From an uncultured Chloroflexia bacterium (lineage in GTDB: Bacteria > Chloroflexota > Limnocylindria > QHBO01), in the NCBI GenBank assembly GCA_963838125.1, contig CAWIPT010000004.1:10232-74231 (forward strand): a stretch of 64,000 nucleotides of DNA, read 5' to 3'. Position numbers and translations under genes: made by a program. Below are positions 1 to 64,000 of the stretch, piece by piece. The stretch's first letter is position 1. The number at the start of each line of letters is the position of its first letter. The notes below the pieces were generated by a model. The model did no database searches and was not told where the DNA came from. It saw only the letters and a program-made list of their open reading frames with translations.

Positions 1-266
1 CAGGCGATATTCGGCTCCACGACGACGGTCTCTCCCACCCGCGACTCCGAGACCCCCGGTCCGACGGCGACGACCGTGCCGAAGATCTCGTGGCCCATGA
101 CCCACGGGTACCGCGGGGCCTGCCAGTGGCCGCTGAAGACGCTCAGATCCGAACCGCATAGACCAACCCCACCGACGGCGATCTCGACGTCATCCGGTCC
201 AGCCGATGGATCCTCAATTTCGTCGACCACGATCTCGCCGGGACGAACCAGCATGGCGGCCTTCAT
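1..266 (-). CDS. Zn-dependent alcohol dehydrogenase (MDR family), N-terminal part, runs off the window
   Basis: Manual translation from ATG at 266 (ATGA overlap with the upstream stop): MKAAMLVRPGEIVV...GLCGSD...WVMGHEIFG...VVVEPNIAC, carrying the CGSD and GHE zinc motifs. Confidence 0.85.
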   Translation of the reverse strand, partial: MKAAMLVRPGEIVVDEIEDPSAGPDDVEIAVGGVGLCGSDLSVFSGHWQAPRYPWVMGHEIFGTVVAVGPGVSESRVGETVVVEPNIA

Positions 267-1234
267 GCCTGTCGCTCCAACAATCGCCGGGGATTTCGGG
301 TCAGCATCTGCTCGATCGCGTCGTCCGGAACGCCGGCGTCGCGCAGCGTAGGCAGGATCTGGCGATGGATCGTGTCCATCCGCCACCTGGGCGCGGACGC
401 CGCGCGCCACGACGGCGGGGTGACGTGACTGTAGAAGGCGGCGTCATGGGAAAGCACCATGCGGTCGACGTATCCTGCTTCGAGGAGGGTGAGCACGGTC
501 CGGATGCGTCGATCATCAGGCAGGACCTGCTCCATGCCGAAGCGGTCCATCCCGATCGTGGACCCGTGGTCCATGAGCGCCCTCAGGTAGTCGATATCCT
601 CGCTGTCGCCCGAATGGCCGATGATGATGCGGTCGGGCGGCACGCCGCGCCCGACGAGAAACGACTGCTGCTCGAGCCCGTTCCGCGTCGCGGGGAGGGA
701 GTGGGTGGTGATCGCGACGCCGGTCTCCTGCTGTGCAACCGCAGCCGCCGACATGACCCGGGCGACGTCCTGCGTGATCCCGTCGCGGTCGGTCATGACC
801 TTCAGCATGCCGGCGCGGACGTGCGTCCGACCGATGCCCTCGGTGATGTCCCGCACGAACAGCTCAGTGAGTCGCTCGGGCCCCTCGATCGCGCGCCCGG
901 GGCCGTGGAACTTGAAATAGGTCGGCAGGACATCCGGCGTGTACCAGCCAGTGGATGCAACCAGGTGGACGGGAACCCGGTTGGCCACCTCGGCCACGAG
1001 CGAGACGTCGCGGCCCAGGCCCGGCACGGTGAGGTCGACGACAGTCCCGACCCCCAGGCTGAACAGATCGTGGAGGCCCGCAACGGCGGCCTGCACAGCC
1101 TGCCGAGGAGCCCACTCCGGGTCGGGGAGGTTCACCTCGAGCTCGAGATTGCGCACGAAGAGGTGCTCGTGGATCAAAGTCGGCCCCAGATCGGCCGGGT
1201 CGACCGCGCCACGGAAGGTCTGGACGAGTCCCAC
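263..1234 (-). CDS. Phosphotriesterase-like lactonase/amidohydrolase (PTE family)
   Basis: TLIHEH, GMLK (carboxylated Lys position), TTHS, IIGH, GMDRFG and LSHD metal-binding motifs. Confidence 0.9.
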   Translation of the reverse strand: MGLVQTFRGAVDPADLGPTLIHEHLFVRNLELEVNLPDPEWAPRQAVQAAVAGLHDLFSLGVGTVVDLTVPGLGRDVSLVAEVANRVPVHLVASTGWYTPDVLPTYFKFHGPGRAIEGPERLTELFVRDITEGIGRTHVRAGMLKVMTDRDGITQDVARVMSAAAVAQQETGVAITTHSLPATRNGLEQQSFLVGRGVPPDRIIIGHSGDSEDIDYLRALMDHGSTIGMDRFGMEQVLPDDRRIRTVLTLLEAGYVDRMVLSHDAAFYSHVTPPSWRAASAPRWRMDTIHRQILPTLRDAGVPDDAIEQMLTRNPRRLLERQA

Positions 1235-1245
1235 GCGATGGAAAG

Positions 1246-2496
1246 CTAGCGAGTTGCTTCGGAGTGGGTCGGCTCCGCCGTGGCCTCGCCTCCGTGGTCG
1301 GTCCTTCGACGAATCGCCTCGCTTGAGGCTCCCAGCTCCTGGGCCAGATGCGGGACACGCCCTGGCGTCCGGGACAGCTTGGGCACCACGCCCGGAACGA
1401 GCAGCGGACGGTCGAGCCGGTCGTCTTCCACCGGGATGAGCATGTCGCGAGCCAGGAACTGCGGGTCCGCGACGATGTCCGCGATGGTGTTGATCCGGCT
1501 CACCGGGACCTGGTGGGCTCGCAGCGTCTCAACCACGTCCTCGGATGCCCGCGACTCGGTCCAGGCCGCAATGGCCGCGTCGAGCTCGACGGCGCGCTCC
1601 ACGCGCCCCTCGTTGGTGGCGAGGACCGGATCGGCAGCGTCGTCCTCTCGACCCATGATCGTGAAGAGGGCTCGGAACAGCCGGGCCGTGTTGGCTGCGA
1701 TGCAGACCGATTCCCCATCGGCGCAGGTGTACACGTTGGTCGGCGCGGAGTTGTGGGCGATGTTACCGGTTCGTTTGCGAACGACCCCGAAGTAGCCGTA
1801 CTCCGGCAGGATCCCCTCGAGCATCGAGAAGAGGGCCTCGGTGAGGGCGACGTCCACGATCTGTCCTCGGCCAGAGGTCTCTCGCTCGTGGAGGGCGATT
1901 AGGCAACCGACCACCGCCTGCAGCGAGGCGATCGAATCGCCCAGGCTAAGCCCCACCCTGGCCGGTGGTCGGTCCGGCTCGCCCGTGATGAAGCGCAGGC
2001 CACCGGCTGCCTCGGCAATCGCCCCGAACGCCGGCTGGTCGCGCAGTGGACCGGTCTGCCCGTACCCCGAGATCCGCATCACGATGAGGCGGGGATTGGC
2101 CCGCATGAGGTCCTCTGGGTCCAGGTTCCACTGCTCGAGCCGCCCCGGCCGGAAGTTCTCGATGAGGATGTCGCTGTCCGACGCCAGTCGCCGGACGAAG
2201 GCCTGGTCCTCCGGGTCGTGGAGGTTTGCCGTCACGGAGAGCTTGCCCCGCGACTGGACCAGGTGCCACAGCGAGTCCGACCCGTCCCAGGTCATCCCCC
2301 ACTTGCGGAGTGGGTCTCCTCGGTCGGGATGCTCGATCTTGATGACCTCCGCACCAAAGTCGGCGAACACGCGGCCGGCGAGGGGTCCCGCAATCAGTGT
2401 CCCGAGCTCCAGGACCCGCAGGTCCGCCAGCGGGCCACGCCCCTCGGCCGGCCCGCCCGCGCCGCCGGCGCCGGGGCGTTCCGGATTTCTGGACAT
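1246..2496 (-). CDS. Family III CoA-transferase (CaiB/BaiF)
   Basis: GPLADLRVLELG..IAGP, FGAEVIKIE, ENFRPG, ISGYGQTGP, catalytic Asp in SLGD; start placed at ATG 2496 just downstream of a -10 box. Confidence 0.9.
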   Translation of the reverse strand: MSRNPERPGAGGAGGPAEGRGPLADLRVLELGTLIAGPLAGRVFADFGAEVIKIEHPDRGDPLRKWGMTWDGSDSLWHLVQSRGKLSVTANLHDPEDQAFVRRLASDSDILIENFRPGRLEQWNLDPEDLMRANPRLIVMRISGYGQTGPLRDQPAFGAIAEAAGGLRFITGEPDRPPARVGLSLGDSIASLQAVVGCLIALHERETSGRGQIVDVALTEALFSMLEGILPEYGYFGVVRKRTGNIAHNSAPTNVYTCADGESVCIAANTARLFRALFTIMGREDDAADPVLATNEGRVERAVELDAAIAAWTESRASEDVVETLRAHQVPVSRINTIADIVADPQFLARDMLIPVEDDRLDRPLLVPGVVPKLSRTPGRVPHLAQELGASSEAIRRRTDHGGEATAEPTHSEATR

Positions 2497-2502
2497 GGTT
2501 CC

Positions 2503-2531
2503 AGCATATGGACCGCGTGGAGGGCGGTCAA
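2503..2531 (-). promoter_or_regulatory. Sigma70-type promoter for a leaderless CaiB-PTE-ADH operon
   Basis: Minus strand reads TTGACC-N17-TATGCT-N6-ATG. Confidence 0.6.
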
Positions 2532-2661
2532 GGATTGCCGGGTTCGGCCATCCACCTGAACTGAACGAGATCAAGAAGCTGGTCTGGTCGAGACCATGGA
2601 GATCATCCCCGGCGGAGATAGCCGACGGCGGGCGGCCCGCCGCCGACACGCTGAGAGTGAT

Positions 2662-2689
2662 GGAGGCCCCTCGTCCGCGAGGGGCCTCC
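2662..2689 (-). terminator. GC-rich hairpin directly after the antiporter stop
   Basis: Perfect 12-bp stem GGAGGCCCCTCG-TCCG-CGAGGGGCCTCC; no clear U-tract. Confidence 0.55.
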
Positions 2690-2691
2690 GG

Positions 2692-3902
2692 CTACCCGGC
2701 CGGTTCCGCGTCCGCGGCGGCCACCTCTGCCAGCGCGATCCCCGGTTCCGCGCGACGGACGAGGGGCGGCAGGAAGCGGCGGGACCAGCATGCTGGTGAT
2801 CACCACCATGCCGACCACCACCAGGTAGAGGTCCGGGCCGAAGGCGCCGGCCGCCAGCGCCAGGCCGGCCACGATGATCTCCACCTCACCGCGCGGGACC
2901 ATGGCCCAGCCAATGAGCAGCGCCCGGTCCCGTCCAACGCGGAGCGCGCCGAGGAACGAGCCGGCGAACTTCGTGACGATGGCCAGGGCGGTAATGCCCA
3001 GCAGCAGGGCGACCGTGCTCGGAGTCCCGAACACGGTGGGGTCGATCTGCGCCCCGATGAAGCCAAAGAAGAACGGGGTGAACAGCGCGGCGATGGGTGC
3101 GGTCTCCTTCTCCAGCGCGTCGCGCTCGGATGACTCGCCCACCACCATCCCTGCCAGAAAGGCGCCGATGATTGCGGCCAGGCCGATGGCCGCGCTCAGC
3201 GCGGCGAGGCCGAGCATGAGGATCATCCCCGGGAGCAGCGGCGTCTCCGCGAACCGCGGCTCGGTCAGCAACGAGGGGCGGCGGGACAGGATTCCGGTGC
3301 CGGCGACGAGGACGATGACGATGAAGGCAGCGGCCAGGCCAAGGGTCAGCAGGATGTCGCCCGACGTCCACCCCGCCGGTGGCCATCCCCACCGCCACGG
3401 CGACGATCAGCATGGCCAGGACGTCGTCGATGACCGCCGCGCCAAGGACGATCCGGCCCGAGCCGGTCCTCAGCGCCCCGAGCTGGTCGAGTGCGCGGGA
3501 GGTGATCCCAACCGAGGTCGCCGTGAGGGCAGCCGCGAGGAACACCCGGCCCTCGAGCGAGAAGCCCATTGCCGTGGCCACGGCGAAGCCTGCGAGGAAC
3601 GGGAGGATGACGCCGAGCACCGCGACCATGGCCGCCGTGCCGCCGACCCGGACCAGGTCGCCAACACGGGTATGGACGCCGACCTCGAACAGGAGGAGGA
3701 CGGCCCCAATCTGGGCGAACAGCTCTGTCTCGGGCGTGACCTGGTAGAGGCCCAGGATCGCCGGACCGACGATGACGCCGGCCAGGATCTCGCCCACCAG
3801 GGTCGGCTGGCCGAGCCGCTTGAACAGCTCGTCGCCGATCTTGGTGGCGGCCAGCAGCACGAACAGCTGGAACAGCACCTGCGCCAGGTGATCCACGGGC
3901 AC
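2692..3902 (-). CDS. Cation:proton antiporter (CPA2/NapA-like), split by frameshifts
   Basis: ORF 2886-3902 gives LGQPTLVGEILAG, TATSVGIT, AAVIDDV; ORF 2603-3271 gives IIGAFLAG, PFFF, MVPRGEV; C-terminal tail ends at TAG 2692 in a third frame. Confidence 0.8.
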
Positions 3903-3992
3903 GACCTCGTCCAGAAACCAGGAAACTGCGCAGCGGCTGCGCAGTCTCCACCTCGGCCGGCGATACGGGCCCGGCCGGGCCCGGAACCGAGT

Positions 3993-4670
3993 CTAGACCG
4001 ATGTCACCGGGCTGGGCAAGGGACCGAACGCCGCGTCGAGCCCATCGGAGAGCTCCGCCAAAGAGTCGATGACCAGGGCCGGCGTGAACCCATCGGGGAG
4101 CTGCTGGATCCTGCCCCATGGGCCACGGCGAATCCAGATCGACCGGAGCCCGGCAGCCGCGGCGGGCAGGACGTCGTTGTCCATCCGATCGCCGACGTGC
4201 GCCACCGACGCGGAGGACGGGCCGCCGAGCAGCTCCAGGACTCGGGCGAAGTACGCGGGATCGGGCTTGGCAAGCTCCATTTCATCGGACATCGCAATCG
4301 TCTCGACCGGCAGCTCCAGGGCCTGCAGGTCGGCCGTCCGTCGAGCAGGCTGGTTGCCGAAGATGGCCAGCCGATACCCTGCGGCCGCCAGTGTCGTCAT
4401 GGTCGGCCGCACGTCGGGGTAGAGGTCACCGTCCACGATCGCGCCGTACGAGGCTTCGAGCTCGTCGCGGTGATCAACCCAGTGCGGCAGGTCCAGCTCC
4501 TCGAAGACGCTCTGGTGCGCCCCGCCGCGGGCGATGGTGGCGCCCAGGACGGCCATGAAGGTCAGGCGCGGAACTCCGACCGCATCGGCCCAGGTCGACC
4601 ACACCCGGGTCTCATCGACCAGGGTCTCGCCCACGTCGAAGACCACCCATCGGCCGTTCCAACGCTCCAT
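3993..4670 (-). CDS. HAD-superfamily hydrolase
   Basis: FDVGETLVD motif I, KPDP, HVGDRMDND motif IV. Confidence 0.9.
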   Translation of the reverse strand: MERWNGRWVVFDVGETLVDETRVWSTWADAVGVPRLTFMAVLGATIARGGAHQSVFEELDLPHWVDHRDELEASYGAIVDGDLYPDVRPTMTTLAAAGYRLAIFGNQPARRTADLQALELPVETIAMSDEMELAKPDPAYFARVLELLGGPSSASVAHVGDRMDNDVLPAAAAGLRSIWIRRGPWGRIQQLPDGFTPALVIDSLAELSDGLDAAFGPLPSPVTSV

Positions 4671-4740
4671 GGCGCGACTCTACCGGGTCCCCGCCGCGGT
4701 TGACACGAGGCCATTCCTGACCGGGTAGCATCGGGCGTCC

Positions 4741-5700
4741 ATGAGCCTCGTCGTGGACAGCATCACCAAGCGGTTCGGCGAGATCGTCGCCCTGGACGGG
4801 GTGAGCTTCACCGCCGAGCCGGGACGCATCTTCGGCCTGCTGGGGGCGAACGGCGCGGGCAAGACGACCATGATGCGGATCGTGCTCGACATCCTGCGCG
4901 CGGACAGCGGGTCGGTGACGTGGAGCGGCCGCCCGAACACGGAGGTCCCGCGGCGGACGTGGGGCTACCTGCCCGAGGAGCGCGGGCTCTACCTCCAGAT
5001 GACGGTGATGGAGGTCCTGCGCTTCTTCGCGCGGCTGTACGGGGTGCCCGGCAGCGAGGCGACGACCGAGGTCGAGGACTGGCTCGAGCGGTTCCGGATT
5101 CCCGACTACCGAGACCGCAAGGTCCAGGAGCTGTCGAAGGGCAACCAGCAGAAGATCCAGTTCATCGCCGCCATCCTCCACGACCCCGACGTCCTGATCA
5201 TGGACGAGCCGTTCAGCGGCCTCGACCCGGTCAACGTCCAGCTCCTGAAGGAGGCGTTCCTCGAGATGCGCAGCCGCGGCAAGGCCCTGATCTTCTCCAC
5301 CCACCAGATGGAGACGGTGGAGGAGCTGTGCGAGTCGATCGTGATCGTGGATCAGGGCCGGATCGTGGTGGGCGGACACGTTCGCGACGTGAAGCGGGCC
5401 ATGGGCCGGCAGGTCGTCCGGCTGGCCACCGACGGTGCCAATGGGACCGATGAGCTGGCGTGGGTCGAGTCCATGCCCGGCGTGTCGCTCACCCGCCGCG
5501 GCGAGGACTACCTCGAGCTCCACGTCCGATCAGACACCGATCCCACCAGCCTCCTGACCGCCGCCCTCGAGCGGGGGGAGCGGGTCACACGGTTCGAGAT
5601 CTCCGACCCTTCGCTGGAGGAGGTGTTCATCGAGCACGTCGGCCGCCCTGCCGAGCTGGCCGAGGAGCGCCACCTGGCGCCGGCGCAGGCGAAATCCTGA
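4741..5700 (+). CDS. ABC transporter ATP-binding protein (NatA/YhaQ-like)
   Basis: GANGAGKTT, LPEERGLY, LSKGNQQK, IMDEP, STH. Confidence 0.92.
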   Translation: MSLVVDSITKRFGEIVALDGVSFTAEPGRIFGLLGANGAGKTTMMRIVLDILRADSGSVTWSGRPNTEVPRRTWGYLPEERGLYLQMTVMEVLRFFARLYGVPGSEATTEVEDWLERFRIPDYRDRKVQELSKGNQQKIQFIAAILHDPDVLIMDEPFSGLDPVNVQLLKEAFLEMRSRGKALIFSTHQMETVEELCESIVIVDQGRIVVGGHVRDVKRAMGRQVVRLATDGANGTDELAWVESMPGVSLTRRGEDYLELHVRSDTDPTSLLTAALERGERVTRFEISDPSLEEVFIEHVGRPAELAEERHLAPAQAKS

Positions 5701-6980
5701 TGGGCGGCCTGTTCCCCAACGCGTGGACGGTCGCTGTTCGCGAGTATCGGAACCGTGCTCGAAGCAGAATTTTCCTGGCCGTCACCCTCATTCTGGCCAT
5801 CATCGGCCTGGGTCTGGCGCTCATGCCCATCGGCATCGAGGCGCTGGGCTTCGACCAGCCGGCAACCGTCTCGGTCGTTGCCGATGACCTGGGCGCAGAC
5901 CGCGGGGCGGTCGCCCTGGTGGCCAGCCTGAATGGAATGGAGGAGTCGGGGATCGAGGCCGAGTTGGTGGAATTCGAGGCGGATGCGCGGTCCGCGGTCG
6001 AGTCCGGCGAGCTGGACGGGCTGGTGACCGTGGACCGCGGCGCCGACGAGGACCTGACATTCGACCTGTTCACCGCGGAGGGACCGACCAGCACCCTGGT
6101 CTTCACCGTGAACACGGCCGCCAGCCAGGTGACGGTGGCGGACCGCCTGTTCCGGGCGGGCGTGGATCCGAGCCAGGCGGAGGAGATCTTCGCGCCGACG
6201 GCCTTCGAGCTGACGCCCGTTGACCCCGACGCGATTGATCCGGAGGAAAACTTCGGGCCGCGCTACCTGCTGGGCACTGCGCTCGTCGTGCTGATGTTCA
6301 TGGCGATCATCACCTACGGCCAATGGGTGGCCGCCAGCGTGGCAGAGGAGAAGGCCAGCCGGGTCATGGAGCTGCTCATCACCGCGGCCACGCCCCGCCA
6401 GCTGCTGCTCGGCAAGGTCCTGGGCGCCGGGGGCGCCGGGCTGACCCAGTACGTCGTGGTGGTGGGGGCCGCGCTGCTCGGGCTGGTCATCGCCGGCCCG
6501 CTGGGCGAACTCATCCTCGGCGAGTCGGCCGGGACGCCGGTTGATCTGCAGGCCCTGAATCCTGGGGTCCTGCTGGTCGTGGGGCTGTTCTTCGTCGGCG
6601 GCTTCGCGCTCTACGCCACGCTGTATGCCGCGCTGGGATCGACCGCCAGTCGTCTGGAGGAAGTCCAGAACATCACCGGTCCGATGATCCTCGTCGGCGT
6701 GGCCGGATACCTGATTGCCTTTGCCGCGTTGAACGTCCCGGATGCGGACTGGGTGCGCGCGCTGTCCTTCGTGCCGTTCTTCAGCCCGTACCTGATCCCC
6801 ACCCGCCTCGTGCTGGGCTCCATCGAGCCGTGGGAGATCGGGCTCTCGTTCCTGCTGCTCCTCGCCGGCGCCGCGGTCGCGCTATGGCTGGCGGCCCGCA
6901 TCTACTCAGCCGGCGTCCTGCTCTACGGCCAAAGAGCCGGCCTGCGGGCGGTGTGGCGCGCGGTCCGCGTCAACCGCTAG
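5700..6980 (+). CDS. ABC-2 permease (NatB/YhaP-like)
   Basis: Start ATG 5700 overlaps the upstream stop; VAEEKASRVMELLI and LLGKVLG motifs, multiple TM helices. Confidence 0.88.
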   Translation: MGGLFPNAWTVAVREYRNRARSRIFLAVTLILAIIGLGLALMPIGIEALGFDQPATVSVVADDLGADRGAVALVASLNGMEESGIEAELVEFEADARSAVESGELDGLVTVDRGADEDLTFDLFTAEGPTSTLVFTVNTAASQVTVADRLFRAGVDPSQAEEIFAPTAFELTPVDPDAIDPEENFGPRYLLGTALVVLMFMAIITYGQWVAASVAEEKASRVMELLITAATPRQLLLGKVLGAGGAGLTQYVVVVGAALLGLVIAGPLGELILGESAGTPVDLQALNPGVLLVVGLFFVGGFALYATLYAALGSTASRLEEVQNITGPMILVGVAGYLIAFAALNVPDADWVRALSFVPFFSPYLIPTRLVLGSIEPWEIGLSFLLLLAGAAVALWLAARIYSAGVLLYGQRAGLRAVWRAVRVNR

Positions 6981-7456
6981 CCGGCGAGCAGCTCCCGGAC
7001 CCGTTCCGCGACGGCCTGCAGCTCCTCCTCGGGAACTGGCGGGAATTCCAGGCTGGTGATGCGGCTGGCTCCGCTGGGCAGGCGCTCTTCGACGACCTCG
7101 CCACGGATGAGCTGCGTGTTCAGCGCGTCGCCGGTCCGGTGTGGAGTGAGGTGGATGTGGAGATGTGGAATGCCGCCACCGAAGACGTAGAGGTACACCA
7201 GCTCCGCACCGGTGGCCTCTTTCAGCGTCGCCGTCGTCCTGGCAAGGACCGCTCCGAGGCTTGCCGCTTCCGGGCCGTCGAGGTCGGTGATGTACGGGAT
7301 GTGACGCAGCGGCTCGAGGTATGCGAAGCCGAGGACCTCGGACTCGACGCTCATCGTCAGTCGCCAGAGGTCGTCACGCCAGACCTCGACCCGGCCCAGC
7401 TCGGGGTCCCCGCCAGGCCCACGACACAGCGCACAGTCCGGCGCGGGCGTTTTCAT
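6977..7456 (-). CDS. HIT family nucleotide hydrolase
   Basis: N-terminal CxxC and PHLHIHL histidine triad. Confidence 0.85.
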   Translation of the reverse strand: MKTPAPDCALCRGPGGDPELGRVEVWRDDLWRLTMSVESEVLGFAYLEPLRHIPYITDLDGPEAASLGAVLARTTATLKEATGAELVYLYVFGGGIPHLHIHLTPHRTGDALNTQLIRGEVVEERLPSGASRITSLEFPPVPEEELQAVAERVRELLAG

Positions 7457-7460
7457 CGGT

Positions 7461-8885
7461 CTAGGCGGCCTTCACCCCGGAGACGAGCTCCTGGACGGTG
7501 CTCTTGGCGTCGCCGAACAGCATGGCGGTCTTGGGATCGCCGTACAGCGGGTTGTCGATGCCGGCGAAGCCGGCGGCCATTGAGCGCTTCAGGACGATCA
7601 CGTTCTGGGCATGGTCCACGTTGAGAATGGGCATGCCGTAGATGGGCGAGGTGGTATCGGTCCGGGCGGCCGGGTTGGTCACGTCGTTGGCCCCGATGAC
7701 GAGGGCGACATCGGCCTTCGCAAAGTCGTCGTTGATCTCGTCCATCTCCTTGAGCCGCTCGTACGGGACGTTGGCCTCGGCCAGCAGGACGTTCATGTGC
7801 CCCGGCATCCGGCCGGCCACCGGGTGGATGGCGAACTGGACGTCCACGCCCCGGGCAAGGAGAAGGTCCATGAGCTCGCGGACCGGTGTCTGGGCCTGGG
7901 CCACCGCCATCCCGTAGCCCGGAACGATGATCACGCTCTTGCCGTAGGCCATGAGCACTGCCGCGTCTTCCGCGTTGATGGTGCGGACGTTCTGCTCACC
8001 CGCCGCTCCCGCGACCACGGCTCCGCCGCCGGTCCCAAATGCCCCGAACAGGACGTTGAGCAGCGACCGGTTCATGGCCCGGCACATGAGCTGGGTGAGG
8101 ATCGCGCCCGACGCCCCGACCAGGGTGCCGGCGATGAGCAGCGCGTAGTTGCCCAGCACGAAGCCGGTGGCTGCCACCGCGATGCCGGTGTAGGAGTTCA
8201 GCAGGCTGATGACAACCGGCATGTCGGCCCCACCGATGGGCATCACGATCAGGACGCCGGCCACCAGGGCCAGGGCCACGAACACGAGGAACAGGGTCAC
8301 GTCGTTGGTGACGAAGGCAAGGGCGACCGCGATGGCGAGGAGCGCTACCAACAGCGCCCCGGCCACGAACCGGGAGCCGGGATAGGTCACCGGCCGGGCG
8401 GCGACGAAGCCTTGCAGCTTGCCGAAGGCGATGACCGATCCGGTGAGCGAGACCGAGCCGATGACCGCGCCGAGGAGGGTGGCGATCATGGGGATGGTCG
8501 GCAGCAGCGCGGCGCCTGGGCCGGCCTCGCCGGTCGCCGTCAGGAACTCTGAGACGGCCACCACGGCCGCCGCCCCACCACCGGCGCCGTTGAAGATGGC
8601 CACCATCTGGGGCATGGCGGTCATCGGCACCCGCCGCGCCCCGATCACCCCGATCACGGCACCGATGAGCCCGCCGACCACCAGCACCCACCAGTTGTCG
8701 AGCAGGCCGGGCTCGGTGGCCACCGTCCAGGCCACGACCAGGGCCATGCCCCCGGCGCCCAGCAGGTTCCCGGTCCGCGCCGTTTTCGGCGATGCGAGGA
8801 ACTTCAGGGCCAGGATGAAGCTGACCGATGCGACCAGGTAGACCCCATAGGTCGCCAGGTCGAGGAGGGTCATGTCCTCGGTCAC
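7461..8885 (-). CDS. pntB: NAD(P) transhydrogenase subunit beta
   Basis: MTAMPQMVA, PIGGADMPVVISLLNSY, IVPGYGMAVAQAQ, HPVAGRMPGHMNVLLAEA. Confidence 0.97.
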   Translation of the reverse strand: MTEDMTLLDLATYGVYLVASVSFILALKFLASPKTARTGNLLGAGGMALVVAWTVATEPGLLDNWWVLVVGGLIGAVIGVIGARRVPMTAMPQMVAIFNGAGGGAAAVVAVSEFLTATGEAGPGAALLPTIPMIATLLGAVIGSVSLTGSVIAFGKLQGFVAARPVTYPGSRFVAGALLVALLAIAVALAFVTNDVTLFLVFVALALVAGVLIVMPIGGADMPVVISLLNSYTGIAVAATGFVLGNYALLIAGTLVGASGAILTQLMCRAMNRSLLNVLFGAFGTGGGAVVAGAAGEQNVRTINAEDAAVLMAYGKSVIIVPGYGMAVAQAQTPVRELMDLLLARGVDVQFAIHPVAGRMPGHMNVLLAEANVPYERLKEMDEINDDFAKADVALVIGANDVTNPAARTDTTSPIYGMPILNVDHAQNVIVLKRSMAAGFAGIDNPLYGDPKTAMLFGDAKSTVQELVSGVKAA

Positions 8886-9205
8886 GGCTTCTTGTCACCG
8901 TCGCTGTCTCGCCGGCCGCGGAACATCTCGAGCATGCGGTCGGTGACCACGAAGCCGCCCACCACGTTGATCGTGCCCAGGATGATCCCGACCAGCCCGA
9001 GACCCAGCTGGAGCGGCGACTCGGCGGTGGCGGTGACGATGATCGCGCCGACCACGATCACGCCGTGGACAGCATTGGCCCCGGACATCAGCGGGGTATG
9101 GAGCATGGTCGGCACCTTGCTCACGATCTCGTAGCCGACGAACGCGGCGAGGACGAGGACGAACAGCGCGTCGACCAGCGCCCGGGGGTCGAGGGCCTCG
9201 GTCAT
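8882..9205 (-). CDS. pntA2: NAD(P) transhydrogenase subunit alpha, part 2 (membrane)
   Basis: LHTPLMSGANA and NVVGGFVVTDRMLEMF. Confidence 0.95.
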   Translation of the reverse strand: MTEALDPRALVDALFVLVLAAFVGYEIVSKVPTMLHTPLMSGANAVHGVIVVGAIIVTATAESPLQLGLGLVGIILGTINVVGGFVVTDRMLEMFRGRRDSDGDKKP

Positions 9206-10365
9206 GCCTTGCCCTCCCCCGCCTGGGCGGCCAGGACGGCGGCGGTCGCCTCGTGGACCACCTTGCCGCCGTGGGTGATGGTCGCGCCCTTGGTGATCTC
9301 GTCGTCGAGGTCCAGGGTCAACGTTCCCTCATGGACGAGGTGGTCCACCAGGGTCTGGACGTTCTTGGCGTACATCTGGGTGGCATGGGTGGGAACCGTG
9401 GCCGGCAGGTTCGTGACCCCGATGATGGTCACCCCGTCGACCACCACCTCTCGACCCGGCTCGGTGAGCTCGGTGTTGCCTCCCGCCTCGGCCGCCATGT
9501 CCACGATCACGCTGCCGGGCTGCATGGTCCGCACCATCTCAGCGGTGATGAGCTTGGGCGCCGGGCGGCCGGGAATGAGGGCGGTGGTGATCACGAAGTC
9601 CGCGGCCTGGACCCGTTCGGCGATGAGCTCGCGCTGGCGGCGCTGGTAGTCCTCGCTCATCTCCCGGGCGTACCCGCCCGAGGTCTGGGCCGAGGCCTTC
9701 TCCTCATCGGTCATCGGCACCTCGACGAACGTCGCGCCCAGGCTCTCGACCTGCTCCTTGACCACCGGTCTGACATCGAATGCCTCGACGACCGCCCCGA
9801 GCCGCCGCGCGGTGCCAATCGCCATCAACCCCGCCACCCCCGCGCCCATGATCAGGCCGTGAGCCGGGCGCACCGTGCCCGCGGCGGTGGTAAGCAACGG
9901 GAAGAACTTGGGCAGTCGGGTCGCGGCCAGGAGGACCGCCTTGTAGCCGCCGACCGTGCTCTGGCTCGACAGCGAGTCCATGGACTGGGCACGGGTGATG
10001 CGCGGGATGGCGTCCATGCTGATGGCCGTGATCCCCCGCTCCGCCAGCTGCTGGGCGAGCTTCGGGTTGGACAGGGTGCCCAGCGTCCCGATCAGGACGG
10101 CCTCGGGGCGGAGCATCTCGATCTCCTCGGCGCTCGGCCGCCCGACGCGCAGGACGAGGTCTGCCTCCCCGTAGAGCGCCGCCACGTCGGGGACGATCCG
10201 GGCGCCGGCTTCGGTGTACGCCGCATCGAGGAAGTGGGCCGCCTCGCCGGCACCGGACTGGACCAGCACCTCGTTGCCGGCCGCGACGAGCTGGCCGGCA
10301 ATCTGCGGAGTCAGGGCGGCGCGAGCCTCACCTTCGGCGGTCTCGCGCGGAACGGCGATCTTCAC
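9202..10365 (-). CDS. pntA1: NAD(P) transhydrogenase subunit alpha, part 1 (NAD-binding)
   Basis: Start GTG KIAVPRE; PRITRAQSMD, GAGVAGL, GGYA, ITTALIPGRPAP. Confidence 0.95.
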   Translation of the reverse strand: MKIAVPRETAEGEARAALTPQIAGQLVAAGNEVLVQSGAGEAAHFLDAAYTEAGARIVPDVAALYGEADLVLRVGRPSAEEIEMLRPEAVLIGTLGTLSNPKLAQQLAERGITAISMDAIPRITRAQSMDSLSSQSTVGGYKAVLLAATRLPKFFPLLTTAAGTVRPAHGLIMGAGVAGLMAIGTARRLGAVVEAFDVRPVVKEQVESLGATFVEVPMTDEEKASAQTSGGYAREMSEDYQRRQRELIAERVQAADFVITTALIPGRPAPKLITAEMVRTMQPGSVIVDMAAEAGGNTELTEPGREVVVDGVTIIGVTNLPATVPTHATQMYAKNVQTLVDHLVHEGTLTLDLDDEITKGATITHGGKVVHEATAAVLAAQAGEGKA

Positions 10366-10441
10366 GGCGGAGCAGGACCCAGAGGGCAATTGGAGGCAGA
10401 AGGACGACCGCGCCCGGCACGGGCCACGGCCGGGCGAGAGT

Positions 10442-11234
10442 CTACTCCAGCGACGCCGCCACGCGCATGGCCGACGCCAGGTCGGGAGCACCCTCGACCC
10501 GGAGGGCGAGGCCGGCTTCCTCCCAGATGAGCGCCGAACCCACCAGCCGCAGGGAGGTGTCCACCATCTGCCCGTTGGCGTCGCGGTAGAAGAAGGCGTG
10601 GAAGCCACCCTCCACCCACCAGCCCCGCTGCCCGTTGACGGTCACCGCCTCCACCCGGGTCCCTGCCAGGACCATCTTTTCGAAGGTTTCCGGACCGATG
10701 TCGGCCAGGAACTCGGTGACCACCACGCCCAGCCCGTCGGCGCCGGCCGGATAGCCGGGGCGGTCGCCCCAGGCCTGCGTCACCGTTCCGCCTTCCGGCA
10801 CGGCTGCCAGGTACACCGCATCCGGCTGGCCGAGGGCCGAATCGGCCGGCATCCGGATCGTGAACGGCACCGCGGCCTCGGCCGCCGCCAGGGTGGTGGG
10901 CTGCCCGAACCCACCGTTGGGGACCGATGCGACCGGGGTGGGCAACGGGCTTCCATCCGCGAAGCGGATCTGGATGGCGCCGATGCCGATGCCGATGGCT
11001 CCGGCGACACCGGCCACCAGGAGCCCCGCCACCCCGGCCAGGACCAGCGAGCGACCGAGCGGCCGGCCAGCAGGGGCGAGCGGCGCCCACCAGCGTGGGC
11101 GGGACGGCGCCTGGATCTGCGCCAGCACGGCGGGGACGAGCGCGGGCGTGGCCGGGAAGCGGATGGCGGACGACAGCTCGGCGAGCGCGCTCTCGAGAGA
11201 CGCGGTCGCCGCCCGGCGCGAATCGGTCAGACAT
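10442..11234 (-). CDS. Single-TM anti-sigma-like protein, frameshifted near the N-terminus
   Basis: ATG 11234 overlaps the sigma stop; continues in ORF 10442-11128 with one TM helix and a C-terminal extracytoplasmic domain (VTVNGQRGWWVEG, LIWEEAG). Confidence 0.65.
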
Positions 11235-11784
11235 CGGTTCCGACCTCCGCCCGCAGGCGGCTCATGGCCCGCGACAGGCGCGACTTCACCGTGCCGCGAG
11301 GCACGTCGAGGGCTGCCGCCATGGCGACCTCATCCAGGTCCAGGAACCAGCGCAGGCCGATGACCAGTCGATCGTCGGCACTCAGCCGGCCGATGGCTGC
11401 GAGCAGCACCTCGCGTCGCTCGGCGGCGAGGACCGACCCCTCGGGCGATGGGGCTGCACCGCCCGATAGGGGGTCCTCCGCCAGGCGCAGGCCGAGCGCG
11501 GCCTGCCGGCCGGCGCCGCGACGGCGGTTGCGAGCGGCGTTGGCCACGATGCGCAGGAGCCACGGGCGGGGCTCCGACCCGGCCCGGAATCGGGGAAGTG
11601 CGCGCCAGGCCCGGACGAACCCTTCCTGCGCGGCGTCGCGAGCCTCGTCGGCATCGCCACAGACCAGGTACGCGGTCCGGTACGCGACTTCCTCGTATCG
11701 GCGCACGAGCTCCTCGTAGGCCGCGACGTCACCACGCCGCGCCCGTTCCATCAGTTCACGGTCGGACAGTGGACAGCCCTCCAC
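11227..11784 (-). CDS. ECF (sigma-70 group 4) RNA polymerase sigma factor
   Basis: ARRGDVAAYEELV, AQEGFVRAW, WLLRIVAN, GTVKSRLSRA; GTG 11784 is the likely start, downstream of its own promoter. Confidence 0.92.
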   Translation of the reverse strand: MEGCPLSDRELMERARRGDVAAYEELVRRYEEVAYRTAYLVCGDADEARDAAQEGFVRAWRALPRFRAGSEPRPWLLRIVANAARNRRRGAGRQAALGLRLAEDPLSGGAAPSPEGSVLAAERREVLLAAIGRLSADDRLVIGLRWFLDLDEVAMAAALDVPRGTVKSRLSRAMSRLRAEVGTDV

Positions 11785-11796
11785 CCGGCACGCTTG

Positions 11797-11823
11797 ATAC
11801 ACCGCTCGACCGGTTCCGGTTCC
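11797..11823 (-). promoter_or_regulatory. Putative ECF autoregulatory promoter
   Basis: GGAACC-N17-GTAT on the minus strand, just upstream of the sigma gene. Confidence 0.6.
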
Positions 11824-11860
11824 CCCCTGCTCATCGGTTCAGTATGGGAGGCGGTCGTCG

Positions 11861-11887
11861 GGAACCGATGGCGGCGAACCGGGGTAT
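11861..11887 (+). promoter_or_regulatory. Putative ECF target promoter
   Basis: Same GGAACC-N17-GTAT motif on the plus strand, upstream of the gene at 11923. Confidence 0.6.
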
Positions 11888-11922
11888 GGGTCACGTCGCA
11901 GATCACCACTGGAGGTAGCGCC

Positions 11923-12477
11923 GTGTCTCGCTCTGTCACCCGGACCCTCGTCCCGCTCCTGGCCGCTTCGGCCCTTCTGCTCACCACCGCCGGTGGCGTG
12001 CTGGGCAAGTGCGAGCACGATCCAGACGCATGCGAGGGTGTGTCCGCCACCTTCGATCCTGGCGGGACACTGATGGCCGGAGGTCCGGAGACGGTCGGCG
12101 TCTGGGTACTCGAGGACGAGCAGCCTTACGACGCGAACCGGGTCGAGCTCTTCTTCCACCGGATCGAAGACGGGACCCAGCTCAGCGTGGACGCCAGCCC
12201 GACCTCGCAGGCGGGTCGATGGCAGGCGGTCGTCAACCTGCCGGAAACCGGGACGTGGGAGGTGGCGGCCGTGGTGCAGGGGCCGGAGTTCGCGGGCAGC
12301 TTCATGCTGGACACCGTGCGCGTGAGCCCGGCAGCGGCAGCCGCCTCGACGGCCAGCGCGTCCACCAACGTGGCGCCGCAGCTCGTGCCCTGGATCGTGG
12401 CCTTCGCCCTTGCCGCCGGCCTGCTGGGAGCCGCGCTCCGGGCGCGCCGGCAGACTGTGGCCGCGCAGCACGGATAG
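11923..12477 (+). CDS. Secreted/membrane-anchored hypothetical protein (Ig/FixH-YtkA-like beta domain)
   Basis: GGAGGT RBS then GTG; signal peptide, LPETGTWEV beta motif, C-terminal TM with basic tail. Confidence 0.65.
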   Translation: MSRSVTRTLVPLLAASALLLTTAGGVLGKCEHDPDACEGVSATFDPGGTLMAGGPETVGVWVLEDEQPYDANRVELFFHRIEDGTQLSVDASPTSQAGRWQAVVNLPETGTWEVAAVVQGPEFAGSFMLDTVRVSPAAAAASTASASTNVAPQLVPWIVAFALAAGLLGAALRARRQTVAAQHG

Positions 12478-12504
12478 CCTCGCGGGCAGACCCGCACCTC
12501 GAAT

Positions 12505-12549
12505 CGGCGGTCCGTGGGGGAACCAATCTCCCCCGGACCGCCGTTTATT
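12505..12549 (+). terminator. Rho-independent terminator
   Basis: CGGCGGTCCG...CGGACCGCCG stem followed by TTTATT. Confidence 0.7.
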
Positions 12550-12585
12550 GACCCGTTATCACCGGCTGCGTAGGCTACGCGGCCC

Positions 12586-14694
12586 ATGGCCACCGTAGCG
12601 CGACGCCGCGCGGCTCCGGCTGTCGCGGCGCTTCCCGCCGTCGTCACCAGCCCCGATCGGTTCCTCAACCGCGAACTGTCCACCCTGCAGTTCAACGAGC
12701 GGGTACTGGCCCTTGCCGAGGATCCCGAGACACCCCTCCTGGAGAGGGTCAAGTTCGCTGCGATCTTCGCCTCGAACCTGGATGAGTTCTTCCAGGTTCG
12801 CGTCGCCGGCCTGAAGCGGCAGGTCGCGGCGGGCGCGATCACCACCTCGCCCGACGGGCTGACCGCGGCGCAGCAGCTGAATCGCATCGACCGGCGGGTG
12901 CGCAAGCTGGCCTCGCGCCACGCGCGGCTGTTCGCCGACGACATCCGGCCCGCCCTGGCGGACGCCGGTGTCCCGATCGTGCGCTGGAGCGAGCTCGATG
13001 ACAAATCCCAGACCACCCTGCGCGAGACGTTCAACGACCAGATCTTCCCGGTCCTCACCCCGCTGGCCGTCGACCCGGGCCACCCGTTCCCGTACATCTC
13101 CAACCTGTCGCTGAACCTGGCCGTCCTCGTCCGCGACCAGGCCAGCCGGCGGCGCCTGTTCGCCCGGATCAAGGTCCCGCCACTCCTGCCGAGGTTCATG
13201 CATGTCCCCAGCAATGGGCACAGCGAGGCGTGGGTGCCGTTGGAGGACTTGATTGCCGCCAACCTGGACAGCCTGTTCCCCGGGATGATCATCGCCGAGT
13301 CGTGGTCGTTCCGGGTCACCCGCCACTCGGACCTCGAGATCGACGACGACGAGGCGGAGGACCTGCTCGAGACGATCGAGGAGGAGCTCCGACGGCAGCG
13401 CTTCTCGCGCGCCGTCCGGCTCGAGGTCGAAGAAGGGATGCCGGACCACGTCATCTCGCTCCTGACCCGGGAGCTGCAGGTCAACTCGGCCGACGCCCAC
13501 GAGCTCGCGACACCGCTGGGCCTGACCGATCTGTGGAGCATGGTCAGCCTCGACCGGCCCGACCTGAAGCCACCGCCCCTGCACCCGGTCACCCCGCGAG
13601 CCCTCGCGCCCACGAGCGACGGCCCGGCGGACGTTTTCGGCGCCCTGCGCGCCTCCGACGTCCTCATCCATCATCCGTATGACTCGTTCGCGGGGACCGT
13701 GCAGGCGTTCATCGAGCAGGCCGCGGTGGACCCGGACGTGCTGGCCATCAAGCAGACGCTGTACCGGACATCGGGCCAGAGCCCGATCGTCGACGCCCTC
13801 ATCCGCGCCGCCGCCGCCGGCAAGCAGGTGGTGGTCCTGATCGAGCTCAAAGCGCGGCTGGACGAGGAGGCGAACATCGCCTGGGCCCGCAAGCTGGAGC
13901 AGGCCGGTTGCCACGTGGTGTACGGGCTCGTCGGCCTGAAGACCCATTGCAAGGTCTGCCTGGTCGTCCGCCAGGAGGGCACCCTGGTGCGGCGGTACGT
14001 CCATATCGGTACCGGGAACTACAACCCCTCGACCGCGCGGGTCTACGAGGACCTGGGCCTGCTCACCGCCGACGAGCGGCTGACCGAGGACGTCACCCAC
14101 CTGTTCAACGTCCTGACCGGCTACTCGCGCCGGTCGGAGTACGACGCGTTGATCCTGGCTCCCCTCAACCTACGGCGCCGGATGACGGAGATGATCGAGC
14201 GCGAGGCCGAGCGCTCGACGCCGAAGCAGCCGGGCCGGATCTCGATGAAGATGAATGCGCTGGTGGACGCCGGGATCATCGACGCGTTGTACGCCGCCTC
14301 TCGCCGCGGAGTGCAGATCGACCTCCTCGTCCGCGGGCCGTGCGTCCTGCGCCCCGGCGTCACCGGCCTGTCGGAGTCGATCCGGGTCCGCTCCATCGTG
14401 GGCCGCTTCCTGGAGCACTCCCGGATCTACCGCTTCGGGGTCGACGACGAGTCGGAGTTCTGGATCGGCAGCGCCGACATGATGGATCGCAACCTCGACC
14501 GGCGGTTCGAGGCGCTCGTCCGCGTGGACGAGCCGGCGCTCCAGGAACGCCTGGACGGGATCCTCGACCTTGCCTGGACCGACAACACTCATGCGTGGAG
14601 CCTGCGGGCCGATGGGAAATGGGCGCGCGTCCACGCCGGGCCGGAGCCGATCAGCCTGCAGGACGAGCTCGTGCGCCAGACCCAGCAAGCGTGA
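12586..14694 (+). CDS. ppk1: Polyphosphate kinase 1
   Basis: NRELS, SNLDEFFQVRVAGL, HHPYDSF, IKQTLYR, LKTHCK, HIGTGNYN, GRFLEHSR, GSADMMDRNL. Confidence 0.97.
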   Translation: MATVARRRAAPAVAALPAVVTSPDRFLNRELSTLQFNERVLALAEDPETPLLERVKFAAIFASNLDEFFQVRVAGLKRQVAAGAITTSPDGLTAAQQLNRIDRRVRKLASRHARLFADDIRPALADAGVPIVRWSELDDKSQTTLRETFNDQIFPVLTPLAVDPGHPFPYISNLSLNLAVLVRDQASRRRLFARIKVPPLLPRFMHVPSNGHSEAWVPLEDLIAANLDSLFPGMIIAESWSFRVTRHSDLEIDDDEAEDLLETIEEELRRQRFSRAVRLEVEEGMPDHVISLLTRELQVNSADAHELATPLGLTDLWSMVSLDRPDLKPPPLHPVTPRALAPTSDGPADVFGALRASDVLIHHPYDSFAGTVQAFIEQAAVDPDVLAIKQTLYRTSGQSPIVDALIRAAAAGKQVVVLIELKARLDEEANIAWARKLEQAGCHVVYGLVGLKTHCKVCLVVRQEGTLVRRYVHIGTGNYNPSTARVYEDLGLLTADERLTEDVTHLFNVLTGYSRRSEYDALILAPLNLRRRMTEMIEREAERSTPKQPGRISMKMNALVDAGIIDALYAASRRGVQIDLLVRGPCVLRPGVTGLSESIRVRSIVGRFLEHSRIYRFGVDDESEFWIGSADMMDRNLDRRFEALVRVDEPALQERLDGILDLAWTDNTHAWSLRADGKWARVHAGPEPISLQDELVRQTQQA

Positions 14695-16208
14695 GCGAAG
14701 AGCTCGAGCTGAAGTTTGCCGTCGGGCGGGCGTTTGCCATGCCCGATCTGATCGGCGCCGGATCGGTCGCCAACGTCCTGTCCATCCCCACCCAGGAGCT
14801 CGAGGCCACCTACTACGACACGGTGGATCGGCGCTTGGCCCGCTGGGGCATCACCCTGCGTCATCGCACCGGCGATGGGGACCGCGCGATGTGGACCCTG
14901 AAGCTGCCTCGGACCGCGGACGACGTTTCTGGGATCAAACCCGCGTCTCGGGAGGAGATGGAGGTCGAGGGCGGACCGGAAGCCATTCCCGAGGTCCTGA
15001 TCGACCTGGTGACCGCGCACATCCGGTCACACCCGCTCACGCCGGCCGCGGTGCTCGCCACCACCCGCGCCGGGTGGCGGCTGGTGGCCGACGACGGGCA
15101 CCCGGTCGCCGATCTGACCAACGACGACGTGTCGGTGATGGAAGGCGGGGATGTTCGCGCGCGGTTCAGCGAACTTGAGCTCGAGGCGCGGGAGGCCTCG
15201 CCCGACGACCTGGCGGCGTTGACCGATCGGCTGCTGGCCGCCGGCGCCGTGGGCACCGAGCCGATTCCGAAGGTGGTCCGCGCCCTCGGACCGACCGCCA
15301 CCGGACCACCGGACGTGGTGGTCCCCGAGTTCGGTCCGGACGACCCGGCCGGGTGGGCGGTCCGCGCGGCGCTGGCCGACGGGCTCCTGCGGATTCTCCG
15401 CCGCGACCCGGGCACTCGGATGGGATCGGAGGAGGACCTCCACCAATTCCGGGTCGGCGTTCGGCGGCTGCGGAGCGACCTGCGGACGCTCGAGCCGCTC
15501 CTCGACCCGGGCTGGGCGCCGGGACTCGATGCCGACCTCGAATCGCTCGCCGACCGCCTGGGTGCCGTCCGCGATCTCGACGTCCTGATGGCCCGGGTGG
15601 ATTCGGTCCACGGGGACCTGGGGACAGCGCTGCGACCCATGGTCGCCGACCTGCACCAGCGTCACACCACGGCCCGGGCCGCCCTCCTCGACGAGCTGCG
15701 CTCGGATCGGTATGCGCAGCTGCTCGAGCGGCTGGTGGTGCTGGCGCGGGACCCGGAGCTGACCCCGGCCGGGCGGGCTCCCACCGGGCAGGCGCTGCCC
15801 ACCCTGGCGGGCATAGCCTGGCGGAAGCTCGAGCGCCGCGCGGATCGGCTGAACCGGCGATCGACCGATGATGAGCTGCACCGCGCCCGGATCCGCGCCA
15901 AGCGCGCGCGGTACGCAGCCGAAACGGCCGCCCGCGGCCTGGATCCGAACCGGGCGAAGGCAGCCCAGAAGTTCGCGGACAGGCTCGGCACGTTCCAGGA
16001 CCTGCTGGGCCGGCACCAGGACGCGGTGGTCGCCACCGACGAGGCCCACGCCGCAGCCGCAGCGCATGAGGATGACCTCGGTCTCGTGGTGGCCGCCGGA
16101 CGGGTCATGGAGCGGGAGATCCAGGCGGCCCGTCAGGAGCGGCGACGGGTCAAGAAGGCGTGGAAGGAGCTCAATCGCAGGAAGCGTCGGCGCTGGATGA
16201 AATTGTGA
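14691..16208 (+). CDS. CYTH + CHAD domain protein
   Basis: GTG 14691; ELELKF (ExExK), YYDT, WTLK, ELELE (CYTH); HQFRVGVRRLRS, LHRARIRAKRARY, QDLLGRHQD (CHAD). Confidence 0.9.
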   Translation: MSEELELKFAVGRAFAMPDLIGAGSVANVLSIPTQELEATYYDTVDRRLARWGITLRHRTGDGDRAMWTLKLPRTADDVSGIKPASREEMEVEGGPEAIPEVLIDLVTAHIRSHPLTPAAVLATTRAGWRLVADDGHPVADLTNDDVSVMEGGDVRARFSELELEAREASPDDLAALTDRLLAAGAVGTEPIPKVVRALGPTATGPPDVVVPEFGPDDPAGWAVRAALADGLLRILRRDPGTRMGSEEDLHQFRVGVRRLRSDLRTLEPLLDPGWAPGLDADLESLADRLGAVRDLDVLMARVDSVHGDLGTALRPMVADLHQRHTTARAALLDELRSDRYAQLLERLVVLARDPELTPAGRAPTGQALPTLAGIAWRKLERRADRLNRRSTDDELHRARIRAKRARYAAETAARGLDPNRAKAAQKFADRLGTFQDLLGRHQDAVVATDEAHAAAAAHEDDLGLVVAAGRVMEREIQAARQERRRVKKAWKELNRRKRRRWMKL

Positions 16209-17149
16209 GCACTCCGATCATCCGCGCCGCCGGTGGCGTCCTGTGGCGGCCGACCGAGTCACCCACCGGCGAGGAAGGCGTCGAGGTGGCGGTAGTCCAC
16301 CGGCCGCGCTACGACGACTGGAGCCTGCCGAAGGGAAAGCTCGCACCGGGTGAGCCGGAGGTCGAGGGCGCGGTGCGCGAAGTGCTCGAGGAGACCGGCT
16401 TCCGGGTCCGGATCGGCCGTCCGCTGGGCGAGACGCGCTACATCAAGGTGGTGGCCGGGATCGAGCGGCCCAAGGTGGTCCATTGGTGGGCGATGCGCGC
16501 CGACACCGGTGCCTTCACCCCGAATGACGAGATCGACGACCTCCGCTGGCTGTCGCTCGACAGCGCAGCCGGGATCCTGTCGCGGGAGAGCGACCGGGTC
16601 GTGCTCGAGCGGTTCGCGCACGGCCCCACGCCGACCCGAAGCGTCCTCATCGTCCGTCACGGGAGTGCGAGCTCGGCCTCGACCTGGACTGGGGATGACG
16701 CTCGGCGGCCGCTGGACGAAGAGGGCTGGGCACAGGCCGATGGGCTCGCGCGTCTGCTGTCCCGCTTCGACATTGCCGAGATCGTGTCCGCGGACGTGGA
16801 CCGCTGCGAGCAGACGGTCGCTCCGTTGGCCGAGGCGCTGGGGCTCACCGTCCGGCTCGATCCCGTCCTGTCCGAGGTCGGCTACCCGGGGCGCGAGGAC
16901 GAGGCCGTCATGCTCGTCCGCGGTCTCGTCATGCCGGGTCGCGATGGCGTGGTATGCAGCCAGGGCCAGGTCATTCCGGACCTCCTGCGCCGGGTCGCGG
17001 AGCACGACGATCGGGCAGTCCCCGACCCGCTGCCCTTTCGCAAGGGGAGTGTCTGGGCGCTGACCTTCAGCGAGGGGCGTCTGCTCGAGATGGCGTACAT
17101 TCCGCCTCCCGAGATGACCGCGGACGAGGTCATTCCCGTCCCGGCCTGA
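16205..17149 (+). CDS. NUDIX hydrolase + histidine-phosphatase fusion (MutT1-like)
   Basis: HRPRYDDWSLPKGK...AVREVLEETG Nudix box, then the RHG phosphatase domain. Confidence 0.9.
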   Translation: MSTPIIRAAGGVLWRPTESPTGEEGVEVAVVHRPRYDDWSLPKGKLAPGEPEVEGAVREVLEETGFRVRIGRPLGETRYIKVVAGIERPKVVHWWAMRADTGAFTPNDEIDDLRWLSLDSAAGILSRESDRVVLERFAHGPTPTRSVLIVRHGSASSASTWTGDDARRPLDEEGWAQADGLARLLSRFDIAEIVSADVDRCEQTVAPLAEALGLTVRLDPVLSEVGYPGREDEAVMLVRGLVMPGRDGVVCSQGQVIPDLLRRVAEHDDRAVPDPLPFRKGSVWALTFSEGRLLEMAYIPPPEMTADEVIPVPA

Positions 17150-17179
17150 CCGCCGCCTCGGATGCGCTAGGCTCACACC

Positions 17180-18160
17180 GTGGTTGCCGACACCAAAGGC
17201 CCGTCCACTCAGGCAGCCGAGCCTGCCATCCGGACCGATCACCTGACCAAGCACTACGGTGGCAGTCGCCGGCCGGGACGGCATGGCGGCCCGATCCGGG
17301 CGCTGAATGACGTCAGCCTCGAGGTTGAGCGCGGCGAGATCTTCGGCTTCCTCGGCCCCAACGGGGCGGGCAAGACGACCATGATCCGGACGCTGCTGGG
17401 TTTCCTCCACGCATCCAGCGGGACGGCGACGGTGCTCGGCCTCGACATCGTCCGAGACTCAGTGGCGCTGCGCGAGCGAGTCGGATATCTGCCGGGCGGG
17501 ATTGCCGCCTACGGGTCGTTGAGCGGCTCCGCTTCGCTCGACTACTACGCGGACCTCCAGCAGCGCGAGCCGGTTCTTCGCGACGAGCTGGCTCAGCGGC
17601 TCCAGCTGTCCACAGCGGACCTGAAGCGCAAGGTCCGTGACTACAGCCGCGGCATGCGCCAGAAGATCGGTGTCATCCAGGCTCTCCAGCACGATCCCGA
17701 GCTGGCCATCCTGGACGAGCCCACCGAGGGCCTGGATCCGCTCATGCAGCTCGCGTTCTACGAGATCCTCGAGGAGCGTCAGACAGCGGGCCGCACCATC
17801 TTCATGAGCTCGCACTACCTGGGCGAGGTGGAGCGCATCTGCAACCGGGTGGCCATCATCCGCGCCGGCCACCTCATGGCCGTGCAGCACGTCGACGAGC
17901 TGCTGGCCAGGCGAAAGCGCAGGGTCTCCCTCCGCTGGCGCGGCAGCGCCCCCGACCTGTCCGAGGTGCCGGGCCTCGGCGACGTGGTCGTCTCCCGCGA
18001 TCGGATCACCGCCACCCTCTCCGGGGACGTGGCGCCGTTCGTTCGGGCCGTCGCTTCCCCCGCCCTGGTGGACCTGCTCATCGAACCGGCCCGTCTCGAA
18101 GAGGTGTTCTTCGAGTACTACGCCGGCGAGGACGGCGCGGGGCCCGGAGGCACGCCGTGA
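17180..18160 (+). CDS. ABC transporter ATP-binding protein
   Basis: GPNGAGKTT, YSRGMRQK, ILDEPT, SSH. Confidence 0.92.
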   Translation: MVADTKGPSTQAAEPAIRTDHLTKHYGGSRRPGRHGGPIRALNDVSLEVERGEIFGFLGPNGAGKTTMIRTLLGFLHASSGTATVLGLDIVRDSVALRERVGYLPGGIAAYGSLSGSASLDYYADLQQREPVLRDELAQRLQLSTADLKRKVRDYSRGMRQKIGVIQALQHDPELAILDEPTEGLDPLMQLAFYEILEERQTAGRTIFMSSHYLGEVERICNRVAIIRAGHLMAVQHVDELLARRKRRVSLRWRGSAPDLSEVPGLGDVVVSRDRITATLSGDVAPFVRAVASPALVDLLIEPARLEEVFFEYYAGEDGAGPGGTP

Positions 18161-18957
18161 GCCTGCGCGTCCTCCGCCAGTCGCTGTACTGGCAGCGCGG
18201 ACGGCTGGTGGTGGTCGGCATCGTCGCGCTGCTGTGGGGGGCCCTCATCCCGACGTTCTACGTGACCTTCCAGGACCTGTTCGAGGGACTGATCGAATCG
18301 GGCTTCCCGGAGAACTTGCTGAACTTCGGCTCCGGCAGCCTGTTCACTCTGGGTGGGGCCATGACCATCGGCTTCCAACACCCGATCGGCATCGGTCTGG
18401 TAGCCGTCTTCGCGGTGGGCGCTGCCGCCAACGCCGTTGCCGGCGAGCGCGAGGCGGGCACCCTCGAGGTGCTCCTGGCCCGCCCGCTGTCCCGTCGCCG
18501 GCTCTACACCTCGGTGGGTGCCGCGGTGAAGATCTCGATCGCCGTGGTGCTCGCCCTGCTGCTGGCCGGCCAGGTCATCAGCATGGTGGCGCTCGGAGTG
18601 GAGGACGAGATCGACCTGGCCATGATCCCGGTGGTCTGGGTGGTGGGACTGCTGCTGTGGGCGGCCTTCGCCACGTTCTCGCTGGCTGCCAGCGTGACCT
18701 TCGACCGTCGCGGACCGGCCATCGCGCTGAGCCTGGCGTACCTGGGGATCAACTACTTCCTGGAGATCCTGGGCTCGTTCCTGCCCGACATCGCCTGGAC
18801 CCAGGAGTACTCGCTGTTCCACCACTTCAACCCGGGCGAGATCGTGACCGGCACGCTGGACCCGGTGGACCTGCTCATCCTGGGCGTCGCCGTCGTCCTG
18901 CCCGTCATCTGGGCGCTGATCGTGTTCCCCCGTCGCGACCTCGGGGCCCCCGCCTAG
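18157..18957 (+). CDS. ABC-2 type permease
   Basis: AGEREAGTLEVLLARPLSRR, six TM helices, C-terminal RRDL. Confidence 0.88.
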   Translation: MSLRVLRQSLYWQRGRLVVVGIVALLWGALIPTFYVTFQDLFEGLIESGFPENLLNFGSGSLFTLGGAMTIGFQHPIGIGLVAVFAVGAAANAVAGEREAGTLEVLLARPLSRRRLYTSVGAAVKISIAVVLALLLAGQVISMVALGVEDEIDLAMIPVVWVVGLLLWAAFATFSLAASVTFDRRGPAIALSLAYLGINYFLEILGSFLPDIAWTQEYSLFHHFNPGEIVTGTLDPVDLLILGVAVVLPVIWALIVFPRRDLGAPA

Positions 18958-21581
18958 CTCGCGGCCGGCTCCCCGCCGAGCGCCAGCCGCTCCACGTCGG
19001 CCAGCTCCATCCGCTGACCCACCGCGAAGTTCGCGGCGAACTCCGGGTTCTCAGCCCGAAGCCGATCGGGGTCGAAATTGGCGAGGTCTCGATTCGCCGC
19101 GCCGAGGCCGGACCCGGCCAGGTGCTCGGTCGCGGTCGCAAAGCCGGACAGCCGCGCCGCTTTGACGTCGTCACCTCCCTGATGCGCAGCAGCGGCGAAC
19201 GCGTCGAAGACCAGGATGTAGCCGGTGACATCGTCGGTCCCGCGGAAGATCTCGTATGCCTCGCGCAGGTCCGCCTCCATCCCGGCGAGGTCGTGGCTCA
19301 TCCGGACGAGGGCCCGCATGTACAGGGACCATCCAATCATGAAGCGGTCGTCGAGCTCGCGGAAGATGGCCAGCGCCTCCTCGAGCCTCGTGGCCGCCTC
19401 GTCCCAATCGCTCTCGAAGTAGTACGTGCTGGCGACGGCCCACAGCGCGCGGCCGATGCCCAGCCGGTCGTCGAGGCGCCGGTTGACCGCGAGCGACTCC
19501 TCGGCCACAACCCGGGCCTCTTCCTGCGCTTCGGGCTGCCAGGCGTAGGTGAAAGTCATGTTGTACAGCGCATTCGCTTCCGCCCGGTCGTCCGCGCGGG
19601 CCCGGGCCAGGTCGAGCGTCTCCTGGTACCACACACGAGCTCCATCGGCGTCTCCCTGCCAGTACGCAATCCCACCGGCCGCCTCCAGCGCCGCCTCCCA
19701 GGGCTCTGGGAAACTGCGAGCATCGGACAGCGCGAGGACGGCCTCGGCGAACGCGCGACCCTCGGCCAGGTAGCCGCGGATCTGCCAGTACCGCCAGCAC
19801 GAGGTCAGGAGTCGGAGCGCGATCTCGGTATGGCGGCTCCCGAGGGCCCAGCGGCCCGCGCCGCGAATGTTGTCCCGTTCGAGCTCGTATCGGTCCAGCC
19901 AGTCCCGTCCGTCGCTACCCATGACCTCCCGGGCACCCGATTCGGTGAAGGCCAGCACGGCGGACGCATGTCGGCTGCGCAGGTCCCCCGCCTCGCCGCT
20001 GTCCTCGAGCTGCTCGGCAGCGAACTGGCGGATGGTCTCGAGCATCCGGAAGCGGGGCGTATCCCCGGCGGACTCCTCGCGGAGGAGGGACTTGTCCACC
20101 AGCGAGCTCACAACATCGAGGGCCTGGGACCGATCGGCGGGCTCGAAGCACACGTCCTCGATCTGCTCCAGGGTGGCTCCGCCGGCAAAGACCGATATCC
20201 GCGCGAATGCCCGCCGATCGGCTTCCTCCAGGAGATCGTGGCTCCAGGCGATGGCGCCGCGGAGCGTCTGCTGGCGCTCGGGCAGGTCTCGCGCGCCACC
20301 CGACAGGAGCCCGAGCCGGTCGCTGAGCCGGTCGAGGATGGCCTGCGGGGTGAGCACCCGGACGCGGGCCGCTGCCAGCTCGATGGCCAGCGGCAGCCCG
20401 TCGAGGCGGACGCAGATCTCGGCCACCGCCGGCGCGTTCGCGTTGTCGACCGCGAACCCGGGCTTGACCGCGACCGCACGCTCGACGAAGAGGGCGACCG
20501 ATTCGAACTGGGTGAACTGCTCGAGGTCGGGGAGGTGGCGCGGGTCGGGCAGGCCCAGCGGTGGGACGGGGTACTCGCGCTCGCCGTAGACCCGGAGCGG
20601 GCTCCGGCTGGTGGCGAGGACCGATGTCCTGGCCGCGAGCCCCAGCAGGTCCCCGATCTGCGGGGCCGCATCGCCGACCTGCTCGGCGTTGTCCAGGACC
20701 AGCAGGAAGGTCCGATCCCCGAGGTGGTCTGCCAGGCGTTGGACCGATGCGGAGCCGGGATCGGATAGACCCATCGCCTGGGCGATGGTCGGGACCAGGA
20801 GCGCAGCGCTGGTGATGGGTTCGAGGGCGACGAAGTACACGCCGTCGGGGTACCGATCGGAAGCCTCGGCGGCGACCTGCAGGGCGAGGCGGGTCTTGCC
20901 CGTCCCGCCCGGCCCGGTGAGGGTCACCAGCCGGTTGGCGGCGAGCAGCTCGCGCACGTCGGCCACCTCGCGCTGACGGCCGAGGAAGGAGGTCAATTGG
21001 AGGGGCAGGTTGTTCGGCGTGGCGTCCAGGGTCCGGGGAGTCGGGAAGTCCGCGGGCAGCCCGTCGACGGTCAGCTGCCACAGGTGCTCCGGACGCGAGA
21101 GGTCCTTGAGCCGATGCTGTCCGAGGTCGGTGAAGCTGACGCCGGGCGGCAGGCTCCCGGCCGCGATGGACTGGGTCGCGCCGGACACCAGAACCTGGCC
21201 GCCGTGGCCGGCGGCCGCGACGCGCGCGGCGCGGTGCACATCGAGGCCGACGTAGCTGTCCCCGCCGAGCGTGCCTTCGCCGGTGTGAAGCCCCATCCGC
21301 ACCCGGACGGTCGCCCCCTCCGGCCACGGCTCGGCAGCCAGGGCGCGCTGTGCGGCGCCAGCCGCTGCCACTGCCCGGGGAGCTGACGGGAAGGCCGCGA
21401 AAAAGGCGTCCCCCTCGGTGCTGACCTCGGTGCCGTCGCCGGCTGCGATCGCCTCGCGGAGGAGTGCGTGGTGCCGTTCCAGGAGGGGCTTGAACGCGTC
21501 GCCCAGCGACTCGAGCAGACGGGTGCTGCCCTCGATATCGGTGAACAGGAAGGTGACGGTGCCGGTCGGCAGGGTGGGCAT
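18954..21581 (-). CDS. Class III nucleotide cyclase + NB-ARC-like STAND ATPase + TPR protein
   Basis: Start MPTLPTGTVTFLFTDIEGST; EGDA, RMGLHTG, VHRAAR; Walker A GPGGTGKT, LLVLDN, GLPLAIELAA, helical repeats. Confidence 0.9.
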   Translation of the reverse strand: MPTLPTGTVTFLFTDIEGSTRLLESLGDAFKPLLERHHALLREAIAAGDGTEVSTEGDAFFAAFPSAPRAVAAAGAAQRALAAEPWPEGATVRVRMGLHTGEGTLGGDSYVGLDVHRAARVAAAGHGGQVLVSGATQSIAAGSLPPGVSFTDLGQHRLKDLSRPEHLWQLTVDGLPADFPTPRTLDATPNNLPLQLTSFLGRQREVADVRELLAANRLVTLTGPGGTGKTRLALQVAAEASDRYPDGVYFVALEPITSAALLVPTIAQAMGLSDPGSASVQRLADHLGDRTFLLVLDNAEQVGDAAPQIGDLLGLAARTSVLATSRSPLRVYGEREYPVPPLGLPDPRHLPDLEQFTQFESVALFVERAVAVKPGFAVDNANAPAVAEICVRLDGLPLAIELAAARVRVLTPQAILDRLSDRLGLLSGGARDLPERQQTLRGAIAWSHDLLEEADRRAFARISVFAGGATLEQIEDVCFEPADRSQALDVVSSLVDKSLLREESAGDTPRFRMLETIRQFAAEQLEDSGEAGDLRSRHASAVLAFTESGAREVMGSDGRDWLDRYELERDNIRGAGRWALGSRHTEIALRLLTSCWRYWQIRGYLAEGRAFAEAVLALSDARSFPEPWEAALEAAGGIAYWQGDADGARVWYQETLDLARARADDRAEANALYNMTFTYAWQPEAQEEARVVAEESLAVNRRLDDRLGIGRALWAVASTYYFESDWDEAATRLEEALAIFRELDDRFMIGWSLYMRALVRMSHDLAGMEADLREAYEIFRGTDDVTGYILVFDAFAAAAHQGGDDVKAARLSGFATATEHLAGSGLGAANRDLANFDPDRLRAENPEFAANFAVGQRMELADVERLALGGEPAAS

Positions 21582-21645
21582 CGGGTTCGTAGTTTCGGGC
21601 CTCGGTTCTGTCGCGGCAAGGTGAAACGGATACCGTACGGCGCAG

Positions 21646-22587
21646 ATGAGCGACGAGCTGGCCGCACCCCTCGACCGGCTCGGTTCCCGCCCCATCCTCG
21701 CCGCCGTCCTCGGCGCGCTCGCCATCTCGTTCACTGGCGTCAACGTGCGGCTGGCCAACGTCGAGCCGGCCACCGCCGCCGTCTTCCGCTGTCTCTACGC
21801 CTTGCCGGTGCTGTGGTTCCTGGCCCGGGCGGAGGAGCGGCGCTTCGGTCCGCGGGCTCCGGGCCAGCGACGGCTGGCGATCATCGCCGGGCTGTTCTTC
21901 GCCGCCGACCTCGTCGCGTGGCACTACGCCATCCAGATGGTTGGTGCCGGCCTGGCGACGGTACTGGGCAACACCCAGGTCGTGTTCGTGGCCATCGCCG
22001 CGTGGCTCTTCTTCGGGGAGCGGCTCACCGCGCGACTGATCGGCGCCCTGGTCGTCGCCCTCAGCGGGGTCGTGCTCATCTCCGGCGTCCTGGGCGGCGG
22101 GGCCTATGGCGAGAACCCGGTCGCCGGCGTATTCCTGGGCCTGTTCACCGGCGCCATGTACGCCGGATTCCTCCTCGTCCAACGGCTGGGCAACCGTGAC
22201 CCACGGCGGCCGGCCGGGCCACTGCTGGACGCCACGGCGTCGGCCGCGGTCGCGTCCGCCGTCGCCGGCCTGGTCCTGGCCCAGATCACGTTCCTCCCAT
22301 CGTGGCCCGCCCACGGCTGGCTGGTGATCCTGGCACTGAGCGCCCAGGTCGTTGGCTACCTGCTCATCAGCGTGGCCCTCCCCAGGCTCCCGTCGGCGCT
22401 GACCTCGATCGTCCTCCTCATCCAGCCGGTGGCGGCGGTCGGGCTGGCCATGCTCATCCTCGGCGAGGCCCCGTCTCCGACTCAGCTCCTGGGCGTGGGA
22501 CTGGTGGTCGGTGGGGTGGTGCTGGCCACCGCGCGTGCGCCACGGGCTAGCCAGGCGGCCGTGGCCGACGCCGCGGAGGGCCCGTAG
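21646..22587 (+). CDS. DMT/EamA family transporter
   Basis: Ten TM helices, two EamA repeats (FFGER, ILGEAP). Confidence 0.88.
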   Translation: MSDELAAPLDRLGSRPILAAVLGALAISFTGVNVRLANVEPATAAVFRCLYALPVLWFLARAEERRFGPRAPGQRRLAIIAGLFFAADLVAWHYAIQMVGAGLATVLGNTQVVFVAIAAWLFFGERLTARLIGALVVALSGVVLISGVLGGGAYGENPVAGVFLGLFTGAMYAGFLLVQRLGNRDPRRPAGPLLDATASAAVASAVAGLVLAQITFLPSWPAHGWLVILALSAQVVGYLLISVALPRLPSALTSIVLLIQPVAAVGLAMLILGEAPSPTQLLGVGLVVGGVVLATARAPRASQAAVADAAEGP

Positions 22588-22611
22588 GACGGAGCGGCTA
22601 TGGTTGGTCCG

Positions 22612-23814
22612 ATGAGCGACGAGCCCCTGCTCCTGACCGGCACTGGCCGGCTCCTGATGGCGCAGGTCCACGCCGCCGACCCGCCTACCGTGCTCTCGCC
22701 GTGGGCCGTCCTCGTCCGCCACGGCCGGGTGGCGTGGGTCGGGTCGCCCGACGCGGCGCCGGCGACTGACCGATGGGAGGACGTGGGCGTGGCGCTGGTC
22801 ACCCCCGGGCTGGTGGATGCGCACACCCACCCGGTGTTCGCCGGTGACCGAGCCGACGAGGCGGCGGCCCGCCTGGCCGGCCAGCCATATGCCGCCGGCG
22901 GCATCCTCCGCACCGTGGCCTCGACGCGCGACGCATCCGACGACACGCTCGAGGCCCTGGTCGAGGAGCGGTTCGGGGCCGCGCTCGACTCGGGCACCAC
23001 GACGCTGGAGGCCAAGTCCGGATACGGGCTCACCCTTGCCGACGAGCTGCGAAGCCTCCGCATCATCCGGGCCGCCGCCGAGCGTGTCGGCATCCGGGTC
23101 GTTCGCACCTTCCTCGGGGCGCATGCCGTGCCGCCCGAGGCGGGCTCGGCCGACGACCACGTCGAGGAGGTCGTCCACAACATGCTGCCCGCGGTCGCCG
23201 ACGAGGCGGAGTTCGTCGACGTGTTCTGCGACCGCGGATTCTTCACCACTGAGCAGGCGGAGAGAGTGCTGTCCGCTGCCCGGGACCACGGCATGGCGTT
23301 GAAGCTCCACGCCGAGCAGCTGGCCCGTACCGGAGCCACCGAGCTGGGCGTCAGGTTGGGAGCGGTGTCGGTCGACCACCTCGAGCACCTGGACGCGGAC
23401 GGCGTGCGCGCCCTCGCGGCCTCGAGCACGGTTGCCACCCTCCTGCCCGGGCCGTCGCTCCTGCTGCGGGACCACCGGCCGCCGGCTCGTGCCCTGCTGG
23501 ACGGCGGCGCGACCGTGGCCCTGGCCAGCGATGCGAACGCGGGAACGTACGCCAACCCGTCCATGCCGCTGGTGATCGGCCTTGGGGCGGCGACCCTGGG
23601 CATGACCGTGGACGAGGCGGTCGCGGCGGCCACCGCGGGCGGTGCCGCCGCCATCGGTCTGTCCACCGAGGTCGGCATCATCCGGGAGGGGATGGCAGCC
23701 GATCTCGTGGCGTGGGACGCTGAGCATGAGGGGTCCTTCGCCCTGCGCATGGGTGATGTCGGGCCTCTCCGGATCTGGATCGGGGGCGAGGAGCGTGGAC
23801 ATGGATCGGTTTGA
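22612..23814 (+). CDS. hutI: Imidazolonepropionase
   Basis: PGLVDAHTH, GGILRTV, EAKSGYGL, FLGAH, DVFCD, KLHAEQ, DHLE. Confidence 0.88.
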   Translation: MSDEPLLLTGTGRLLMAQVHAADPPTVLSPWAVLVRHGRVAWVGSPDAAPATDRWEDVGVALVTPGLVDAHTHPVFAGDRADEAAARLAGQPYAAGGILRTVASTRDASDDTLEALVEERFGAALDSGTTTLEAKSGYGLTLADELRSLRIIRAAAERVGIRVVRTFLGAHAVPPEAGSADDHVEEVVHNMLPAVADEAEFVDVFCDRGFFTTEQAERVLSAARDHGMALKLHAEQLARTGATELGVRLGAVSVDHLEHLDADGVRALAASSTVATLLPGPSLLLRDHRPPARALLDGGATVALASDANAGTYANPSMPLVIGLGAATLGMTVDEAVAAATAGGAAAIGLSTEVGIIREGMAADLVAWDAEHEGSFALRMGDVGPLRIWIGGEERGHGSV

Positions 23815-25159
23815 CTTCGTGGTCATCGGTGCCGGGGCGGCCGGCGAGGCCGCCGCCAACATGGCGCGCGAACGCGGAGCGAGTGTGGCCATCGTTGATC
23901 GCGACCTGGTCGGGGGCTCGTGCTCGTTCTGGGCCTGCATCCCGTCGAAGTCGCTCCTCCACTCGGCCGCCGTCCACGCCGGCGGCGGCGACTACCCCTG
24001 GCCCAGGGCCGCGGCCCGACGCGACTACAACATCAACCGCATCGACATCCCCTATCCCGATGACGCGTTCCACGTCAAGCGGCTCGAGGAAGTGGGAGCG
24101 GTCATCGTCCGGGGCACGGCCCGCCTGGACGGCCCTGGCCGCGTGGTGGTGACCCACGACGACGTGACCCACGAGCTGGAGGGAACGCACGTCGTGGTGG
24201 CGGTGGGCTCGGAGTCGCGCATCCCGGACCTGCCCGGCCTCGACCAGATCACGTACTGGACCAACAAGGACGCCACCTCCGCCAGCGAGCTGCCCGAGAG
24301 CCTCCTCGTCCTGGGCGGCGGGCCGACCGGCGTGGAGCTGGCCCAGGTCTACGCCCGCTACGGGGTGCCGGTGACGTTGGTCGAGTCCAACCCCCGGATC
24401 CTGGCCCGCGATCACCCAAAGAACTCGGCCATCCTCGAGCGCGCCCTGAAGGCGGCCGGGGCGACGATCTGGACCGGCGTCAAGGCGGTCCAGGTCCACC
24501 CCGGCCCGAATGCGTCCGGTCCCCACCAGGTGGAGCTCAGCGACGGGAGCCGAGCGGCGGGGCATGCGGTGATGTTCGCCATCGGCCGCGCCTTCCCGCT
24601 CGAGGGCCTCGGCCTTGAGACCGTCGGCGTCGAAGTCGAGAAGGGACGCGTCACTCCGGACGAGCGCCTCCAGCTGGCACCCAACGTGTGGGTGGCCGGC
24701 GATCCGGCCGGTCCCGAGCTCCATACCCACGTCGCCCATTACGAGGGCGAGATGGTCGTCCGCATGGCGCTCGGCGACGACGTGCGGCCGGATCTGCGGG
24801 CCATCCCGCGAGCCACCTACACCGATCCGGAGACCTCCTCGGTCGGGCTCCAAATCGGCGAGGCGCAGGAGGCTGGCATCGACGCGGTGGAGTTCGAGGA
24901 GGACCTGGCCCACTCGGCCAAGGGATATACGGCAGAGGCCGACGGCCACGTGATCGTGGTCGCCGACCGCGCCGCGCGGACCGTAGTCGGCGTCTTCCTG
25001 GCCGGTCCGGGAGCGTCGGAGGCGATCCACGAGGCGGTTCTCGCCGTAAAGCTGCGAACCACGCTCGACACCCTCGCCGACACCATCCACGCGTTCCCGA
25101 CCCTTTCCCGGGTCATGGGCGGGGTGTTCACTCGCGCCGCGCGGGAGCTGAACGACTGA
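23801..25159 (+). CDS. Class I pyridine nucleotide-disulfide oxidoreductase (Lpd/MerA-like)
   Basis: GAGAAG, GGSCSFWACIPSK redox CxxxxC, GGGPTGVE, AGD. Confidence 0.88.
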   Translation: MDRFDFVVIGAGAAGEAAANMARERGASVAIVDRDLVGGSCSFWACIPSKSLLHSAAVHAGGGDYPWPRAAARRDYNINRIDIPYPDDAFHVKRLEEVGAVIVRGTARLDGPGRVVVTHDDVTHELEGTHVVVAVGSESRIPDLPGLDQITYWTNKDATSASELPESLLVLGGGPTGVELAQVYARYGVPVTLVESNPRILARDHPKNSAILERALKAAGATIWTGVKAVQVHPGPNASGPHQVELSDGSRAAGHAVMFAIGRAFPLEGLGLETVGVEVEKGRVTPDERLQLAPNVWVAGDPAGPELHTHVAHYEGEMVVRMALGDDVRPDLRAIPRATYTDPETSSVGLQIGEAQEAGIDAVEFEEDLAHSAKGYTAEADGHVIVVADRAARTVVGVFLAGPGASEAIHEAVLAVKLRTTLDTLADTIHAFPTLSRVMGGVFTRAARELND

Positions 25160-25162
25160 CCG

Positions 25163-26207
25163 ATGCGGGTCATGGAGCTGCGCCAGCCGGCGCCCGTCTC
25201 CACCGGCCCGCTGGTCCTCGCCGAGCGCGATCCGGCCGAGCCGGGTCCAGGCGAGCTGGCGCGTCCAGGTCACCGCCACCGCAGTCTGCCGCACCGACCT
25301 CCAGCTCGCCCAGGGAGAGATCGAGGCCCGGCGCCTGCCCATCGTCCCGGGCCACCAGGTCGTGGGCCGGGTCACCGCCGTCGGCGATGGGGTCGCGGAC
25401 TGGCAGGTCGGCGACCGCGCCGGCGTCACCTGGCTGGCGGGCTCGGACGGGACCTGCGACTACTGCCTCTCGGGCCGGGAAAACCTCTGTCCCAACGCCA
25501 CGTTCACGGGCTGGGACCGCGATGGGGGCTACGCCGACGCCATGACAGTGCGGGCCGACGTCGCCGTCCGCCTGCCAGACGCATACGCCGATGCGGATGC
25601 CGCCCCGCTGCTGTGCGGCGGGGTCATCGGTCATCGCGCCCTGCGCCTGGCGGGCGTGCCCGGCCTGGGTGACGATCCCGACCTGGAGTGGCATCGGTCT
25701 ACGCCGTTCCGCCTGGGCCTGTACGGCTTCGGGGCATCGGCGTCGCTGGCCATCCAGGAGGCCATCCATCTCGGCTGCGTGGTGCACGTCGCGACGCGAT
25801 CCGCCGCCGAGCGGGAGCGGGCCCTTGAGCTTGGCGCGGCGACTGTCAGGCGGCTACGCCGAGCCGCCGGCCGAGCCTCTCGACGCGGCCATCTCCTTCG
25901 CCCCGGTCGGGACGGTGGCCGTGTTCGCCCTGGGCGACGTCGCGCCGGGCGGAACGGTGGTGATCAACGCCATCCACCTCGACCAGGTTCCCGCCTTCCC
26001 GTACCGGCTGCTGTGGGAGGAACGGGTCCTGCGCAGCGTGGCCAATGTCACCCACCGCGATGCCGTCGAGTACCTCGAGCTTGCTGCCGCGATCCCGGTC
26101 AGCGACATCGGTCCGCACGTATGGCCTGACCGATGCCAATGCCGCGCTCGCCGACCTGGCGGCGGGCGCGATCGGTGCCGGGAGCAGCCGTCCTCCTGCC
26201 GGAGTAG
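25163..26207 (+). CDS. Zn-dependent alcohol dehydrogenase family protein, multiply frameshifted
   Basis: Pieces across frames: MRVMEL..., VCRTDL, PGHQVVG, CDYCLSGRENLC, APLLCGG, LYGFGAS, LWEERVLRSVAN. Confidence 0.8.
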
Positions 26208-26238
26208 CGGCCCCTGGCGTGGGCCGCCCGGTCTACGT

Positions 26239-26643
26239 CTAGGTCGGGCAGTCCAGCTCGGCGTTCAACGCGTCGACGGCTGAGGTCACCGCAGCCAGCT
26301 CATCCTCGATTGACGCCAGCGCCTCCTGTGGCGTGGAATCGTCGGGTACGTCGTCGAGAGCGGCCTTCACCTCGTCAACGGCCTGGTTGACCTCCGTCAC
26401 CCGGTCATCGGCCACCTTGGTGGCGTTCTCGCGGAAATCGCGGAAGGTCCGTTGGACCGATATCCACGCCTCGCGGTACTCGTCGATGGCGCTCGCCGAT
26501 GGCTCGAGGGCACGGAAGGCCTCCAGGCTTGACTGGAATGCGGCCTGGCTGAGGCACAGGTCGCCGGTCTGCGGCGTGCTGGGCGTCGGCGCGCAGGCGG
26601 CCAGCAGGAGTCCAGCCAGGAGCAAGATGCGTGCTCGGTTCAT
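26239..26643 (-). CDS. Hypothetical helical lipoprotein
   Basis: GGAGG RBS; MNRARILLLAGLLLAAC lipobox; two further Cys. Confidence 0.75.
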   Translation of the reverse strand: MNRARILLLAGLLLAACAPTPSTPQTGDLCLSQAAFQSSLEAFRALEPSASAIDEYREAWISVQRTFRDFRENATKVADDRVTEVNQAVDEVKAALDDVPDDSTPQEALASIEDELAAVTSAVDALNAELDCPT

Positions 26644-26663
26644 GGTTTGCCTCCTCACGTGGC

Positions 26664-28158
26664 TCAGGCCCGGAATCGATCGATGAGCAGGCCGTGGCGC
26701 AGGCCCCGGTCGCTGACGGTCAACGAGTCCTGGCCGAGCTTGTCCATCACGGTCCTGACGATGCAGGCCCCGGCCAGGATCACTTCTGCCCGTTTGGGCT
26801 GCAGGCCCACGATCTCGCGACGCGCGTCGGCGTCGCGCGACCGGTAGAGCTCGATCTGGCGGTCGAGCTCCGCTCGGTCCAACACCGTTCCCTGCACGAC
26901 GTCCGGGTCGTACGTGGCCAGGCCGTGCTTGACCGCGGTGATGTTGGTGATGGCTCCGCCCATCCCGACCAGCGCATCCGGGGGCGGGCGGCCATCGAGG
27001 CTGCTCAGATCGGCTGCGATGGCATCCATGGCCTGCTGCAGCACGTCTGGCGAGACCTCGCCATCGAGCCCGAACCGTTCGGCGTAGCGCACCGCGCCCA
27101 CGTCAACGCTGAACCGCTCCTCCACCGTCGCCCCGCGTCCGAACGTGAACTGCGAGCTGCCGCCGCCGGTGTCGAACACCACCAGCGAGCTGTCCGGCAG
27201 ACCGATGCCCTGCTGCACCGCGAGGTACGCCAGCCGGCTCTCCTCATCGCCGGGGATGACCTCCACGGTCACGCCGGCTCCGCTCGCGAATGGCGGCAAT
27301 GACCTCGTCGCGGTTGGCGGCCTGTCGGGCCCATGCGGTGGCCACCGCTGCGATGGCCCGCACGTCGTGCTCGCGGGCCTCCGTCACCATCTGACCGATG
27401 GCCGTCGCCGCGCGCTCGAGCGGCTCCGGCCCGACCTCTCCGTTGTCATCAAGGCCCTCGCCGATCCGGGTGACCTCGGCCCGGTCGACCAGCGTCCGCC
27501 ACGATCCGTCGGGGTGGCGTTCGGCAAGGTGGAACTTGATGGAGTTGGTCCCGATGTCGATGACCGCGAATCGCTGCGGCGTGCCGTCGATGAGATCGGC
27601 CAGGCCCCGCGGGTAGCTGGTGTTCACGTAGTCCGCCAGGCCGATCGAGCGGACGGCGGCGATGACCGCGGCCGCATCCTCCGACTCGATCGCCACCGTC
27701 CGGATCTCCCTCCCGCCGGCGGTCACATCCGACAGCTCCGAGGTGCAGCCGCCGATCACGTACCGCACCCGCCGCTTGTGGACCGGTACCGCCCGCAGGC
27801 CCTCGGTCGGCGCCACCAGCTCGTCGCGGAACTGGTCCAGGCTGTACGCCTCGCGCGTGAGGGGCGGAACCGGCCGGCCCAGGGCCTCGTACACCTTCCC
27901 CACGTCCGAGGCAGCCAGCGGGAAGCCCACCTTCATGACCGGGATCCACTGCTCCAGGCCGTCGGGGTTGACCTCCTTGAGGACCTTGATGTCCATGAGG
28001 TCGTCCCGGATCTTCACGTTGTCGGTGGCGCCGGAGAGCAGGTACAGCTCGTCGCTCTCCTGGATGCCGGTCGGCGTGAGCACCCGGAGTACCACGTCGG
28101 CTGCGCCAAACCGTGTGCCGAACGAGCGCCACTCCCAGCGCGGGATGATCTCGGTCAA
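26664..28158 (-). CDS. ppx: Ppx/GppA exopolyphosphatase with an extra N-terminal domain, frameshifted near 27290
   Basis: IDIGTNSIK, AVAT, GDEESRL, DTGGGSSQ, VGMGG, RAEVILAG, GLRHG spread over two ORFs. Confidence 0.82.
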
Positions 28159-28518
28159 CCGGTGCTCCCCGAGGCCTCGTCGTCGGACTCACCGAGCGGG
28201 GCTTCCTCGACTGGCTCCTCGTGGACGCGGCTCGCCTCCACGATCGTTGGCCGCCCTTCCCGATCCTTCCACCGGGTCTCGAGCTGGACGGTGTTATCGC
28301 CCTCCCCCACCAGGAGCAGCACCGCTCGATATCCGCTGCTGGTCGTCTCAACTGCACGCGATCGTGGCTGCGGTCAGCGGGAGCGGCAGCATGGCCACGA
28401 TTGGGCCCAGGTTCGCATGCAGCTCCCGGCTCATGTGCTCGGCTGCCTGACCGATGTCGCCGGTCATGAGCGCAGCACAGAAAGCCTGGGCGTGTTCCCG
28501 GACGGCCTCTTCATTCAT
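28155..28518 (-). CDS. Small hypothetical protein (NTF2-like?), frameshifted, coupled to ppx
   Basis: MNEEAVREHAQAFCAAL... continues as GYRAVLLLVG...LETRWKDREGRPTIVEAS; its TGA overlaps the ppx start. Confidence 0.55.
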
Positions 28519-28538
28519 CGATTTGGCACCTGGCGAGT

Positions 28539-28586
28539 TTGGCTGGGGCGGAAGGATTCGAACCTTCGATCTCCTGATCCAGAGTC
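28539..28586 (-). repeat. att core duplication: 3-prime 48 bp of tRNA-Gln
   Basis: Identical to 30612-30659 (anticodon arm through CCA); the 5-prime half of the tRNA is absent. Confidence 0.95.
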
Positions 28587-28602
28587 CGTCCAACCGGGCT
28601 CA

Positions 28603-28689
28603 GGATACCAATCCGAGCGTGCAGACCGTCCCCCTGCGTCCACCCGTTCCCCCGAAATCCACACGCTAAGGGATACCAATTAGGGTACT
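28603..28689. repeat. Putative integrase arm-type sites, left end
   Basis: GGATACCAAT at 28603 and 28671; GGATACCAATTAGGGTACT at 28671-28689. Confidence 0.55.
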
Positions 28690-28798
28690 GAATGGCCGCC
28701 GTCAGCCGCTCGACGTGGCTGGATTGAAAGTCTGCGTCCCTTCCTGGCTCAAACTGAGTAGGCACGGGATGCGGTTCCGTGCCACAACTGGGGAAGGC

Positions 28799-29347
28799 AT
28801 GGATAGAGAGCTCGTGAGTCGCGCTCAAGGTGGTGACCGGGAGGCATTCGCTCGCCTGGCCTCCGCCGTGACATCGTCGTTCCTGTCGGTCGCGTACCGG
28901 ATCCTGCGCGACGCCGATCTGGCCGAGGACGCCACGCAGCAGTCCCTGCTGACCATCTGGGAGCGGCTCCCGCAGCTCCGCGACCCGGAACGATTCGAGG
29001 CGTGGGCGTATCGGACCCTCGTCCGTGCCTGCTACCGGGAAGGACGGAAGGCAGGACGGTGGGCGCAGCCCATCAGTGTGCACGCACTCGCCGAGCAGCG
29101 GGTGCCGGACGAAGCGGGCGCGGTCCTCGACCGCGATGCGCTCGAACGCGCCTTCCGACAGCTTTCCATGGATCACCGCGCCGTGGTGGTCCTGCGCCAC
29201 TACCGCCACATGTCGCTCGAGGAGGTATCTGCGGCGCTCGACATACCGGTCGGCACCGCCGCCTCGCGCCTCCATTACGCGCTGCGCCAGATGCGCGCCG
29301 CGCTCGAAGCCGATGCTCGACCGGGCGTCGGGAGGGCCGCCGGATGA
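28799..29347 (+). CDS. ECF sigma factor (islet cargo)
   Basis: MDRELVSRAQGGDREAF, LAEDATQ, WAYRTLV, IPVGTAASRLHYA. Confidence 0.9.
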   Translation: MDRELVSRAQGGDREAFARLASAVTSSFLSVAYRILRDADLAEDATQQSLLTIWERLPQLRDPERFEAWAYRTLVRACYREGRKAGRWAQPISVHALAEQRVPDEAGAVLDRDALERAFRQLSMDHRAVVVLRHYRHMSLEEVSAALDIPVGTAASRLHYALRQMRAALEADARPGVGRAAG

Positions 29348-30286
29348 CCAGGGAAGACCACGCCCCTTTCGACCATATCGTCGAGTCATGGCTCGATTCG
29401 CCCGATGACTTCCTCGATCCGGACACCGTCCTGGACCGAGTGATGGCACAGGTCGATACGAGGACGCAACGCCGGGCTCGCTGGCCCGAGTGGAGGATCC
29501 CGCCCATGAACAAGATCGTTACCATCGGCCTCGGCGCAGCTGCCGTGGTCGTGGTGCTCCTCGTCGGTTCCAACCTGCTCAGGTCCTCCAGCCCGCCGCC
29601 GGGCGGGGCGCCGTCCGAATCGGCTGCGCCGTCCGAGGCACCCTCATCGGTCAAGCCGTCAAGCTCAGGCGACGGCAGCCTGCCGGTTGGCCTCCACGTC
29701 ATGAACCTCGATTACGGCTTGAACGAAGCTAGGGCGACGATGACCATTCCCGCCCCGGGCTGGTTCGCGGAATCGGACGGAGAGATCGGTGACCAAGGAT
29801 CTCGGGGGAGACGACCGCGTGACGGTGGTGGCTGTCCCCAATGATTACTACCGGGTGCCACTGAACATCTGCAACTGGCGAGAACCAAAGTAATGAAGGG
29901 AGCCGAGGCGCCGACACGGTCGACGAGCTCGCGGCGTATCTCGCGGAGCAGACCTATGACACGCCAGAGGGATCGCTCACTTGGGAGCTTTCGACCCCGG
30001 TGGACATCACCATCGACGGATATCCCGGTCAATCGATGACAGGTGTCGTGCCGGTTTTCCCCCCGGTGGCTGCGATGAGCAGCGGTTCTGCAGCATGCTT
30101 GACCGGGACAGCGCTCAGTGCCTGCTGTCCCACCTTGAGCCGAATGCGCTTATCACGCTATGGATCGTGGACCTGGGTGATTCCCGCCTGCGGGTCGTCG
30201 CCGCGTCCTATTGGCCGACGACGAGTACCGAGCTTCTCGCCGAAATGAACGCCATTGTCGACTCGATGACCTTCCCCCGCGATTAG
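29344..30286 (+). CDS. Single-TM anti-sigma-like protein (islet cargo), frameshifted
   Basis: ATGA-coupled to the sigma gene; short cytoplasmic N-terminus (PDTVLDRVM), TM IGLGAAAVVVVLLVG, P/S linker, C-terminal LWIVDLG..LRVV..IVDSMTF spread over several frames. Confidence 0.65.
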
Positions 30287-30321
30287 CCCGGCGCTCGAAC
30301 GGCACCCTACACTCCGTGCCG

Positions 30322-30524
30322 ATGGGACGAGCTGACACCTGGCTGTCATCGGCGACCTCGATCACGCGCCCAGCGAGTGGTGCTGGAGGAGCTCGAGGCC
30401 GAGATCAACCAGATCAAGCGGGCCGCCGGCTTCCACCACGTTCCCGACCACGGAGCGCTGGCGACCTGACCCGGCCCAGCTCACCATCGAGGCCTGGAAG
30501 CGACGGAACAAGCTCGTCCGCTGA
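30322..30524 (+). CDS. Possible small protein, frameshifted
   Basis: TACACT box before ATG 30322; coding-like fragments VVLEELEAEINQIKRAAGF and ERWRPDPAQLTIEAWKRRNKLVR-stop lie in different frames. Confidence 0.3.
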
Positions 30525-30535
30525 GAGCTGGCGGG

Positions 30536-30554
30536 GGGTGCTAACTGGGGTACT
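30536..30554. repeat. Putative integrase arm-type site, right end
   Basis: GGGTGCTAACTGGGGTACT matches 28671-28689 at 14/19 positions, and all mismatches are transitions. Confidence 0.5.
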
Positions 30555-30612
30555 CGCCGGAAAACGAAGAGACCCCGGACTGCTCCGAGAGATCGATTCG
30601 TGCTCAGAATGT

Positions 30613-30687
30613 TGGCTGGGGCGGAAGGATTCGAACCTTCGATCTCCTGATCCAGAGTCAGGCGCCTTACCACTTGGCCACACCCCA
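30613..30687 (-). tRNA. tRNA-Gln (anticodon CTG)
   Basis: TGGGGTGTGGCCAAGTGGTAAGGCGCCTGACTCTGGATCAGGAGATCGAAGGTTCGAATCCTTCCGCCCCAGCCA: cloverleaf, TTCGAAT T-loop, encoded CCA. Confidence 0.97.
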
Positions 30688-30878
30688 GCGAGGCCGGCCG
30701 ATTCTAACAAAGCGCCTTCGCCGGACCCGATCGGCCCATACGGGTCCCGGGTGCCGATCGTCCCGTCACCCGTAGCCCGAGAGGGCGACTACGCCTCGCC
30801 CGGCGAGGTGGGTAGGGTCATGGTCGCTGATCTGAAGCATCCGAATATCGAGGAGATGGAAGGGGGGTCCTGCGCACC

Positions 30879-31223
30879 ATGACGACTTCTGTGGAGCCCC
30901 AGACCTGGCGCCGCTACGGCTTCGGGGGACCGCCAGAGCCCTGGCCACGAGACGCCCAGCGAGACCTGGATCGGCTGGCGACCTCGTATTACGTCGACGT
31001 TCTCGAGTTCCGGCGCATGGCGCTGGCCGCCGAGGACCAGCCGCCGCCCGAGGTCGAAGAGCTGTTCATGCTCGCGACCCGGCACAAGCAGGAGCTGGAC
31101 TTCACGCTCCGCTACTGGGCCACGCCCGCCGAGCGAGCGCGTGCCGAGGACCGGCTGGGATCGCTCATGCGGATCGCCCGCCGGCTGCGCGACATCGCCG
31201 AGACGGTTCCAGAGCCCGCCTAG
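30879..31223 (+). CDS. Hypothetical protein
   Basis: 114-aa ORF with strong GC3 bias that fills the gap; no recognised motif. Confidence 0.7.
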   Translation: MTTSVEPQTWRRYGFGGPPEPWPRDAQRDLDRLATSYYVDVLEFRRMALAAEDQPPPEVEELFMLATRHKQELDFTLRYWATPAERARAEDRLGSLMRIARRLRDIAETVPEPA

Positions 31224-31232
31224 ACTGCGGGG

Positions 31233-32232
31233 GTGGTCGCACCCCCACTCCCGACGGCCCTGGATGTTCTCCGCGCGCGACGCCGCATCGGTGACGCCGC
31301 CAGCCGCACGCCGCTGATCGGCTCCCTGCCCCTCGCACAGGCTGCCAAGGCCGCCGAGATCCGCCTGAAGCTGGAGAACCTCCAGCCCACCGGCTCGTTC
31401 AAGGTCCGCGGCGCCGAGTCGGCGGTCGCTGCCGTCGCGGCGGTGGGCAGCGGAGCGCGGCTCGTCACCGCCAGCAGCGGAAACCACGGAATCGCGGTGG
31501 CGCGGGCAGCCGCCCGCCATGGCCTGCCGGTCACCATTCTCGTCGGCGGATCGGTTTCGCCAGCCAAGCTCGAGCGCCTGCGCGAGCTCGAAACAGACCG
31601 ATGCACGGTCGAGATCTTCGGCCGCGACACCGATGACACCGAGCCGGAGGCGCGACGGCGCCACGGGCTGGGGGCGGCCGTCTACATCTCGCCGTACAAC
31701 GACCCGAACGTGGTGGCCGGGCAGGGGACGGTCGGAGTCGAGATCCTCGAGGACTGGCCCGACGTCGACACGATCGTGGTCCCGATCGGGGGCGGCGGGC
31801 TCATCGGCGGCATCGGCCTGTGGGTGAAGACCATCAGCCCCACCGTACGAATGGTCGGCGTCCAGCCGGAGGCCTCGCCACCGATGTACGCGTACCTGGG
31901 CACCGGCAGCGCGAAGCAGGTCGCCATCGGGCCAACCCTGGCCGATGGAGTGGCCGGCAACATCGAGCGCGGCTCGATCACCCTGCGCCTGGCGAAGCGG
32001 TTGGTGGACGAGGTGGTGGTCGTGGACGAGGACGCCATCGCGGCCGCGATGCGCTGGGCGTGGAGCGGCCCCCGCCATCGGTTGGAGGGAAGCGGGGCGC
32101 TTGGGCATCGCCGCCGTCCAGGCGGGGAAGCTCGGCTCGCTGGCCGACCGCCGGGTCGCGGTGGTCGTGACCGGCGGCAACGTGGACGGGTCTATCTTCG
32201 AATCGGTGGTCACCGGTAGCATGGACGCATGA
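31233..32232 (+). CDS. PLP-dependent threonine/serine dehydratase family protein, frameshifted near the C-terminus
   Basis: KLENLQPTGSFKVRG, ASSGNHG, PIGGGGL, TLADG; VVVTGGNVD lies in a shifted frame. Confidence 0.85.
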
Positions 32233-32774
32233 CGGCCAATCGCCAGGCGCCGCAGGGGGTTGTCCTGGGCGGGCTGCTCATCGTCATCGGTCTGTCGGTC
32301 ATCGCCGTTCGCTACCTGGACCTGTTTGCCGGCGAGGACATCTGGCCCCTGTTCATCATCGGTCCGGGACTGCTCGTCCTCGTCCTCGGGCTGTTCCTGC
32401 CCAACAGCGGGATGACCATCGGCGGGTCGGTGGTGACGACCATCGGGCTCATCCTCGCCTGGCAGAACCAGACCGGCCTGTGGGCGACCTGGGCCTGGGT
32501 GTGGGCGCTCATCCCGACGGCCTCCGGCGTCGGCTCACTGCTGGCCGGGCTCCGGGTCGGTGACCGGGGGATGCGAGATGCCGGCCTGTGGCAGATCGTC
32601 ATCGGCCTGGCCTTGCTCGCCGTCTTCTACGTGTTCTTCGAGCAGTTCATCGGGCTGTCCGGCGGCCTGGTGCCGGTGCCGGAGTGGGCCATGCCCGTGG
32701 TCCTCGTCGCCCTCGGCGTCCTGATCCTCATACGCGGATTCTTCGGGCCGCGGGAGACTGAACAGCCGGCTTGA
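32229..32774 (+). CDS. Polytopic membrane protein (LiaI/LiaF-like)
   Basis: About six TM segments, WPLFII motif. Confidence 0.7.
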   Translation: MTANRQAPQGVVLGGLLIVIGLSVIAVRYLDLFAGEDIWPLFIIGPGLLVLVLGLFLPNSGMTIGGSVVTTIGLILAWQNQTGLWATWAWVWALIPTASGVGSLLAGLRVGDRGMRDAGLWQIVIGLALLAVFYVFFEQFIGLSGGLVPVPEWAMPVVLVALGVLILIRGFFGPRETEQPA

Positions 32775-32816
32775 GCCTTCATTTCCGGCGGCCGCGTCCG
32801 GGGCTACGATTCCGTT

Positions 32817-35800
32817 GTGCCTGAGGTCGAGCCAGCGAGCGAGGAACGCAAGCTCGCCACCATCCTGTTCGCCGACCTGGTCGGCTCGACCGCGCTCGCC
32901 GATGAGGAGGACCCGGAGCGGACGCGACTGGTCCTGAACCGTTTCTACGTCGCCATGGCCGAGGAGATCGAGCGCTGCGGGGGCACGGTCGAGAAATTCG
33001 TCGGCGACGCGGTGATGGCCGCGTTCGGAGCGCCGGCAGCGCTCGAGGACCACGCTGAACGGGCGTTGCACGCGGGCCTCGCAATGCAGCACCGCCTCAC
33101 CGAGGAGTTCGGGGAGCAGTTGGCTCTTCGGATCGGCGTCAACACCGGGAACGTCGTGGTCGGACGCCCTCGGGAGGGCAGCTCATTCGTCACAGGCGAC
33201 GCGGTCAACGTCGCCGCCCGGCTGGAGCAGGCTGCTGCGCCGGGAGAGATCCTGGCCGGAGAGCGGACGGTCACAGCCGCCGCGGGCGCGTTCGAGTTCG
33301 GCGATCCGGCGACCGTTGAGGCAAAGGGCAAACCCGGTGGGCTCGTCGCTCGCCGAGTGCTCCACGCCTTGACCCTCATGCGGCCGCGCGGGGTGCGCGG
33401 CCAGGCATCGGTCTTTGTCGGTCGGGAGGCCGAGTTCACCGAGCTGCAGGACCGATACGGCCGAGTGGCGGCCGAAGGGGAGGCGCACCTGGTGTCCATC
33501 CTCGGCGATGCCGGCGTGGGCAAGACGCGGCTCACGCGCGAGATGTGGAGATGGCTGAGCACTCTGGCGCCGGAGCCGATTCGCCGTACGGGGCGCACCC
33601 TGTCATACGGGCAGGGCACGACCTACTGGCCGCTTGGTGAGGTGCTCAAGGAGCACTTCGGGATGGCCGAGAGCGACCCGCCCGAGGCGGTCGCGGCAGC
33701 CCTGGCCGATCGACCATACCTGGGCCTGACCCTTGGTCTGGCCCCCGAGGAGGAGCTCCATCCTCTCGTGGCGCGCGAGCGCCTCCACGACGCCTGGGTC
33801 GACTTCCTGGGCGAGCTGGCCCGCGAGCGCCCGGTTGTTCTCCTGCTCGAGGATATGCACTGGGCCGAGGACGAGCTGTGCGACCTCATCGACACGCTGG
33901 TCGCCCAGGTCCAGGGGCCGCTGCTGGTCCTGGTCACCGCCCGCCCCGAGATGCTCGACCGCCGCCCGGCATGGGGAGGAGCCTGGCACCGCACCTCGGC
34001 CATGCGTCTCGAGGCATTGCCAGCAACCGACAGTGATCGACTGGTGGCCGGGCTGCTGGGGGCCGACGCCCCGGCTGCGATCCGCGAGCTGGTGGTGGAG
34101 CGTGCTGAGGGCAACCCGTTCTTCGTGGAGGAGCTGGTGGGGACCCTGATCGATCGAGGCGTCCTGTCACGCCGAAACGGCAGCTGGGCGTTCGGGGAGC
34201 TCCCGAAGGGGTTCCATGTCCCCGACTCGATCCAGGCCGTTCTGGCCGCGCGGATCGACCTGCTCCCAGAAGCCGAGAAGGCGGCCCTCCAGGCGGCATC
34301 GGTCATCGGGCGCACGTTCTGGACGGGGCCCGTGTACGAGCTGGTTGCCGGGGAGAGCCCCAACTTCGGTCTGCTCGAAGAGCGGGACTTCGTCCGACGT
34401 CGAGCCGGATCCTCGCTGGCCGGCGAGCGCGAGTACGTCATCAAGCACGCGCTGACCCGCGAGGTGGCATACGGGAGCCTGCCCAAGGCCGGCGAGCGCG
34501 GATGCACGCCGCGTTCGCCGCGTGGCTCGAGCGGAGCGCCGAGGGTCGCGACGAGATAGCCCCGTTGCTGGCCCACCACTATCTCGAGGCGGTTCGACCC
34601 GAGGACCAGGACCTCGCGTGGGCCGCCGAGGATGCGGAGGTGGAGCGGCTTCGGGCCGCGGCCGTTGCCTGGGCTCGTCGGGCGGCCGAGCTTGCGGTGG
34701 GCCGCTACGAGATCGACGACGCGCTGACGCTTCTCCGCCGAGCGGTCGAGCTGGAGCCGGATCCCGCCCAGCGGGCCGAGATGTGGTACGAGATCGGACA
34801 TGCCAGCGCGCTGAAGTACGACGGCGAGGGGTTCGTGGCAGCAATGGAGAAGGCGCTCGAGCTGGGCGCGCCCGAGGCCCTGGTGTATCCCGAGCTCGCC
34901 TTCCAGACTGTTCAACGCGCGGGCATGTGGCAGCGTCGCCTCGACGAAAGCATGGTGGACAGGCTGGATTGCGCGCGCCGCGGCGGTGGCACGCAGGCGG
35001 GCACGGCGGCGCACGTACGGTCGCTCGTGGCCCGAGCGCTATGGGACGACGATCTTGACGCGGCGCGATCAGCGCTCGCGGCCGCTGACGAGCTGGGCGA
35101 CGTCCAGCTCCGATCGGAAAGCATGGGTGCGGTACAAGCCGCGCTCCGAGAGACAGGCGAGCTGGATGAGGCGCTCGCTGTTGCGGTGGCCAGAGCCGAG
35201 CTCCTCCCGCTGATCACCGATCCCGATGAACTCGCCGACGCGCTGCTCAACAACGCGATTCTCTACGGGGGTTTCGCAAGGCTGTCTGACGCCCGGGCCA
35301 TGGTGGAACGCTTGGAGGAGACGAGCTCGGGCCTGACGTCACATCACCGGGTACACGCCCTCGGGATGCGGATGCGATTGGAGTGGGCCGTCGGCGCGTG
35401 GAATGCAGTTCGGGGGCTCGCCGGTCGTGCAGAGGAGACGGTCGAGGCCAACCTGGCAACCCCCTGCCCGTTCAACATCGGGCTGTTGCGCATGTCGGCG
35501 CTGGGCATGCTGCATGGCGGCGACGTGGATGAGGCAGCCCGGCTGGTGGCCAAGTCGGAGTCCATCGGGATGGTCGGCTACGAGGGGTTCCTCTCGGATA
35601 GCGCGATGGCTCTGGCCATCGCCCGCGGGGAGCGCGACGAACTGCAGGACATCGTGAATTCGGTCGAGCAGCGTTACTTCACGCCCGGCGCTTGGGAGCG
35701 ATGGGCTACGTTGCTGGACGGGCTCGCCATGCTTGGCGACCGGGAGCGGATCGAGGCCGATGCTCCGCAATGGATCCGCCCGGACTCGTATGTGGCCCCG

Positions 35801-35935
35801 TTCGCGGTTCGGGCCCTGGGCGTGGTCCGCCAGGACCGCGATCTGTTGGCCGATGCGATCGCGCGCTTCGAGGCGATGGGCCTGACGTGGCACGCGGAGC
35901 AGACGAGATTGATGGCGCAGGATCTGCCGGCATGA
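32817..35935 (+). CDS. Class III cyclase + AAA/STAND ATPase + TPR-like protein, frameshifted near 34500
   Basis: LFADLVGST, EKFVGDA, GDAVNVAARLEQ; GDAGVGKT, LEDMHWA, EGNPFFVEE, KHALTREVAY; helical C-terminus in ORF 34502-35935. Confidence 0.87.
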
Positions 35936-36526
35936 CCGATGTCGAGGTTCGGCCCCTCACCACGGAGCGCTGGAACGACCTGGTCGAGCTGTTCGGGCCA
36001 AGCGGCGCCTTCTCCAACTGCTGGTGCACGTGGTGGCGGCAGACCGGGGGCGAGTTCGAGCGCGGCATCCGCTCCAAAGGCGCCGGCAACAAGGCCCTCC
36101 TCCACGAGCTGACCGAACGGCAATCGGCAGCCCGGCTTGATGGCCTACCGCGACGACCGGCCAGTGGGCTGGATCAGCGTGGCTCCCCGGCCGGACTACG
36201 GGCGGGTCATACGCTCGCCGAGCATCGGTCCGGGCCGCCGGAGCCCCGAGGCGGCGGACGAGGGAGTGTGGTCGATCGTGTGCTTCTGGATGCCGCGGAA
36301 GGAGCGGGGTAAGGGCAATGCCATTGCCCTCCTGCGCGCGGCCATCGAGCACGCGCGGGCCGCGGGGGCTGATGTGCTCGAGGGCTACCCCATCGACACC
36401 GGAAGCGGCCGCAAGCCGGACCCGAACGTGTTCACCGGCACGCTCGCCATGTTCACCCGGGTCGGCTTCAACGAAGTGGAGCGGCGGGCCGAGGGCCGGC
36501 CCATCGTCCGTCTCCAGCTCCGCTAG
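35932..36526 (+). CDS. GNAT acetyltransferase, frameshifted
   Basis: ATGA-coupled to the cyclase gene; WNDLVELFG..CWC, VGWISVAPR, WSIVCF, RGKG, LEGYP, FTG. Confidence 0.82.
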
Positions 36527-36527
36527 C

Positions 36528-36839
36528 TCAGTCCACGTCCTGCCAGGCGACCTCGTGGTGCTCGACGAACGGCTCGAACTTGAGCAGGTAATCCGAATCC
36601 TCGGGGTAATACCTCGCCCGCTCGGGCTCGTCCCCCGCGAACGAGCGAATGGCGTCCATGGAGTCCCACAGGGTGAGCACGGTGAACTCGGCAGCGCCTT
36701 CCGTTTCGCGGCGAAGCACGAGGACTCCGCGATTGCCGGCGGTGGCGCGATAGTCCGCCAGACCGGTGTCCTTCAGGACCGCGAGGTACTCGTCGGATCG
36801 GGTGGCGAGGGTCCGCCCCCGCCAGATTCGGGCGATCAT
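36528..36839 (-). CDS. Antibiotic biosynthesis monooxygenase (ABM)-like small protein
   Basis: AGGAGG RBS; MIARIWRGRT...LWDSMDAIRSFAG..ARYYPED. Confidence 0.8.
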   Translation of the reverse strand: MIARIWRGRTLATRSDEYLAVLKDTGLADYRATAGNRGVLVLRRETEGAAEFTVLTLWDSMDAIRSFAGDEPERARYYPEDSDYLLKFEPFVEHHEVAWQDVD

Positions 36840-36921
36840 ATGCAACCTCCTCCGGTTCGCTTGAGGGGCGAAACCATAGTCCTCGCAACCCGGACCCGGG
36901 CCGCCTCTATCCTTAGCGGAC

Positions 36922-39900
36922 ATGCCCGCTGACGACACCAACGGCCGCTCCCCGCTGGAGGACGCCCTCGAAGGGATGAACGCCGGCTACGTGGCGGCGG
37001 TCTACGAGCAGTACCGATCCGACCCGGCCAGCGTCGAACCGGAGTGGCGGCGGCTGTTCGACGCGGGGCTCGAAGGGTTCGAGCCGGTCCGCCCTCCGAC
37101 GCCGGCCGCGCCGTCCTCAACCGCGCCATCCTCGCCAGCGTCCGAGGGCGACGAATCCCGTCGCCTCCGGGCGCCACGCCGCTCCGCGGGCCCGCCGCTC
37201 GACTCGCCGCCAACATGACCGCCTCGCTGGCGGTTCCCACCGCCACCTCGTTCCGCGAGGTCCCGGTCGGCGTCCTCGAGAGCCAGGCGACGGCAGCTGA
37301 ACGAGGCGATCGCGCCGAGGAAGGTCGAGCTTCACCCACCTCGTCGGGTTCGCCCTCGCCCGCGCCGCGGCGGAGCAGCCGGGCATGACCCGCGCGTTCG
37401 CCGAGGTCGGCGGGGCCGCGCACGTCATCGACCCGGGTGCCGTCAACCTGGGCCTGGCCGTGGACGTGGAGCGGCCCGACGGCAGCCGCTTCCTGGTCGT
37501 GCCGGTCATCCGCGGCGCGCAGGGCCTGGATTTCGCGGCTTTCCACTCGCGATACGAGGAGCTGGTGGCCGGCGCGCGGGACGGCAGCCTGGGCCCCGAC
37601 GACTACGTGGGCGCGACCATGACCCTCACCAACCCGGGCACGCTGGGGACCACGGCCTCGGTCCCGCGACTGATGCCCGGACAGGGGTGCATCGTGGCCA
37701 CCGGCGCGATCCGGGACGTCGGCGACGCGCGAGTGATGACCCTCACATCGACCTACGACCACCGGGTCATCCAGGGAGCGGAGTCGGGCGCCTTCCTCCG
37801 CCGCGTCGACGGCGCTGCTGGACGGTGCGGACGGCTTCTACGACGCCGTGGCGACCAGCCTGGACGCCGGCGCGCTGCCAGCGCTGGCCGTTGCACCTGC
37901 GGCACCCGCGGGAGCCGCCTCCGCAGCCGTTTCAGCCGAGCCCGCCCAGCCCGCCGCCCCAGTGGTGGCCGGCCCGGCAGGCCCATCGGTCACCGTTTCA
38001 GGGGCCGACCTGGGTCGGATGGCCTCCGCCATGGCGCTGGTCGATGCCTATCGGCTGTACGGCCACCTCGCGGCCCAGCTCGACCCACTTGGCACAGCCC
38101 CGCCCGGCGACCCTGCCCTGGACCCGGCGTTTCACGGCCTCGACCAGCAGGCGATGGACCGCATTCCCGGCGACCTGCTCCGCGTCCACGTCGGCGGCGA
38201 CACGCTGGCCGAGGTCCTCGTTCGGTTGCAGGCCACCTACAGCGGGACGATCGCGTACGAGGTCGAGCACATCGCCAACCACGCCGAGCGCACCTGGCTG
38301 CGGGAGGCCATCGAGTCAGGGCGCCATCGGACCCCGCTCAAGCGCAAGGAGCAGAAGCGCCTGCTCTCCCGGTTGACGGAAGTGGAGGGTCTCGAGCACT
38401 TCCTGCACAAGGCCTATCTCGGGCAGAAGCGGTTCAGCATCGAGGGTCTCGACGCGATGGTCCCGATGCTGGACCTCGTCCTGGAGCTGGCGGCCGAGGG
38501 CGGGACCAAGCGGGCGGTCATGGGGATGGCCCACCGCGGGCGGCTGAACGTGCTGACCCACATCGTCGGGCTGCCGGTGAAGTCGGTGCTCGCCGAGTTC
38601 GAGGCCGGGAAGGGTGCGCGGGCGCCGACCGAGGACCGTGAGATCGATGACGTGAAGTACCACCTCGGGGCGACCGGCACGCACGAGACGCGGCAGGGCG
38701 ACGTGGCGGTCACGCTCATGCCGAATCCGTCGCACCTGGAGGCCGTGAACCCGGTGGTCGAGGGCCGGGCCCGGGCCGAGCAGGCGGACCACCGCGGGCC
38801 GGAGGTCAAGCTCGACACCCGCCGCACGGTGCCGATCCTCATCCACGGGGATGCCGCCTTTGCCGCGCAGGGCGTGGTGGCCGAGACCTTCAACCTGTCC
38901 CGGCTGGATGGCTACGTCAACGGCGGCACGGTCCACATCATCGCGAACAACCAGATCGGGTTCACGACGGCACCCGGCCGATGCGCGGAGCACGACGTGG
39001 GCCTCCGACCTGGCGAAGGGCTTCGACGTGCCGATCATCCACGTCAACGCCGACGACCCCGAGGCCTGCCTCGACGCGGTTCGGCTGGCGATGGCCTACC
39101 GGACCAAGTTCCACGGGGAGGTGGTCATCGACCTGGTCGGCTACCGCCGCTACGGCCATAACGAGGCCGATGAGCCCTCGTACACCCAGCCCGGGATGTA
39201 CGACCGCATCGCTCGCCAGGCCCCGGTCCGGTCCGTGTACGCCGAGCGACTGGTGGCGGCGGAGGTCGTGTCCGTCAAGCAGGCCACCGAGCTGGTGGAC
39301 GAGGTGCGCCGCGACCTGACCGCGGCCCAGGCTGCGGTCCGCAAGGCGCACGCCGAGCCGCCGCTCGATCGAGGCGCGGAGGCCATCGAGAGCGAGAGCC
39401 CGGACGAGCCCCCGACCGGGGTGGGGATGGACGTCCTGCTCGCTCTCAACGAGCAGGTCCATGCCGTGCCGAACGGCTTCACCGTCCATCCCAAGCTCGT
39501 GCGCCAGATCGCTCGGCGGCGAGAGGCCATCGGGTCGGATGATGCGGGCGTCGAATGGGGGCACGCCGAGACCCTGGCGTTCGCCTCGCTGCTCCGCGAT
39601 GCGGTGCCGATCCGGCTCACCGGCCAGGACACCGTTCGCGGCACCTTCAGCCAGCGGCACCAGGTGCTGGTGGACGTCTCGACCGATGAACCCTGGACTC
39701 CGCTCCATCACATCGAGGGCGGGCGCGCCAGCTTCGAGATCCACAACTCCCCCCTGAGCGAGTACGCGTGCCTGGGCTTCGAGTATGGCTATGCGGTCAC
39801 CGTGCCGGATGCGCTGGTGCTGTGGGAGGCGCAGTTCGGCGACTTCGTGAACGGTGCCGAGATCGTGGTCGACCAGTTCATCATCGCCGGCCTGGCCAAA

Positions 39901-40587
39901 TGGCGGCAGACATCGCGCCTGACGCTTCTGCTGCCTCACGGCTACGAAGGACAGGGCCCCGAGCACTCGAGCGCACGGCTGGAACGGTTCCTGGCCCTCG
40001 GCGCGGAGGGCAACATCCGGGTCGCCTACCCCACCACCTCGGCGCAGTATTTCCACCTCCTCCGCCGGCAGGGCCTGCATCAGGAGCTGCGTCCCCTGGT
40101 GGTGATGACCCCCAAGTCGCTCCTGCGCCTGCCCGACGCTGCGTCGCGACCGTCCGAGCTGGCGGGAGGCGCCTGGGCACCGGTCATCGACGATCCGCAG
40201 CGCCAGACCGATGCGGCGGCAGCGGCCGTGCGCCGGATCATCCTGTGCAGTGGCAAGGTCTACTACGACCTCGCCCTGTCCGAGGCCCGGGCCGCCGCCG
40301 CCGACGTGGCCGTCATCCGGGTCGAGCAGCTGTACCCCTTCCCCACCGAGACCCTGGCTGGCGTCCTGGCCCGGTACACCAAGATGCGCCGCGTGAGCTG
40401 GATCCAGGAGGAGCCGCGGAACATGGGTGCCCGCAAGTTCGTCCTGCCCAAGATTCGCTCCATCGTCGCCGCCCGGATCCCGCTGGGCGACGTGTCCCGC
40501 CCCGAGCGCTCGCGCCCGGCCGAGGGGTACCCAGCCGCGCACGCCGCCGAGCAGGCGCGCATCGTGCGGGACTCGTTCGCTCCGTAG
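36922..40587 (+). CDS. sucA: Multifunctional 2-oxoglutarate dehydrogenase/decarboxylase with a fused acyltransferase domain (Kgd/OdhA type), multiply frameshifted
   Basis: N-terminal NAGYV..YEQY..DPASV; E2-like TNPGTLGT..SVPRL and TYDHRVIQGAESG; E1 KRFSIEG, GMAHRGRLN, HGDAAF, GYRRYGHNE, WEAQFGDF, GPEHSSARLERFL. Confidence 0.9.
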
Positions 40588-40596
40588 GCCTCTGGG

Positions 40597-41670
40597 ATGT
40601 CCTCGTTGGCCACGTCCACGCCCCACTTGCCGCTGCTGGAGCGCTACCGCGACCTGCTGGCGCGGCCGGACGAGACGTTCGCGGTCAGCCTGGGGGAGGG
40701 CGCCACGCCGTTGCTTCACGCCCACCGGCTGGGAGCGGCGATCGGTGTCGACCGCCTGTTCCTGAAGTTCGAGGGCACCAACCCGACAGGGTCCTTCAAG
40801 GACCGGGGCATGGTCCTGGCCGTGAACCGCGCCGTGAGCAGCGGGGCTTCGATGGTGGTCTGCGCCTCGACCGGGAATACGAGCGCCTCCGCCGCGGCCT
40901 ACGCGGCCGCTGCCGGAATGACCTGTGGCGTGGTCTTGCCGGCGGGCAAGGTCGCCCGCGGCAAGCTGGCCCAGGCCCTCGCCGCCGGAGCGCGGCTGGT
41001 CCTCACCGATGGCAACTTCGATGCCGCCCTCGACGCCGTGCGAGAGCTCGGCGCGTCGGGGGAGGCGGTGGTGGTGAACTCCATCAACCCCGACCGGCTC
41101 GAGGGCCAGCAGACGGTGGCGTGGGAGATCTGTGATGCCCTCGGCGGGGCGCCGGACGCGGTGGCCCTGCCGGTGGGCAACGCCGGCAACATCACCGCCG
41201 CGTGGCGTGGCTTCACCGCCTACGCCGACGCGGGCCGGACCGAAAGCCGGCCCCGCATGCTGGGCTTCCAGGCCGCCGGTGCCGCTCCCATCGTGGAGGG
41301 GGCGCCAGTCGCGGAGCCGGAGACGGTGGCGACCGCCATCCGGATCGGGAACCCCGCCTCGTGGGCAGGGGCCGCCGCCGCCCGAGATGAGTCCGACGGG
41401 CTGATCGAGGCGGTCACTGACGGTCAGATCCTCGACGCGCAGGCCGACATCGCGCGCCTGGAGGGGGTCTTCTGCGAGCCCGCGTCGGCGGCCGGCGTGG
41501 CCGGCGTTCGGCAGCTGGCGGCCAGCGGCCGCCTCGAGCGCTCGGGGACGGTGGTGTGCATCCTCACCGGGCACGGCCTGAAGGACCCCGACACCGCCCC
41601 CGGCGACATGGGCGACCTCACTCCGGTTCCGGCCACCGCCGCTGCCATCCGCGACGCCCTCGGTGGCTGA
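40597..41670 (+). CDS. thrC: Threonine synthase
   Basis: NPTGSFKDRG, CASTGNTS, PVGNAGN, EPASA, TGHGLKD. Confidence 0.95.
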   Translation: MSSLATSTPHLPLLERYRDLLARPDETFAVSLGEGATPLLHAHRLGAAIGVDRLFLKFEGTNPTGSFKDRGMVLAVNRAVSSGASMVVCASTGNTSASAAAYAAAAGMTCGVVLPAGKVARGKLAQALAAGARLVLTDGNFDAALDAVRELGASGEAVVVNSINPDRLEGQQTVAWEICDALGGAPDAVALPVGNAGNITAAWRGFTAYADAGRTESRPRMLGFQAAGAAPIVEGAPVAEPETVATAIRIGNPASWAGAAAARDESDGLIEAVTDGQILDAQADIARLEGVFCEPASAAGVAGVRQLAASGRLERSGTVVCILTGHGLKDPDTAPGDMGDLTPVPATAAAIRDALGG

Positions 41671-42250
41671 CGCCGGGCCAGTACGGTGCCGGTGGGTCAC
41701 CGGTGCGGCTCGCAACATGCTCGCCTACCACGACGACGAATGGGGTGTGCCGCTCCATGACGACCGGGCCCTGTTCGAGCTGCTCACCCTCGAGGGCGCC
41801 CAGGCGGGCCTGAGCTGGACCACCGTCCTCAACCGGCGCGACGGCTATCGGCGCGCGTTCGGCGGCTTCGACATCGCCACCGTGGCCGGCTACGGCCCCG
41901 ACGACAAGGCTCGATTGCTCGAGGACGCCGGCATCATCCGCAACCGGGCCAAGGTGGCCTCCGCCATCGGCAACGCCCGAGCCGCCCTCGAGGTCATCGG
42001 TGAGCTGGGCAGCCTGGACGCCCACCTGTGGTCCTTTGTCGACGGCCGCCCCGTCCAGAACCGCTGGCAGGGACTGGAGGAGATCCCGGCCGAGACCGAT
42101 GCCTCGCGGGTGATGTCGAAGGACCTCAAGCGCCGCGGTTTCACGTTCGTCGGACCAACCATCCTGTATGCGTTCATGCAGAGCGCGGGCCTGGTCAACG
42201 ACCACCAGGTCCAGTGCTTCCGCTACGCCGAGGTGGCCCGACTGGCCTGA
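41663..42250 (+). CDS. tag: DNA-3-methyladenine glycosylase I
   Basis: YHDDEWG, LEGAQAGLSW, GIIRNRAK, FVGPT, GLVNDH. Confidence 0.95.
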   Translation: MADAGPVRCRWVTGAARNMLAYHDDEWGVPLHDDRALFELLTLEGAQAGLSWTTVLNRRDGYRRAFGGFDIATVAGYGPDDKARLLEDAGIIRNRAKVASAIGNARAALEVIGELGSLDAHLWSFVDGRPVQNRWQGLEEIPAETDASRVMSKDLKRRGFTFVGPTILYAFMQSAGLVNDHQVQCFRYAEVARLA

Positions 42251-42267
42251 CCGATACACTCCGGCGC

Positions 42268-43200
42268 GTGGCCACGCCCATCGCATCGGTCGACGTCCCC
42301 GCCAGCACCGCCAACCTCGGCAGCGGCTTCGACTGCCTGGCTGCCGCGCTCAGCCTGAAGCTGCGGGCCGAGCTCCATCCGGGAAACCTGCCCGGCATCG
42401 TGCTGACCGCCCACGGCGAAGGAGCGGCGGAGGCCGAGGGAGCCGGATCCGACAGCCTGGTCGTGCGTGCCTTCCGGGAGGGCCTCCGAGCAGCCGGGGG
42501 GCCGCCAGGTGGCAGCGCCTCGTGGCGGATCGAGGTCTCATCCATGATCCCCGCTGCTCGCGGACTGGGCAGCAGCGCGGCGGCCATCCTGGCCGGGCTG
42601 CTGCTGGGGGCCAGCGCCGGGCGCCTGCCCACCACCGCCGACCAGCTGTTGGCGCTCGCAGCCAGGCTCGAGGGCCACTCGGACAACGTCTCGGCCGCGC
42701 TGTACGGCGGCTTCACCCTGTCCGTGATGGAACAGCACGACGTCACCGTGCGCCGTTTCCGCGTGCCAGAGGCCTGGATTCCGGTCCTGTTCATCGCCCA
42801 GACCGAGAGCCGCACCGAGGACATGCGCGCAGTGTTGCCCGGGCGCGTCCCCCTGCCCGACGCGGCCTCCCAGGCCGCCCGCGCCGCGTTGCTGGCCACG
42901 TCCATCCTGACCTCCGACGCCGCCCTCCTGCGCACGGCGATGGACGACCGGCTCCACCAGCCCTACCGCCTCCCCCTGTTGCCGGGTGCCTCGCGCCTCA
43001 TCGAGACCGCGTACCGGATCGGTGCGGCGGGCGCCTGCCTGTCCGGCGCCGGGCCGTCGGTGTTGGCCATCTGCGACTCCCCGATCACTGCCCATTCGGT
43101 CGAGAAGGCATGGAACGCGGACGGGCAGGGCGGGATGGCCACCCGGCTCCGGTTCGACACGTCCGGTGCCCGACTGAGCGCAACCGAGCCGCGCGGCTGA
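42268..43200 (+). CDS. thrB: Homoserine kinase
   Basis: [44 protein letters not shown]. Confidence 0.93.
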
Positions 43201-43207
43201 CCGGCTC

Positions 43208-45205
43208 ATGAGCCTCGTCTCGTTATCGGGGGTCTCGAAGAGCCACGGCGCCCAGCACCTGTTCAGCGACGTGTCGCTCCAGGTCAGCGCCGGTCGCCGG
43301 GTGGCCATCGTGGGCGCCAACGGAACGGGCAAGACGACCCTGCTCGAGATCATCACCGGCGAGCAGGACGCCGACAGCGGAACCGTCGCACGCGGGAAGG
43401 ACGTGGTCATCGGCTACCTGCGCCAGGAAGTGGCCGAGGCGCGCGGCCACTCGGTCCTGGCCGAGGTGCTGGCCGGCGCCGGGACGGTGACCGGGATCGC
43501 CCGGCGGATGGCGCACATCGAGCAGGAGATGGCCGAGCTCGGATCGGCCCAGACCGATGACGCCAGGGCCGAGCTGGCGGAGCTCATGGACGAGTACGGC
43601 CGGCTCCAGCATCGGTTCGAGCAACTGGGCGGCTGGTCGATCGAAGCCGAGGCCCGCCGCATCCTCTCCGGTCTCGGATTTTCGGAAGGCGATGCCGAGC
43701 GGGACATCGGTGAGTTCTCCGGCGGCTGGATGATGCGGGTGGCGCTGGCCCGCCTCCTGCTGGCCAATCCCGACCTGCTCCTGCTGGACGAGCCGTCCAA
43801 CCACCTCGACCTGGCATCGGTCGAATGGCTGCAGGGGTTCCTGGCCGAGTACGCCGGCGCGGTCATCCTGGTCAGCCACGACCGCGACTTCATCAACGTG
43901 GTCGCCAACCGGATCGCGGAGCTGCATCGCGGCACCCTGACCGAGTACGTGGGCGACTACGCCGACTTCGTCGAACAGCGGGAGACACGCCTGGCCGAGC
44001 TGGAGCGCCAGGCACGGGTCCAGGGCCGCGAGGTCGCCCGGATCGAACGGTTCATCGAGCGGTTCCGATACAAGAAGTCGAAGGCGCGACAGGCTCAGGC
44101 CAAGATCAAGTACCTCGAGCGGATGGATCGGGTGGTCGTGCCCGAGACGCGGACGAAGTCCATCCGCTTCCGCTTCCCGCAGCCCGCGCGCAGCGGGCGG
44201 ACGGTGATCTCGCTGAGCGGGATCGTGAAGCGCTACGGCGACCACACCGTGTACGACGGCCTCGACCTCGAGCTCGAGCGCGGCCAGAAAGTGGCGCTCA
44301 TCGGTCCGAACGGGGCGGGCAAGAGCACCCTGCTGAAAATCCTGGCCGGCGTGCTGGAGTTCCAGGATGGCGCTCGTGCGCTGGGGCACAACGTGCGGGT
44401 CGCGTACTTCGCCCAGCACCAGATCGAGGCGCTCAACCCCCGGAACACGGTGCTGGAGGAGCTGGAGGAGGCCGCTCCGCGCATGTCGAGCGCCGAACAG
44501 CGGCGGCTGCTGGGTACGTTCCTGTTCTCCGGGGACGACATCCGCAAGCCGGTGAAGGTCCTGTCCGGCGGGGAGCAGACCCGCCTCGCGCTGGCCAAGA
44601 TGCTCGCCGACCCGGCCAATCTGCTGTGCCTCGACGAGCCGACCAACCACCTCGACATCGCCAGCCGCGACGTGCTCGAGGACGCGCTCACCGCCTTCGG
44701 CGGGACGCTGGTCCTGATCACCCACGACCGATACCTGATCCGGACGGTGGCCAACACCATCGTCGAGGTCAACGGCGGCACCGCGGTGCTGTACCCAGAC
44801 GACTTCGAGACGTACGCCGAGGCGCGGGGCATCGACATCGAGCGTCCCGGTGCGGCCGAGGGAAAGGCCACGCCGCGCGGCGTGGTGGCGGCCGCTCCCC
44901 GACGCGAATCGGCAAACGAGGCGACCGCCCGCAAGCGGACCGAGGCCGAGGCCCGGAACGAGCGGCATCGGCGGACCCGCGAGGCGAGGGCGGCGCTGGA
45001 GCAGACGCAGGCCGAGCTGGCGGCCACCGAGGTCGAGCTGGCCGATCTCACCCAGCGGCTGGGAGAACCGGCGACGTACACCGATGCGGCGCTCGTTCGG
45101 CGGTTGATCGAGGAACACAATGCTGCCCTGGACCGATCGGCTGCGCTGACTGCCCGCCGGGATGAGCTGACCGCCGAGCTGGAGACGGCCGAGGCCGTTT
45201 CGTGA
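43208..45205 (+). CDS. ABC-F family ribosome-associated ATPase
   Basis: Two ABC domains ([21 protein letters not shown]; [21 protein letters not shown]), no TM, C-terminal coiled coil. Confidence 0.93.
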
Positions 45206-46173
45206 GCGGTCGGCGACCGACGGGCGACGGCCTGGGTGCCACGCTCGTCATCCTGGCCGCGGTCTGCTTCGCGACGCTTGGCCCGACGTCCCGCTACGCG
45301 TACGCCGCCGGCGTCGACGCCTTGACTCTCGTCGCCTGGCGCGCGGTCATCGGCGGGCTGGTTGTTGTCGTGGTGGCGTTGGTCCTGGCGCGATTCGGCC
45401 AGGTCGTGGCCCGTCCGTTCGGCGAGATCCCTCGCCGCGAGCGGCTGATGAACGTCTTCGCCGGCCTCACCAACGCGCTCCTCAACCTCACGGTCCTGGT
45501 GGCCATCACACGAATCAGCATCGGTCTGGCCCTGCTGGTGTTCTACACCTACCCGGCCATGGTTGCGGTGGTGTCGACCGTGCTGTTCAAGGAGCGGCTG
45601 GACGGGACCCGGTGGGCCGCGCTCGTGGTCAGCCTGATCGGGCTCGTCCTCGTCCTGGTCGGTGCGGGCCAGGTGGGCGAGCTGGATCCCATCGGGGTCG
45701 GGCTCGCGTTCGCCGGCGGAGTGTGCCAGGTGGTCTACGCATTGAGCGCGAGGCACGGGTTCTCATCGGTCCCCGCGCCGCAGGCCGGCGGGGTGACCTT
45801 CGCGGTCGCGGCCACTGCCTACCTCCTGGGCGCGGTCGCGGTCGGCAACGTGGATGCCCTCGGCGCGCCGCTCGAGTCGAGTGCGGCGCTCGTCCCGGTC
45901 CTGTGGGCCGGCATCATCGGCGCCGGGATCCCGACCATGGCCTGGATCATGGGCATCCGGATTCTCGGTGCCCCACGGGCAGCGATCATCTCCACCCTCG
46001 AGCCGGTGGTCGGCGTCCTGCTCGCCGCGCTGCTCCTGTCGGAGGTGCCAACGCCCCTCCAGCTCGTGGGCGGGGCTTTCATCGTCATCGCCGCGATCGT
46101 CGTCCAGCGACGACCGGGCGTCGAACCCGCCGAGCACGAGGCGGCGCCGGATGGCTCTATCCTGCCCTCGTGA
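45202..46173 (+). CDS. DMT/EamA family transporter
   Basis: Ten TM helices, FYTYP and TLEPV motifs. Confidence 0.88.
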
Positions 46174-47039
46174 TCTCGCGCCGCCGGCTGCTCGTGCCCG
46201 TCCTGGGCGTGGTCCTGATCGCAGCGTGCACGCCTGGCGTCGCCGGTGAGCCATCACCCCCGGCCAGCGGTCAACCCGCTCCGACCGCCCGGCCGACACC
46301 CGAGCCCTCCCCCACCCCGGAGCCCACGCCCACTCCCGAGCCGCTCATCCCGGACAACGCGCTGCTCCCGAACCTGGTCATGGAGCCGCTCGCGGAGTGG
46401 TCAGTCGAGTACGACGACGCCGGCCGCCGCCTGCTCCACGTCACGACCGTCTTCAGCAACTACGGTGTGGGCCCGTTCGAGGTCCGGGGCGGCCGCACCT
46501 CGCCCGACGATCCGGTGATCATGCTGGACCAGGTCATCTACACCGAGTCCGGCGGCATGCGCCGCGTGCCGACCCGCGTCGACGCTCGCTATGCCGGTGA
46601 CGGGCACAACCACTGGCATGCCCAGCAGGTGGTCACCATGGAGCTGTCCCCGGTCCTCAGCCCGGGCTCGGTCACCAACGGCAACAAGATCCACTTCTGC
46701 TTCTTCGACAACACGTCCACCAACAGCGCCCTGGAGGGGTACGTCGGCACCCCGTACTACAAGAACCGATGGTGCGGGAAGCCGGACTCGTACGGCGTTC
46801 GGATGGGGCTGTCCATCGGCTACGGCGACCGCTACGGGTGGGACTTCGTCGGCCAGTACATCGACATCTCGAGCCTCGCGGGAGGCACGTACAACCTGAA
46901 GGCGACCGTCGACTGGGTGAACAACTTCTACGAGACCGATGACACCGACAACTGCACGATGAGCCGGGTCCAGATCCCGACCGCCGGCGAGGGCCGGATC
47001 GTCACCGTCGAGGCCGCCGAGCTGCCCTGCCCGACCTAG
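46170..47039 (+). CDS. Tat-type lipoprotein with a lysyl oxidase-like domain
   Basis: GTG 46170; SRRRLL plus LIAAC lipobox; PTPEP linker; LPNL, HNHWH, KIHFC, GYGDRY, QYIDI, ETDDTDN. Confidence 0.8.
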   Translation: MISRRRLLVPVLGVVLIAACTPGVAGEPSPPASGQPAPTARPTPEPSPTPEPTPTPEPLIPDNALLPNLVMEPLAEWSVEYDDAGRRLLHVTTVFSNYGVGPFEVRGGRTSPDDPVIMLDQVIYTESGGMRRVPTRVDARYAGDGHNHWHAQQVVTMELSPVLSPGSVTNGNKIHFCFFDNTSTNSALEGYVGTPYYKNRWCGKPDSYGVRMGLSIGYGDRYGWDFVGQYIDISSLAGGTYNLKATVDWVNNFYETDDTDNCTMSRVQIPTAGEGRIVTVEAAELPCPT

Positions 47040-48046
47040 GCCATCACCGCCGCATGGACTGACTGGGCTGCCTGCGCGGCGAGCCCGACCGGGACCTCGG
47101 CCCACACCACCCGCAGACCGCCTTCGTCGAACGAGCCCTCCCCGTGGGCAGGCAGCGGCAGCAGCTCGGGCATGCGGGCCGCGGGTCCGACCAGGCTGAT
47201 CCGCGCGATCCGCTCCTTGCGGTCGACGGCCAGGATCAACGACCCCGGATCATCCTTCGCCGGACGAGGCACGACCTCGGTGGCGGGCGCCCCGCCGTCG
47301 AGTGAACGGACCACCAGCCGCAGGCGGCCGCGGCGCGCTCGCCGCACCGCCACCGGATGGACCACCTCCGCTCCCAGCTCCCCGAGCAGCTCGAGCTGAA
47401 GGGCGCTGATCGCCGGCAGCAGCCTGGCGGTGGGGACCAGGTGTGGATCGGCCTCCCACACGCCGCCGACGTCCTTGAACAATTCGCAGCGGTCGGCGCG
47501 GAGCGCCACGGCGAGGGCTACCGCGGACAGATCGGTTCCACCCCGGCCCAGCGTCGTCAGCTCACCGTGGGCCCCGATGCCCTGGAAGCCGGCCACCACC
47601 GGCACCAGCCCGTCGGCCACCGCCGTCCTCAACGGGCGGGAATAGACGCGTCGGACGGCCGCGCCCAGGTGAGCGGCCGCGGTCCGGATGCCGGCCTCCG
47701 CCCCGCTGAACGAGCGGGCGTCGAGGCCGCGCGCCTCGAGTCCGAGGGCGAACAGGGCGGCGGACAGCGCCTCGCCGGTGGCCAGCGCCCGATCGGTTTC
47801 GCGCGCCAGCGACGAGTCGGGCGCATGCGCCACGTCGCCGCGAAGGGAGGCGCCGCCGTCGGGCAGCAGCACCGCCGCGGACGACAGGATGGCGTCGGTT
47901 ACCCCCTCGAAGGCGGAGACCACGACCACGGGACGCAGTCCCTCGGCCCGCTGGCCGACGACGACCTCGACCGCGGCGGCGATGTCCTCCGGGCGGGTGA
48001 GGACCGATCCCCCGAACTTGTCGACCACCACCGGTCCGCTGCGCAT
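47036..48046 (-). CDS. lysC: Aspartate kinase (short form, degenerate ACT region)
   Basis: KFGGS, VVVVSA, TGE, VAGFQG, TTLGRGGTD, DVGG..ADP. Confidence 0.85.
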   Translation of the reverse strand: MRSGPVVVDKFGGSVLTRPEDIAAAVEVVVGQRAEGLRPVVVVSAFEGVTDAILSSAAVLLPDGGASLRGDVAHAPDSSLARETDRALATGEALSAALFALGLEARGLDARSFSGAEAGIRTAAAHLGAAVRRVYSRPLRTAVADGLVPVVAGFQGIGAHGELTTLGRGGTDLSAVALAVALRADRCELFKDVGGVWEADPHLVPTARLLPAISALQLELLGELGAEVVHPVAVRRARRGRLRLVVRSLDGGAPATEVVPRPAKDDPGSLILAVDRKERIARISLVGPAARMPELLPLPAHGEGSFDEGGLRVVWAEVPVGLAAQAAQSVHAAVMA

Positions 48047-48095
48047 GGCGCGGACTGTAGACGACCGACCGCCGCTTCAGCAGTACCCTCGCCCG

Positions 48096-48986
48096 GTGCC
48101 TCCGCCACCGACGTCCGGCTCGCTGCGGACGGTTCGCAACCGCATCCTGACCTGGTACGCAGACGATCATCGCGAGCTGCCGTTTCGCCGCAGCCGCGAA
48201 CCGTGGCCCGTGCTGGTGGCCGAAGTCATGCTCCAGCAGACCCAGGCGACCCGCATCGCGGAGCGGTTCGACGACTTCCTGGACCGATATCCCACGCCCG
48301 CCGACATGGCCGCAGCGACTCCGGCCCAGGTCCTGGCCGCGTGGAGCGGGCTCGGCTACAACCGCCGTGCGTTGATGCTTCATGCCGCGGCCACCCAGAT
48401 TGTCCGGGACGGATGGCCGTCATCGGTGAAGGGATTGGAGCGGCTGCCCGGGATTGGCGCCTACTCGGCCCGTGCCATCGCCTCCATCTCCCTCGGCCAG
48501 CCGGTCGGAGCGGTGGACACCAACGTTCGGCGCTGGCTGGTTCGCCGCTTCAGCGCTGACCCAGCCGACCAGCGTGTGCTTCAGGACCTGGCCGATCGGC
48601 TCTCCCGGCTGGCGCCGGCCGCGGACCCGATGGAGCCGGGGACCTGGACCCACGCCACCATGGAGTTCGGCGCCCGCATCTGTGTCGCACGAACGCCCCG
48701 CTGTGAGATCTGCCCGGTGCGCCGAGGCTGCCCGTCCCGATTGGACCCGCGCCGGGTGCCCGTCCCCCGTCAGTCAGCCGCGACGGCCCACACCCGAGCG
48801 GCGCGCGGTGCCCTGCTCCGGGCCCTGGCATCGGCGCCCGCCCATCGGCTCACCTTCAACCGCGCGCGGGCGCTCATGGACGGCCGGGTAGCGGTGGATG
48901 ACTACGACGCGCTCGTGGACAGCCTTGAGCGTGATGGGCTGCTGCACCGCGACCGCGGCGCCCTGGCCCTCGGTCCGCTGGCCTGA
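48096..48986 (+). CDS. mutY: A/G-specific adenine glycosylase
   Basis: EVMLQQT, WSGLGY, LPGIGAY HhH, VDTNV, 4Fe-4S motif C-x6-C-x2-C-x5-C. Confidence 0.9.
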   Translation: MPPPPTSGSLRTVRNRILTWYADDHRELPFRRSREPWPVLVAEVMLQQTQATRIAERFDDFLDRYPTPADMAAATPAQVLAAWSGLGYNRRALMLHAAATQIVRDGWPSSVKGLERLPGIGAYSARAIASISLGQPVGAVDTNVRRWLVRRFSADPADQRVLQDLADRLSRLAPAADPMEPGTWTHATMEFGARICVARTPRCEICPVRRGCPSRLDPRRVPVPRQSAATAHTRAARGALLRALASAPAHRLTFNRARALMDGRVAVDDYDALVDSLERDGLLHRDRGALALGPLA

Positions 48987-48993
48987 CAGTCGG

Positions 48994-49572
48994 TCAGGAG
49001 ACGGCGACCGCCTCCGGCTTGTCCGCATCGGTCCTCTGGGCGTCGGGCGCTTCGGCGTAGTGATCCTTGGCCGGGAAGGCCCGCATCAGCCGTCGAAGCA
49101 GTCGGTGGAGCTGCTCGCGCTCGGCCTTGGTGAGCGTGCCTGCGATGAGCGCCTCGTTGATGGCCTGGGTCCCGACCGTCTTGTCCCAGGTGGCGTGGCC
49201 GGCCTCCGTGGGCTCGATCAGCGTCCCTCGCCGGTCGTTTGGGTCAGGGAGCCGGCGAATGAGCCCAGCTTCCTCCATCCGATCCAGCCGGTTGGTCATG
49301 GCTCCGCTCGACAGGTGCATGTCGGCGGCCAGCTGACCTGGGGATCGCTGGTACGGCGGGCCGTAGCTGCGGAGCTTGCCGAGCAGGTGGAAGGACCGGG
49401 GCTCGAGGCCGAACTCTTCGAGGGTTGCGTCCATGGACTCGCGGAACTCCTTGTTCAGGACCTGGATGCGCTCGACGATGCCCTCGGTCAGCGGATCCAG
49501 GTTCGGGATCTCGCGTGCCCAGACGAGCAGCATGTCGTCGAGCCGGTCCTGTTCGTCTTTGGGTGTCGTCAC
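48994..49572 (-). CDS. MarR family regulator, UrtR/TamR-like
   Basis: N-terminal W-A-R-E-I-P-N-L-D helix, GPPYQRSPGQL, SGAMTNRLDR, DPNDRRG. Confidence 0.88.
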   Translation of the reverse strand: MTTPKDEQDRLDDMLLVWAREIPNLDPLTEGIVERIQVLNKEFRESMDATLEEFGLEPRSFHLLGKLRSYGPPYQRSPGQLAADMHLSSGAMTNRLDRMEEAGLIRRLPDPNDRRGTLIEPTEAGHATWDKTVGTQAINEALIAGTLTKAEREQLHRLLRRLMRAFPAKDHYAEAPDAQRTDADKPEAVAVS

Positions 49573-49597
49573 GGCGACAGTATTAGTGTCATGTTGG

Positions 49598-49692
49598 TTT
49601 CATGTCAAGCATTTTGTCATCGTAATGCTTGACATCGAACGATTCTCGTCCTAGAGTGGGGATCGTTCGATATCAAACCTCTTGACATGAAG
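49598..49692. promoter_or_regulatory. Four imperfect palindromic MarR operators in a divergent promoter
   Basis: TTTCATGTCAAG 49598, CTTGACATCGAA 49628, TTCGATATCAAA 49666, CTTGACATGAAG 49681. Confidence 0.7.
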
Positions 49693-49705
49693 GAGCTCAA
49701 CGCCA

Positions 49706-49903
49706 ATGTTCGGTACTACACCGATGACGGCCTGGGAGCTCGAGGCCGACCGGCGACGCGAACTCGCAACCCACCGGCGGCCCGCGTACCTGGCCGCTGA
49801 AGTCACTCCCCGCCGTGACGGGCCCGCCGCGTCCGATCGGCGCCTCATCTTCGGCTGGCGCCTGACGGCGCTGGTGAACCGATGGGAGGACGCTCGCTCC
49901 TGA
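49706..49903 (+). CDS. Small hypothetical protein (65 aa)
   Basis: AAGGAG RBS; divergent from the MarR gene. Confidence 0.6.
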   Translation: MFGTTPMTAWELEADRRRELATHRRPAYLAAEVTPRRDGPAASDRRLIFGWRLTALVNRWEDARS

Positions 49904-49942
49904 CCTTGGGGAAGCCGGCGCGGCCCCGGATACAATCGCCGG

Positions 49943-50449
49943 GTGAGTCGCGCCACCGCCTCTCTCAAGGTCCAGGTCGGAGACCCGATCCCCTCCATCG
50001 GCCTGCGCGCCACCGACGGTTACCTGCTGAACCTGCGCTCGTGGGTCGGCAAGTCTCCGGTGGCGCACGTGTTCTTCGCGGGGCCAAGCCTGAGCGGCGC
50101 GTCCAGGACCGTCGGCGAGGCGCTGGCCGAGAGGCTCGCCTCCGAGCTGCCTCGACTGACCGAGGCCGGGATCGCGATCGCCGGGGTGACGACCGACAGC
50201 GAGCAGCAGCAGACCGATTTCGCGCGCGACCTCAACCTGCCATTCCTCCTGCTCAGCGATGAGCGGAAGATCGCCGTGGAGAGCCTGGGCATCCCGCTCG
50301 TCGAACGGCGCGGAAACGTGAACGTGGCGGCCCCGGTGCTCATCGGCGCCGACGAGGCCGGCTTCGTCCGCGGCGTGCACCACGATCCGGACCCGCGCGT
50401 GATCGCGGGCATCATTCTCGAGATCTTCCGAGAGCCCCTCCCGGCCTAG
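49943..50449 (+). CDS. AhpC/TSA redoxin-fold protein lacking all cysteines
   Basis: VGDPIP..L, AGVTTDS, FARDLNLPFLLLSD (BCP-like); no Cys. Confidence 0.75.
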   Translation: MSRATASLKVQVGDPIPSIGLRATDGYLLNLRSWVGKSPVAHVFFAGPSLSGASRTVGEALAERLASELPRLTEAGIAIAGVTTDSEQQQTDFARDLNLPFLLLSDERKIAVESLGIPLVERRGNVNVAAPVLIGADEAGFVRGVHHDPDPRVIAGIILEIFREPLPA

Positions 50450-50453
50450 ACCG

Positions 50454-51476
50454 ATGCTGGCGGTCCGGACGTACGCCGCCGGCGAGCCATTGCGGCTCGA
50501 GGACGTGCCCGTGCCCACGCCCCGTGGCACCGAGATCCTGGTCCGCGTGGCGGGGGCCGGGGTGTGCCATACCGACCTCCACATCGCCCGGACCGACCGG
50601 ATCCGCGTGGAGCGGCCGGTGACCCTGGGCCACGAGGTGGCCGGCTGGATCGCGGGCATGGGAGCCGATGCCGGTGGCCTTCTCCGCAAGTCCCGGCTCA
50701 AGGAGGACGAGCCGGTCGCGGTGTTCGGCGGCTGGGGCTGTGGCGAGTGCCGCGACTGCAAGCGCGGCGACGAGCAGCGGTGCGAGAAGAGCCGTGCGCC
50801 CGGGTTCCAGGTAGACGGCGGCTACGCCGAGTACCTGCTCGTTCCGCACCCTCGCCACCTCGTGTCGTTGGGCAAGCTCGATCCGGTGGAGGCGGCGCCG
50901 TTGGCGGACGCGGCAGTGACCTCGTTCCGTGCCGTCCGACGGGCGGCCCCGTGGCTGGGCGAGGGGTCGCGTGCCCTGCTCATCGGTCTGGGGGGCGTTG
51001 GCCAGTTCGCCCTCCAGTTTCTTCGCCGGCTGCCGGAGGTGTTCATCGGCGTCCGCGAGATCGACCCGGACAAGGTCCAGCGTGCAGCGGAGCTGGGCGC
51101 GGACGTGGGATTCCTGTCAGGTGAGGAGGAGCTGATCTTCACCGGCATGGGCGGGCCGGCCGATGTCGTCTTCGACTTCGTGGGATCGGACGAGACGTTG
51201 GCCCTCGCGGCCCGATTCGTGGCACCCGGCGGGCTGGTGTCCCTAGTCGGCGAGGCGGGCGGCGCGCTGACGTTCGCCTTCGAGTCGCTCCCGCCGGAAG
51301 CGTCGCTTACGACGACGTCCTGGGGCTCGCACGACGACCTGCGCGACGTGGTCCAGCTGGCCCGCCGCCATAGCCTGCACTGGCGCGTGGACCGCATGCC
51401 GTTGGTCGAGGCCGCGGCAGCCCACGATCGGCTGGCCGCCGGTCAGGTCCCCGGAAGGCTGGTCCTCGTCCCCTAG
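50454..51476 (+). CDS. NAD(P)-dependent Zn alcohol dehydrogenase
   Basis: GVCHTD, GHE, CGECRDC..C, APLADA, GLGGVG. Confidence 0.92.
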   Translation: MLAVRTYAAGEPLRLEDVPVPTPRGTEILVRVAGAGVCHTDLHIARTDRIRVERPVTLGHEVAGWIAGMGADAGGLLRKSRLKEDEPVAVFGGWGCGECRDCKRGDEQRCEKSRAPGFQVDGGYAEYLLVPHPRHLVSLGKLDPVEAAPLADAAVTSFRAVRRAAPWLGEGSRALLIGLGGVGQFALQFLRRLPEVFIGVREIDPDKVQRAAELGADVGFLSGEEELIFTGMGGPADVVFDFVGSDETLALAARFVAPGGLVSLVGEAGGALTFAFESLPPEASLTTTSWGSHDDLRDVVQLARRHSLHWRVDRMPLVEAAAAHDRLAAGQVPGRLVLVP

Positions 51477-54400
51477 GGCGCGGTCGCCGCTCCGAGTTCG
51501 GCGAGCTGTTTCCGCGTTGCGTCCGCGCCGACCAGGTGACCTTTCTGCTCGTAGAGCTCGAGCGCGCTTCGGAGCTCACGGATGGCCTCCTCCTCGCGGC
51601 CGGCGAGATGCAACACCTCGGCAAGGTCTGCATGTGCGCGAGCCATCCAGTCGAGGTAATCAGTCCCATCGAACGACGCGACGGCTTGTCGTCCCAGCCG
51701 CTCCGCCTCCTCGAATGCCCCTCTCCGCGCGAGGACACGAGCCGCGACCCCCAGCGCTGGTCCCTTCGCTGCAGGATCATCCTCGACGCCGATCTCGCGA
51801 GCGACCGTGGCCCAGTGGTCCGCTTCCTCGTCACGCCCGAGTTCCAGCATTGCCTGGGCAAGGTGCGCGGCGACGGTGTTCGCGAAGCCTGCGAAACCAT
51901 GCGCAATCATCCACTCATAGCCGGCAAGCTCCAGTTCTGCCGCGCGCGTCGCGTTGCCCGCAAGGAGCTCCACTGGACCCATGAAGTGACCTTGCACCGC
52001 TGAGATGACGTAGGCATTGCCCAGCTCCTGGCTGCTGGCCATCGCTGCCTCCAGCTCATCACGGGCTTCGGCAAAGCGTCCCTGCTCTGCCAGCAGCGCG
52101 CCACGACTGCGTGCCACGCGGTTCGCTGCCCACTGCGACGTTCGAACCTGGATAGCAAGCTCGTCCATGAGCTCGAGGGCTTCGGGTATTGGCATCGGAC
52201 CCCAGTAGGCGGCCGCTGACATCCATCCCAGCAGATCGTCGCGGATCCTGCTGTGGGGTAGGACCGCCGCCTGAAGTTGCTGCAGGAGCTCCAGCGCGCT
52301 TGCGGCGTGACCGTTGAAGAAGCGGAGCTTTGCCACCTGGAGGCCGGCAAGCCCCGCCCCCTCCTGATCGCCCATGGCTCCAAGCTCCCGATGAAGCCGC
52401 GCGGCGTCAGCCTCGAGAACCTGGATCGGTTCCTTCGCCAATGAGACGCGAGCGTTGAGGCGGAGTGCCTCGGCCATTGCAGCGGAACGCTGGTCGCCGA
52501 CCTGGTCGGCAATTGCGCGTGTCGCCTGAAGGTACGCATCGGCCTCCTCGACCGTGGTTGCGAGCAGTGCCTCGCCTGCCATGAGACGCCAGGGCAGGGT
52601 CGAGCCCGGATCGGCGTCGACCAGGATGACCGCTCGCTGGAGAAGGTTGGATGCAGCTGTACTGTCCCCCCGATCCAGCGCGGCGCTACCAGCCTCCGCG
52701 AGATGGTCCGCCGCCCGGCGGGCGAGCCCAGGCAGCGCGGGGTCGGACGCATCCAGCTCGCGACGATATCGGACCGCTTGCTCCAGGTGGTAGGCCAGGA
52801 TGGGCCGGTATTCATTGATACGGTCACCTAGCGCGCTCTCGAGCCAGTCGGCGTAGCGCTCGTGGAGCTCGGCGCGGCTCTGCTTGGCAATCGCCTGGTA
52901 CGCGGCATCGCGGATGAGCTGGTGGCGGAATCGAAATGCCTCTCGGCCCGTGAGTTCCGCGCGGTCCGGGGAAACGAACTCGCGGCGGGTCAACGTCTGC
53001 AGGCTCGGGCCGACCGCCTCCTGGAGTCCCTCCGGGGTGAGCGCCGCTACCGCCTCGCGATGGAACACGGTTCCCTCCACCGAACCGCGCTCCAGGATCG
53101 CGCGATCCGCACCAGCCAAACCGTCGAGACGGGCCGACAGCAGGGCCTGGATGGTGGGCGGGACCGCCAGGCTGGCGAGGTCGCGACTGGCCGTCCAGTT
53201 GCCATTGCTGCGGGCCAGCGCGCCCTCGTCGATCAGCATCTCCAGCAGCTCCTCGACGAAGAGCGGATTGCCCTCGGCGGCGGCTCGGATGCGGTCGAAG
53301 ATAGTCGACGGAAGCTGGGCCTGGCCCAGGAGGTTGTCGATGAGCTGGGTCGTCTCGTCGGCGTTCAGCGGTTCGAGGGAGATGCTGGTCGCGGATCGCT
53401 TGCCGCCGCCCCAGGCCGGGCGCAGTTCGAGCAGCTCCTGGCGCGCGAGGACGATCAAGAGGATCGGAGCGTCGCGCGACCAGTCGGCGATGTGCTCGAC
53501 CAGATCCAGCAGCAGGGGCTGGGCCCACTGCAGGTCGTCCAGGACAACAACCAGCGGCTGTTCGGCAGCAAGCGCCTCAAGGAAGGACCGGATTGCCCAC
53601 GGTGTCTCGTCGGGAACCGGTTCTCCCCGGGTCAGACCGATGGCTTCGCCCACTCGCTCCGTGATCCGGTCGCGGTCCGGGTTCTCGCCCAAAACGGCGC
53701 CGATGCGAGCGACGTCGGCAGCCGGGTCGCCGCCGGGAGCTCCACCGATACCGGTCGCCTCGCGCACGATCTCTGCGACTGGCCAGTAGGTGATCCCCTC
53801 GCCGTAGGACAGGCAGCGCCCGCGTACCACGCGAGCGCCGTCGCCAAGGGAAGCGATGAACTCGTTCACCAGCCTCGACTTCCCAACGCCGGCCGCGCCC
53901 AGGATGGTGAACAGGTGACAGATGCGCTCGTCGCGAGCCTCGGCGAACGCCTCGTCCAGCAACCGGCGCGGTCGCTCGCGCCCGACCATCGGCGAGTCAA
54001 GCCGTCGCTCATGTCCGGCGGCCAATCGGTCCACCGCGAGCAGTCGCAGCGCCTCGATTGGAGCCTGCCGGCCCTTGACCGTGACCTCGCCCAATGACTC
54101 GACCTCGACCGCGTCGCGGACCAGACGGTGCGTCTCGCCGGTGATCAGGATCTCGCCCGGCTGCGCGGTCTGCTGGAGCCGGGCGGCGACGTTCACCGCG
54201 TCGCCGGTGACCAGCCGCTGACCGCCGGTCGCGTCGCCGGCCACCACCTCGCCGGTCGCGATCCCGGTCCTCCAAGCCACCGTGGCCGATCCGGCGGACC
54301 CGGCGGCATCGGCCAGGGCCTCGCGGATCTCGGCCGCGGCACGAACCGCGCGCAGCGCGTCGTCCTCGTGGACGCGCGGGATGCCGAACACGGCCATCGC

Positions 54401-54685
54401 CGCGTCACCGATGAACTTCTCGACCACTCCGCCGTGGCGCTCGACGATGGCACTGACCCGATCGAACGACCGGGTGAGCAGGCCGCGCAGCGTCTCCGGG
54501 TCGATCTGCTCGCCCATGGCCGTCGATCCGACCAGGTCGCAGAACAGGACGGTCACGGTCTTGCGCGACTCCGCTGCCGGTCCCGCCGCCGCCTCGAGCG
54601 CCGCGCCGCACGAGAAGCAGAACCGGGCCTCGGCCGGGTTCTCCGTCCCGCAGTTCGCGCACACGCGTCCTGGCGCAGCCGTCAT
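51473..54685 (-). CDS. Double zinc ribbon + class III cyclase + AAA/STAND ATPase + TPR protein
   Basis: Start MTAAPGRVCANCG..FCFSCG; FCDLVGST, EKFIGDA, GDAVNVAARLQ; GAAGVGKS, DDLQWA, GNPLFVEE, FRHQLIRDAAY. Confidence 0.9.
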   Translation of the reverse strand: MTAAPGRVCANCGTENPAEARFCFSCGAALEAAAGPAAESRKTVTVLFCDLVGSTAMGEQIDPETLRGLLTRSFDRVSAIVERHGGVVEKFIGDAAMAVFGIPRVHEDDALRAVRAAAEIREALADAAGSAGSATVAWRTGIATGEVVAGDATGGQRLVTGDAVNVAARLQQTAQPGEILITGETHRLVRDAVEVESLGEVTVKGRQAPIEALRLLAVDRLAAGHERRLDSPMVGRERPRRLLDEAFAEARDERICHLFTILGAAGVGKSRLVNEFIASLGDGARVVRGRCLSYGEGITYWPVAEIVREATGIGGAPGGDPAADVARIGAVLGENPDRDRITERVGEAIGLTRGEPVPDETPWAIRSFLEALAAEQPLVVVLDDLQWAQPLLLDLVEHIADWSRDAPILLIVLARQELLELRPAWGGGKRSATSISLEPLNADETTQLIDNLLGQAQLPSTIFDRIRAAAEGNPLFVEELLEMLIDEGALARSNGNWTASRDLASLAVPPTIQALLSARLDGLAGADRAILERGSVEGTVFHREAVAALTPEGLQEAVGPSLQTLTRREFVSPDRAELTGREAFRFRHQLIRDAAYQAIAKQSRAELHERYADWLESALGDRINEYRPILAYHLEQAVRYRRELDASDPALPGLARRAADHLAEAGSAALDRGDSTAASNLLQRAVILVDADPGSTLPWRLMAGEALLATTVEEADAYLQATRAIADQVGDQRSAAMAEALRLNARVSLAKEPIQVLEADAARLHRELGAMGDQEGAGLAGLQVAKLRFFNGHAASALELLQQLQAAVLPHSRIRDDLLGWMSAAAYWGPMPIPEALELMDELAIQVRTSQWAANRVARSRGALLAEQGRFAEARDELEAAMASSQELGNAYVISAVQGHFMGPVELLAGNATRAAELELAGYEWMIAHGFAGFANTVAAHLAQAMLELGRDEEADHWATVAREIGVEDDPAAKGPALGVAARVLARRGAFEEAERLGRQAVASFDGTDYLDWMARAHADLAEVLHLAGREEEAIRELRSALELYEQKGHLVGADATRKQLAELGAATAP

Positions 54686-57600
54686 GCGGTCCACTCGTCG
54701 ATCAGACGCTGCGTGCGCTCGACGTACAAGGTCGCGCCCTTGCGTTCGTACAGGCTGACCGCCTCGCGGGCGGCCGCCACCGCCTCCTCGGCCTTTCCGG
54801 CTTCGCCGAAGAACGTGCGCCAGGTGGACCAGGACGTCCGGCGTGCTGATCGAGGTAGTCGGTCTCGCCCATGATGTCGACGGCCTCACGGGCAAGCGCT
54901 TCCGCCGCCGCGTGCTCGCCGCGCCGCGAAAGGACTCGCGCCTGGACCGCCCGGCCCCCCGCCTGGGAGACCACATCGTCGCTCGACGATGTATCCCTGG
55001 CGATCGCACCGAACCGCCACGCCTCGTCGTCCTGGCCGAGGTCGACGAGGATCTCGCCGAGATTGACGGCGACCGTCGAAGCGAACGACCGGTCACCTAT
55101 GGCCGTCATGGCCTGATACCCCTCACGGGTCAGCCTCGCGGCCTCATCGAGGTTGCCCGCCAGTGCGTTGGATCTGCCCCTCGAAATCGCAGACACGAGG
55201 CCAGCTGCTGCCGGTTTCCGAGCTCCTCGAATGCCGCGCTGGCTGTCGCATTCAATTCGCGCGCCTCGTCGAGCCGCCCTGGAGCGCCATCATGCGTACC
55301 GATGCCCCGGATGGGGCCGAGGATCGCCCGGATGCGTCTCTGGCTGCGCCTGGAGGTCGGCGATTGCCTCCTCCGCAGGCGTGGGGCCGTAGACCATGGA
55401 CACACCCCTCGCCATCCGGGCCTCCCGCTGCCACGGCTCATCCCCATCGCCAAGATCGAGAAGGGCTTGGGCTCGCTCTGCTGCCTCCCCCGCCCGGCCG
55501 AGGGCGAACAGGTTGAACGCAGCGAAGGCGTGCGCCAGACGTGCGCCGGCTTCGTCACCGACCCGATCCAGGATTCCGGCGAGCCGTTCCAGTCTCGCGG
55601 ATTGCATCTGACAACTCGGTCGACGCGTGTCGACATCTGGGACCATGACCAGCATGAGCGCGGCCAGCGCGCTCGCGCCTTCGTCACCGGCGCGATCAGC
55701 GTCGGCGATCGCATCGGTCAGGATGCCGTTCGGCGCGTGGGCGCATCGCCGGCGTCGTAGCACCGGATACGCGAGAGTGATGAGCAGCCTGTCGTCGCCG
55801 GGGAAGGTCTTCCGGCAGCAGCTCGACCGCGCGCTCGAGCAGGTCGACGGTCGCCGACGACGTCGGCGCGGACGGTCAGCGCGCTCGCCGGCGTCTGCCG
55901 AGCAGGGTTCCGGCCCGCAGGGCGAGATCTCGGGCGTGCGCGTCGGGCGGACCCAGCTCCGCCCGATACCGATACGCCTGCTCCAGGTGGTAGGCGATGA
56001 TCTCCTCGTACTTCGATCAGCGCGCTCGGCGGCCACCCGCTCCAGCCATGCTGCGAACCGCTCATGGAGCTCGGATCGGGTCTGCTTGGCGAGTGCCTGG
56101 TAGGCGGCGTCGCGGATGAGCAGATGGCGGAACCGGTAGGCCTCCTCGCCCGCGAACGAGGCCTGGTCCGGCCGGACGCAGCTCCATCCGCATCAGGCTG
56201 GCCAGCCGGTCGCGGAACCTGCCCTCGCATTGGCTCGGGGGCGAGCTCGGTCACGGCCCCCCGGTGGAAGACCTTGCCCTCGACCGATGCTCGCTCGATG
56301 ACCGTCCGCTCCTCCCCGCTGAGCCCGTCCAAGCCGGGCGGCCAGGAGCGCGTGGATGCTGGGCGGGATCGCCAAATGCTGAAGATCGCCCGTCGCCGAC
56401 CAACCGTCGCCGGCTGTCACCAGGAAGCCGTCGTCGATGAGCTTGCCGAGCAGCTCCTCGACGAACAGCGGATTTCCCTCGGCAGCGCGGCTGATCTGGG
56501 CGCGAAGCTCAGCCGGCAGCTCCGCACGGCCGAGCAGGCTGCCGACCAGCTCTTCACTCTCGACGTCGGATAGCGGCTCGAGCGACATCGTCGTCACCCA
56601 GCGTTTGCCTCCGCCCCAGGCCGGCCGCTTCTCCAGGAGCTCGGCGCGGGACATGGCAATGAGCAGAATCGGAGCGTCTCGAGTCCAGTCAGCGATGTGG
56701 TCGATCAGGTCCAGGAAGGTGGGCTCGCCCCAGTGGACGTCGTCGAAGACCAGGATCAGCGGGCGGTGGCGGGCCAGCGCCTCGAAGGTCTTGCGAATGG
56801 CCCAGAAGGTCTCGTCCGGTGCCGGGGGGCTGTCCCGGATGCCGAGGAGTCCCCCCACGATGTCCGCGATCCGCTCGGCTTCCGGCTCCTCGCCCAGCAC
56901 CTCCCGGAGCCGACCCACGGCCATCTCCGAGGCGCCACTCTCCGCGATTCCGACGCCGTGTCTGATAGCCTCCGCCACTGGCCAGTAGGTAATGCCGTGG
57001 CCGTACGCAAGACACCGACCGGCCGCCACTTGTGCCTGGTCGCCAAGAGACGCGACGAACTCGTCCACGAGCCGAGACTTGCCCACCCCGGCCACACCCA
57101 GGATGGTGAACAGGTGGCACACCCGCTCCTCTACGGCCTCGTGGAACGCGTCGTCGAGCAGGCGCAACGGCCGGCGGCGCCCCACGAGCGGAGCCTCCAA
57201 CGGCCGCACGCGGCGTCCGACGGTGCCGCTCACGGCGGTCAGCCGCCAGGCGGCCACCGGCTCCGCCTTGCCCTTCAACGTCAGCGCCTCCACCGGTTCG
57301 GCCGATACGTCCTCGCGGACCAGGGCATGGGTGTCGGCGCCGAGCAGGATCTCCCCCGGAGCGGCCGCACCCTCCAAGCGTGCAGCCACGTTGACCGCGT
57401 CGCCGGTGACGATCCGCTGACCGCTGACCGCGTCGCCGGCCACCACCTCGCCGGTGTTGATCCCCATCCGCCACTCCACGCTCGCGCCGCGTTCGGAGCG
57501 GATGGCCTCGTCCAGCCGGCCCAGCCGGTCGTGGATCTCGATCGCCGCCCGACAGGCCCGCAGCGCGTCGTCCTCGTGGACCGTGGGCACCCCGAAGACG

Positions 57601-57896
57601 GCCATCACCGCATCACCGATGAATTTCTCGACCACCCCGCCGTGGAACTCGATCACCTCGCGCATGACGTCGAAGTAGCGGGTCATGACCGATCGCAGGG
57701 ACTCCGGATCCAGCCGCTCACCGAGGGCGGTGGAGGACGTGGCATCGCAGAACAGGACGGTGACCGTCTTCCGGGTCTCGGCCACCGGCTCGGCGGCCGC
57801 TCCAAGGGGCGTGGCACACGAAGAACAGAACCGCGAACCGGGCTGGTTCGACGCCCCGCAGGCTGGACAGGTGAGCGTCGCTGCTCGTTCCGTCAC
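54682..57896 (-). CDS. Paralogous zinc ribbon + cyclase + STAND ATPase + TPR protein, C-terminal half heavily frameshifted
   Basis: GTG 57896 overlaps the gltX stop; CPACG..FCSSC, FCDATSST, EKFIGDA, GVAGVGKS, DDVHWG, GNPLFVEE; TPR pieces continue to TGA 54682. Confidence 0.85.
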
Positions 57897-59383
57897 GCCG
57901 CCGCACCCGAAACGAGCCGTTCCAGCGCCCTGTTCAGGCGGGCCAGCGTCCCTTCTCGCCCGAGGAGGACCATCGAGCCGAACAGGGGCGGGGAGACGGC
58001 CTTCCCGGTCACCGCGACCCGGAGAGGGCGGAAGAAGTCGCCCGCCTTCCAGCCGAGCCCCTCGGCCGCATCGCGACCAGCGGCCTCGAGCGCCTCGGCG
58101 GTCCAGTCGCTGGCGGACAGCGCATCCAGAGCGGCCGACATGGCCCCGGCCGCCTCGCCGGCCTCCCGGCCCTTCGGCAGCAGGTCGTCGACCGTCCACC
58201 AGGACGCCACAACGTCGTCGGGCTCCGCCAGGAAGCCCGACAGCTCGGCGACATCGGTCAGGCGCACCATCCGCTCCTTCACCAACGGAACCAGCCCGGA
58301 AAGGGCCTCGTCGGACAGCGCCGGCGAGACGAACGGGCGCAGCCGGCTGGCCAGCTCGGCATCGGTCAGGCCGCGGATGTACACCCCGTTGAGGTAGTCC
58401 AGCCGATCCCGATCGAAGACCGCGCCGGCCTTGTGGACTTCGGTGATCTCGAACCGAGCCGCCAGCTCGTCGAGCGTGAACAGCTCCTCCTCGGTGCCCG
58501 GCGACCAGCCCAGGAAGGCGAGGAAGTTGACCATTGCCTCGGGCAGGTAGCCCTGGGCCCGGTAGTCGCTGATCGCGGTCTGCGACTTCCGTTTGCTCAT
58601 CTTCGACCGATCCGGGTTGAGGATGAGCGGGATATGCCCGAACACCGGCTCGCGGTAGCCCAGCGCCCGGATCAGGGCGATGTGCTTGGGCGTGTTCGAC
58701 AGGTGGTCCTCGCCGCGGAGGACGTGGCTGATCTCCATCTGCTCGTCGTCGATGACGACCACGAAGTGGTACAGCGGGCTGCCGTCGGCGCGGACGATCA
58801 CGAAGTCGCCGAGCAGCCCGTTGTCGAACTCCACTTCGCCTCGGATGAGGTCGTCGAAGCGGATGGTCTCCGCCGGGACCCGGAAACGAACCGCCGGACG
58901 GCGACCCTCGGCCTCGAACTGGGCCCGATCGGCATCGCCCAGGTTCAGGCAGCGGCCGTTGTAGCGGGGCGCTTCCTTGCGAGCCTCCTGCTCGCGTCGG
59001 ACGGCGTCGAGCTCCTCGGTCGTGCACCAGCAGTGGTATGCAGCCCCGCTCTGGAGGAGCCGATCCGCCTCGCGGGCGTATCGGTCCAGCCGGAGGCTCT
59101 GGCGGTACGGCGCATACGGACCGATGTCGTCGCCGCCGGCGTGCTGCGGCCCCTCATCCCACGTGATGCCCAGCCAGTGGAGGTTGTCCAGGATGTCGCG
59201 CTCGAACTCGGCGGTGCTGCGGGCAAGGTCCGTGTCCTCGATGCGCAGGACGTACGTGCCCCCGGTATGGCGCGCGAACAGGAAGTTGTACAGGCTGGTG
59301 CGGGCGGTCCCGATGTGGAGCGGCCCCGTCGGGCTGGGCGCCATCCGAACCCGGATCGGTCGGTCGTCAGGCTGAGCGGTCAT
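57893..59383 (-). CDS. gltX: Glutamate--tRNA ligase
   Basis: RMAPSPTG, HIG, LRIEDTD, RGEDH, KMSKR. Confidence 0.97.
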   Translation of the reverse strand: MTAQPDDRPIRVRMAPSPTGPLHIGTARTSLYNFLFARHTGGTYVLRIEDTDLARSTAEFERDILDNLHWLGITWDEGPQHAGGDDIGPYAPYRQSLRLDRYAREADRLLQSGAAYHCWCTTEELDAVRREQEARKEAPRYNGRCLNLGDADRAQFEAEGRRPAVRFRVPAETIRFDDLIRGEVEFDNGLLGDFVIVRADGSPLYHFVVVIDDEQMEISHVLRGEDHLSNTPKHIALIRALGYREPVFGHIPLILNPDRSKMSKRKSQTAISDYRAQGYLPEAMVNFLAFLGWSPGTEEELFTLDELAARFEITEVHKAGAVFDRDRLDYLNGVYIRGLTDAELASRLRPFVSPALSDEALSGLVPLVKERMVRLTDVAELSGFLAEPDDVVASWWTVDDLLPKGREAGEAAGAMSAALDALSASDWTAEALEAAGRDAAEGLGWKAGDFFRPLRVAVTGKAVSPPLFGSMVLLGREGTLARLNRALERLVSGAAA

Positions 59384-59415
59384 GAGCCTGCCGATGGTAC
59401 CCGTCCGACCCCGTG

Positions 59416-60099
59416 CTATCGGTCCAGAAGGTCGGTGACGACGGGCTCGATGGCGTCCACCCACAGGGCGTACTGGGCGCCGCTGGGATGGAGCCCGTCC
59501 TTCGCCACAAGCGAGGTGTCGTCGGCGGCCTGCTGCGAGATGGCGAAGATCTCCGGCACGAACGCGATCCCGCGTGACTCGGCGGCAGCCTGGAACACCG
59601 CGTTGTAACGCGCGATCTGGGCGCTCATCCGGGCCGGGTTGCCGAAGGCAGCGCCCATGGGCGTGACCGTGTAGTCGGGAGTGGCCACCGCCAGGATGCG
59701 GTTCGCCGGCAGCCTCCCCAGCAGGTCATCGAGGATGAACTCCACGTTCTGGCTGTACGTCGATTCCGGCACGCCCTGGACGACGTCGTTGACGCCGATG
59801 AGGACCGAAATGAGCTCGGGACGCAGCCCGTCGAGCTGTGGCAGCTGGTGGAGGATGAGGTCCTCGCTGGTAAACGCGTTGGTGGCCAGGTTGCCGGACA
59901 GCGCCAGGCTCCCGTTGCTACGGTCCACGAGCTGCTGGGGCCAGGTGTCCGCCGGCGCAATCGAGGTTCCGATGGTGTACGAGTCGCCCAGCGCGACATA
60001 GCGGAGCGCGGTTGGACTGACCGATGGACTGACCGATGGGTCCGCCTGGGTGGGCATCGCACAGCCTCCGGACAGAACGAGCGTGATCCCCGCCACCAT
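59416..60099 (-). CDS. SGNH/GDSL hydrolase, probably exported
   Basis: ALGDSYT, IGVND, DGLHP; hydrophobic N-terminus with Cys; start uncertain. Confidence 0.85.
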   Translation of the reverse strand: MVAGITLVLSGGCAMPTQADPSVSPSVSPTALRYVALGDSYTIGTSIAPADTWPQQLVDRSNGSLALSGNLATNAFTSEDLILHQLPQLDGLRPELISVLIGVNDVVQGVPESTYSQNVEFILDDLLGRLPANRILAVATPDYTVTPMGAAFGNPARMSAQIARYNAVFQAAAESRGIAFVPEIFAISQQAADDTSLVAKDGLHPSGAQYALWVDAIEPVVTDLLDR

Positions 60100-60130
60100 C
60101 CACAATAGGGCTCGTCCGGGGCTGGCTCGG

Positions 60131-61180
60131 CTAGGGACGAGCAGCGCCTTCCAGGCTGAAGGACGCTCGCACCTCTCCGACGTCCTCGCCACGGGCCAGG
60201 TCATGGACGGCCGGTGCGGCATAGGCGCCCAGCTGGCTGAGTTCCACCTCGCCCAGGACGCCGACCTGGCGGAGTGCCTCGCAGGTCGACGCTGGTCCAG
60301 CCCGGCGAGCGGCGTCGCCATCTTCGACTTTCACCGCCAGGCCCATGGCCAGGGCATCTCCCGAAGAGACTCCGGGCAGGACCCCAACCGATCGCAACCC
60401 CTCGGCCCCGCCCTTGGCCACCAGCCGGCCCGGAGCCGCTCGCATGAGATCGGTGTCGAACTGGCGTCGCTCGCCCGAGATCAGCTCGGGATAGGCCAGC
60501 ATGGCATCCCGGATGCGGGTCAGCGCCTCGCGCAGGGCCGCATCGGTCAGTCCTGAGGGGTCGGCCAGGTGGGCGAACGCCCGCGCGATGGCGTGCAGCG
60601 GCAGCGCGAAGCTGACCACCCCACAGCCGTCGGTCGCGGTCCCGACCCGGGCCTTCCGCACGCCGGATACAGCCGCGACGACCTCGAGCGCCGCCTGCTG
60701 GGTGGGGTGGTCTGTCTGCCAGTAGGTGTCCACGTCCCACCCGGCCGCCTTGGCGTGGAGAGCCATGGCCGCATGCTTGCCCGAACAGTTGTGACGCAGC
60801 TCGTTTGGCGGCTCGCCGTCCCGGGCCAGGCGCTGGGCCGTCTCCGCGTCGAACGGGGTGTGGGTGCCGCACTGGAGCGCGGATCGGGTCAGGCCACCGG
60901 CGCGCAGCGCGGCCTGGACCAGTCGGACATGGCGATCCTCGCCGGCGTGGCTGGCGGCCATGACCGCCAGGGTCTGCTCCGGGTCGGGAAAATCGTAGGC
61001 GTCGAAGTGACCGGACACCACGAACGGGGCAAGCTGGAACGGCTTCGCCGATGAGCGGAGGAAGACGACCTCGTCCGGGTCACCGAGATGGGCGAGGAGC
61101 GAGCCGTCGGCCTGGGCGACGGCGATGGTCCCGCGGTGCCGGGACTCGACCCGGTTTCCTCGCGTGACCTCGACGAGGAG
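60131..61180 (-). CDS. L-asparaginase II (rhizobial type); start codon not identifiable
   Basis: In-frame upstream extension LLVEVTRGNRVESRHRG..RSSAKP; NCSGKH, DGCG, AKGGAEG. Confidence 0.85.
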   Translation of the reverse strand, partial: LLVEVTRGNRVESRHRGTIAVAQADGSLLAHLGDPDEVVFLRSSAKPFQLAPFVVSGHFDAYDFPDPEQTLAVMAASHAGEDRHVRLVQAALRAGGLTRSALQCGTHTPFDAETAQRLARDGEPPNELRHNCSGKHAAMALHAKAAGWDVDTYWQTDHPTQQAALEVVAAVSGVRKARVGTATDGCGVVSFALPLHAIARAFAHLADPSGLTDAALREALTRIRDAMLAYPELISGERRQFDTDLMRAAPGRLVAKGGAEGLRSVGVLPGVSSGDALAMGLAVKVEDGDAARRAGPASTCEALRQVGVLGEVELSQLGAYAAPAVHDLARGEDVGEVRASFSLEGAARP

Positions 61181-61187
61181 CGGTGGG

Positions 61188-61868
61188 CTAGCGGTCGTCG
61201 CCTGGGCCGGTGGCCTGCCGGCTGCTGCCGGCCGCGGCCGGGGTGGGCTCCGCGATCACGTCGTTTGTGAAGAGGCTGGACGAGGCCTCCGAAGTCTGGG
61301 CAGCAGTCGCGGCGGCCTTGGCCGAAGCGGCGGATGATCCGCCGCTCCCCTTAGCCGACGAGCTGGTGCTGGACTCGCTGTTCGCGGGAGCGGCTCCACT
61401 AGCCCCCTCTGCCGGTGTCTTCCGAGCCATCAGGACGGTGCCTTCGAAGAAGGCCCCTTCCTTGATGACAAGCACCTGGGTCTTGATCTCGCCCTTGACC
61501 CGGCCGGTCGAGCCGATCTCGAAGCGACCTCCGGAGTCGACGTTGCCCTCGTAGTCGCCGTTGATCACCACGTTGTGGGCCTTGATGCTGGCCCGAACGC
61601 GGGCCTGCGGGCTGAGGACGAGCGTGCCCTGGCACTCGATCTCGCCCTGCGCCTCGCCATCGATCCGCAGGTCACGGTCGCTGACGAACTTGCCGTTGAA
61701 GCGCGCGTGCGAGTCGAGGATGCCCTCGCTGGGTTCGCGGCGGTGTTCGGCCGATCCGGGAGCGGCGGGCGTGGCAGGTGCTGCGTCCCGCTCGTTGCTG
61801 TCCGAATCGGAGTACAGGGTGCCGATGATCTCCTCCTGGGGGGCGTCGCCCCGCTTCCCAAAAACCAT
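61188..61868 (-). CDS. Bactofilin (polymer-forming cytoskeletal protein)
   Basis: Beta-helix repeats [37 protein letters not shown]; disordered tails. Confidence 0.88.
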
Positions 61869-62017
61869 ATGCACACCTCTCGTGCGGCGGGCGGGCACGC
61901 TCTGTCACGCGCACGCGATGTCGACGTGGACGGATAGCCTATCAGCCCTGCGCTTTGTGCGGTAGTCCGCCGGTCTGGAGTCGGGACGTACTTCCGGCGA
62001 GGCTAGAATCGCGACCG

Positions 62018-62677
62018 ATGCCTGACGCTCTGCCGGCCACCGTTCATCCGTCCGCGCACCCGCTGGTCGCCCACAAGCTGTCGCTCCTCCGCGACCGGAC
62101 CACCGAGCCCAAGAAGTTCCGCGAGCTGGTGCGCGAGCTGTCCTGGCTGCTGGGTTACGAGGCCATGGCCGACCTGGCGACCGAGACCTATCGGCTGGAG
62201 ACGCCCCTGGAGCCGATGGATGGGACCCGGCTGGAGCCACATGTCGGGCTGGTGCCGGTCCTCCGGGCCGGGCTGGGCATGGTGGAGGCCATGCTCGAGC
62301 TCATGCCCATGGCCGAGGTGTGGCATATCGGCCTGTACCGCGACGAGCGAACGCTGAAGCCGGTCGAGTACTACAACAAGCTGCCCGACGCGGCCACCGT
62401 CCAGGTCTGCCTCATCCTGGATCCAATGCTGGCGACCGGCGGCTCGAGCGCGGCGACCGTCGACATCCTGAAGGCGTGGGGTGCGGTCCGGATCAAGCAG
62501 GTGTCGCTGATCGCGGCACCGGAGGGAATCGAGACCCTGACCGCCGCTCATCCCGACGTCGAGATCCATGTTGGAGCGGTGGACCGGCAGCTCAACGAGC
62601 GCGGCTACATCATGCCCGGCCTCGGGGATGCCGGTGATCGTCAGTTCGGCACCTTTCCGCCCGGGTCCGGCGCCTGA
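62018..62677 (+). CDS. upp: Uracil phosphoribosyltransferase
   Basis: [45 protein letters not shown]. Confidence 0.96.
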
Positions 62678-62749
62678 GCCGGATCTCGACCCTTTCCCGG
62701 CGCGGGTCCCGATGGCATGATGGGCGCCCGTAGCCGAAGGTAGTCGCCC

Positions 62750-63064
62750 ATGTGTCTGATCCTCAGCGTGCTCCTGTTCGGGCCACGAATCGTGCTCGTC
62801 TTCTGGTGGCTGGCGGACAGCGCCCGATGGGCCGCGACCTTTGACACCATCCTGCTCCCGATCCTCGGGTTCCTGTTCCTGCCCTGGACTACGGTGATGT
62901 ACGTCCTGGTCTTCCCCCAGGGCATCGTGGGTCTGGACTGGCTGGTGCTGGGCCTGGCCCTGCTGGCCGACGTCGGATCCCTGGCCGGCGGAGCCTGGCG
63001 CGGGCGCGGTCAGATGCAGGGCTACCAGAGCCCGCCACCGACCGGGCCACAGCCACCCCCCTGA
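62750..63064 (+). CDS. Small membrane protein, paralog 1
   Basis: Three hydrophobic segments; clear homology to 63327-63626. Confidence 0.8.
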   Translation: MCLILSVLLFGPRIVLVFWWLADSARWAATFDTILLPILGFLFLPWTTVMYVLVFPQGIVGLDWLVLGLALLADVGSLAGGAWRGRGQMQGYQSPPPTGPQPPP

Positions 63065-63097
63065 CCCGAGGCGCATCCCGTTTGGGGGCATGGAAAT

Positions 63098-63165
63098 GTC
63101 CCGAAGTGACCGCCTCCGAAACCGTTGATGTGACTCCGCGGCGTCGGTGGCTGTCCCTTCGGGAC
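63098..63165. repeat. Long imperfect inverted repeat (hairpin)
   Basis: GTCCCGAAGTGACCGCCTCCGA pairs with TCGGTGGCTGTCCCTTCGGGAC at 19/22 positions. Confidence 0.6.
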
Positions 63166-63326
63166 GCTCAGAACTGTACTGATCCGTGACGCTGCCGCGC
63201 AACGGGCTTATCCCCGACTTTCTGGACGGGTGTTGACGATTGTCCACACCCTATCCCCAGAGGGGCCGGGCGGGTAGCATGGCGGTCAGTCCAGGACCCA
63301 ATCCGTAGCCCGGAGGTTCCCCGCCC

Positions 63327-63626
63327 ATGTGCCTGATCATCGGCCTTACCCTGTTCGGGCCCAGGATCGCGGCAGTCATCTGGTGGTTGGCCGACAGCGC
63401 ACGCTGGACGCTGGCCTTCGGCGAGAACTTCCTGGTGCCGGCCCTCGGCATCCTGTTCCTGCCCTGGCTGACGATCGTGTACGTCCTGGTCTCCCCTGAG
63501 GGCATCACCGGGCTGGACGTGGTCTGGATCATCCTCGCCGCGGTCGCGGACGTCGGTTCATACGCTGGGGGCGGGATCGGCGGCCGGCGGCAGCGGCAGA
63601 AGTCCAGCTACAAGGACTGCCAGTAA
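63327..63626 (+). CDS. Small membrane protein, paralog 2
   Basis: GGAGGT RBS; shares LFGPRI, WWLADSARW, LFLPW, YVLV and ADVGS with paralog 1. Confidence 0.8.
   Translation: MCLIIGLTLFGPRIAAVIWWLADSARWTLAFGENFLVPALGILFLPWLTIVYVLVSPEGITGLDVVWIILAAVADVGSYAGGGIGGRRQRQKSSYKDCQ

Positions 63627-64000
<374 letters not shown>

Follow-up and report, generated by a model that had tools for sequence, protein, structure and literature searches.

The described systems closest to the locus reported here are the cis-mobilizable elements (CIMEs) that ICEberg 2.0 (PMC6323972) defines for the Streptococcus ICESt1/ICESt3 group, and the prophage remnants of 5.2 to 19.5 kb found at tRNA sites in Oenococcus oeni, as described in PMC8074189. 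Islander, in the account given in PMC4383910, lists an anticodon-centred att type. A literature search limited to CIMEs, Limnocylindria islands and integrase-less tRNA islets returned nothing on the lineage considered below.

The DNA analysed is a window of 64,000 nt from an uncultured Chloroflexia bacterium, whose genome assembly (G000) comprises 2.2 Mb in 13 contigs and is 87% complete. Within it, a gene for tRNA-Gln(CTG) adjoins an islet of 2,149 bp including its terminal repeats, with an interior (28587-30611) of 2,025 bp. The features of the islet and its borders are these.

28351-28518, minus strand: small conserved flank gene of 56 aa, which adjoins the tRNA in genomes with an empty site
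28539-28586, minus strand: native 3' fragment of tRNA-Gln(CTG), now displaced; this distal att copy agrees at 48/48 positions with the one within the tRNA
28587-28705, plus strand: conserved block of the distal arm, with tandem repeats GGGATAC (28670) and AGGGTAC (28682), 12 nt apart
28706-29570, plus strand: "sigma-head" block, made up of an upstream region, the sigma gene, and the N-terminus and membrane segment of the partner
28799-29347, plus strand: ECF-type sigma gene, 182 aa, intact (Pfam Sigma70_r2 and r4; TIGR02937)
29344-30286, plus strand: partner gene, putative anti-sigma, whose start overlaps the sigma stop
30287-30534: segment of 248 bp with no detectable gene or relative
30535-30611, plus strand: proximal arm, with repeats GGGGTGC (30535) and GGGGTAC (30547), a degraded hairpin at about 30573-30590 and a TTCGTGCTCAG box at 30597-30607
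30612-30659: proximal repeat copy, comprising the 3' 47 nt of the tRNA (30613-30659, now element-supplied) and base 30612
30613-30687, minus strand: tRNA-Gln(CTG), called by ARAGORN and Rfam

The duplication of tRNA-Gln(CTG) sequence claimed in the original prediction is real: a direct repeat of 48 nt is exact between 28539-28586 and 30612-30659. With up to three mismatches allowed, these are its only two matches in the window, and none of 100 dinucleotide-preserving shuffles matched it. The repeat consists of tRNA positions 29-75 plus one base past the CCA, which puts its start 2 nt into the 5' strand of the anticodon stem. With the complete tRNA on the right and the fragment placed downstream, beyond its 3' end, the layout is as expected after integration. 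This tRNA-Gln(CTG) is the sole copy among the 51 tRNA genes of G000, and Rfam returned nothing besides the tRNA at gathering score. The islet has a GC content of 0.61-0.69 against 0.68-0.73 for the flanks, and a GC3 of 0.78 against 0.84-0.91. A scan for sigma-70 promoters found none; the scan for terminators gave one weak terminator-like site, no more than shuffles yield.

To survey the locus, a 6.2-kb query around the site was run against 40 relatives, and twenty stretches were retrieved. The comparison yielded the empty sites whose existence had been proposed as a check: in G016, G017 and G011, all of the same genus, the 56-aa flank gene lies directly against the tRNA 3' end, and in G016 flank homology extends up to the repeat. 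That relatives might always carry the same 2 kb here is not what is found, since the interior occurs in 0 of 17 same-genus genomes. Nor is it present in any other genome of the order (176 genomes, G000 included), save for a partial match in G143. The islet DNA is a true insertion. The zone downstream of tRNA-Gln is variable within the genus, with a 15-kb stretch common to G002, G016 and G012 that is missing from G000. Matches to tRNA-Gln occur in 142 of the 176 genomes, and 35 genomes have at least two, representing fragments or second copies. This tRNA is also the target of a second integrase family, whose repeat is 54-59 nt long, as in a 13.6-kb sugar-catabolism island of G013.

The two ends of the interior resemble arm regions of an integrase-bearing element family, designated "intA" here, to which G021:C106, G005:C111, G190:C27, G074:C7 and others belong. 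Its only integrase-bearing example at tRNA-Gln itself is that of the unpublished genome G021, where contig C106 encodes a 370-aa tyrosine integrase convergent with the tRNA. The integrase stop codon leads into a pair of GGGGTAC repeats spaced 12 nt apart, then a strong hairpin and a TTCGTGCTCAG-type box, and finally the 3' end of the tRNA. The same full order is found at tRNA-Pro(GGG) in G021:C52 (likewise unpublished) and in G074:C7. In G005:C111 and in G015:C72, the latter from a second unpublished genome, the order is kept up to the box and is followed by non-tRNA sequence. Other family members are located at tRNA-Cys and tRNA-Ser(TGA). Relatives of the G021:C106 integrase occur in 26 of the 176 genomes of the order at E<=1e-40. 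A small helix-turn-helix ORF lies next to a family integrase. Distant relatives, at no more than 45% identity, occur on predicted viral contigs, with a tRNA in 16 of 80 such loci, and because of these occurrences the family looks phage-type.

Measured against the "intA" architecture, the islet has the repeats and the box, a degraded hairpin, and no integrase; it is a derivative of the family, not a full member. Three of its four arm repeats deviate from GGGGTAC. For the hairpin segment, folding energies are -23.7 to -29.5 kcal/mol in four elements that bear an integrase, compared with -12.1 in G000. The distal arm aligns with the distal arms of G021:C39, G021:C167 and the islet of G015, and also matches a tRNA-Pro islet of G000 itself; three of these four comparisons involve the unpublished genomes G021 and G015. 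Published genomes contribute the full proximal-arm order at tRNA-Pro (G074), the order up to the box (G005), a member of the decay series described below (G002), and the foreign cargo (G143). In the arm alignment, an anchor filter removed three of nine sequences (G190, the G015 islet and G002); G190 has a family integrase and box, with no repeat pair past the filter. Repeat pairs with two or fewer mismatches number 23 on both strands of the 2.2-Mb genome, and two of the 23 are the islet ends. Judged by alignment and motif order, both islet ends correspond to arm regions of a phage-type tyrosine-integrase element family, and the GGGTAC repeats presumably serve as arm sites bound by the integrase.

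The exact fragment with the 48-nt boundary occurs in four of the 176 genomes: G021, G015, G002 and G000. Among these carriers, G021 retains an integrase. In G015 the islet measures 1.25 kb and keeps both arms, together with a 42-aa stub of the integrase C-terminus. In G002, the repeat is fused to the end of an ORF that aligns with the final 12 positions of the integrase profile, a short match (E=0.006 in a four-sequence set) that ends at the stop codon just as in intact genes. G000 has no stub. One of the two stub-bearing islets, that of G015, thus comes from an unpublished genome. The source genome holds further islets of related kinds. At tRNA-Pro(GGG) it has an integrase-less islet of 558 bp whose distal arm is a degenerate homologue of that in the tRNA-Gln islet; at tRNA-Ser(TGA), an integrase-less, G-rich islet of 1,542 bp with a repeat pair near the tRNA; and at tRNA-Val, a fragment-flanked island of 8.9 kb with a weak integrase remnant.

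The interior encodes an ECF sigma factor and a coupled partner with a single membrane segment, as predicted, with overlapping stop and start codons. The sigma protein scores 68.9 against TIGR02937 (cut-off 42.9), and this ECF superfamily cut-off is the only one that it passes. Among public contigs, from metagenomes and from species representatives, its nearest relatives reach 60-63% identity and belong to MAGs carrying the label Chloroflexota or Candidatus Limnocylindrales. The 4-nt overlap of start and stop codons occurs in all 64 related sigma/partner pairs from the retrieved loci. The partner has about 55 cytoplasmic residues, one membrane segment, and an outside domain; its N-terminus is conserved over about 45 aa, and it belongs to a large, unnamed family found in Chloroflexota arrays. 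Searches of Pfam and NCBIfam assigned it no family and no known anti-sigma domain; its gene coupling and conserved N-terminus would be compatible with a putative role as anti-sigma factor. A tiny ORF once suspected in the interior found no counterpart: region 30287-30534 is absent from the 20 relatives' loci searched, and the remaining 175 genomes of the order gave no match to it at E<=1e-15.

Three frames are needed to read through the partner gene, and the apparent shifts lie near 29775-29800, 29880-29900 and 30055-30066. These changes were considered as proof of a dead gene, and that interpretation was rejected. They are not taken as decay because the segments are otherwise collinear with intact 290-aa paralogs, because one shift sits at a T4C6 run, because the adjacent ppx gene is split at different places in G000, G012 and G016, and because small contigs of the G000 assembly hold garbled duplicates. 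The frame change in the ppx gene of G000 lies near 27277; the gene is intact in five other same-genus genomes.

Among the 176 genomes, the islet has one close match, in G143, a member of another genus. The match spans 28706-29570, with 774 of 873 alignment columns identical (89%). The G143 block is one unit in an array of at least six sigma/partner units, and no tRNA lies within 19.5 kb. Between G000 and G143, ten matched segments of flanking chromosomal genes show 66-75% identity. The excess identity of the block over the flanks indicates recent horizontal exchange, in either direction; the cargo is foreign, and the suspicion that it was acquired horizontally was well founded. The homology starts 17 nt past the distal arm repeats and ends inside conserved codons for the membrane segment. 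From there, the outside domain of the partner and everything rightward have no match at E<=1e-15 in the 176 genomes, and since the N-terminal part does match G143, the partner gene is a mosaic. G000 has many paralogous units of its own, with DNA identities of 68-71%.

Searches of the islet interior turned up no integrase, transposase or serine recombinase, in line with the absence of integrase and transposase noted at first sight; for the integrase, Pfam, tblastn and HMM searches agree. A tblastn search of the islet with two integrase families and two neighbouring ORFs gave no remnant, with E>3 for the integrases. A hidden Markov model of nine integrases, run over six-frame islet pieces of at least 12 aa, gave a best E of 5.9, against 4e-16 for the positive control. 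Degraded integrase remnants, which would have pointed to ordinary decay, were thus not detected in the tRNA-Gln islet itself. A search of G000 as a whole, also suggested with the original prediction, gave no match to a cognate integrase at E<=1e-40, in a genome whose 87% completeness leaves its absence unproven. G000 has three tyrosine recombinase matches, all on contig C7, of which the best relatives of the family are Xer-like and 30-32% identical; no serine recombinase was found in the genome.

We consider it probable, at roughly 0.7, that the islet is a deletion remnant of a phage-type tyrosine-integrase element, CIME-like in form, from which the integrase has been lost. An ancestral phage-type element would have integrated at the anticodon-loop region of the single tRNA-Gln(CTG). 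Its attP-borne copy of the tRNA 3' 47 nt would now complete the tRNA, with the native 3' fragment displaced by 2 kb. The element would have imported the foreign pair of ECF sigma and membrane partner together with its own upstream region. The integrase gene, which by analogy with intact relatives would have lain convergent with the tRNA and directly upstream of the proximal arm, would later have been deleted, probably along with most of the interior. What is left would be both att copies, both arm regions and the cargo, with a regulatory pair that possibly still works. Such an islet would be immobile alone in G000 and could move again, as a CIME, only if a cognate element arrived. Sequencing runs shared at most 0.10 of words with the stretch, and four of them, mapped to it, gave scattered contig pieces and no junction at the att sites, a coverage too thin to bear on circles, empty sites or the frameshifts.

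That a tyrosine integrase inserted the DNA through crossover at the anticodon loop, the mechanism first proposed, is suggested by the empty sites together with the integrase-family arms. Loss of the integrase by deletion, rather than its having never been present, is inferred from relatives, because the tRNA-Gln islet itself has no integrase stub. That a larger island lost its interior while keeping both ends had been named at the outset as a second possibility, and the degraded proximal arm and the stub-bearing siblings make it the better fit. Certain features count against a remnant. At 48/48 the displaced fragment has kept full identity, and repeat pairs survive in both arms, which would fit a young or still usable element; the cargo is neatly placed between the arms; and a cognate integrase could sit in the missing part of an 87%-complete genome.

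The original prediction had preferred a minimal non-autonomous cassette that arose or was retained to carry sigma/sensor modules and relies on an integrase provided in trans, and this alternative is unlikely. A perfect 48-bp repeat, repeat pairs in both arms, the lack of any stub, and a compact layout around a self-contained gene pair are what such a cassette would show, yet its proximal hairpin is degraded, three of four repeats depart from the consensus, the sibling islets bear integrase stubs, and G000 has yielded no cognate integrase that could act on it. The 89% identity of the sigma-head to a block from another genus does imply that a module moved between lineages, but the G143 copy sits in an ordinary chromosomal array with no tRNA inside 19.5 kb, and no second copy of the islet occurs in the other 175 genomes of the order. 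The search for other tRNA-flanked sigma cassettes drew a blank among 160 sigma loci from public contigs. A tRNA was present at 6 of 80 metagenome loci and at 1 of 80 genome loci, and a duplicated tRNA fragment at 0 of 80 in either set. No sigma cargo was seen in integrase-bearing relatives in the five genomes examined; the one sigma gene near a family integrase, on G021:C30 of the unpublished genome, lies outside the element because it is on the far side of tRNA-Leu. Of the original interpretation as a whole, the insertion, the missing integrase and the horizontally acquired cargo stand, and the dedicated trans-mobilised cassette is left unsupported.

A broader version of the idea would have family elements in Limnocylindrales-like Chloroflexota shed usable att-flanked miniatures, which shuttle ECF sigma/anti-sigma "heads" between genera and feed the arrays, with sensor domains swapped at the membrane-segment codons. 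We regard this as decidedly unlikely.

Another possibility is that an element remnant was already empty when the sigma pair entered it, by recombination with an array or with incoming DNA. The limits of the G143 homology, from just past the distal arm repeats to the membrane-segment codons, are what such an exchange could leave, as is a mosaic partner gene whose outside domain is of other origin. The many paralogous units in G000 would offer partners for recombination, but at 68-71% DNA identity they are not the source, and arrival with the element is the simplest way to place a foreign module exactly between two arms. Later entry is accordingly very doubtful. An assembly artefact, in which a chimeric or duplicated join formed at the tRNA in this metagenome-assembled genome, is barely conceivable. 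In its favour, many species of the order share an identical 48-nt tRNA segment, and the assembly shows signs of indel errors. Against it, such a join would have to switch twice at a 48-bp repeat; the two flanks agree equally well, at 75-85%, with same-genus genomes; the arm structure expected of a real element is found in the interior just where it should be; and islets of the same build occur in two other genomes.

As a deletion remnant, the islet is part of a clean, dated-looking decay series in the small genomes of soil Chloroflexota, running through four genomes from full element to integrase stub to bare islet, and it carries a regulatory sigma module that recently crossed a genus boundary. 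The gene pair is like known ECF sigma/anti-sigma pairs in having a sigma factor with regions 2 and 4 only and a translationally coupled, single-pass membrane protein. It is unlike them in its partner, for which Pfam and NCBIfam give no known anti-sigma domain.

Like the islands of Islander as characterised in PMC4383910, the islet has an intact tRNA and a displaced 3' fragment that keeps the orientation of the tRNA and lies on the correct side of it, with an anticodon-centred att. Unlike them, it fails the integrase filter, having no tyrosine integrase inside or overlapping, and it is only just inside the length range of 2-200 kb given there, at the 2-kb lower limit. By that filter and limit, islets of this kind would be discarded by design (PMC4383910), and they are under-counted because standard island finders reject them on integrase and length.

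The islet is like the O. oeni prophage remnants, as described in PMC8074189, in being reduced in size, in having an integrase that is defective or missing and a tRNA as its target, in the tandem occupancy of sites, and in a cargo that may still serve the host. It differs from those remnants in its length of 2.0 kb, in having no phage gene left, and in a cargo that is a regulatory gene pair.

CIMEs, as defined in PMC6323972, offer a further comparison. The islet retains both attL and attR (48/48 cores and repeat pairs, with the hairpin degraded), lacks integration and transfer genes, and has ends related to integrase-bearing elements; like a CIME, it would be movable only with or by a cognate element. 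It differs from the CIMEs defined there in that its parent family looks phage-type rather than conjugative, its arms are partly degraded, its mobilisation is only predicted, its host is an uncultured Chloroflexota lineage, and its target is a tRNA gene. Recombinase-less, att-flanked elements are already known as CIMEs and prophage remnants, so the locus introduces no new principle; most likely, it is a known and fairly ordinary kind of genomic scar.

Outside the window, the source genome (G000) carries further tRNA fragments at three tRNA genes, all on its contig C7:

C7:712757-713436, tRNA-Pro(GGG) islet, 558 bp between the tRNA and its 3' fragment
C7:746190-755204, tRNA-Val(GAC) fragment and the interval up to the tRNA
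C7:1230142-1231827, tRNA-Ser(TGA) islet, 1,542 bp between the tRNA and its 3' fragment

The 3' fragment that bounds the tRNA-Pro(GGG) islet spans 45 nt at 98% identity. This islet has no integrase, and its distal arm is homologous, in degenerate form, to that of the tRNA-Gln islet in the window. The fragment at tRNA-Ser(TGA) is perfect over 56 nt, and a GGTAC repeat pair lies close to the tRNA end. The search of this islet yielded no integrase, and its G-rich, low-complexity interior may reflect poor sequence. Upstream of tRNA-Val(GAC), at a distance of 8.9 kb, is a perfect 41-nt fragment of the 5' part of the gene, and the interval contains a weak tyrosine-recombinase remnant (C7:754149-754424). 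A 93-nt "tRNA-Asp(atc)" called by ARAGORN in the same genome (C1:13515-13607) recurs over 89 nt with 100% identity at C7:10960-11048; this may be a repeat that resembles a tRNA, or one of the contigs may be redundant.

The tRNA-Gln gene itself is also the target of a second element family, with repeats of 54-59 nt (G013:C1:304000-323999; G006:C3:355000-364000). What it left in G013 is a 13.6-kb island carrying genes for the transport and catabolism of sugars, in which only an N-terminal trace of the integrase remains. In G006 the start of the integrase ORF spans the att fragment.

Units of ECF sigma factor and partner, the cargo of the tRNA-Gln islet, also occur in tandem arrays, on contigs C11, C12 and C13 of the source genome and at G143:C7:324000-343500 in a genome of another genus. 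The units on C11 have near-duplicates on C12 and C13, with garbled frames. The mosaic breakpoint between the sigma-head (upstream region, sigma and the partner up to its membrane segment) and the sensor domain falls at conserved codons of the membrane segment. An ATTGAAC motif precedes sigma in 19 of 61 loci.

Two regions of the window have split or overlapping frames:

26664-28158, Ppx/GppA-type gene in two frames, broken near 27277
32817-35935, two long ORFs of 580 and 477 aa, same strand, overlapping by 58 nt

The Ppx/GppA-type gene is broken at different positions in G012 and G016 and unbroken in five other genomes of the genus, which suggests that some assemblies contain indel errors. The two long ORFs may be a single gene split by an indel.

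On G005:C111 and on G015:C72 (unpublished), a tyrosine integrase of the family to which the ends of the tRNA-Gln islet belong is followed by the usual repeats, hairpin and box, and then by a non-tRNA sequence common to both, which suggests a target switch to the end of a protein-coding gene.
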